Positions 1-64,000 of a stretch of 64,000 nt of DNA are shown here, one piece after another (the stretch's first letter is position 1; every line of letters starts with the position of its first letter). The position numbers and the translations under genes were made by a program. The stretch covers positions 25,142,427 through 25,206,426 of the forward strand of contig JAHRHZ010000034.1 of NCBI GenBank assembly GCA_024137785.1, read 5' to 3'. The notes under the pieces were generated by a model that was not told the origin of the DNA, did no database searches, and saw only the letters and a program-made list of their open reading frames with translations. Source of the DNA: Ginglymostoma cirratum. Lineage: Eukaryota.

Positions 1-821
1 GGAACAGAATGGAAATAATTGCCAGCAGGTCAAGGACCTAGGAGTGGGAATTTGTATTAATTGAAAGGTTGTGTACCAGAATATTTCGAGAAGATTTGAA
101 TTCAGTTGAAAGGAGGAAAGTTTTCTCCAGTTGTGTCTGAGGTGTCTGCCAGCTTTGCAGTATCTACCATTTAGCATCTGGATCCTTCTGAACATATTGT
201 GAGGTTATTGATCCTTCTCCACATAGAGCTTCTCTCCCGACACAGCACTCTTCCATTTGCAGGGAGTCTGGACATATGAACAAAAAAAATTATACAGCCC
301 AAAAGGCAAGAAGAAAGTAAAGTAAACAAGGGAAAGCAAAGGAAGACAATAGCTCATTTTCCAATGGTAAGGTAACCACCGAAGCTGTGCAGATTGAAGT
401 TAAAGGGGTTGGGACCGTGCAGAAACCTCAATGCAACTGATTCCATGGGAATGGCCCTGGAAATTGAAGATACCAATGGGCAGTTCCCCTCAGTTTGGAA
501 CCTTCCAGAAAAGTCCCTCAAATTTAGAGAACTCAAAGGGTTTTAACTCACTCCCACTTAGTATTTACCCTGGAAAGGTTAGAGAATTAAGAGCCATGTT
601 GGAGTCCTGGGTAACGATTGAACTAAGCCTTGTATGCACAAAACTGTTTTCCCCCTCCCTCACCCTCTCAACCTCATGGCCTAGACCACTGACAACTTCC
701 AACTGAACTCCCCCTCCAACCCTCAAATCTTGTTGTATCTGATCCCAGTCCTACCTGAAGAAGCAGGGGCCTCAGTTTAATGTCTGATCTAAACAATTGT
801 GCCTAAAGTGATGCTGACGTA

Positions 822-1505
822 CATAGAATCATAGATACACAGAACAGTACGGCACAGGAGCAGGCCCGATGGCTCACCTTGTCTGCCCCAGTCATGATGC
901 CATTCTAAACTAATCCTATCTGTCTGCATGTGGTCCGCAACCCTCCGTTCCCACCCTGTTCATGTATTGCTATCATCTCTGCTCCTACCACCTCCCCTAG
1001 CAACACATTCTAACCACTTACTGCCCTCTGTGTTAAAAACATGCCTCACAAGACTCCTTCAAACGTTCCCCCTCTCACTTTAAACCTATGTTCCTAGTAC
1101 TTGACATTTCCACCCTGGAAAAGGACTCCAACTGTCCATCCTATCCATACCTCTTATGATTTTATAAGCTTTGATCAAGTCACCCCTCAGCCTCAATGCT
1201 CTAGCAAAAGCAATCCAAGTTTGTTCAATATAGATAGTAAGAACTGCCGATGCCAAGTTTGTTCAAGCTCTCTTTATAGCTAATATAGTCCAATCCAGGC
1301 AACATCCTGGTAAACCTCTTTTGCACCCTCTCCAAAGCCCCCACATCCTTCCTGTAGTGTGGCCACCAGAACTGCACACAATACTCCAAACGTGACCTTA
1401 CCAAAGTCTTTTACAGCTGTAGCATAACTCGCCAACTTTTATATTTAGTGCCCCAAACAATGCCATATTCTTTCTTTACCACCTGACCCACTTGTGTTAC
1501 CACTT
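822..1505 (-). mobile_element. CR1 LINE 3' fragment
   Basis: Begins with reverse-complemented (catagaat)n-type tail and is homologous to the CR1 copies at 21088 and 26430 (e.g. ggcaacatcctggtaaacctcttttgcaccctctcc, agaactgcacacaatactcc). Confidence 0.75.
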
Positions 1506-2589
1506 TAAATCATAGATTCCCTACAGTGTGAAAACAGGCCATTAAGTCTCAATGCAAACTAATTAAATTCACAAGCAGCTGACTGGGAGCTGGTGGCCAC
1601 AGTGGAACCACAATAAGGTTTACGAGGAAATCTTGATAGGATCTGCACTTGGGCTGATCAGCGATGAATTGAGATTGATAGGGATGATGCAGTGAACTGA
1701 ACCATTGGAACAAAAAAAACAGGCTAGTTCATTTGTCTTTGTGTGATATTGGTTTGAAGGACTCATAATTAGTGAGAACAGTGGCACAATATCATACCCT
1801 TCTTTGACATACAGCTACGCCGCAGAATTTATAAAACAGGAAAGCAATTTAAACCATCTCCAAGTTTGGCAGGAATAAAAGTAAATGCTGCTGGTTGTGA
1901 CAGTGGATGCATATTCCCCAGATTCAGTAAAATGCCATGTGCATCAGTGCTGTGTGGGTTGCTGTGAAGCCAATGGGAATCTGGAATACTTTAATAGAGG
2001 TTACTGTTGGGCAAACAGTAATGACTTTCCCTAATGAGTTAGAGTGGGTCAGTGCCCAATGGGAAGGTGGAAGACCTTCTTGGTAAGTAGAAAGCTTTCT
2101 GCTGAGGGGCCAAAGTGTTCCACAAGCTGTCACCAGGAAGTCAGCAGTTTGCTTTGCTCTGCTCTCCACACCTTTCCTTCCCATTAGACCCACCAGGAAC
2201 CCCCTTCTCCGGCAAGCTCCGGCAAGTGGGTGACCCTTCGCTACTCGATTTGCCTCTGCAGCCCTATCCTGTTGCTGGTTTTATTAGGCAAAAGTTGGGA
2301 CAGTGGCTTTCAAATAAGGCCCAGAAGTTAATATATTCCAGGCCTGTCAGTGCTTCTTCCTCACCCAATCTCATCTGTAGTTAAAATCTAACCCTCGGAA
2401 TTGACACTAGCTGCAGGGAGCTCGTTACAGGAATGTAACTAAAGGCTAACTTCACAGATTCTGAACAGTCAGTGAGGAACCACACTGGGAAGGGCTAAGT
2501 GGGTCAAGCTGGGTCTACAATACTGTCGTGTTGATTCTTCATTTCGGAGTGGATTTACTGTCATAGGTACCTTTGGAGATACTTTCTAA

Positions 2590-2680
2590 TCAATCTGTTT
2601 AGAAATGTTCTTACACACCTCTTGGAGCAGGTAGGACTTGAACCTGGATCACCTGGCTCAGAAGTAGGGACACTACTTGT
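2590..2680 (-). mobile_element. Short tRNA-derived SINE head
   Basis: ggacttgaacc is a reverse B-box (GGTTCAAGTCC). A near-identical unit (ggagcaggtaggacttgaacctgga) recurs at about 63950-64000. Confidence 0.55.
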
Positions 2681-3689
2681 GTCAGAAGAGCCCTATGTAT
2701 ATCATTCAACAACACTGATTATAATGTTAAACATCTGTAGACTTTATATTGCCTCCGGGGACTGTATCGGTTTCTCCAGCTTTGTATGTGTAATTACAAT
2801 GGATTGGTAGAAACTCCAAATAAATATGCAAATAGATTATACAGCGCTGATATGACAGTGGATCAGGAGGAACTCACCAAGGAAACTCCAGGTTCAAATC
2901 ACCTAGCTACACAAATCCAATGTCCTTGAATTATTCCTGTCATATGCTGCTGAAGGACTTTACTTAGGCTATTAAATTAAAATCCATTCTTTCAGAAGGT
3001 GATATTAACCATGTTTCCTCTTGAATGCTGTCTTTCAGTGTGGTAAATGTAGAGTATTCAACAGCAATAGTGGAGAAAATCATTAAAAATCTATCCATGT
3101 AACTGGAATGAAAAGACTTCAAAAGTCCTAACAAGGTTAAGTACCATGCAAATCTTTCAAGGTTAAATGGTGCTGTTTTTTCAACAGACTTGAAGATTAG
3201 ACAAATGTACAGTAGAGAAGCGTTTATTATTACAGACGTGCAAAAAACCAGAGGCTACATTCTGTAGCTCATCAGCAATCATTTCTTCATTGTAATTACA
3301 CTTTCCAGTCATTAATAATTACTGTTTTTTCTTGTGATATGAGAACTGATTGAGGAGATAAAATACATCACATCTCCTTATTCAACTTTCTTGTCCATGT
3401 TCCTCTTTGGAACTTAATCTTTCTTGCATTTGGCTGGGACAGGTTCATTTAACAGCTCCATAAGCAAAATTTTGGCATTGCATTGCAAAACTAAAGTGAA
3501 TTCTTTTAGTTTTTGCCCTCAGAATCTCATTGTTACTTAGTCAACTGAGTGTCAAACCTGTGTGGATATAGTTATTATACAGAATCACATCATTGGATAA
3601 GGCATAACAGCAGAATGTGTAAGTAGCATGTCCACTCCCAGATTGCCAGCCTTTCATTATTGCTGCAAGCTAATTTGTATCAGGTACTA

Positions 3690-4010
3690 ATGTTTTTATT
3701 TACTTGTGGAACTTGGGTGTCGCATAGTTTATTACCCGTCCCTAGTTGCCCTTGGGAATGTGGTGTTGAGCTGCCTTTTTGAACCGCTGCAGTCCATGTG
3801 CTGTAAATAGACCACAATGCTGTAGGGAGGGAATTCCAGCATTTGACCCAGTGACAGTGAAGGAACAGTGATAGATTTCCAAGTCCGGGGCGGAGCATGC
3901 AGGCGGGGGTGTTCCCATATACCTTCTGCCCTTGCCCTTCTCGATGGAAGTGGTTGTAGGTTTGGAGGGTGCTGTCTGAGGATCTTTGGTGACCTGTCTC
4001 TGGTGGGAAA
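3690..4010 (-). mobile_element. 3' end of the CR1/L2-group LINE family also at 61540-63315
   Basis: Minus-strand ORF SPKILRQHPPNLQPLPSRRARA matches SPKILRQHLPNL at the end of the 62291-63034 ORF; same 3' tail. Confidence 0.8.
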
Positions 4011-5047
4011 CTGATTAACGTCTCGATTTCCGAGGTGGGCTTGAGCCCTGAGCTCAGAGATGGGCTCCCTCTCCAATTTAGGGGAGGCAGGTGGGCTCTG
4101 GAAACAGAAGGGTGAGTCGGAGATCTTCCAACCTCTGAGGAGCACCTTGCTGCCCAGTCCGTCACCATTTCCAGAAGGCTTCAGCCATCAATTACGATGA
4201 TTTAAATTTTGCTTCTCTTTTGAGAGAGAGAGAGAGTCACAGTGGGGCTCCCAATTATTCTTGTGCAGGCCATAAAGCTGAACAGGAATGCCTGGGCAAA
4301 TGTCCACCTTCACTTAGAACCTGAAAGCTTCCGGATTTTTCTTCAGAGTTGATGTGTAACATTAGGGTGAACGTCATATGGAAATACAGGTAGTGTTTCC
4401 AACCCATACTCAATCTGCAATCTTGATAAAGTCATAGACTGTTCGATCCAAACATAATGATGGAGTCATTTTCTGATTGCAATGTAACCACTGCTGCAGT
4501 GATGCAAAGAGCTAATGTTAGAACCACTAACAAGAATTGGATTGCTTGGGCTCAACCTGCTTGTGATTAAAAATTACAATTCTGTTCTTGAAGGCTGAGG
4601 ATGCCAGACTAGATATTAATCTTCATCCTTTTCCTGTGTAATGGGGTTAGGGTGGTATGTGCTTATTTTTCTCTCCTTGTAACAAAAATCTTACAATTCT
4701 ATTTACATCATGTACTCCATCCCTAATGACAAGGAATGGAAGAAAATTAATACAAAACTGAAAGCCGTGAAGGTTGTCTATTCTCAGTTTAGGTTTCTGC
4801 GGATATGAACGGATTACTAATAACTGACATAAACAAGTTCACGAAAATTCACTTCAAAAACAACACGACTTTAAAGCTATCTTGATAGGCAATTTCGCAC
4901 AAATCTTGGACTTCCTTTCTACAAGTGAATCTGTAATCACAGAAAATGCTCCCTGTTTTCCTCATCTCTGAAATCTTTTCCCTGTTGTTTTTAATTTCTG
5001 TCTCTCCACGCCGGCCACACACAGGACTAAAAGGTACTGTGTGGGCT

Positions 5048-5700
5048 TACAGAATCACAGAATTGGCATGGTGTAGAAGGAGGCCATTTGGCCCATTCTG
5101 TTTGTTTTGGCTCTCTGAGCGATTTGACTTACTGCCAATCCCCTGCCTTCTTCCCGTAACCCTGCGCTTTGTTGTTATTTGAATAATCATCGAATGTTAT
5201 CTTGAATGCCTCAATTCAACCTGCCTCAACCTCATTTCCAGGCAGTGCATTCCAAACCTGAATCATTCACTGGGTGAAAAGGTTGTTTCTCACATTGCAC
5301 TTGCTTTTTTAGCAAATCACTTTAAATCTCTGCTGGTCTGGTTCTTGATCCTTTTACAAGCAGGAACAGTGTCTCCCTATCTACTTTGTACAAGCAATGA
5401 GCCGTTAACCTTCTCCTGTCCGAGGTAAAACAAATCACCCTAACTTCTCCAAACTGTTCTCAAAGCTGGTGTCTTTGAAATCAATCCTGTAAACCTCTTT
5501 TGCACTCTCTCCTATGCATCCACATCCTTTCTAAAGTATGCCACTCAGAACTATACGCAGTAGTCCAGAAGAGGACCAACCAGTTGCTTGTATAATATAA
5601 CCTCCCTTCTCGTATACACTGTGCCCTTATTAATGAAGCACAGAATACTGTATTTCATTAACAGCTGTCTCCACCTGTCCTGGCACCTTTGTGTATATAT
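5048..5700 (-). mobile_element. CR1 LINE 3' fragment
   Basis: Reverse CR1 tail (acagaatcacagaat) and RT C-terminal remnants (cctgtaaacctcttttgcactctctcc, cagaactatacgcagtagtcc). Similar copies at about 24225-24860 (-), 53900-54235 (+) and 63440-63670 (-). Confidence 0.65.
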
Positions 5701-6354
5701 ATACACCAAGCCCAAATTGTTCAATGAAACTTTTAATTCAGAAGCTAAATTTTGAAGTATCCCTAATCAATAGAAACTGGCATTTTCTCACTGGAGTTGA
5801 AATCAATTCTAATATTTAGGTCAAATGAGGATAATTGGAACCAGGAAGAGGTGAGATGGTACTTGGAGGAAAGTGCAGAGAAGGGGAGGGATATAAAGAG
5901 GTTAGGCAGGAGAGGCGACTCAAGTAGATGGAACAAGAGAAAATGATGAAAGGGTTCATGCATTTACTGTGGGGGCTGTTTCTTGGATGCAGGAGAGGGT
6001 AAAATAGGAAGAAAAGGAAGATGTGGGGTTGAATCTTGTTGAGGTGAGGCCACAGTGGGCTTTTTCCTCGAATCAAGACCCCATGGGCAGAAGTCTGACC
6101 TCCCAATCAGCGGATGCAGTTCTTTTGCTCAGCAGCGCCACTGGGGAGACTGCGGCTGCTGCTGGAATTACAGGCACCACAACCCCAGGATCAGAGCAAC
6201 CCAGGGCCACTGGTAAATGTGTGGCAGGAGGGGCTGGATTCATAGGCTGTGGGTCACAGGTAGAGGGGTGCAGGGGAGGCCAGCAGCAAGGGCAGGTGGT
6301 ATCGCTCCATATATGTTCCCCCCCTTTCCAATATCCAGTTACATCCCCCACCCT

Positions 6355-6364
6355 CATGCACGCA

Positions 6365-6408
<44 letters not shown>
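6355..6408. repeat. Alternating purine-pyrimidine tract: (CG)n plus (CA)n microsatellite
   Basis: catgcacgcatgcgcgcgcgc followed by (ac)n; 54 nt of uninterrupted alternation. Confidence 0.95.
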
Positions 6409-6413
<5 letters not shown>

Positions 6414-6550
6414 AAGGTGACAACAGGCAGCCTGTACAGTTTGACCTGTCATGTGTGAGTGGTACTGTGAAGGGGCCTTTAAGTAGTTGTTCTTTGGCCA
6501 ATTAAAGGCCTCAGTTTGCAAAAGGGCAGAAAGCTCGATCCACACAGAAC

Positions 6551-6655
6551 ATAGACCCTTCTAAGGAAGGGTCACTGGACCCGAAACGTTAACTCTGTTT
6601 TCTCCTCCACAGATGCTGCCAGACCTGCTGAGCTTTTCCAGCAACTTTGTTTTTG
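6551..6655 (+). mobile_element. Penelope-type pLTR mini-insertion with degenerate hammerhead core
   Basis: ctAagga-agggtcactggaccc-GAAA-cgtt, followed by ...agatgctgccagacctgctgagcttttccagc. Flanked by the direct repeat cacacagaac at 6541-6550 and 6656-6665. Confidence 0.75.
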
Positions 6656-6987
6656 CACACAGAACTAGACTGTGCTGAAGGTGGGTTCATCGTGTTGCCT
6701 GATTAAATGCCACTGCCAGCTCCAAGCTTACCAGTAGTGAGGTCAGAAAATCCCCTACATAGATGGGGAGGAGAGGGGGCGAGCACTGGATCTCAGTGGT
6801 TCAAGGTCAATTTTCCAATCAGCTGGCGGGTGCTGGGAAGGGAATGCTTTTGTTGGTTTTTGGTACAGTGGCTGAGACACAAATGGTTTCCAACTGTGAG
6901 TAACTTCCCATGAAGCCAGGAAAAGCCACATACTGTTCCTGGGTAAGGAGGCAACTCGAGATCCAAACCTGACATTTACCATTCCCA

Positions 6988-7074
6988 GTGATAGCAAGAA
7001 CCGCAGATGCTGGAGTCAGAGACAACACAGTGTGGAGCTGCTCCTCCAGTGCTGCCTGGCCTGCTGTGTTCCTC
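6988..7074. mobile_element. Penelope-type pLTR mini-insertion made of two inverted fragments
   Basis: Minus-oriented tail (gatagcaagaaccgcagatgctggag) joined to a plus-oriented middle (tgctgcctggcctgctgtgttcctcc). 15-bp TSD catttaccatt(c/t)cca at 6973-6987 and 7075-7089. Confidence 0.7.
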
Positions 7075-8764
7075 CATTTACCATTTCCAATTGTGGAGGA
7101 CTGCTTGATCCCTGTCTCCCCATCCTGTATCCATCACTTATTTCCAAATACATGTATCAAACTTAGAGCACAGTAACAAGCCCAACTGGTCTATTCCAGT
7201 TCCATATGTGCCTCCTTCATCTCACTTTATCAGCATACTCATCTGTTCTCTCCACCATGGATGTAGCTTCTCCTTAAGTGCATCCATGCTATTTTCTGCA
7301 ATCACTCCATGTGGCAGCAAGTAGCACATTCCAAACACTCTCTCATATTGAGTTCTGTGCTGACTGACCAACATTGATTCCCAGTCAAGCATCTCTTTCT
7401 GACAGTTGATTTCACATCCCTCATGACTGGATCCCTCCCTGTGTCTGTAAGTTCCTCCAGCCCCACAACCCTTTGAGATATCCATGATGCATTTAGGCCT
7501 CTTGAGCATTCCCAAATTTAACTGCACCTTCAGCTGCCTGAATGCTAAGTGCTGGAATTCACTCTCTAAACCTCTCTCCCTCTCAAGCTCCTATTCCTCC
7601 TTTAACTCAATCTTTTAAACTAAACCCTTTGGTCAAGCATTTGATCAAGTGCTCAAAGATTGAGTTACCCAGATTAGCGTCAATGCCACTTGCTTGTGTT
7701 GCTAAAGGGATTTCCCCTGAATTTCTTAAGGGATTTATTGGTGACTGTCCTACGTTGACAACAAGTTAACTTTGAATTTGCCCACAAGTGTGCACTTTTT
7801 ATTAAGCTGGCCCTATCAAGGCCCTCTTAATTTTAAAGCGTCGATGAGGTTCTATTGCATCCTGAAAAGTCCTTGTCTTTCCTGACAGCTATTACCTTTT
7901 GGTTCTGGTATCATGATCGTAAATCTTCCTTGTATGTTTCCAGAAGGGTGTTATTTACAGAATCAAGGCTTAGTTCGACCAATAATCTTCTGCTTCACAA
8001 AACATTGTGCTGTTATCAATACTTGAAAGGTTGGTGCCCTTTGCTCACTCAGAAACATTCCTGGTATTATTGCTCTTTCCACCCACGTTCCAGGGTTTGT
8101 GTTTTCATGTGAACATAGTTTTTGTGTTCCCTGCAGCATGAGAACCATGGTCAAAAAACCCAAATGTTTGACAAGGTTCAAAAAGAAGTCTTTGTAGTAA
8201 ATCTGTTTCAGATTGGGTAAGATGGGAGCCATGTGAAAAACGTAATTGCAAAAGAGCTATTATAAAAATAACTATTAGCAGTAATTTCTGGATGAAAACT
8301 CGCATCAGACTTAACAAATCAAGAGGAAAATGCCTCATAGAAAACATATGTTACAATTGGCATTTGCACATTGACTTATTTAAAAAATATGGGCAAATAA
8401 GCAAGGAATTCCACATCTATATAATTGCCAGCAACGAGATTTGTCCTCTACTCAAACAGGTAATTGTAGGAGATGAAATGCCAAGCAAAATATTCGGAAT
8501 GCCAACTGACCTGCATTATATTAATAGTTAATAGTAGAACCGCTTTGTATTATATTGCCTTAGAAATGTTTCCTGTATGAAATATAGCCAGAGGTAAATA
8601 TTTCCTGATCCAGGGTTTAGTCACTAAAGATAAATCAAGTTTTAGATGGCAGATACCAATGGAATTGAAGTTCTTGGGATGGGTTCAGTATGGGTGAGAG
8701 ATAGGAAATCGGGAATTTGGAGCAGAACTTAAATCTGTGCAGTCTTCTTCATGAAATTCCTTAT

Positions 8765-9118
8765 GGGGAACACAATGCCCTAGTGGTATTATTGCTAGAC
8801 TATTAATCCACAAACTCAGCTAATTTTCTGGGGACTGGGGTTCAAATCCCACCATGGCAGGTGGTAGAATTTGAATGTGATAAAGAATCTGGAATTAAGG
8901 GGCTAATGATGACTGTGAAACCATTGCCGATTGTAAAACCCATCTAGATTGCTAATCTTCTTTTGGGAAGGAAATCTGGCATCCTTACCCAGTCTGGCCT
9001 AAAGGTGATGCCAGACCTGCAGCACAGTGGTTGATTCTCAACTGCCATTTGGGCAGTCAGGGATTGGCAGTAGCCTAGCCTAGCCAGAGATGCCCACATC
9101 CAATGAGTGAACAAGAAG
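8765..9118 (+). mobile_element. tRNA-derived SINE (short form) sharing its 3' tail with the 61540-63315 LINE
   Basis: A-box-like tgccctagtgg, B-box ggttcaaatcc, body tctggaattaag...gaaggaaatct, tail gccagagatgcccacatccaatgagtgaa. Other copies at 16445-16765 (-), 30160-30510 (-), 34345-34665 (+), 36822-37168 (+). Confidence 0.8.
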
Positions 9119-9189
9119 AAGCGTGGAGGAGAAGAGTGATATCTGATGCTGTTCTTGGACAGTCCCAGGAATTTCCCACAGAAATCCGG

Positions 9190-9493
9190 AACAAGGAGTC
9201 ACTGCCTAAAGATAGAGAGTAAGTCATTTAGGACTGAGATGAGGAGAAGTTTGTTTACCCAGAGAATAGTGAGCCCATGGAGTTCTCTGCCACAGAAAAA
9301 TCGCTGAAGCCAAAACGTTGAATTTTTCAAGAAGGAGGTAGACACACTGTAGTTCTTGGGGCTAAAGGGATCAAAGGGTTTGGGACGAAAGTGGGAACAA
9401 GGCTCTGTTTAGTAATCAACCATGATCATATTGAATAGCAGAGCAGGCTGAAAGGACTGAAAAGCCTACTCCTGTTCCTATTCTCTATGTTCC
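9190..9493 (+). mobile_element. CR1 LINE 3' fragment
   Basis: tttaggactgagatgaggagaagt...gagcaggctgaaaggactgaaaagcctactcctgttcctatt is a typical CR1 3' end. Similar at 17545-17722 (+) and 33608-33845 (-). Confidence 0.7.
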
Positions 9494-9652
9494 CATGAGA
9501 TGCTGTTTTAGGCCAACAGATTCCTTGTCTATTGAAGGCAAATATCAGTCTCCAGTGGCCCCAAACATGTCGCAGCACCAATTGGAGCACCAAATACCTA
9601 TGAGCAGAATCCCTTTGCTTCACTTGATAAACAATAAAACATCATCTTTCTT

Positions 9653-10177
9653 AGATAACAAGCATGGGGCTGGATGAACACAGCAGGTCAAGCAGCATCA
9701 TAGGAGCAGGAAAACTTGACGTTTCGGGCCTAGACCCTTCATCAGAAANNNNNNNNNNNNNNNNNNNNNNNNNNNNNNNNNNNNNNNNNNNNNNNNNNNN
9801 NNNNNNNNNNNNNNNNNNNNNNNNNNNNNNNNNNNNNNNNNNNNNNNNNNNNNNNNNNNNNNNNNNNNNNNNNNNNNNNNNNNNNNNNNNNNNNNNNNNN
9901 NNNNNNNNNNNNNNNNNNNNNNNNNNNNNNNNNNNNNNNNNNNNNNNNNNNNNNNNNNNNNNNNNNNNNNNNNNNNNNNNNNNNNNNNNNNNNNNNNNNN
10001 NNNNNNNNNNNNNNNNNNNNNNNNNNNNNNNNNNNNNNNNNNNNNNNNNNNNNNNNNNNNNNNNNNNNNNNNNNNNNNNNNNNNNNNNNNNNNNNNNNNN
10101 NNNNNNNNNNNNNNNNNNNNNNNNNNNNNNNNNNNNNNNNNNNNNNNNTCCAGCATCTGCAGTACCTTTTATCTCTG
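9653..10177 (-). mobile_element. Young Penelope-like insertion spanning an assembly gap, with intact minimal hammerhead core on the minus strand (9718-9745)
   Basis: Reverse complement reads CTGATGA-agggtctaggccc-GAAA-CGTC. Perfect 16-bp TSD aaacatcatctttctt at 9637-9652 and 10178-10193. Confidence 0.8.
9749..10148. other. Assembly gap (400 N)
   Basis: Run of N. Confidence 1.
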
Positions 10178-11929
10178 AAACATCATCTTTCTTCTTTGTT
10201 CATTTGAAAGCATCTTTTATTTTAACAAATTTTTGCTGGACCTTTGGGACAGACACCTCCATCATAGTTTTGGAGGCAAATGTGCTCAGAGTTCCAGAAC
10301 CTGCAGGGAAGTGCAGATGGCGTATTGTTTAAGCACTATCTAACAGGGTGATGGAATAAACTCGAGCAGTTGGATGCCCTACTTTTGACTGTAGGTTCCT
10401 ATTGTAATAGCCTTGACTTTAGGATTTGCAACAGCAGCAGTAACTGGATGAGTTGGTAGTCGGAAGATCCAGGCTGCCGCATTCCTAGTGCCATCTTCGA
10501 TCACATTGGTTGCAGGATCAGTGACTTTATATTGGCAATTAAAGAGTGGATTTATGCTGCTGTCTGTGATACCAGTGTAAAGGGAATTGGAGTAAACCCC
10601 CTTGTTGATTCTTCTTTTTCTATTCTCCTCTTCCAGAATGCAGCTTCCTGCATAATAAAAACATAGATGCATCTTTTATGGGCCACTGCTGGTACTGAAC
10701 ACTCTCTGGGGTTTACATCATTACATATGTCTAATTGTGCTGACGCTTATTGCGGGTGATAGCTTCCTCAGTAATACTTTTAAGCCCACATCTTTTATAG
10801 TGCATTCCTGATTTATTGCTGTTGGGACTGGTTTATAGAATCCCCAAGGAACCCCTGAGAAGTGCCTGAGACACATGAGCTGAGAGCTGCAGTGGTGTCT
10901 TGGATTGACACCATGCAATGTCTGACAGTGGGTTAAGGCTGTCAGTCCTAATTACGAACTCTTAACTTGATAATACAGGGCATGTTATCCAACACATATA
11001 GGAATTAAAACCAGACCTGCAGTACGCACCGACGCTCAAGGCAATAGTAGGAGCATATGACGAGAAACACGGTGTGCAGTAAGGCCACTGTAGCCCTGAG
11101 CGAACATTCGCCCACCTCCTTATTTCCACCCAGCTCACCTGAAGGCAATGTTTCGTGCTTTGTACGGTTTCACAGGTCCCAAGCATTGTCTGATACCTTG
11201 CCTGGGTAACTGCTATTTTCATTTGAACTTCACAGATCACCATAACAAGCATCATAACTGATTTATTCAAAATCAGACTCATTTAATATCCCTGAAAATT
11301 ATACTTCCTGGAATTAGGTATAACCAGCCATTAATATATGACCTATTAATCAACTACAAACTGAGCATGTCAATCCATGCACGTTATGAGTGTTAGACTT
11401 TCTCAGTGGCTTGTTACAATGGAATCTGTAAAGGTAAAAAAATGTGCTGAACTTATTGGACGTGGCACCGGTTTCCATTTGCCAACTGGATAGCCAGGTG
11501 ACGCTGAGGGGGCTGTGGGGTTTCGGGGGGAATTAAGCATACTGCCATCATTTCTGGGAGCCCCCTGTGCAATTGCAATTTCGTGCCCACCAGACAGCTA
11601 ATTGCCTGGCATCGAGGCTTCAGTCTCCATAAAGGCAAAGGCACCACCTCCAAGAGATGCCAGGCAGACAGTGGGCTGGCAGCTGCTCAGGTCCAGTACC
11701 ATCCCTGGGAGTAGCAGCCACTGCACTCAACCTGGACCAGCAACAACAAAGGTAATCCCAGCATGGTGTGTAGGAGCTCATTGGGAACAGGCAGGCACAT
11801 GGAAAGAGAGGCAGACAGTGTGTGTGGTGTTGAGGACTGGAGACAGTCTTTGTGAGGGGATAGCCCTTATCACAATGAGGACACTCCCTGAGCCACAGGG
11901 TGCCCAGTTGGGATGGAGAACCCCCTCTG

Positions 11930-12950
11930 AGCCTGCAAGGTGTCTGTCATCTTTGGATCAGTGCTAGGACCACAATTATTTACAGTATATTTGAATGACT
12001 CAGGTAAAGAATGTGAATGTACAATGGTCCAGTTTGCAAATGACACATACGAGTTGGAAAGACAATACAAAGAGTATGCAGAGGAATATAGACAGGTTAA
12101 CTGAGTGGGCAGTTGGACTATTTTGTGAGAAAATGTGAGGCTATGTACTTTGGAAGGAAGAATAGAGGAGCTGAATATCATTCAAATAGAGAAAGACTGC
12201 AGAAAGCTACAGAACAGAGGGATTTGGAAGTCCTCATTCATGGATGACAGAAAAACTAGCGTCCACGTTTGGAGGGTAATAGGGAAGGCAAATGGAATGT
12301 TGGCTTTTGTTTCAAAGGGATTAGAAAATAAAAAGTCGGGAGGTCCATGAAAGCTATTCAAGATACTAGTCAGACCACAGCTGGAATACTGTGCACAGTT
12401 TTGGGCTCCTTATTTAAAGGAAAGACGTACAGACATTTGAGGAAGTCCAGAGAAAGTTCATGAGGCTGATCCTGGATATGGAGGGACTGCTTTATGAAGA
12501 GAGGTTGAGTAGGGTGAGCCTGTACTCATTGGAATTCAGTAAAAAATGACCCGATTGAAATATGCAAGATTCTTGGGGGGCTTGACAGGATTGATGCAGA
12601 GAGGTTGTTTCCCCTGTGGGAGGATCTAAGCCCAGCGGGCATAATCTCGGACTGAGGGGGTCACACATGTAAGACAGAAATGAAGAGGAATGAATGCTCT
12701 CAGTTCTCTCAGAATTTCTCCACTCTTCTTTCATGTGGTAAATCTGTGAATTGTTTTTGACAATAAAGCACTGTTAAGGCTGGTTCATTAAGAATATAAA
12801 GATAGACATATTTTTAATCAGCAAGGGAAGTAAGTGTTAAGGGGACAAAGCAGGAAGGTGAAGTTGATAATCAGATCAGCCATGGTCTCATTGAATGGCA
12901 GAACTGTCTTGATGGATTAAACAGCCTACTTCTGCTCCTGCATCTTATGG
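11930..12950 (+). mobile_element. Degenerate CR1 LINE, RT C-terminus plus 3' UTR
   Basis: cagtttgcaaatgacac (FADD remnant), IGKANGMLAFVSKGLE, ctggaatactgtgcacagttttgg, and CR1 tail cagcctacttctgctcctgcatcttatgg. Confidence 0.8.
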
Positions 12951-15900
12951 AATTTTATTGGGTGGCCTTTGCACATGTGGTGTGGTGTTCCCCATTCCTG
13001 CTGGGATAGCAGCAGCAGTGAGCTCAGGCCCTTAGTTGGCCACCTAAGGACCCTAATTGGCATGCGGGCAGGCACACCATCTCAATCTTCCCCATCCCTG
13101 ACTGAATTAGACTGCATTGGTTAGGCAATAGCCCTCTACCCCTCTGTGGTCCCATCAGGCTTCCCAACCTGCCCTGAGAAATTCCACCCATCGTGTCAGG
13201 TAAGGATTGTAGCTTTAATGAGCAGTTAAATACCTGCTGCACATTAGTTGGATTACAAAAGGGGCAGCTGCCAAACTTCAACCTCAATATTTCACTCATG
13301 TCCCAGTCACCTCTTAAGACTTTCTCTCATTGGTTCGGTACTTATTCCTGGCTTCTATTTGTTTCCACCACTCAGTTAACTAGGTGGGATGTTTTATTTA
13401 TGTGAAAGGCACTTTTAAAAAATCATGTGGACTCTTGCCATCATGGAACAACGATTGGACCTGTATGTATCAGAGAGCAATAATGAACGGGTTTCGTTAG
13501 CAGTCCCCACAGGATTAAGGACTTGGAGCTTCCTTACAAAGCTGGAGGGAGGCGCTGGGTTACATTATTCGAATATAATTGCATGTTCTTAGTTGTTATG
13601 AGCATATAATGATTGAGGAGAAATTAAAAAGAAATATATGGAATCAAGTTGCTAAGTGATGCAAATAAGTTGATAATAAAAATCATCTAAATCAGCAGAA
13701 CCTCCAAAAAGCAAGATAAGCTGGGTTATTTTAATATAGAAACAAATCTGATGATTATGGTAATATCTTGAGCTCAGCGCACAGTCTTTCAATAAAAGTT
13801 GCAGACAATCAATGCTATGTATTGCCTGAAGAAATCTTGTCAGATGTAGCCCAAGAGTGTAATAAAACCAAATAGTTGCGACTTACATTCTGCTAGTAGT
13901 GGTGTAGGATTTCCCAACAGACTGCTGTAGTAACCTCAAATGTACAACGATGCCAGCAGTAGCTGGTTACTGGTTAGTCTAGCAGTTCTCCCGACAGTGA
14001 TTTCCTGGTGTTGTTTACAGAAATACTGCTATTCACAGGCTGGGGATCGCTCTGTTTGGAATCAGAATGTCACATTAGTCTTAGTGTCATTTTGGCTCCT
14101 CCACTGAAAACAAGATAGCATTAATTATAAACATGGTGTTGCCGTCCTGGTGGTGTGTGCCCTCTCTTCCTCGTGTGCACAGAAAAGAGAAACTGCTGAG
14201 TATCCAAGGAAAATAATATTGAAATAATCAAGTTTGACCAACTGAGTTGATAACTGTAAAAGCTGGTTAAATATTAAGGGAAGAATGTTGACTTTGCGAG
14301 ATGGTGATGGTTGATACCACACATCAGCCTTGTTAGACATCATGCTGATTTGAAAGTTAAGCTTGTGGAGCCTTTGAAAATCAATGGAGTTAGTGACTAT
14401 TAAAATCCTGGACAAAGGAACGTCACATGAACATGTAAAGTGTTCGTGTGCTGGTTTTGCAGACAGCAATTTCTGTGCTTCATTGTTTCTGCTTTGGCAT
14501 TTACCATCTGCACCAAATGCACCCAGCTGATTTAAGGTGCAAAGTGTACACAATCTTACACATTACCTACCGTCCCTCATCATCGTTCAGTATTTCCTCA
14601 GTAATTCAGCATGCCTTAAGGAATTAAAAAAGAACACGGTATTGGATTTACCCAAATAAGACTTAACCTGAAATCAAGTGATAACCAAAGAATCTTTAAT
14701 CTAAATCTTGTTGGGGTTTTTTTTAAAAAAGGAGGAGGATTAGAAATCAAAGAGATTGCGAAGTGTTTTAATAAACTTTCAGGCAGTGCTTTTCAAGCAG
14801 AACGGTACGTGACCAGAACTATCGGTGTTTGTTTTTCTGCAGCCCTGAATCTCCAAGGCAGCTTTGTTCTTTAGAGCTTTTCTTTGGCAGTCTTCAGCAG
14901 GCGGCTGTGATGTGACATAGCTTCTCTTGGGTGTTGAGAATTACCCGCACTCTGTGTACTGATGCCGTCCTTTCCAGTGAGCATTACACTTAATAATCCT
15001 GCAGGTCACGAAGAATCATCTCAAAGGCCATGAGCCTTTTAGTTACCTTCTCCACAGCAGACTAAACAAAAGAGTCGTTTAGTCATTTTTGTATCCATAA
15101 ATGGAAAATCAAATTATGGAAAAACATTATCTAGAAAAGCATTGCACCAGGGGTTACATGCCAGCCTCATAAGTATAACGTTTTTAAGTGTTCTCATTTC
15201 TAATTCCTGCCTTTTGTTGATCTCTTTGTAATTTTGGGAGGAGTTCTGGAAATAAATGGCTGTTTATCAGGTATTTAGTGATTTATTTCCTCCTCATGTT
15301 GTTAATTATTTTCTTCCTTCCACCATTGTTGTTTCCCTTGCTGTGGTGATCCTCTGGATTGTGCAGTATTTCCTGCTCAGGAGGAGGTTATGATGGTGGA
15401 GGTGATCTGCTCTCAGTCAGCTGTCAGCATCAGTCTGAACTGCCTCCTATGTGTGCGTTTTGAGGGGCACCGGATTTTGCTTCTTCCTCTTGTGGAGATG
15501 TGTCTAACCTCCACTCAGCCAGTCCCCACTAATGACGGGAAAGTTGTTGACTGAGGGAACATGGACCTAAATTCACACCCAGCAGTGCTATTAATGCACT
15601 ACTTCGGCCGCAACGTGAAGAGAAAATGGTGTTGATTTTCTTGGAGCTTCCCCCTCGCCACAGTCACAAGTTCGGGGATGCCTCAATTAAAAATACCAAA
15701 ATAAAGGAAGCCTGGAGCCAATTCCTGTTCTAAAATGCCTCAGTGCCCTCGATCAATTATTATTTTGCAAAACTATGCAACGCCTTATTTTTGTCAATCT
15801 ACCTTCCCACCAACAAACTAGAGTCTTTTAAGTACAAGCCTGGTATCACTTCACAAATATTTTGTATCATGTACCTCTAACTCTTTTCATCTGTGCTGAT

Positions 15901-16238
15901 GTGTTAATGGGTCTATGCTTTCACTCAGTTTTTCTCATTTTAAAACATTAGCTCTGACATTTATATCTGACAACCCATCCATTTAAGGATATTTTGGAAA
16001 TTTCAACTATTATCCTGAACGATGAAAACACAGTGCTACGAATACTGTTCTGCATTAAGAATCAATTAAGAAAGATTCAACTGGGTTTTTCTTTTGTCCC
16101 CTAGAGAAAACTGTAAGATGATTTTGACAGAGTTATTTATGATTATAAAAATATTTGATAGGGTACATATGGAGAAGATGTTCCTACTTGTGGTAGAGAC
16201 CAGAACAAGAGGTCATAAAGAAATTAATGAAAATATCC

Positions 16239-16352
16239 GAGATAACAAGTTGTAGAGCTGGATGAACACAGCAGGCCAAGCAGCATCAGAGGAGCAGGAA
16301 AGCTGACGTTTCGGGCCTAAACCCTTCTTCAGCATCTGCAGTTCCTGCTATC
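16239..16352 (-). mobile_element. 114-bp Penelope pLTR mini-insertion with hammerhead core (16305-16332, minus strand)
   Basis: Reverse complement CTGAAGA-agggtttaggccc-GAAA-CGTC. Perfect 13-bp TSD aatgaaaatatcc at 16226-16238 and 16353-16365. Confidence 0.82.
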
Positions 16353-16444
16353 AATGAAAATATCCATTCAGGTACTCAGGAGAAATGACTTTACCCCCAG
16401 AGAGAGTATTGAATCTACCGCAAACTACCATAAGGAGAATTAGT

Positions 16445-16765
16445 GTTTTATTAATTCATTCACGGGAGAGGGTGTCACTGGCTAGTTCAGCATTTGTTAC
16501 CCATCCCTGGTTGCCCAGAGAACAGTGTGGGGTCTGAAGTCACATTAGGCCAGACCAGGTAAGAATGGTAGTCTCCTTCACTGAACAACATTAGTGAACC
16601 AGATGGATTTTTCTGACAATCAGCAGTGGAATCATGGTCATCATTAGAGACTCAATTCCAGATTTTTTTGAATTCAAATTTTGCCATCTGCTGTGTTGGG
16701 ATTTGAAACTTGGTCTCTGGAAAATTAGCTGGGCCTCTGGATTAACATGCCACAGGCCAGCGTAC
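16445..16765 (-). mobile_element. tRNA-derived SINE (family of 8765-9118)
   Basis: Reverse tail ttcattcacgggagagggtgtcactggctag and reverse B-box ggatttgaaac. Confidence 0.75.
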
Positions 16766-17073
16766 CATAGAAATTTGTAAGGTGAAGCCAGAGAAGTGCA
16801 TTAGGAAGAAATGAGGGCAAGATGGAGTTAGATGCAAAGGATGAGATAAGGCATTTGTGGAATATAAGTGCGGACGTGGACTTGTTGGGCTGAATGGCTG
16901 TTTTTTGTCTGGAATCAGTTTTTTTAATTCTCTCTTGCGATGAAATCGTCAAGGAAAGATTATTAACTGTTCAAATGGAAGTTGTTATTAAATGCCTAAT
17001 TGCTGCAATCAAAGCTCAAGTATAAATCAGAATGAGAATACTGTACATCTAATGTTTTCCCTCTGTCTTTCAG

Positions 17074-17229
17074 TTGGTCTTCATATAGGACGTTTCTGTG
17101 GACCTTATATTCCTGATCATATTCGGTCACGCACTGGAATTCTGTCTTTAACGCTGCACACAGATACTGCAATCGCCAGGGATGGTTTTTCTGCTAACTA
17201 TTCCATTGTCCAGAGGAATTTATCTGAAA
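17074..17229 (+). CDS. NRP1: Neuropilin-1-like, internal exon (equivalent to NRP1 exon 5): C-terminal half of CUB2/a2
   Basis: Acceptor ctctgtctttcag|TT, donor GAAA|gtgagt, 156 nt, phase 1-1. Translates (V)GLHIGRFCGPYIPDHIRSRTGILSLTLHTDTAIARDGFSANYSIVQRNLSE, aligning with recalled human VGPHIGRYCG...TDSAIAKEGFSANYS. NRP1 versus a paralog is not fully resolved. Confidence 0.93.
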
Positions 17230-18239
17230 GTGAGTAAGAATTGCTTTCCCAACACAATCTGTTTGGGTGGAGTTTAAATCTAACGTTCACTGTATTGACA
17301 TGCTGAGTAAAATTGCACAAAAAATGTGCCATTGTCACATTTATACTCAGAAATGTACATACAGTGTTCATGTCAGACCGCAGTAAACTGTGTGTTACCA
17401 GAAATATAGATGTCAAGGTAAAATAAAATGCAATGATGTTGAACAACAATCTGTTTTAATTTGGCACCTTTACTGTTGTAAAATGCCCAAGTACAGTAGT
17501 GTAATCAGTCAGAATTTGAAGCTAGCCACAGAAAGGTTTTGAGGTCAAAACATTGATAGTTTGCAAGAAGGAGTTAGATATAGTTGTTAGGCCAAACGAG
17601 ATCAAAGGGGAGGACGTGGGAACAGGGTACGGAGCTGGATGATCAACCATGATCATATTAAATGACAGTGCAGGCTAGAAGGGCCAAATGGCTTAACTCA
17701 TCTTATTCTATATGTTTCTATGAAACAATGAAGGCAAAATTAGAAAAGTGGGCAAAAACATAGTCCAAAGGCTGCTTATAAGGAGGATCTTAAAGGAAAT
17801 CAGAGATGGGGAGAGACAGAGAAGCTTAGCAAGTGTTTAATACTGGCAGCAATCTTCACCCCACCCTTGGAAACCCGTTGGACGTCTTGGTATATGATTT
17901 TGGGTTTCCAGATTGCTTGGGAAGTAGTGTATATACAAGAGAGAGAGTTTTTATTACTAGCCTTTTCACGGTTGTATTTAGGTTTGTCCACGCAAGAGCA
18001 ATACTGGATATTAAATTGCAGGGAGTACTGTCAGGGTCTGCTGTGATGTGGATTACTATATATCTGTCACCACGTGTTTGGGAGTGGAAGCCCATGGTAG
18101 GTAACATTTCCTCCTTGTGTTTGGTGCGTACTGTAATCGTGAACTGGCAACTATATAACATCTTGCCGTATCCTAAGGGCAATGCAAATTAATTTTTAAA
18201 GACAGAATCTAGTATCGTTGTCTTGCAGGAAAGCATCGC

Positions 18240-18450
18240 AATTAATTAGCAAGTAGTAAGCTTCCATAAGTTGCGCATGAGATGAATGGCCAATTACTCT
18301 GTTTTTGCTGATATTTTTTGAGAGAAAAATGTTGACCTGCTTTCCTCTCCTGCGGTGAAATCTTTTGGATCTGCTGGAATTTGCAGTAAGGGCCTTGGTT
18401 TAATGCCTCATCTGTAAGATATCACCTCCTGTGATAAAGTCACGGCATTC
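18240..18450 (-). mobile_element. Old Deu-domain SINE remnant
   Basis: gggccttggtttaatgcctcatctgtaagatatcacctc is the reverse of the Deu core (gaggtg...tctttcggatgagacgttaaaccgaggccc). Further remnants near 765-810, 38570-38750 and 63800-63910. Confidence 0.5.
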
Positions 18451-20130
18451 CATCTTGGAGCATTTTACCACCATAAAGGTGCTATATGAAGGCCAGTTGT
18501 TATTATTGCAGTGATGTTTGCAACAACAGTCATGGTTCATTACAGCAGCACAGTAACTGCCTGCTTTCCTTGTTTTTGTCCTGCTGTTCTCTGTCGAGTG
18601 TCCCAGGGGAAAATTGACGAAAAGCCTCTTAATGTAGGCCAGATTTGACAGCAAAGGCCATGATTCGAAGCAGAATTTTACAGGCAGAAGCAGATGAAGT
18701 TGCAGATTCTGACAGTGTTAATTATGACTTTTATTGACCAAAAATTAAAGTGAAAGCTTTTAACACCATCGACCAGGAAGAACTGTTTCTTTTCTGACCA
18801 CCAGCGACATAATGGATCATGCTGAAATGACAGAAATGGTGCAGATTGTACAAACAACCATTTCTGATGTGCAAGTCCAAATATCTGACAAGTCAGCCCT
18901 TTGAAATTACATACGGTTGGGAATGACAATTTAAACATGTACCTTGAGCTGAGTCATTCTCAATATCATTAGAAGGTTTGTGTTACAGCATCATGTGGAG
19001 CATTTTAACGTTTATCCTTTAATTCTTTCTGTTTGATTTCTTTGGCACTTTACTGATCAGAACAAAGAGCATTTTGCCACGTGTGGCTACTGTGCAGTAT
19101 GAACGCCATCTGTTTCGGTCATTCTGTTATTCGCTGTAAAACACTTCTCTGTCTCAGGGTGGAGAAAGGCACAGAAAGAATTTTTGGCAATTTGCAATAA
19201 AAGCAGGAAAGAATGTTTCTGGGGAAGTGTAACATTAGTGGTGAAAAGGCTAAGGGACTAAAAGCTGACCACTGCTCGCAATATTGTGTGTACCTAGTTT
19301 ACCGCTTAAAGCTGCAATATCCCTTTTCTAAGGAGCTGCTGTCAGTTTCAGAGGTAATGTCAGGTATGCCAAAGCATACAATAATCTCTGTAAACAAAGA
19401 TTTGATATATGCATGAAGAAAAGAGCATTTTTTCTGACACTTAAGCCAACATCTGGGCCTTATTCGTTATTTCTGAGGAAAATATTACCGTACTTCTAAA
19501 GGGATTAAGTAGTGTTTAAAAAAAAACCTGAAGGCTCAGTTTGTAAAGCATTGATCCGAAAGGATTTGAGTTTAGTCTCCAGTATGGGTTGACTGGAAGA
19601 GAAACAGAAAATGCTCAAGATATTTAGTAGGTCTGGCAGAATTTGTAGTGGGGAGGGAGAGGGAGAGAGGGAGAGAGAGAGTTAACAGCATGGATTTTTG
19701 TTGAGTCAGGATGATATTGGAGCCCTTTAACAATAAGCAGGTCCTGATTCCTTGAACCTCAACTCCATGCCTGGATTTTCTGATTACCGAGAGTGCCTTT
19801 TGGGGTGCAAGACTAGATCCACAGCAGACACTCCAACTGGCTGACCCCGTTGTGAAGTCGGGCCAGCTTTCAAAGGACTCCTGGTTCCAGGTTCCTTAGA
19901 TACCACCAGACCTGTTGAGTATCTCCAACATTTGGTGTTAGCTCGTTCAGTAATAGCTGTGATACCATTGACTTCTTTGTGTCCCTGATCTAAACAAGGA
20001 TAAGTCATCTCAAGGTTCCTGCTGTCCAGAACTATGACTTTGCTGGCTCTTTAAAATTGATATCTTATTTGTTCCACTTGGAAGATGCAATTAAATATTT
20101 CATACTATTGTACTTTTTTTGTTAATACAG

Positions 20131-20297
20131 ATGTTTACTGTAATGAATCACTTGGCATGGAATCGGGCAAGATTCACGCAGATCAAATTTTGAGTTCCAG
20201 CAATTATAATTTCAACTGGTCCCCAGATAGATCAAGACTAAATTACCCTGAAAATGCATGGACACCGTCTTCTGACTCCAGCAAGGAATGGATACAG
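20131..20297 (+). CDS. NRP1: Neuropilin-1-like exon (equivalent to exon 6): N-terminal part of FA58C b1
   Basis: tttttttgttaatacag|AT ... ATACAG|gtaaac, 167 nt, phase 1-0. (N)VYCNESLGMESGKIHADQILSSSNYNFNWSPDRSRLNYPENAWTPSSDSSKEWIQ; RSRLNYPEN and EWIQ are NRP1-type. Confidence 0.96.
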
Positions 20298-21087
20298 GTA
20301 AACACAGCAGTGGGGTTGCATTTTCTACTGAATGGCATTCAGTAAATTATTGTCATTGCCCTTATGCTCAAACTTGAAAGCTTGTGACCGAGGAGAATGT
20401 TCAATATTTGACTGCAGACTAAATTACGTTTCTTCAATCTGAACATCAAACCAATCAGCTGGTTGTTTTCTTCCTGCAGCAGACATGAAGCCACGGGCAG
20501 GGGTAATTGCCACTAATATAATGCAAAACTTTGTTGGGAATTTTATTGCTCCACTCCCCGGTCCTGTTACAAAGTCATTGATGACCTGACTGACTTAAAG
20601 AGTGGTAGCAATAACTTGGGCAGTGAGAGTGGGACTTCAGCCCCTCTAACTGACTGGCTGCTCTAGCCATCCCAGCAGCGCCAGGTTTCAATAGTGGCTG
20701 CTACTGGGACTGCAAGGAATCCCTGTGTTGAGGAGGGCATGGCTATTGGAAAGAAGTAAATCTGAGGTTTTGGGCGGGGAGGGCTATAAAAGCCTTTCGG
20801 TTGGGGATGGGGAGTGTGAGGGTTGGGGGGCATGTGGGATGTGGGATGTGGCATAATATGGCATGGCACAGCACGATATGGAGCTCCAGAGGACAAATGC
20901 AAAAGGAGAGACCAAATGTTTGAGAGGTAAGGCACAATGCAGTGGGCATGAACAGGTAGGCAAGTGTGGGAAGGCAATTTTTAAAGGGGTCAGGTCGTTT
21001 GCAGGGTGACCTGTGTGCATTGGAGGCAGCTACCCGTCCTCATTTTGTGAACCAATCCTTTTGTCACTTTATGAACACACCTTCTGT

Positions 21088-21700
21088 AGTCATAGAATCA
21101 TAGAGCTTTACAGCTCGGAAACAGACCTTTCGGCTCAACTTGTCCAGGCTGACCAGATATCGTAAATTAATCTAGTCCCATTTGCTAGCATTTGGCCCAT
21201 ATCCCTCCAAACCTTTCCTATTCATACACCCACCCAGATGCCGTTTAATCTTGTGATTGTACCAGCCTCCTTCACTTCCTCTGGCAGCTCATTCCATACA
21301 CGCACCATCCTCTGCATGAAAAAATTGCCCCTTCGGTCCCCTTTTAAACCTTACAGAGGGGGCATAGATAAGGTGAATGGCAAAGATCTTTTCCCTAGGG
21401 TAGGGGTGACCAAAACTAGGGGCCATAGGTTTAAAATGACACGGGAAAGATTTAAAGGGACGTGAGGGGCAAATTTTCCACACAGAGGATGGTACATACA
21501 CGAAATGAGCTGCCAGAGGAAGTGGTAGATGCTGGTACAGTTACGACATTTCAAAGACATTTGGGCAGGTTCTCGAGTAGGAAAGGTTTAGAGGGATATG
21601 GGCCAAACGCAGGCGAATGGGACTAATTTAGTTTGGGAGACCTGATTGGCATTGATGATTTGGACCATAGGGCCTGTTTCTGTGCTGTGTGATTTTATTA
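21088..21700. mobile_element. Two CR1 3' ends in inverted (tails-out) arrangement
   Basis: 21088-21347 is a minus-strand CR1 3' end and about 21350-21700 is a plus-strand one. Shared motifs aatgagctgccagaggaagtg and gagggatatgggccaaa occur in opposite orientations. Confidence 0.85.
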
Positions 21701-22333
21701 AGTGGATTCTTTCCACGGTTAGTGGTATTTACATTCCAAATCAGATAGCTTAGGTGGATTACTTGTTAACAGAAGAGCGGCTGAAAGGATATGAGAATAG
21801 GTTGAGTAAATGTAAATAAGATTATTGGCTGGTGTACAAGGTAAACACCATTCAAACTAGCCGGCCAGATCACGTGTCTAGGTAATAACTTCAAGTGCAA
21901 AACAATGTAAGTTGTAAACTAACACTGACTTCAAAAGGCAACACTTGGCCTATGTGAATACAGAGGAGGGATGGAGACAGTGTAGTTTTCTGAGACTACT
22001 TTTCAGTGACACATTGTAGTGAACAGCAGCTGTAATGAGCTTGAGGCCTGAGGTGAATTAACAAGTTTTACTGCTTAGACTTGAGTGTGATTATATGTAC
22101 ATGACAAGCGCAGTTAGAGGATGAAATACCAATAGTTTTATTTAATAAATTGTGCAGTGAAGAGGAATCCAAAAGATAATGGGCGATAACATAATATCTT
22201 TTTGCCTTTGCTGAAGAACAGACATTATTTCCACTGGGAATTTTTTATCTGAAAGTTCTTACGTTTGAAAGAGAAAAGCCGACATGCTGCTGTGAAGTTT
22301 CCAGGTATCAGTATCACAGCACAGAGAAGGTCA

Positions 22334-22431
22334 AACAAAAACAGAAGTTGCAGGTAAAGCTCAGCAGGTCTGTCAGTATCTGCGAAGAGAAATCAAAATT
22401 AACATTTTGGCTCTGGTGACCCTTTCTCAGA
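22334..22431 (-). mobile_element. Degenerate pLTR unit (family of 6551-6655)
   Basis: aaacaaaaacagaagttgcaggtaaagctcagcaggtctgtcagtatctg...ggtgaccctttctcag. Related remnants at about 19600-19690, 41760-41870 and 57352-57467. Confidence 0.65.
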
Positions 22432-22999
22432 GGATGAAGTTCCTTACTGGGGGGATGGGGTGGAGTGCAGTGTTGAGGGGGGGAGGTGGTGGCGGGCGTG
22501 CGTTCTTCCGATTATCTGGCCTGACTTGATGGCATTGTTACACAGTTTCAGAAAAATGGTGTTGACAGTCTTATATGGCCATTTTCCTCGGGGTTCGTTC
22601 AGTTTCTGCACTGAGGTAATGTTGGTTAAATCAAGAGAACAGTCCTGAAAATTCACATCTAACATGTGTGAGCACAGGGAATCTTCTTTATAGATAACAA
22701 AGCAGGAACTAGTGATGCCATCACTTTCATCACTGTAGCCTGGCTTCAGTTATATTTTAAAAGTCATTGAAATTATATATATTTTCCGCCGGCTCCGCCT
22801 CCACGCTTACTTCTCCAACCGCGAATCTAACCGTCCCTCTACTGACCCCTTCTCCCGCCTCCAACACAAGCCCTCCTCCTGGACACCACCCCAAGGCCTC
22901 CTACCCTCCCTCGACCTCTTCATCTCCAACTGCCGTCGAGACATCAATCGCCTCAACCTCTCTACCCCTCTCAAACACTCCAACCTCTCCCCCGCAGAA

Positions 23000-23399
23000 N
23001 NNNNNNNNNNNNNNNNNNNNNNNNNNNNNNNNNNNNNNNNNNNNNNNNNNNNNNNNNNNNNNNNNNNNNNNNNNNNNNNNNNNNNNNNNNNNNNNNNNNN
23101 NNNNNNNNNNNNNNNNNNNNNNNNNNNNNNNNNNNNNNNNNNNNNNNNNNNNNNNNNNNNNNNNNNNNNNNNNNNNNNNNNNNNNNNNNNNNNNNNNNNN
23201 NNNNNNNNNNNNNNNNNNNNNNNNNNNNNNNNNNNNNNNNNNNNNNNNNNNNNNNNNNNNNNNNNNNNNNNNNNNNNNNNNNNNNNNNNNNNNNNNNNNN
23301 NNNNNNNNNNNNNNNNNNNNNNNNNNNNNNNNNNNNNNNNNNNNNNNNNNNNNNNNNNNNNNNNNNNNNNNNNNNNNNNNNNNNNNNNNNNNNNNNNNN
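23000..23399. other. Assembly gap (400 N)
   Basis: Run of N. Confidence 1.
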
Positions 23400-23404
23400 C
23401 ATTT

Positions 23405-23432
23405 CTGATGAAGGGTTTAGGCCCGAAACGTC
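23405..23432 (+). ncRNA. Minimal type I hammerhead ribozyme core (dimer type)
   Basis: CUGAUGA and GAAA boxes, stem II ggg(t)...(g)ccc, loopless palindromic stem III ACGU, GUC cleavage triplet, short stem I attt/aagt. Confidence 0.7.
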
Positions 23433-25584
23433 AAGTTTTCCTGCTCCTATGATGCTGCTTGACCTGCTGTGTTCATCCAGCCCCATGCTTGTATCAGTTC
23501 ACAGTTTCTTTTAACAGTCTTGCGTTCAGTGTGGCAGTCCAGTCGTGAGGGTTTTGTTCGAAGCTGCTGTTGGACTGATCCTGAAATCCAGCCTGTTCTG
23601 AATCTTGGGTAGCAGCAGCCCTTTAAATCATTCTGAAACAGCATTGTTTTCAATAGTGCAATTCTCACAAATAGTCTCCCCATGAATAGGTTGGTCATTT
23701 TTTATATTGTTCTAAGCAATTTCGTAGAGAAAAATAGATGTATTTTTAATATATAAATATCTCAAAGAATCATAATAGTCATAATGTCGCAGCCAGGTCT
23801 AATGCCCAGAACAAATCATCTGTCAGGGTAAGAGGTCCCACATCTGGTTTTACTCTAAGGTGCAATTCTGATTTTTCTATTGAATTTATAATTTAAAGCA
23901 CCATTATTATTAATCCTTTACTGGAGGCCCAAGGAAAGGTAAACATAAAATTCATTACAGAATCATTGTACATTAATTTTAATTTGAAGCTGTATTTGAT
24001 ATGCCAGAGGATTATCATTTCTTTGCAAAAAAAAGGATGCAGTGTTCCATTAAACTGACTTTTTAATTCGTTACGCCTTTTCTCATTTCTCACATGTGCA
24101 AAACATGCAGTTGTGGGACTACAGTTTACCATCTGCACCAACACTGTTTAAAGGGATACTGACTTGATGAAAAACTATTTGTCATCTCTTTCTAAAATTT
24201 GTCTACAAATGCACAGGTAATTGTATAATGGTTACAGCACAGATGGAGGTCATTGGGCCAGACCCATTCATGCCAGCTCTCCGCAAGTGTAACTCAGCCT
24301 GTGTCACCCCTCCCACCATTTTCCCCAAAACGTTTTAACGTTAAACGCTCATCCACTACTTTCTTGAAATACGTTTCTTGCCTCCATCATCGTATCAGGC
24401 GTTGCATTTCAGATCTTATTCATCAGGGTAAAAAAAATTCCTGTGCCAGCTTCTGTTCTTTTGACAACCATCTTAAATCTGTGTCACCTGGTTCTCACTG
24501 CCCCTGTCAATAGAAGCCATTCTCCCAGTCTGCACAGCTTAGATCATCGTGATTTTGAATGTCTCCATCAAATCTCATCACAATCTTCTCTAATAGAACA
24601 GGGCCAGCCTCTCCAAGCTGTGGTGTAACCTTAGTCTCTCATTCCTGGAACCATTTTGATAAATCTTTTGGGGACCGTTTCTAAAACCATCATGGCTGTC
24701 ATCAGGTGTGGTGGCTCTGAGATGTTGACAGTTGAAGTGTTTCACAAATGTTCATCCATGCTTCTTTCTTGCCTTTTTGTGGTCTGTGCCTTGACTCTTA
24801 AAGCCCAGAATCCCCTCTGAGCAGTCTGCCCTGCTGCCTTTAATGATTTGTGCAGATAAACCCACTGATGCAATCACACAGATCACATGCAAATACATGA
24901 TAAAATATTTCTTGGGTAGTTGTGAGTATTACAAGAAAGACCAGATGTGGTGCACCTGGGAAGATGGGCTTAGGCTACCTTCTAGAACTTCTGTAGTGTG
25001 TTGGCTGAATATACACATTAATGCTGTTTGAGAGTAAAATTTTGACCCAGAGACAATGTAACATCATCTTGAAACATCTTCTAAAACTCCTCACCCTCCC
25101 AGTTATTCAAACACCTCTTCATGAACATTGTGTCCTTTTAATGTAAGTAATCAATAAATATAAAACAGTGTATCCAATGTACTTCCTTTCATCTGAAAAG
25201 ATCTTCAAAGAGATCACCTTCCTTTTATCAGCCTGTCTGTGCCACACCTTTGAATAAAGAATATCTCTAAATGTCTGCGACAAATTTTCTATTTCAAGTA
25301 GTTTTTTGTTTAGAAATGCATCAATGCTGTGTAGCTTCAAAAAAGTAAGCTGGTGCTGTGAGGTGAAGAATGGTGGTTGTGCATTGATCAGAAGCAATAT
25401 GATCTTCCAGTAATAACGGTGCCAGTGGAGTCAAGAGATCATCTTTAGAGAGGTTTTACACAAAGGAGTTTAAAATCTTCCAACTTCCTTTTGAATTCTA
25501 ATGCCTACCTGGCACCTGTGTGCTTTTAGACTCGGCCATTATCTGCTGTAATTTAGCATTTAGTTTGAATATTGTTAAAAGCCC

Positions 25585-25680
25585 ATTTCTGAAGAAGGTT
25601 CCTGACCTGAAACATCAACTTTCCTGCTCCTCTGGTGCTGCCTGGCCTGCTGTGTTCCTCCAGCTCCACACTGTGTTAAC
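25585..25680 (+). mobile_element. Penelope pLTR unit with hammerhead-like core
   Basis: CTGAAGA-aggttcctgacct-GAAA-catc (CpG-decayed stem III), then ttcctgctcctctggtgctgcctggcctgctgtgttcctccagc. Confidence 0.72.
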
Positions 25681-26429
25681 TATAAAATAAAACATGTCTT
25701 CCATTGGCATTTGGGGCCCCTGGAAAGCTTTTGAGGAGGACAGGCTTTGGTACCTGTTCTATCGGTAATAAATTAATTTAGAGGGAACTCTACTTAGAAT
25801 AAGACAGGGACCTAACACCTATTTTTGATGGCCGCCTGAGACGCCTGCAAGGCTACCCACATCAACCTCACAGAGCTTCAGTGCTGATAAAATCTGAAAC
25901 TTAACTACTCGGCAATTGTCTTTTTTTTCTTTAGTTTTCTTCCCAGCAATGGGTGCAGTTGCTACCCCAATATATTTAGATCCCTTTCTTTTGAAGTAGA
26001 CCATTGCAAAATTATTTGGGGTAACATGTTAAGCATCTTTGGATTGGATCTCTTTGGAATTCTTTGGCAGAATTTATTCAAACATTTCAAACATCAATGT
26101 CCACTCGTGATAAGTGAAAGATAAAGACCAATGTTAAGAGTTTGATATCCGATAGCTTCTATAACTAGGCTGCACAAAAGGGACACCATATCTTTAAGGA
26201 TTGTGAACCCGACATGTGCAGGAATTTGATACAGCTGGAATGCTTTCAGACAGCAGGATGCTGGATGTTTGAGGAAATCCCAAGTTGATATATTCTGACA
26301 TCCAGATGAATCTTGTTTCCTACAACAGTGGAATTTTGGAAGAAGTAAACTTTCCCAGTTATTCCTTTTCGCTACAGCACATTATAGATTTTCATATTTT
26401 GCAAGCAATTTTCATGCATCATGCAGGCA

Positions 26430-27385
26430 TCGGTGCTGGGTCCCCTGTTGTTTGTCATTTATATGAACAAGTTGAATGGGAATGTAGGAGACCGTGGTTA
26501 GTAAGTTTGCAGATGACACCAAAATTGATGGCATAGTGGACAATGAAGAAGGTTGTCTAACATTACAAAGGGATTGTGATCAATTGAGCCAATGGTCTGA
26601 GGAGTGTCAGATAAAGTTTAATTTGGATAAATACAAGATATTGCATTTTGATAAAGCGAACAAGGGCAGGACTTGTACAGCTAATAGTAGGGCCCTGAGT
26701 AGTGTTGTCAAGCAGAAAGGCCCAGAGGTTCAGGTATATAGTTTGTTGAAAGTTGCATCACAGGCAGACAGGGTGGTTAGGAAGGAATTTTGCACACTTA
26801 CCTTTATTGCTCAGACTATTGAGTATAGGAGTTGGGACGTCATGTTGAGGTGGTGCAGGACATTGGAGTATTGTGTACAGTTCTGATCGCCCTCTAATAG
26901 GTAGGATATTATTTAAATGGAGAGGGGTCGGAAAAGATTTACCAGGATGTTGCTGGGACTAGAAGGTTTGCATCATAGGGAGAGGCTGGATAGTCTGGGA
27001 CATTTTTCACTGGAACATAGGAGGTTGAGGGGTGGCCTTATAGACCTTTATAAAAACATGAACAGGCACAGATAAGGTGAACAGCCAAGGTCTTTTCCCG
27101 AGGGTGAGGAAGTTCAAAACTAGGGATTAAGACTAAATTTTAAAGGGACCTGATGGACAGCTTTTTCACAGAGGGTGGTTTGTATGTGGAATGAGCTGCC
27201 AGAGGGAGTGGTAAATGCACGTACACTTACAACATTTACAAGACATTTGGACAGGTACATGAATAGGAAAGATTGAAAGGGGTATGGGCCAAATGTAGGC
27301 AAGTGGGACTAGTTTAGTTTGGGAAAGTTGGTCAGCATGGATGAGACAGACCAAACGGTCTGTTTCCATGTTATATGACTCTATG
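26430..27385 (+). mobile_element. CR1 LINE, RT C-terminus plus 3' UTR
   Basis: ORF VSKFADDTKIDGIVDNEEGCLTLQRDCDQLSQW...KFNLDKYKILHF...LEYCVQF; tail atgactctatg. Confidence 0.92.
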
Positions 27386-27574
27386 TATGTTTATTCTGGT
27401 GTGTGTTTATGAATTTGATCCTTTAAGGAACACTTTTAGAGAGTCAGGTACTCTTTATCCTTATATCCCTCACTCTTGAAAGAACACACACTTCTCACTA
27501 AGCAAAGACCCACGACCATGTCTCTACCCCTTCAGTATGTGCTTTCAATTGCTTGTTGGGAATGGACAGGAACG

Positions 27575-29100
27575 GACTGATTGATTTATTGTCATGTGTA
27601 CCGAAATACAGTGAAAAGCTTTGTTTACGAGCAGTACCAGCAGATCATAGTAAGCAAAGGACGTACAGATCAAAAAGACTTAGATAGAGGCATACAGGTT
27701 ACATTGCACAGGGCATGATCTAGATAAGGTCAATGTTAGCAAGATCAGTGTTATTTGAGGCTAGAGAGTCCATTCGTTAGTCTGATAGCAGCCCGGAAGA
27801 AGCTGTTCCTGAACCTGCTGGTACGTGTGTTCACGTTTCTGTATCTTCTGCCTGCCAGAAGAGGTTGTAGGAGGTCATTAGCAGGGTGCGATGGGTCTTT
27901 GATGATGTTGGCCACTTTTCAGCAGCAGCGAGCTGTGTAAATGGAGTCTATGGATGGCAGATTGGCTTCTGTGATGGCCTGGGCTGTACACACCACTTTC
28001 GTAGTTTCTTACGGTCCTGGGCAGAGCAGTTGCCATACCAGGCCGTTATGCACCCAGACAGTATGCTTTCAATGGTGCATCTGTAGAAGTTGGTGAGGGA
28101 CCTTATGGATATGCCAAATTTCCTGAGCTACCTGAGGAAGAAGGGGCGTTGACTCCCACATGTACGTGGGAAGCCCAGGACGGGTTGTCAGTAACGTCAC
28201 TCTGAGGAACTTGATGCCCTTCACCCTCTCAACCTCAGTTCCATTGATGTAGATGGGGCTGTATTCGCCTCCTTTTTTTCTGAAGTCAATTATCAGTTAT
28301 TTAGTTTTGCCGATGTTGAGAGACAGATTGTTTTTATTGCGCCATGACACCAAGCCCTCTATCTCCCTTCTGTAGTTTGACTCGTTGCTGTTAGATATCC
28401 GTCCCAGTACGATGGTGTTGTCACCGAATTTGTAGATGGTGTTGAGAATTTGGCAACACAGTCATGGGTGTACAGGGAGTGCGGTAGGGGGCTGAGGATG
28501 CATCTTGAGGTGCTCCAGTGTTGAGTGTTACTGTGGAGGAGGTGCAGTTACCTATTCTCACTGATTGCGGCCTATGGGCCAGAAAGCTGAGGATCCAGCT
28601 CCAGAGGGCAGAGCCGAGACCAAGGTCATGCAGTTTTGAGATCAGTCCGGAGGGGAGAATGGTGTTGAAGGCAGAATTGTCGTCAAAGAACAGGAGTTTG
28701 ATGTAGGTGTTTTTGATCTCTAGATGTTTCAGGGATGAGTGCAGGGCTGGGGATATGGCATCCGCTGTAGACCTATTACAACGGTAGGCAAATTGTAGGG
28801 AATCGAGGCAGGCTGGGAAAGTGGAGTTGATGTGGGCCGTGACCAACCTCTTGAAGCATTTCATATTATTGTTTATTGAGGTCAGAGCCACTGGGCAGTA
28901 GTCGTTAAGGCACATTGCATGTGCTTTCTTAGATACGGGGATGATGGTGGTCTTCTTAAAGCAGGTGGGGACTTTAGCTTGTAGGAGGGAGAGGTTGTAG
29001 ATGTCAGTGAATACCTCCGCTAGCTGGTCTGCACAGGATCTGAGTGCTTGGCTGGGGACATCGTCCAGGCCCGTCACTTTCCTTGGGTTGAGTCCCGGGA
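27575..29100 (-). mobile_element. Rex1/Babar LINE, RT region plus 3' UTR (degenerate)
   Basis: [82 protein letters not shown]; tail cttttcactgtatttcggtacacatgacaataaatc. Confidence 0.92.
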
Positions 29101-30159
29101 AGACCAGTCTGTTGATTCAGCACTTGCTGATGTCCATCTTTTGTAACCGAAGTCAGAGACTTCATTTTCATAGACGATGGTGCTCTTTCTAAGTGTGAAG
29201 GATCACAGATATGAGCCCATATTGTAACACATCACCATGCGATAGATGACTTGTATTGCATTTTCAATGTTTCATAATAATGGACAGGTTTTTGACTTCC
29301 TAGTAGCACAGAAATTGGACAGGTAAAATTTTACTTCATATTAAATCAGTTTAAGTTGCAGTATGAAAAAGCTGTAGTAATCCCAGCCCTTTGAGATTGA
29401 TGCAGAACTTCGGACTTCCTTTGGCTTGACTGGGCTGTTTGACAATACAATGCATCATTGAAATGCCACTGGTTGGGAAGCACTTCTTTGGTTGAAGGAA
29501 TTGAGAGGAACTGAAAGGGAAATAAATGATTACAACTAGATTAAAAGACCCCAGAAAAACAGATTCAAAGAATCGTTCATCATTGGAGTCCATTCAGCCC
29601 ACATGTCCATTCCCCTCAGCTATTGTTTCTTTTCCACATATATAAGTCAACTCCTTTTGAAAGTTATCACTGAATCTGTTTTCAGGCAGTGCATTCCAAA
29701 TTGTAGCTGCTCGCTTGGTGGCAGAAGTTCTGTTTTTTTTCCACAGCTGTTGCTTTCAATCATTGTCTGATGGAAGGGCCTGGCACCAGGAAGATGATAG
29801 CGGTGCTTTGGGGCAGGGGCTTTCACTGAAGGCCACCCTCTGTCCTTGCTGCTGAATCTCTACCTCTCCCCGGCCTGTGCCATATGATATGCACCCAGCC
29901 AGTGCTACGCACCATCACCCATCTACTCCTGGGTCTTGTGCGTGATTCTAGACCTCTGGTATGGGTACTGCTAGCAGTGGCTGATGCCAAGAAATGAAGT
30001 GTTGCCAACCCCTGCCTGATTGGGCGACAGATCATTAGCAAGTGGGAGACTGTGTCCCTGGGGTCCTTGAACCTGGGCCTGCCACTACCCGCTATAATGT
30101 GGGCCTTCCTAAAAAGAGGTGACATGGGGCTCTCACCAGCCTCCCTTAAACACCACCTA

Positions 30160-30510
30160 ATATTTTTGTTAATTAATTCACAGAATGTGGGCTTTGCTGA
30201 TGAGGCTGACATTTATTGTTACCCCTAACTGCCCAGAGGGCAGATGAGAATTAATCACGTTGCTGTGAGTTTGGAGTCACATGTCAGTCAGATCAGGTAT
30301 CACTAGTGGTTGCCTTCCCCAAAGGATATTAGGGAACCAGAGGAGATTCTGCCCACTAGCAATTGGTAAAGGTTTCATGGTCATCGTTAGACTGTTAATT
30401 CCTGATTTTTAAAATTAAATTCCACTATGTGTTATAGCAGGATTTGAACCTAGGTCCCCACGACGTTACCTGGGTCTCTTGGTTTCTGTTTAACTAAGCT
30501 ATTGCCTCCC
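30160..30510 (-). mobile_element. tRNA-derived SINE (family of 8765-9118)
   Basis: Reverse tail and reverse B-box ggatttgaacc at about 30440. Confidence 0.72.
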
Positions 30511-32865
30511 CTGATATATTAATCACTTTTCAGTGTTTATATTTCAACTCCACTCACTTCATGATCAACATACTGCAGCTGTACTATCTACAGAATGTCA
30601 TATAACGATTCGCAAAGATTAGTTCCACAGCATCTCCCAGTCCCAGGCCATCTACCATTGAAAGGAGCAAGAGAGTCAGGCTCCTGGGAACACATTAGCT
30701 GCGTATCCCTCTCTATAAAAACACCATCATGTCTCGAACACGTAATTGCCAGTCCTTCAACATCATCAGATCTTGTCCCTGGAATTCCCTAGGTTGGTAG
30801 CAGCATTGGCACAAGGATTTGTCACAATTCCTTGTGATGGTCCGTCACTAGCCAGCCAAGAGTATGGAGGTACTGTCTTGAAGTTCAGCTCAGATGGCAA
30901 GATCTTACTTCGCAAGATCAAAAGAAAAATACCTTTTTCAAAGGTTGCAAATAGAGATTGAAATACCATGGTGCAAATAGTGCAGAAGATACAGCACATG
31001 CTTTGAAACGAAAAGATGTCATGGTTTCCAAGACGTCAGTGCATCGTTAGAGACTTCAAGCAGAGCAGACGCTGTCAGTGATTCCCTGCTGAGGTGTTAA
31101 CTCCACTTTCATCCACCCACTGGATGTTCACTGTGTTCTTCATAATTTGGTCAATAAATAGAAAGAGGCCTTGAGGACAAATTGTTTTGTAAATGCAACT
31201 CCAATTTGTTGCATTTTGGATTGGCAAAAACAGGTCAGGAGTCAAAGAGGAGCCTATGACCTATTCGTCCACCCACCCAGCTGAAAAAATAATGCAGTTG
31301 TATATTTGGCTGCAGTTGTTAACAGTTAACAACACAATGTCGGTGACTCAGACAGTACTGGAAGGGGTACATTCCTTCTTCAATTTAATTGTCTTGTATG
31401 AACTTCCTCATTTTAATTTTGTGACCTGCTTTTGAACAGGTGAAAGCTCTGAAGTCAAACCACACCAAGAAAATTCAGCATGCCAGAAGGAAATCTTCCA
31501 AAAATTAAAATACAAAACGGAGCCCTGCTCATACCTGAGTGACTACATAAAAGTTAATTGCCGTGTGGCGCCACAATATAAAAAAGCTTTTGCCGCAGTA
31601 TCTACTGTGTCAAAGTGATGGATTATCCACTTGGCTTAACCATAAATATCTTTATTAGTTCCTATTGTGCTACACTTACATTTCTGTTCCCCTGCTTTAC
31701 AAAAGTTGAGATCCAAAGAAAATCTTGCATCCTTTTGCATTTGTTGTTTGGGCTGCGTGCCCTTTTGCAATCCAGTTGGTCAACAGTATGTCGCAACTTG
31801 AACCGTGCAAAGGAAAGGAATCAGTAGCATTTATGTTTCATTTCCCTTGTATGTGAATCCAAATGATGACCAGATGTGTGACTTGTACAACTTAGCTGTA
31901 AGCGAAGACTCCCACTAAACTCCTTCACAGGCCAAATTCAATCTGCATTTTCCTAACACTATTTTAATTGAAACTTTATGTTGAATCATATGTTTCAGCT
32001 GTGTGAAAGGCAAATGAAGTATAGAACAGTGACTGAAAGCAAATAAAATCTTTACAGTGCACCTCTGTAAATACGTTGGTGCACTTGTAGCTACATTGTA
32101 ATATGAAAGTCACATTTTTGTTTCCCATGCCCTTTTCTTGATTCCCTGTGGCCACGATCCACTTTATTGTTCTTCCCCTAACTCAAAGGGAGAGCTGATT
32201 AGAGCTAGGCATCTCTGTAGCTGTTGTTATTAGGGAGCTTATTTGCTCATCTGCTTAAATAAGTCTTTTAATTTGAGCAAGACAAACATGAAATGAGATT
32301 ACTTTAATAGTGGGATTTCTAGCTAAGTTTTTGGAATGTGCCTTTCCTTTTGAGTTCATGAGCTTCTTGCATCGATAGATGAGCAAGACAGCAGGTTAAG
32401 AGGGGAGCTTCTCACTGGCTGAAAATCTCAAATGACCACCTTGGTTATATAATTGGGAGAAGGCTTAACCCACGGGACATTGATGCCCATTCAAAAAATA
32501 TTCTTGGAGCACCCTCAGAATTGACAAACAAGGGAACCGTGAATTCACGAATAAATAAACCCGGGGTTCCAGTGAATAAACCATACCATTACAGAAACAT
32601 AAACTACAAATACACTTTGCACAGCAGCTCACTGCATATTTGACCGTTGGACACATGCTGCAGCAAGCATACATAAGGAATGAATTCTTATTTCTGAACC
32701 GCCAGACAGTTCTGTTTTAATATTTAAAATTTCACTTGAAACATTAATGAAAACTGGCACCTTATTAATATGTTTCTTCACCAGATGACTAGTACTGTTG
32801 TGTGATGTAACACATTACATTAACCTCTCTAACAAGCTCTGACTGACTGCATTTCAATGCTGCAG

Positions 32866-33021
32866 GTGGACCTGGGTTTCTTGCAGCACGTTTCTGCCAT
32901 AGCAACGCAAGGTGCTATCTCCAGAGAAACTCAGCGGGAGTACTTCATCAAAACGTACAAAGTGGATGTGAGCTCCAATGGTGAAGACTGGATAACTGTG
33001 AAAGAAAGGGGTAAACAAAAG
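32866..33021 (+). CDS. NRP1: Neuropilin-1-like exon (equivalent to exon 7): middle of b1
   Basis: tgctgcag|GTG ... AAG|gtattt, 156 nt, phase 0-0. VDLGFLQHVSAIATQGAISRETQREYFIKTYKVDVSSNGEDWITVKERGKQK. Confidence 0.96.
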
Positions 33022-34344
33022 GTATTTTGTTTCAAACAAACGTACGTTGCAAATATGTTAACAAAAGTGCTCTTTTGGGAATTAACGGCATGATTGAAAA
33101 GTTGTTATTTGATTTGTTTGTTACTTGACATCCTTTAATTTTAGAAGACACAACTAATTTTTAATTCTTGTCTGAAGGGAGCATGAATTGTGGCTCCTTT
33201 AAGTCCTGAATTAAAGTTACCTGTCAGAGTTAGAAAAGTCCAATAAATTTAACCTATGAAGCTAAAATTATCCAGACTCCCGTGTTAGAAAGGATCATAT
33301 ATTGGAGCTAAACAAGCAGAAGAGATCATTCAAATGTGCAGGCTTTTTTTGAGCTAATGGTATATGTATAAGGGACTTGCATGAAGCAGGTGAATTAGGT
33401 TTCCTCACCAGTCCTTCCCTTGACAGCGTAGGCCTAATGTCTAAGCACAATTATCCACAGTTGAATGGACTCCATTTTTATGATTTATGGCGGCTGTATT
33501 CTTTTACAGTATGGACTTTGAGATAGAAGATATGTGAAAATGTAAATGTTAGCCACAAAATTATCACAAAAACACCCCTTATAACATTAGGCAACAACCT
33601 AAATAGCAACATAGAAAACAGGAACAGGAGTAGGCCATTCAGCCCTTCGAGCATGCTCTCCTATTCATTATGATCATGGCTGATCATCCAACCTAGTACC
33701 CTGTTCCTGCTTTCACACAATACCCTTTGATCCCTCTAACACTAAGAACTGTATCTGACTCCCTTCTTGAAAACTTTCAGTGTATTGGCCTCAACAGCTT
33801 CCTGTAGCAGAGAATTCCACAGTGTCACCAATTTCTGGGTGAAGGAATAAGAGCTCATTCTTCTCCAATGCTGCTAGCTATGATCCCAGCTGATCTTGCT
33901 ACCGGATCCATCAGATCCCAGAATAAAATCTGCTTGATTTTTTTTATTTAATGGCAAAACATCCCCTGAAAGATAGGCACTCAAAGCTGCAGCTTCTCTG
34001 TATTAATAAAACAGAATTTTGTTACACAAAGGGATAAAAATAAATTAAAAAATGAACCAAGCTAATTTCCTTGCATTTGTATCACATTAACATCCTACCT
34101 TGTTTTATTTATACACCAACCTCCAATTCTCCTGTCCTTCACCAAGAAACTGGAGGGCACTGAGATATAAGTTGGAGTGGCAGCTTGCCAATGCTGCTGG
34201 GGGTCGCCATCCAACTGTGGCTTCAACACAACACTCCTCATGGTCCATGCTAGCCATCTAACCAACCTTTCTTCCGGGCAAATTGGCATTGACAAACCAC
34301 CAGCCTTACCATGCCTGCTCTTGGACCAACTCTCTCCCCACACC

Positions 34345-34665
34345 ACGAGGGGTAATATCACCAGAGGAGGCCAATGTTCTGGGTTCATGGGTTCAAATCA
34401 CACCATGGTAGACGACGAAGTTTGAATTCAATAAAATCTGGAGTAAGAAGCTGGTTTAATGATGACCATGTCACTGCTGTTGATTGATATAAAAACCTAC
34501 CCTGTTCACTAATGGCCTTTCAGGGAAGGAAATCTTTCATCTTTATCCAGTGTGGCCTACAGCTGATTCCAAACCCACAGCGATGTGATTCACTCTTAAC
34601 TGACCTCTGGGCGAGAAATGCTGGCCTGGACTGTGATGCCTATGTCCCATGAAGGGATTTCTTTT
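34345..34665 (+). mobile_element. tRNA-derived SINE (family of 8765-9118)
   Basis: ggttcaaatcacaccatggtag...tctggagtaagaag...aaatgctggcctgg...tcccatgaag. Confidence 0.75.
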
Positions 34666-34699
34666 AAACGTGCCAGGTATTTACATGGCAGATGCACTG

Positions 34700-35890
34700 C
34701 ATGTGATTCAAGAAAATGGTGACATGTGAAAATTAATGGGGAGCATTCTTTCATGGGCTGAAGGTGACTACGGTTAATGAGGGCAACCGTCGCAATCAGT
34801 CAAGGACTCATCTGATTATATATACAATCAGTCAGGCACTTGGTCCGACCCAGAGTCCAAGGATCTGAGACCTTGCAGTCTAGAAATTGGGCTGTGCTAA
34901 TTCCTGCAGGTCAAGTGCAAGCAGCCTGAGGATTATATTTTGGTGCCTTGGATACTGTTGAGACGTCAGTCCTGGGGGTGGGATACTTTTCCTGAAATGA
35001 GACAGAGAAAGGAATTGAGCAGGATGAGGATGCATGGTTGTGGTGATGTATGTGCAGGAGAGGTGCCGTAGTGAGTGAGTAGAGGCACAGAGAGTAGGAA
35101 GGGCTAGGAGTATGGGGGTATGTGGTGAGTAGACATGCAGCATGCTATAGTGATAGCTGTAGCCCTTGACAGTTGGTGGGAGGTGTGTGCAGTGGCGGAA
35201 CCTGAGTGAGTGCTGACCCTGTGAGAGTGAGGTAGTCGGGAAAGATGGTGGCACTTAACCTTGCAGAGCATAGATCTTAACCCTGTATTGTTGACCCACA
35301 GCAATGTGATTCACTTTTCACTGACCTCTGGGCAATTGGAATGGGCGAGAAATGCTGGCCTGGACACTGATGCCTACATCTCATGAAGGAATTTCTTTTA
35401 AAAGTGCCAGGTATTTACATGGCACTTTAATCGAGAGGCAGCACGTTTTGGGTCTAGTCTGGCTGTGACTTGTGGTGTGGCCTCCGTTGGTAGTTGGCTG
35501 GAAACAGGAGAGCCCCCTGCCTTCCCTACCCCATCCACCAGCACACTTTGGTCCTTGTCTGCCAAGCAGGGACTGAGCTTCCCTGAGCTCTGGGCAATGC
35601 CCTCTGTGATGTTTGAGCAACACAGCGAGAGGGTCAGTTCCTGCCTTGCTGTGTCTGAAGCTGGGATTGTAACAATGACAGCAGAGGCCTGAAAGCCAGT
35701 AAGATCCGAGCAGCGGTGAACACTTCTGGCTCTCCAGCCTCGTGATTCCCAGGAAAGGTACCATGTTGCATAATAAATGAGGTGAGGAGTGGAAGGTTGT
35801 TTGGAAGATTTGCTTCAAACCATGGCTGACTGGGCATGATGAATCCTATTCGACAAAACACTGACCTGAAAATGGGAAAATTCTGCCCAA
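34700..35890 (-). mobile_element. Possible PIF/Harbinger-derived DNA transposon remnant (Myb/SANT-like partner ORF)
   Basis: Minus strand about 35584-35440 gives frameshifted GKLSPCLADKDQSVLVDGV / LLFPANYQRRP, resembling the PRF.D.DL..L.D.V..R...LFP...RRP start of Harbinger Myb-like proteins. Ends with TIR-like aaattctgccc. From memory and weak. Confidence 0.35.
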
Positions 35891-36821
35891 CAGCTTCACA
35901 ACATTTGATTGTTGGAAATTCCTTTATGTCCAGTTCTGGTTATCAGACAAACAGTCTAATAATTCAGTAGAGAAAGGTAGTCGAGAGAGGTGCTTGTGAG
36001 GTCAGGCTGCTTGTCGTCAGTTTACATGTGTCTATCCCTATAAATTTTTGTACAATGGTAAACAATCTCCTGTTCCCATAATCTGCAATGATTACCCCCT
36101 CGGCACTTCCCTGCTCACAAAACCATCGTTAAATTTGATTCTTTCCACTTGTGAAGGTCAGTCATATTTAAACTTGCATATGCAACAAACATCAATCATG
36201 CAAATCATCAGCCTGTAAGGTAATCAGCAATTGTTGTGACTTTAATATTCAACTGAAAATGTTAATCATAAATCCTAACTCACCTTCAGTCCTAACTCTA
36301 AATTCACGGGAACTGCAGCCAAGTCTTTTCAGTTGATGCCATACTTAACTATCTCAGTCTCTCTCATCAAATCATGGCTTTATGCGTTGGATTTTGCCAA
36401 TATTTTTGGAATAAACTAATTAGAAAGGGATGAGGAGACTGATTATGTAAGAATGTAAGAAGGGGCTCTGATTAAGCATGACAAATGCATTCAGTTCCCC
36501 TTCAGTTCTCCCCTCTTGTGCATCCTTAGTTTTCTTCACCACAGGTAGTCGTGTCTTTATCTGCCTTGGCCCTAAACTGTGGAATTCCCTCCCAAATCCT
36601 CTCTACCTCTCTCTGTTTTTTTTGTTAACATGCCCGTTATCATCCTTGGCCAAGCATTTAGTCACCTATATTAACACCTCCTTAGGTGGTGTCAGGGTTC
36701 CTTTGATAATCATTCCTGTGAAACTTCTTTAATGATAAAGGCTCTACATTTTTGTTGGAAGCCATGTCTAGCCAGTCATTAAAGATTTTTTATGAAGTTT
36801 CATGTCAATGTCACTCTCAAA

Positions 36822-37168
36822 GGGGAGGATGTGGTGTCGTTGTAGTGTCACCGGACTAGAAATCCCGAACTCCAGGCTAATGCTCGGGACAATTGGTTCA
36901 AATCCCACAATGGCAGTTGGCAAAATTTCAATTCAATAAAATCTGGAATAAAGAGCTGGCCTAATAGCGACTATGTAATCACTGTTGTAAATACTCATCT
37001 AGTTCACAAATTTCCTTTGGGGAAAGAATTCTTCCATCATTCTCTGATCCAGCCACATGTGACACACAGCAATGTGGACAATTCTTAAACTGCTGTCTGG
37101 GCAATTAGGGATGAGCTATAAATGCTGGCCTGGCCAACAATACCCACATTCCACAAACATTTTTTTAA
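36822..37168 (+). mobile_element. tRNA-derived SINE (family of 8765-9118)
   Basis: ggttcaaatcccacaatggcag...gggcaattagggatgagctataaatgctggcctggcc...cccacattcc. Confidence 0.8.
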
Positions 37169-38769
37169 AATCATGCAGTTTAACCATGGTGAAGTCTGCA
37201 CATTCATCTGAATTGATGCCACCATGCAACTAACCCCAGGAAGCTGATAGCTGGTTTGATTCTCAGCTCCTTCTTGGTCCTTAAATGTGGCAGTTAATGC
37301 TGATCATATATATTGCACTGTGAGAACTCCGGTAGAATCTCCTTTATAATCAACTGAAGAAGCCTGGAATAATTGAGACTTGAACAGTTCTCGCAAGACA
37401 AAATGGGAAAAGACAATTCTGATTTTCTGACCTTTTGGTCCTCTGTATTAGCCAACGCAAGACAGCTTTGTTTGTAATCATAGAACTAGCAACCACAGTT
37501 TAACAAAGCTAATCCCTAACACGGAGACTAGGTTGCTCTATTTCTGGTAGTACATCACCTTCAGGCTTTCTGTGTCCATGTACACCACTTGATTTGAAAA
37601 CCAGCCTCTGGAGACCAAACATGACATGAAAGGAACAAAAATCAAACCCACGGGACCTGGAATGGGGTCCAGATGTCAGATAATCAAGGAAGAATTTAAC
37701 AAGTTTAAACATATATTTTGGCAAGACTTGTGCAGCTACAGTTTCTTATACTCCAGAGATAAGAATACGGATAGGTCTCAAATTCACACTAAAATTCTTT
37801 AAATTGTCAGTATCTTGTTACACTGTGTTACATACATGTATATTGTAGGAACATTACCTCATTGGTGGGCCATGTAAGGGTTTCATTTTTAAGACTGGGA
37901 ATTATGTCATTTTGATCTACAGCAAAGAACATTCAGTCAACTTAACTCACAAGAGTTGTTCACACTTCCTTTCTGCAAACCAAGAATCCATCAGATTTCT
38001 CATATGAGAACATTAACAAGGAACATTTGCTGAAGAAAAGTGGCCTAATTTAAAATTGATCGCACTTCTACAATACATACCTTGGAAATGACAGTTCCAA
38101 TATCAGTCAGCAGGTACCTAATCCATTCATATGGCCTCCCTCTGTTTGCTGTTCTAACAGACGCATAACATGTAAAATAAGCTTAAATCCTAATGTGAAT
38201 CATTAAACAGATCATTCGCAAATCCTTTCAGTTGAATAAACTATTGCCACCTGTAAACCCTTGAATTTGATGTAATTAAATGAAAGGTAGCCTCGACTGA
38301 AATGCTCTGTGAAGTAAAGAGTTATTACCAAAATGTCCCTTAAAATAGTTTAGAAGTTCTGGTTGTATCATCTTGGATGTTGAAAGCTTTCATGGGAATT
38401 TCAGGACCACTTTATTGTGCAAAAAGATTCGAGGTAATAGTTTTAATCAATTTGGATTGTTTCCAAACAAATCATTATGAAATGGTAATTGTTTCAAACA
38501 ATCCCTATAGAATTACAATGTTTGGAGTCTTTGTGAAGTTCACTCTATCTGTAATGGTATATGAAAATGCTTCTGTTATATTGATGTTAGCAGAGAAAGA
38601 GCACCTCAATGGCAAAAGGGCATATGAAGAACTCCCTGATTGTCTCTTTTGAATGTTGAATATTTGGATCTTCCTTAGTCTGCAGAGGAAACAGTTTGAG
38701 CCTTATTTTAATAGCTCATCCAAAGAATGTACCAACTCAACACTTCCTTCATTGGCAGCAGCAGTGACT

Positions 38770-41160
38770 GTCCTTTGATTCGAGGATTACACCTAGTCAT
38801 GAGTTTACTAAATAGACTACATAGGCCAATTCTCGATCAGCAGATCTTTGGAAATGTGGGCCAAGATTTACCACAAGACATTGGGATCTAGAGTGCAGGA
38901 GTTGCTCTGTGACACCACTCTGCCCTATCTGTGACTCCAAACGTGAGGTAGTTTGATGAACAAGTCACCATTTTGAAAGATTGTTGGCGTGCTCTTTCCC
39001 GTCATTAATGGCAACGCTGCCACCATCAAGGAGAGCTGCAGAGAATCATTGAAGTGTTTTCTTCATTTCCCCACTGGAACACAGTCCATTTGAGAGTTCA
39101 AAATGGAGGACTCAGCGGGGCAAGAAACCTTTTGACTAGGCAGACTCACTAATCAGTCCATCATTGTTGATTTTACAAGAGTTTTGCCTGAATGGAGATG
39201 GATTCGAGGAGGACCAAGCATTAGATCCTTCCATTGAATCTGGAGAATGTGGTGATAATATTGCTGGTGGCATTTCACCAGCACTCTTATCGCTCACTGA
39301 TATGCAATCTAGTTTTCACGGCAATACTTGAGTGTGATGATGACAACTGACAATATAATATGACTTTTGTTGACTTGCTGAAGTCATTGTTGTCAAACAA
39401 CACACTGCAGTAGTTTATCAAAGTACATCTAGTCCACTGTGGCATTTCATTGTCCCTGGTTGAGTTTTGAGAGAGGCAAGACAGAGGAAGTGCTCACCAT
39501 ATTCCCAAGTTGAATATTTGACTAACCAGGAGTGTGTTGATGTGAGTTTTCTGTTGGTAACATTGTGTGGGCTGCAGATACCTGAGAACACCACCACCCA
39601 CAAGTTGCCCTCCAAGCCACTCATCATCCTGACTTGGAAACATACAGCCATTCCTTCTCTGTCGCTGAGTCAAAGTCCTGGAATTCCCTCCCCAAAGGCA
39701 TTGTGGGTCAGCCCACAGCACACGGACAGCAGCGGTTCAAGAAGGCAGCTCACTAATACCTTCTCAGGGCAATTAGGGATGGTCAATAAATGCTGGCCCA
39801 GCCAGTAACACACCTGTTACATGAGAAATGAAGAAAAAATTCAAACCAGGCCGAGTTTATTGCCCAGAGAATTGAAGAGATTGAGGTTGGCTTGAAACTC
39901 TGCTGTGGATGAGCAAGGACGCAACAGTGATCTGCAAACTGTAGGTCACGTTGTCATTGCTGGTCAGCTTACTTTTTCACACAGAGGTGACTGAGGTTAA
40001 AACATTTTCTACCTTGCTGACATCTAGCCAGTGGACAGTCGATCATTGTGGAAGTGAATAGTTGGTGACAAGTAGGTTGTAAGTGTACTTGGTCAGATGT
40101 TTTAGTCATATTGATGAACACAGTAAAGAGTTCCTGGCGGTGTTCTCAATATTTCTGTCGGATTTGTCTAACAACAAAAGCCAGAGGTTCCTCTGGAATA
40201 TCTGAAGCCACACTACATCTCTGGCAGGATTTCCTCAGTCGCAGGAAGGAGGTGATTCAGGAGAATGTGTGTCAGGATTTTCCCTGGTGTGGAGAAGAGG
40301 GAAATAATTTGATTGTTTCCACAGAATGATTTATCTTCCTTCTTGAAGGAAGTTGTTATTGTTGCGTTTCTGAAGTAGGGAGGGGAGTTCTTCTTCGTCC
40401 GAAATCTGTGGTAGTAAGGCGTAGAATCTGAATGTGAGCAGAAGTTCATTACCTTTGAAGACCTTAGCTTGAATACATCAGGGCTGCAGGCTTTGTTGTT
40501 CTTCATCTGGTTAATTGCTTATTGCAGTTTTCCCACTGATGGTGATTCAGTAACAGATTCAGTGCAAGGTAATGGGGCTAGATAGCCTGGTTGAAGAGGT
40601 GTTGAAAGTGTTATTTCCAGTGTTGAAGAAGGCCATTGCCACCTACAGGAAGAGAACTACTATCCTGCTCAAAGATGGTCCTGATGGCTACAAAAAAACT
40701 TTGCCATGATCATCAGCAAATTCTTGGATTTGGGGCATTCTCTTTACACCACATGCGCTCCTTTATCTCTCTGGTCAAAGCCTGCACATGACTTTGCTCA
40801 ATGTAAAGGACTTTGGGAACCTATCATGGTTCGCATGACCTTGATGGGTTGGTGGTCTGATTTTACAGACATATGAGACCCCGATAATCACCTTGCCAAT
40901 GTATTTCTCCCGTCTACGCCACAATGTTTGCTTGTTTTTGGGCAAAGGACTGTGCGCCAGCCCCTGACTCTGCTGCCAAGGGTGGTCCTACCAGAAACTA
41001 GGGGCTCACAACAACATCAGTCGGGTGCACAAGTCTCTCCGGCATCTCAAAGTGACAATTCATGGAGGGGTGGGTGGAGGAATCACCTCCTTCCTACTGT
41101 ATTCAAATTTCAGTTTGAATTAAGGGCTCAACTCCTGGACGGGGAGAAAAACCCACAGTC
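38770..41160 (-). mobile_element. Highly degenerate RTE-clade LINE
   Basis: Minus ORF ...FRNATITTSFKKEDKSFCGNNQIISLFSTPGKILTHILLNHLL..EEILPEM(*CGF) matches the RTE consensus FRDATIVTLFKKGD...CGNYRGISLLS..GKILARILLNRL...LPE.QCGF. Borders approximate. Confidence 0.65.
39570..39840 (+). mobile_element. 3' end of the 61540-family LINE nested in the RTE
   Basis: catcctgacttggaaac...gcggttcaagaaggcagctcac...gggcaattagggatggtcaataaatgctggcccagccag. Confidence 0.85.
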
Positions 41161-43269
41161 TACTGACTAGAACATGAGACTATAAGCAGCTGAGCCAAGC
41201 TGTAAGCGTCAGCCAACTGAGTGAACATAACCATACCTGTCTTTTAGAGAAACAGCCCAAATGAGTTCTCTCTGCTCACTCTGTCTTTTCTGTCTTCAGT
41301 TCACTGGCGGTAATTTGGTGGACTGTAACCATTCTGCAGTCCCGTAATCACTTTTCAGTCAATTAAAATCAAGAGAGGTATTTATTGTCCACCGGGAGTT
41401 GTACTGAGAATGTGATGGTGGGTAGCTTGATAGTCACTTGAAAGTGAACTATGATGATGTGGAATGGTGTTGGCTAAATCAAAAAAAATGGTAAGTTCAA
41501 GTCCCTTAGGAGATATTAGCTGGATATTTTCAATAATTTAATAGCTTTATGATCACTTTTACTGATGCCAGATTTTTATTTCCAGATTACCTTTCTAAAC
41601 TGAGTTCATACTTCCGAGCTACCGTGCTGAGCATTGAACTCAATTTCCAGACCAATGGCCTAGTTCAAGTCGATAAAATTTATTGCTTTGCCACCCCACT
41701 GCAACTAATTGAGACGGTTAAATTTCAGCATATTAAGGTGCAACAGAGTGAAAGATTTTTGAAGCAAAATAATGTGGATGCTGGAAATATGACCTGAAAA
41801 CACAGCAAGATCTGAAAATGCTCAGCAGGTCTGGCAGCAGCTGTGGGCAGAAAAACCAAGTTAATATTTCAAATTGAATGTGGAGTTTTCCCAGCATTTT
41901 CAGTTAAAGATTTTATTCCGTAATTATTGAGGAGCAGCATCACAGACTGAGATACCATTTCAATTTCATGTGGTTGACATCAAAACAATGTAGTCCCTGG
42001 GTTGTTCACGTATTAATTCTTTTGGCATTATTTCAATGTTTGGACTTTTTGTGGTTGCTCAGGATTGAGAAAATCAATTTTCTTATTCTTGTTGGTATGT
42101 TATGAGTATTGTCATAACTCAAACAAGGGATAGAATTGAAAATTAGGTCCAGAATAATCCTAGCAGCATCAATGTGCATGTCAAATGTGCATGTTATGAT
42201 TCTGATTATCACAGGTTCTACTGTGAAGAGGAATATACAGTATTTCATAAAGTTGTGAAATTGGGATACAGTGTTTTATTGCTGGTCTGCTAAACTGGGT
42301 GAATATATAAACACATGGTGTAAATTAGTGTAAAAAAACTGATTGTTAAGATTTCTATGTAAGTTGTTGTGTATTCTGAGTCAATTAACTTCTACTCTGC
42401 CATTATTGTCCTACCAAGTGAAAAAAAACTATTCAAATTAATTTCAAATGACCCGTTTCAATATTATATTTAACTACTTCATTAATTGAAATGTTTCCTT
42501 GTCAAGAAAAGACAATTGATTATTTGGACTATGTTATAATGAAAAAAAGACTTGAACATTGTTGACGTGACTGCTGACATTCTGTGGTATTAATGCAAAA
42601 CCTCACTGCTCCAGTATCATGAACAGCTGTACAGAGAAGTAAAAGTAAACCATTGCCCGGCTGGAGTTTTGTGCACGTCTCCGCAGCAATACAGTTAACT
42701 ATAAATAGAGATCCTTATCCAGCCTGGGATTTGAGTTCCGCCACAGCTGATAAAGCTTCAAGATAGTGGACAATATATCCTAAAGTAATCACACTTCAAC
42801 AACACACTAAAGACATGAAAAAAGCTGAGAATCCTCAATGCTGATTGTACAAAGAAAGTCTTTTAGCCCTAAACACTATTCTTTCCTCTGAAGACTAAAA
42901 TCCAAAATAAGTTTTAGCAGTGACTGATAAAGATCTAATTTTTACTGCTGACTGTTAAATACGTCAAACAAAAAAGAAGTCTCTTTGCCTCAGGGTAGAC
43001 TTCAATAGATCTCTATCCGCAATGCTAAATTGCATTCTGAGCTGCATTAGAAGTGAAATGTTGAAATTATCAGAGTTATATGGGGCATTGAAGGGCATTC
43101 TGTTGCCCAGTTGAGCAACTTTGGGAATATCTATCATAACCACCACCTCACAGTAAAGACAGTAATTATTGGTACTGGCAGCAAATTAAAATTAAAATGT
43201 TCTCTAAATTTTTCCTTTCACTGAGTTTTCTCCTTTTCTCTTAAATTTGATTAATTTAAGATACAGTGA

Positions 43270-43500
43270 GTATCAGCTGAGGTTCAGTTGGTTGCATGTT
43301 GCCTCTGAGCCACAAAGTTCCAAGTTCAACTCCGGAGATTTGACCACAGAGATCAAGGCTCTCACTCCAGTGCAGGAGAGCTGCTCTGCCAAAGGCGCCA
43401 TCTTTTGGATGAGGTGTTAATTCAGTACCTTCTCAGGTAAACATAAAAAGTCCTGTGAGGCTATTTTGAAGAAGAATGTCAGAGTTACTCCACCATCTTG
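43270..43500 (+). mobile_element. SacSINE1-like Deu-SINE, 5' part
   Basis: gcctctgagccacaaagttccaagttca...ctccagtgcag...tcttttggatgaggtgttaa...ctcaggtaaacataaaaagtcc...ctattttgaagaaga. Confidence 0.65.
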
Positions 43501-43502
43501 GT

Positions 43503-43700
43503 AATTACCCAGAAGCATCGGAAGCTCATAGTTCCTGATGCTTTCTCCATGGCAGTGCCTCAACCAATCAGAGTCTACTTGCCAACCAGTTGGCAGCCCT
43601 TTTCTCTTTTGGCATAAGTTGTTATGATCATTTGAATTTTGGCATTCTTGTGTTTGTCCTGATGATCAGATGGCAAAAAGCTTTGACAACATTTCTATGT
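43503..43700 (+). mobile_element. Distinct pLTR-like unit with degenerate hammerhead
   Basis: gtttgtc-CTGATGA-tcagatggc-aAAAagcttt-gacaac: stem I ttgtc/gacaa, palindromic AAGCTT stem III, GAAA box decayed. Upstream ccaatcag box. Confidence 0.45.
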
Positions 43701-43984
43701 TTTTAACTATATTCAAGTTCTATGCTACTAAACTTTGTTGCTGTTTAATGCCTCAAGTTAAAAATACTATGATTCTCACAAAGTTAGGCCAATTTGGGAA
43801 GACTTTTACATTCACAGGGGGGATCCAGTTCCTTATTCCCATTTCTGGTAATATTTGACTACACCGAATAAGAGTGTTGGTAGTGAGCCTACAAGTAGCA
43901 CTCCTACATTTTCTGGCTCATTAAAAGTTAGGAATCACTAATTATTGCTTGCTGAGACCTGAGTGCTTTAGCCATACATAAACA

Positions 43985-46010
43985 TAGCAAAACTCAAGAC
44001 CTAGGAGCAGGAATAGGCCAATCAGCTGTTCAAGTATGTCCTGTCATTCTATAATTGATCTGCCACAGGCCACAACTCCTCTTTAATGCCATTTCTTCAT
44101 AGCCCTCAACTCCTTGATATCTCAAATATCTATCTACCTCCTCTATTTATATTTGCAGTGATCTGGGATCCACAACTCTCTGGGTAGAGAATTCCAGACA
44201 TTCATTACCCTCTGAGAGAAAAAAATTCCTTCACAAGAGTGGCACGGTAGCTCAGTGGGTTCGATTCCACCCTCAGGCCTGTGTCTGTGTGGGTTTCCTC
44301 CGGGTGCTCCGGTATCCTCCCACAGTCCAAAGATGTGCAGGCTAGGTGGATTGGCCATGCTAAATTGCCCGTAGTGCTCAGGAATATTTAGGTTAGGTGG
44401 GTTATACATGGAAAATGTCGGAGAGTGGGTAGGGGGTGGGATGCTGTTCGGTGGGGCGGTGTGGACTTGTTGGGCCGAAAGGCCTGTTTCCACACTGCAG
44501 GGATTCAATGATCTGTGATTTCAGTATTAAACGAGTGTTTTTGAATACGGGGACAATGTTCCTTTGTTCAAGATTCCCCTACCAGTGGAAACATCTTCTC
44601 AACACCAACCCTCTGAAGCTCCTCAGATTCTTATATGTTTCAATAAGATTTCCTATCATTCTTCTAAACTTTAATGAATAAAGACCTAGCCTCCTTAGCC
44701 ATTCTTGATAAGTCAAACCCTTCATCCTATGAATTAACCTAGTAAATCTCTTTTGAACTGCCTCCAATACCAATACTTCCCTATTTTTAAAAGCAGGGAG
44801 CAGAACTGTACACAGTAGTCCAGGTGCGACTTCAAAATCACCCTGTACAGTTGTAACAAACCTTCCATACTTTTAAGCTCCAACGTCCTAGCAATAAAGG
44901 CCAAAGTTCAATTTACCTTCTTAATTACTTGCTGCAACTGCACACTAACCTTTTTGTTTCATTTGCAAGAACACCCAGATTCCTCTGTCACTCTGACCTT
45001 CCACAAAGTCATTAATGTACATCATAAATAATTAAGGCTCTAGGACCGATCGTTGCAGGACCCCACTGCTTATGTCTTTTCAAACTGAAAAAAAACCCGT
45101 TAGTCCTGACTCTGTATCTTTTGTGTGTTGACCAATCCTCAATTCGTGCAAATACATTACCCCCAATATTAGGAGCTCCTATCAGATACAGTAACCTTTT
45201 AATGTGGTACCTTACCGAATGTCTTCTAGAAATTCAAATAAACAATTTCCTTTTCACAAAAACATGCTGACTGTGTTTGATTGTGTTAAGCTTTTCTAAG
45301 TGTCTTGCAACTTCTCCCTTAGTAATGGACTTGTAGAATTTTCCTAATGACACATATTAAACTAACTGGACAATAGTTCTCTGTCTCCCTCACTTCTTGA
45401 ACAGAGTGCCACATTTGCAGTTTTCCAATCTGGTGGAACCCCTCCCATCCCGGAATCCAGTGAGTTCTGGAATATTTTGATCAATGTCTCCACCATCTCT
45501 ACAGACACTTACATTAAAACTCTTGGATGAGGCCATCAGGTCCAGGTGTCTTGTCTGTCCTCAGTCCCATTAGTTTGTCAACTACTTTGTTCCTCTTGAT
45601 AGGGATTGTTATAATATCTCTTCTCCCATTAGTATCTTGTTTATCGGTTATCTTTGGGATATCTGTCATGTCTTTCACGACGATGGCTGATGTAAAATAT
45701 TAGTTTAAAATATTTGCCATTTCCCTATTTTCCTTTATCAATTCCACAGTTGCATCCCTCAAGGATCCTGCACTCACTTTAGCTACTCCTTTTATATACC
45801 ATTAGAAGCTCTTGGCTGTTTACTTTTATATTTCTTGGTGATTTATTTTCATGTTCAATTTTTTTCTCTTTTTCTTAGCTTTTTAGTCTGTTGACAATTC
45901 GTAAAAATGGTCCGATCCTCTGGCCTACCATTGGTTTTCATAGCTTTGTCTGTCTTAGTTTTTGGTTTGATTGTTAACCAAGGGTGGTTCATCCACCTCA
46001 TTGAGTCCTT
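43985..46010 (-). mobile_element. CR1 LINE, about 1.8 kb degenerate ORF2 3' part
   Basis: Minus ORF LEAVQKRFTRLIHRMKGLTYQEWLRRLGLYSLKFRRMIGNLIETYK; ggatgaggccatcaggtccagg is reverse PGPDG.HP. Confidence 0.88.
44238..44512 (+). mobile_element. HE1 V-SINE (internally deleted) nested in CR1
   Basis: V-domain gggtttcctccgggtgctccggt.tcctcccacagtccaaagatgtgcagg.taggtggattggccatgctaaattgccc and tail ttgggccgaaaggcctgtttccacactg. Confidence 0.88.
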
Positions 46011-46389
46011 GTCACATATCACATTCTCCATGGAATTACAGTTCTTATAGCACACAGTCTACTGTTGTTCTCAATTTCCAGTGTCAATGATATGGATACT
46101 GCAGTTTGGCTTTCATGTTTTGGTGTAGAGAGGAGCAAAGACAGCTAGGATTCCTGCTCCTGGATATAATCACGTGACTCCTACAGGCAAGTATGACTAT
46201 CGGGTGGGAACAGGTTTGACTGAAAAACTGCTCCACAGTCTAGGTTGCTGGGTGCTGAAAGAAGCGCCCTTAGAGTCTTACTATCCCTTAGAGTCACGTC
46301 CTTAACATGAGTCATTGTGGGACAGAGTGGAACAAATATGAAGAATAGGCAACTTGCCTGATCTGTGATCTTCTCTTTCATGTTTACAG

Positions 46390-46534
46390 ATATTTCAAGG
46401 CAACACCAATCCCAAAGACATTGCTTTAAGGCAGTTTCCTCAGACAATCTTGACACGATACGTTCGCATAAGGCCACAGACATGGCAGGGTGGTGTTGCA
46501 CTTCGGTTTGAGCTATATGGATGCAAGATTACAG
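46390..46534 (+). CDS. NRP1: Neuropilin-1-like exon (equivalent to exon 8): end of b1. Not in the supplied ORF track
   Basis: ttctctttcatgtttacag|ATA ... ACAG|gtaaag, 145 nt, phase 0-1. IFQGNTNPKDIALRQFPQTILTRYVRIRPQTWQGGVALRFELYGCKIT. Confidence 0.96.
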
Positions 46535-46744
46535 GTAAAGAGTCAACTTGTGAGAAATCTGAATGTTAATAATAGTTTGCTCACTCAGACAAACCATAAA
46601 CTCCACTTACAAAGAACTAACTGTTTTCTACAATACCAACCATCTTTTCCACAACTTGATTTTTAGCCAGTTGAGTATCGACTGAAGGAGGAAACAGTGT
46701 TCACCATGTTTAGAAATCCCAGAAACAAGTTACTGACGAATGAA

Positions 46745-47060
46745 ACAAAAAAAAATTCACACTTAAGATGTAAGTGTTACTGACTAGGCCAGCATCTACT
46801 ATCCACCATTAGTTTCCCTTGAGCAAGTGGCAGTGAGCTGCCTACAACTGAGTAACTTGCGAGGCCATTTCAGAGGGCATTTCAGAATCATCCACAGATG
46901 CGTGGAGCTGGAGTCAAATGTAGGCCAGATTAGATGAAGTTAGAGATTTCCCGTCCTGAAAGATTTGACTGAATCAGATGGGCTTTTGCAATAGTCATTG
47001 TTAACGAGACTAACAGTTTATACCAGTGTTATTAATTGAATTTAAGTTCAATGAAACATG
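46745..47060 (-). mobile_element. Long form of the tRNA-derived SINE (LINE-5' part plus LINE-3' part)
   Basis: Minus strand: SINE body ...gccctctgaaatggcctcgcaagttactcagttg then directly the LINE tail ggcagctcactgccacttgctcaaggg...gatgctggcctagtcag. Confidence 0.72.
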
Positions 47061-47156
47061 ACTCCAGGAGGGTGTGTTTCCGCCTCAGTGCCAGGGTTCA
47101 GAGTGTCACAGAGGAGCTGCTCAATCCTGTAGGTCTGAAACCAGTCCCAAAAATAC

Positions 47157-49000
47157 TGACTGCTTCAGTATGTGAGGAGTTGCAAATGGTCCTGAACATT
47201 CTGTACTCACTGGCAAACATCCCCACTTCTGACCTTATGATGGAGGGAAGGTCATTGACATAGCAGCTGAAGATGGTTGGGCCCGGGACACTACCCTGAG
47301 GAACTCCTGGAGAGATGTCCTGGAGCTGAGATGACTGACCGCCAACAACGACAACCATCTTCATATGTGTCAAGTATGACCCTAACCACCGGAGAGTTTG
47401 CCCGCGATGCCCGTTGATTCCAGTTCTGCTCGGGCTCCTTGATGCCACACTCAGTCGAATGCAGCTTTGATGTCAGGGGCTGTCACTCTCACCTCACCTC
47501 TAGAATTCAGCTCTCCTGTCCATGTTTGAACCGAGGCTGCAATGAGGTCAGGAGCTGAGGTCAGGCGGAACCCAAACTGGGTGTCACTGAGCAGGTTATT
47601 GCTGAGTAGATGCTGCTTGATAGCACTGTTTTTATCACTTTACTGGTGATCGACAGTACATTGACGGGGCAATAATTGGCTGGGTTGGATTTGTCCTGCT
47701 TTTTATATACAGGACATACTTGGGCAATATTCCACATTGTTGGATAGATACCAGTGTTGTAACTGTACTGGAACAGCTTGGCTAGGGGAGTGACAGGTTC
47801 TGGAGCACAAGTCTTCAGTCCTCTTGGTGGAATGTTATCAGGGTGTATAGCCTTTGCAGTACCCCACAGTGCCTCGTGGATGCCCAGTCTTGAGTTGCTA
47901 GATTTGTGCGAAGTCTGTCCCATTTAGCACGGTGATAGTGCCACACAACACGATGGAGGTTGTTCTCAATGTGAAGGCAGGACTTTGTCTCCACAAGGAC
48001 TGTGCGATGGTCACACTTACCGATATTGTCATAGACAGATGCAACTGCAGCTGGCAGATTTGGAAGGATGGGGTCAAGTGTGCTTTACCCTCTTGTTGGT
48101 TCTCTCACCACCTGCTGCAGACTCAGTCGAACAGCTGCATCCTTTAGGACGTAACCAGCTCGATCAGTAGTACTGCTGCCAAGCCATTAGAATCATTAGA
48201 ATCCCCCACCCAAAGGACTGTGCTTCCTCTAAGTGTTGTTCAACATGGAGGAGTACTGATTCATTAGCTGAGGGAGGATGGTATGTGGTAATCAGCAGGA
48301 TGTTTCCTTCCCCATGTTTAACCTGAAGCCATGAGACTTCATGGGATCTGAAGTCAATGTTGAGGACTCCTAGAGCAACACCCTCCCAACTGTATACCAC
48401 TGCGCTGCCACCTCTGCTCGGTCTGCCCTGCCGGTGGGACAGGACCTATCCAGGGATGGTGATGGCGCTGTCTGGGACATTGTCTGTAAGGTATGATTCT
48501 GAGAGTATGACTATGTCAGGCTATTGCTTGACTAGTCCCAATTTTGGCACTAGGCCCCAAATGTTAGTGAGGAGGACTTTGCAGGGTTGACAGAGCTGTT
48601 TCTGCCGTTGTCTTTTCTGGTGCCTAGGTTGATGCCAGATAATTCGTCTGGTTTCATTTCTTTGAGACTTTGTAGTGATTGGTACAACTGAGTGGCTTCC
48701 TGGACAACTTCAGAGGGCAATTGAGAGTCAACTGCATTGCTGTGGTCTGCAGACACATGTAGGCCAGACCAGGTGAGGATGGCTGTTTTCTTCCCTGAAG
48801 GACATTAGTGAACCAGGTGGGTTTTTCTGAGAATTGACAATGATTTCATGGTCATCAGTAGATTCTTAATTCCAGAATTTTTTTTATTATCAAATTCATA
48901 TCCTACCACCTGCCTTGGCAGGATTCAAACCTGGGCCCCCAGAATGTTACCTGGGTCTCTGGATTAAAAGTCTAGCGGTAACACCACTTGGCCATCGCCT
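47157..49000 (-). mobile_element. CR1/L2-group LINE with tRNA-derived 5' head, APE endonuclease and RT (internally deleted, 3'-truncated)
   Basis: A-box TGGCCAAGTGG (48984-48994), B-box GGTTTGAATCC (48921-48931). APE N-terminus KVLLTNIWGLVPKLG..PDIVILSESYLTDNVPDSAITIPG..RGGSAVVYSWEG..LLITTYHPPS. RT motifs KQDKSNPANYCP and GVPQGSVPGPTIFSCYVNDLP. Confidence 0.88.
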
Positions 49001-61539: not shown

Positions 61540-63315
61540 ATCTTCAATTCAAATGAAAGAGGAGGAGGAGGCTCCACAAATGTCCCCATCCTCAATGATG
61601 GAAGAGCCCAGCACATAGTACAAAAAATAAGGCTGAAGCTTTTGCTACAATCTTCAGCCAGAAGTGCCAAGTCGATGATCTTACTCGGCCTCCTCCAGTA
61701 GTCCCCAGCAGTTTCGATACCAGTCTTCAGCCAATTCGATTCACCCCACATAATATCAAGAAAAGGTTGGAGGCACTGAATACTGCAAAGACTATGGGCC
61801 CTAACAACATTCTGGCACTAGTACTGAAGACTTGTGCTCCAGAACTTGCTGCTCCCTTAGCCAAGCTCTTCCAATAGAGTTACAACACTGGTGTCTACAA
61901 TGTGGCAAATTGCCCAAGTATGCCCTGTACACAAAAAGCAGAACAAGTCCAACCCGGCCAATTACCGCCCCATCAGTCTACTCTCGATCATCAGTAAAGT
62001 GATTGAAGGTGTCATCAACAGCGCTATCAAGCAGCACCTGCTCAGCAATAACCTGCTCAGTGATGCCCATTTGGGTTCCACCAGGGCCACTCAGCTCCTG
62101 ACCTCATTACAGCCTCGGTTCAAACGTGGACAAAAGAGCTGAATTCCAGAAGTGAGGTGAGAATGACAGCCCTTGATTTCAAGGCTACATTTGACCGAGT
62201 GTGGCATCAAGGAGCCCAAGCAAAACTGGAATCAGTGGGTATCGGAGGCAAACTCTTTAATGGTTTGAGTCATACCTGACACATAGGAAAATGGCCGTGG
62301 TTGTTGGAAGTCAGTGTTCTCAGCTCCAGGACATCTCTGCAGGAGTTCCTCAGGGTAGTGTCCTCGGCCGAACCATCTTCAGCTGCTTCATCAATGACCT
62401 TCCCTCCATCATAAGGTCAGAAGTGGGGATGTTCACCAATGATTACAAAATGTTCAGCACCGTTTGCGACTCCTCAGGCACTGAAGCAGTCCATGTTCCC
62501 ATGCAACAAGATCCAAACAAAATCCAGGCTTGGGCTGACAAATGGCAAGTAACATTCGTGCCACACAAATGCCAGGCTATGACCATCACCAGTTGCCCCT
62601 TGACATTCAATGATGTTACCATCACTGAATCCTCCACTGTCAACATCCTGGGAGTTATTATTGATCAGAAACTCAACTGGACTCACCCTATAAATGCAAT
62701 GGTTACAAGAGCAGGTCAGAAGCTAGGAATACTGTGGCGAGTAATTCACCTCCTGACGCCTCAAACCATGTCCACCAACTACAAGGCACAAGTCTGGAGT
62801 GTGATGGAATACTCCCCACTTGCCTGGATGAGTGCAGCCCCAGCAACACTCAAGAAGCTTGACACCATCAAGGACAAAGCAGCCGGCTTGATTGGCACCA
62901 CATCCACAAGCATCCACTCTCTCCACCACCGACACTCAGTAGCAGCAGTGTGTACTATCTACAAGATACACTGCAGAAATTCACCAAAGATCCTCAGACA
63001 GCACCTTCCAAACCTACGATTCACTTCCATCTAGAAGGACAACGGCAACGGATATATGGGAACACCACTGTCTTCAAGTTCCCCTCATGCCACTCACCAT
63101 CCTGACTTGGAAATATATCACAGTTCCTTCACTGTCACTGGGTCAAAATCCTGGAATTCCCTCCCTAGTGGCATTGTGGGTCAACCAACAGCAGGTGGAC
63201 TACAACGGTTCAAGAAGGCAGCTCACCACCACCTTCTTAAGGGCATCTAAGGACGGGCAAGAAATGCTGGCCAGCCAGTGATGCCACATTCCATAAAATG
63301 AATTTTTTAAAAAAA
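61540..63315 (+). mobile_element. CR1/L2-group LINE, 5'-truncated ORF2 (RT) with complete 3' end
   Basis: WQIAQVCPVHKKQNKSNPANYRPISLLSIISKVIE; GVPQGSVLGRTIFSCFINDLP; GMFTND (FADD decayed); WADKWQVTFVPHKCQAM; LGVIIDQKLNW; YKAQVWSVMEYSPLAW. Few frameshifts. Tail ends gaattttttaaaaaa. Confidence 0.95.
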
Positions 63316-64000
63316 TCTACAATCATGTAGCACCTTTCACATGCACAGGCCATCCAGCAGCCAGTAAATGCTGTCCTTATTGTCGTGAAGGAACTGTGGC
63401 AGGCAGTTTGTACACAGTAAGCCAACATTGTTGTGATGATCACAGAATTGTTCCAATGCAGAAGTCGGCCAACCAGCCCATCACGACTGCATTGGCTCTA
63501 TTACCTCGTGCCAAATTCCTAACCTTTCCCCACTATCTTAGTAATCATCCAATGCCTCAGTTGAACCTGCTACTACCACATTTCCAGGCAGTACATTCCA
63601 TGCCGTAACCACTCACTGGGGAAAAAGTTTTTTTTCTCAAATCACCCTTGCTTCCTTTACACAGCACTTTATGGATGAGTGAATGATTCATGAATTAAAG
63701 ACGATGAATTATTGAATTAGAAGTAGGTTTATTGTCACATATGTCTCGGGAGATGCAGTGAAAAGTGTATCTTTAAGTCAATGCGCTCTCTTTATCTTTT
63801 GCGAGCTGATGACCAGATAATTTGCTTATTTGGTGATGTTTGTTGCAGAGTATATATTGTTCAAGACACTGGGGAGAGCTGTCCTGCTCTTTTTCAAAAT
63901 TGTGCCAAAAGAAAGGGCATCACCAACAGGTATTTCTAGTCAACCTGTTCAGAGATGTCATTACGTACCTGTGGAGCAGGTAGGACTTGAACCTGGACCT

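Follow-up and report, generated by a model that had tools for sequence, protein, structure and literature searches.

A tRNA-like head and a scarcity of T runs make the elasmobranch LINE Zenon a candidate for transcription by Pol III

Introduction

LINEs and SINEs are divided by the RNA that they make, the former giving coding RNA from Pol II and the latter non-coding RNA from Pol III. A locus of Ginglymostoma cirratum raises the question of whether one element may cross this divide. The window analysed here is a stretch of 64,000 nt (assembly GCA_024137785.1, contig JAHRHZ010000034.1, forward-strand positions 25,142,427–25,206,426). At 47157–49000 on its minus strand, a tRNA-like head and a SINE body continue into the APE endonuclease of a LINE. 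A first-pass annotation, made from the letters alone, read this as a LINE family that has no ORF1 and may have captured a Pol III promoter. Here we ask whether the arrangement belongs to a family, which polymerase would transcribe it and how its protein could be made.

Materials and methods

Family copies were collected from the 4.36-Gb genome. In addition to a 221-nt query spanning body and APE, an APE-only query was used to avoid circularity; it gave 5216 candidates, of which 40 were scored and 30 loci were fetched, the window copy being one of these. Among the 29 APE-found copies, one is the same insertion as locus L043. A query with the RT C-terminal protein gave 148 scored matches, of which 40 were fetched: the best 20 after the window and 20 selected by long frame or low rank. 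Box motifs were called against the general A- and B-box consensus. Controls for T-run counts were 60 related LINE ORFs, being those of at least 450 codons among 80 metagenome loci, and same-genome controls from the fragment at 44500–46000 (minus strand) and from a Rex-like fragment; the CR1-like control was too decayed for the ORF test.

Results

Studied copy and its surroundings

The studied copy is a dead copy of the Zenon LINE. It corresponds to family positions 5–1187 and 1733–2453 at 87–88% identity, and all family sequence past 2453 (the 3' 840 nt, including the tail) is gone. Most of what the first-pass annotation had described could be read again from the sequence (Table 1). The A-box-like 11-mer lies where it was placed, as does the B-box-like 11-mer, which has one C-to-T change relative to the family; the first APE motif, KVLLTNIWGLVPKLG, begins at 48580 (minus strand), 420 nt from the 5' end at 49000; the SINE body passes into APE with no intervening tail or poly(A); and no in-frame ATG lies ahead of APE in this copy. 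To this we add an out-of-frame ATG at 48657 (minus strand), the start of a uORF. In the sister LINE copy there are, as had been counted, exactly one T4 run (61640) and a terminal T6 (63303), but the family itself ends in a short A tract and not in this T6. Rfam gave a weak tRNA-Sec match to the studied head (48912–48998, 15.4 bits, E 5.9), and ARAGORN at its default score made no tRNA call in the 64-kb window.

Elsewhere in the window lie host-gene exons that encode an F5/8 type C domain (Pfam E 1.1e-14). The gene is presumably neuropilin-like, and the studied copy is probably intronic and antisense to it. From their translated motifs, the decayed repeat fragments of the window are presumably CR1-like, Rex-like, RTE-like and Penelope-like.

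Table 1. Features of the studied copy and other elements in the window
Feature	Position	Strand	Basis or remark
tRNA-like head, element 5' end (family ~5–95)	48912..49000	−	Sequence, weak Rfam match, common copy start
A-box-like motif	48984..48994	−	Sequence
B-box-like motif	48921..48931	−	Sequence and family majority
SINE-shared body, ending at the tail joint of the short SINE (family 295)	48711..48911	−	Family alignment
Body end common to longer SINE forms, then LINE-specific A-rich linker	48658..48710	−	
35-codon uORF from conserved ATG, overlapping first APE motif	48550..48657	−	APE frame is −1 to uORF
APE endonuclease-coding part and linker start, with stops and small deletions	47864..48580	−	
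Internal deletion joint, family 1188–1732 absent	47863..47864	−	Studied copy alone
RT-coding part, family 1733–2453	47158..47863	−	Pfam, RVT_1 E 0.00023
Sister LINE copy, 5'-truncated, family 1515–3283	61561..63303	+	90% identical to majority; RVT_1 E 1.7e-08
Older, more decayed copy, family 1643–2569 and 2983–3292	50551..51747	+	78–81% identical
Separate SINE-like copy, body (family 323) joined to LINE last codons and tail (from about 3196)	46760..46987	−	
Short SINE copy: head, body up to family 290–295, tail	8775..9120	+	
Further short SINE copies	16530–16745, 30234–30479	−	
Further short SINE copies	34370–34609, 36854–37157	+	
Decayed repeat fragments	44500–46000, 28421–29116, 40213–40518, 56010–56589	−	
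Decayed repeat fragments	21100–21700, 26488–27400		
Host-gene exons	54414–54836, about 58246–58390	+	F5/8 type C domain

Recurrence of the head–APE junction

A SINE that had inserted by chance beside a truncated LINE would account for the locus, and the one point in favour of this is that the window is rich in both repeats. The junction is, however, far from unique. The 221-nt query returned 4815 candidates across the genome, and 40 of the 40 that were scored matched. Of the 29 APE-found copies, 22 extend to family positions 1–30 and 25 at least as far as position 58. Of the RT-found copies, 12 of 40 reach positions 1–6, and locus L148 is probably a thirteenth, across a 2-kb insertion; the others have scattered ends (positions 132–2147) with no alternative common 5' end. 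One pair of these truncated copies has a common flank near the breakpoints, but the breakpoints differ. The 56 flanks upstream of the head contain nine matching pairs, one of which matches near the start in both members. Copies thus start at one point in flanks that rarely match: the head is the 5' end of the family, and the insertions are independent. None of the 29 APE-found and 40 RT-found copies carries a different 5' UTR or an ORF1; there is no room for an ORF1 and no trace of one in these copies or in the majority sequence. In public sequencing runs, contigs cover the whole element in organisms A, B, D and H and bridge the body–APE junction in organisms C, G and H. With every scored junction matching, independent flanks and like consensuses from five species, chance juxtaposition was ruled out and its probability is practically nil.

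Insertions flanked by TSDs, which had been proposed as a check, were not found in the form of TSDs of at least 9 nt (0 of 26 copies); TSDs of at least 6 nt were present in 4 of 26, compared with 3% of shuffled pairs, in a set in which one or two members are a SINE head paired with a neighbouring LINE and not true full copies. In the CR1 group TSDs are usually short or absent. SINE or sibling LINE insertions were seen in or beside family copies at L063 (4660–5036), at L088 (2243–2706) and in the flank of L073; that in L088 is a full SINE within the LINE copy.

Family sequence and identity

The majority sequence is 3292 nt long and consists of the head (1–95), the body (to about 322), an A-rich linker, the ORF, a 60-nt 3' UTR and a short A tract. 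The A box (11–21) and B box (73–83) lie at tRNA-like distances from the 5' end, and ARAGORN folds the LINE and SINE majority heads as tRNA-like at a relaxed score only. A single APE-RT frame (297–3230) is open over 977 codons, and natural copies match RVT_1 and Exo_endo_phos_2 in Pfam (the latter with E 0.00018 on a sibling copy). At 3.3 kb and with this frame, the element is neither short nor non-coding, as a SINE would be. Over 108 loci, the identity of copies to the majority has a median of 91.4% and a maximum of 94.8%; among the fetched loci no intact copy was found, and the longest N-free open frame has 592 codons. AATAAA is absent from the sense strand of the LINE majority, whereas the SINE has two; at the two SINE sites the LINE copies mostly read AAGAAA (15 of 26) and AATAGA (9 of 26), respectively, which are weak variants of the poly(A) signal. 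The 3' end is a short templated A tract, that is, a poly(A)-type tail and not a microsatellite. A search for an older subfamily with a 74–80% copy as query returned mostly the main family.

The closest proteins are invertebrate APE-RTs (amphioxus, sponge and shrimp; 35–42% identical). A look for tRNA heads in invertebrate relatives drew on the 80 metagenome loci, which are distant (22–43% to the query); it gave four relaxed ARAGORN calls and, in one of 60, a B-box motif near the ORF start. The closest metagenome locus, L240 (38%), lacks a B box; it carries 20 T4 runs, and its Met is in frame.

By eye, the family appears to be the elasmobranch Zenon-1 of PMC13343379, judged from the near identity of the first 400 nt and from the length relative to RhiTyp_Zenon-1. 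That consensus has 3293 nt compared with 3292 here and is alike in its single APE-RT ORF, its lack of ORF1 and its A tail; over the first 400 nt it differs by about four substitutions and in A-run length (PMC13343379). The first-pass annotation had assumed that LINEs of the CR1/L2 group normally have an ORF1. This does not hold for Zenon, where absence of ORF1 is the norm: in elasmobranchs, coelacanth and hagfish, Zenon is described without ORF1 and with a poly-A tail (PMC13343379). Of the proposed ORF1-less LINE with a captured head, the family-wide unit of head, body and single APE-RT stands, but both the element and its loss of ORF1 were already published. ORF1-less Zenon being on record, the loss of ORF1 was not coupled to acquisition of the head.

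Comparison with other sharks, which had also been proposed, was made by eye on the published shark and ray consensuses (PMC13343379). The tRNA head starts seven of seven elasmobranch Zenon consensuses from five species (RhiTyp_Zenon-1, CarCar_Zenon-1, ScyCan_Zenon-1, HypSab_Zenon-1 and SquAca_Zenon-1 to -3). In all seven the A and B boxes are visible, and no T4 run occurs within the first 400 nt. Two hagfish consensuses and one coelacanth consensus start differently and have several T4+ runs. Intact ORF2 is reported for 1 of 1419 RhiTyp_Zenon-1 and 0 of 2313 CarCar_Zenon-1 copies (PMC13343379). The portions of that paper available to us do not mention tRNA, Deu or Pol III in the text, or tRNA in the supplement. 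To that extent the head, the T purge, the missing start codon and the link to the SINE are unremarked there, and what is new here lies in interpretation and not in sequence. A literature search, whose reach ended short of subscription papers, Repbase and Dfam, gave no report of a tRNA-headed or Pol III LINE.

T runs

All T-run statistics rest on the majority sequence of copies that are about 9% diverged. Over the whole element this has three T3+ runs and no T4+ run, compared with 48 A3+, 47 C3+ and 40 G3+ runs. The ORF contains two T3+ runs against 11.1 expected from synonymous codon permutation (0 of 5000 permutations were as low, and 1 of 3000 in a repeat run), and TTT has the lowest observed/expected ratio of the 64 trinucleotides. 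Five-nucleotide windows with four T are absent from the 3292 nt (9.4 expected in the ORF, P 0.001), with no depletion of such windows for A, C or G. Codons ending in TT are never followed by T (0 of 45; 6.0 expected), and the Phe codons are TTC 16 times and TTT once (Fisher P 0.013). For the T4 runs to which the first-pass annotation had drawn attention, absence taken alone is not significant (0 versus 1.5 expected, P 0.19; 0 versus 3.0, P 0.036 with a looser null). Against shuffled codons, it is the T3+ runs and the four-T windows that are significantly scarce in the family sequence, and not the T4+ runs.

Among the 60 control ORFs the T3 ratio ranges from 0.75 to 1.23, compared with 0.18 in the family; four-T window ratios are at least 0.76 and each control has 5–49 T4 runs. 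Two controls have z-scores (−3.5 and −3.6) as low as that of the family (−3.4), but their ratios are 0.75–0.79. Most controls are richer in T (0.22–0.39 versus 0.20). The Rex-like majority from the same genome (T 0.216) has 11 T3+ and two T4+ runs in 1915 nt (P 0.0018). Phe makes up 1.7% of the family protein, compared with 2.1–6.5% in full-length relatives and 2.3% in the nearest one. Ten invertebrate-type relatives (P0003, P0043, P0045, P0054, P0061, P0062, P0064, P0072, P0073 and P0079), on contigs of about 3–4 kb, have only 2.1–2.6% Phe.

These counts bear on a rival reading: transcription by Pol II, either from the 5' region of the LINE or by read-through, with the head serving as its promoter or surviving as a relic, and a scarcity of T that reflects composition, RNA stability or silencing. 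As a rule LINEs are transcribed by Pol II (PMC5786205), and a capped RNA would account for translation from an AUG. General T-poverty of the sense strand (0.20) and the low Phe content of the closest relative also fit, yet the purge is directed at T clusters beyond what codon usage and protein sequence would give, and it is seen neither in the 60 related ORFs nor in the Rex control. The LINE majority moreover has no AATAAA, and A and B boxes are kept in all seven published elasmobranch consensuses (PMC13343379). We therefore consider Pol II transcription unlikely. Runs of T4+ are terminators for Pol III in a context-dependent manner, and internal T4–T5 runs are tolerated by some SINEs (PMC4758252), so that Pol III would not strictly demand a purge. 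Avoidance of T clusters within the ORF is nevertheless the best independent sign that we have of putative read-through by Pol III.

Translation

In the majority sequence no in-frame ATG precedes APE, and the frame has its first Met at codon 171, which already lies within APE. A uORF of 35 codons starts at an ATG at 349 and ends within the first APE motif. Of 77 copies, 70 retain this ATG; in 56 it stands 77 nt ahead of the KVL codon, and in 72 it is out of frame. Its place matches that of the Met in the closest protein relative, about 29 residues ahead of the motif. In the published heads, examined by eye, the ATG is kept in six of seven while the upstream linker varies by non-triplets, and the uORF/APE overlap shows silent interspecies changes in both frames (PMC13343379). 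HypSab_Zenon-1 has the 77-nt ATG spacing of the majority sequence; in SquAca_Zenon-2, a gapped consensus of 2886 nt, the ATG is by eye in frame with the APE-side codons (PMC13343379). No canonical slippery heptamer or hairpin was found beside the putative shift site. The only window with a low fold z-score (481–560, z −3.4; one of 25 windows) lies downstream of the uORF stop; head and body have no notable fold.

Three ways of making the protein were considered. We lean slightly, and with less than even confidence, towards a start at the conserved ATG after the A-rich linker, followed by a −1 shift before the APE motif. A non-AUG start is possible but a little harder to favour. Translation from in-frame master copies that are hidden by the majority sequence is doubtful.

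A division of labour would avoid the difficulty: Pol III would make the RNA that is copied, as for a giant SINE, and the protein would be supplied in trans by the few copies lying within capped Pol II transcripts. This covers the head, the T purge and the absence of a usable start from the Pol III RNA; many copies have private internal deletions, and the window copy sits between host-gene exons. For the majority ORF to stay open over 977 codons, however, the spreading copies would have to be under selection; large deletions are private and not amplified as subfamilies, the SINE joint excepted; and a capped read-through RNA would be equally short of an in-frame ATG. We regard this arrangement as improbable.

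Alternatively, the head might be a processing signal, with the 5' end set by an RNase P-like cut in a longer transcript from Pol II, in the manner of the R2 and L1Tc ribozymes. Such a signal would yield a sharp common 5' end and uncapped RNA, processed 5' ends have a precedent in L1Tc (PMC3383444), and the head takes a tRNA-like fold at the relaxed ARAGORN score. Its fold energy lies within that of shuffles, however (z −1.2), and the T-run purge and missing poly(A) signal would be left unexplained. Processing is thus very improbable.

Relation to the SINE

The 360-nt SINE of this genome (majority of 30 copies) equals LINE positions 2–295 (about 90% identity, counted on the alignment) joined to LINE positions 3221–3292, and so spans the first 295 and last 70 bases of the LINE. 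The joint of 295 to 3221 is dominant here and in organisms A, B, C, D, G and H; one of about 320 to 3217 occurs in organisms E and F and in some local copies; and one of 323 to 3196 includes the last codons of the LINE (window 46843–46987). These SINE joints were noted in L110 (2603 and 2628), in the window at 46843–46987, and in L062, L128 and L203. At least three joints to one LINE tail suggest repeated exchange between SINE and LINE.

The SINE is presumably of the SacSINE1 type and its body Deu-like. The Deu label follows the layout, in that the body shared by SINE and LINE fits the description of DeuSINEs in PMC5499810. Elements of the SacSINE1 type with head, Deu body and tail occur in chimaera and coelacanth (PMC5499810). 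Since no headed Zenon was seen in those two lineages, the SINE looks the older and capture by the LINE the likelier direction. The probable source of the head is the LINE's own SINE, and the probable route a template switch in a forebear of sharks and rays; deletion derivatives that arose secondarily from the headed LINE are also likely to exist. The partner of the chimaera DeuSINE is L2-2_CM, with a tail similarity of 78.6% (PMC5499810), whereas the tail here matches Zenon; galeomorph sharks are reported to lack L2 (PMC13343379). No paper found in the literature search treats SacSINE1 and Zenon together. The Zenon-bearing vertebrates (elasmobranchs, coelacanth and hagfish) are those with tRNA-headed DeuSINEs, and bivalve Deu SINEs have likewise been assigned to CR1-Zenon in the literature.

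Discussion

The head and the T purge are a real and conserved family-level feature of a catalogued, abundant shark and ray element. From sequence evidence we give a probability of about 0.62 to the reading in which the headed, T-purged 3.3-kb Zenon LINE is transcribed by Pol III from its tRNA-like head; it is the combination of a tRNA-type head with a near absence of T runs that makes a protein-coding yet Pol III-made element likely. The A and B boxes of the head would be recognized by TFIIIC; Pol III, finding no terminator along the 3.3 kb, would transcribe all of it and end, as for a SINE, at the first T run of the flank. Priming by the RT would take place in the templated A tract, and the RNA would be uncapped, so that making the protein would require cap-independent entry. 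In the L1/Alu system Pol III transcripts retrotranspose without ORF1p (PMC2666806), and an ORF1-less Zenon would therefore tolerate a switch of promoter.

If this reading is correct, headed Zenon crosses the divide between LINEs and SINEs, and an abundant vertebrate LINE supplies a natural long Pol III mRNA. Translation of uncapped Pol III RNA, the role of the Deu body and the identity of the LINE that mobilizes shark DeuSINEs become testable questions. Repeat annotation will divide headed Zenon elements into a SINE and a LINE.

Known systems share parts of this arrangement. R2 has a single ORF and an RNA thought to lack a cap and to be translated independently of one, its 5' end being set by an HDV-like ribozyme, unlike the tRNA-type head found here. 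Ruminant BovB is an ORF1-less LINE of the RTE clade whose 5' end reportedly includes tRNA-SINE sequence; we are aware of no claim that Pol III transcribes it or that it is purged of T runs. L1Tc is likewise a single-ORF LINE with an RNA thought to be uncapped and translated independently of a cap, and provides a precedent for uncapped LINE RNA with a proposed IRES; its 5' end arises by HDV-like ribozyme cleavage, whereas the head of Zenon is a candidate Pol III promoter of the tRNA type (PMC3383444). DeuSINEs of the SacSINE1 type share with headed Zenon the tRNA head, the conserved body and a LINE-type tail, but are non-coding (PMC5499810). The bipartite SINEs or SIDEs derived from RTE, Vingi and insect Zenon also combine the 5' and 3' ends of a LINE; in these a small-RNA head has been added to a deleted derivative, whereas here the full coding LINE bears the head (PMC5786205, PMC6740152).
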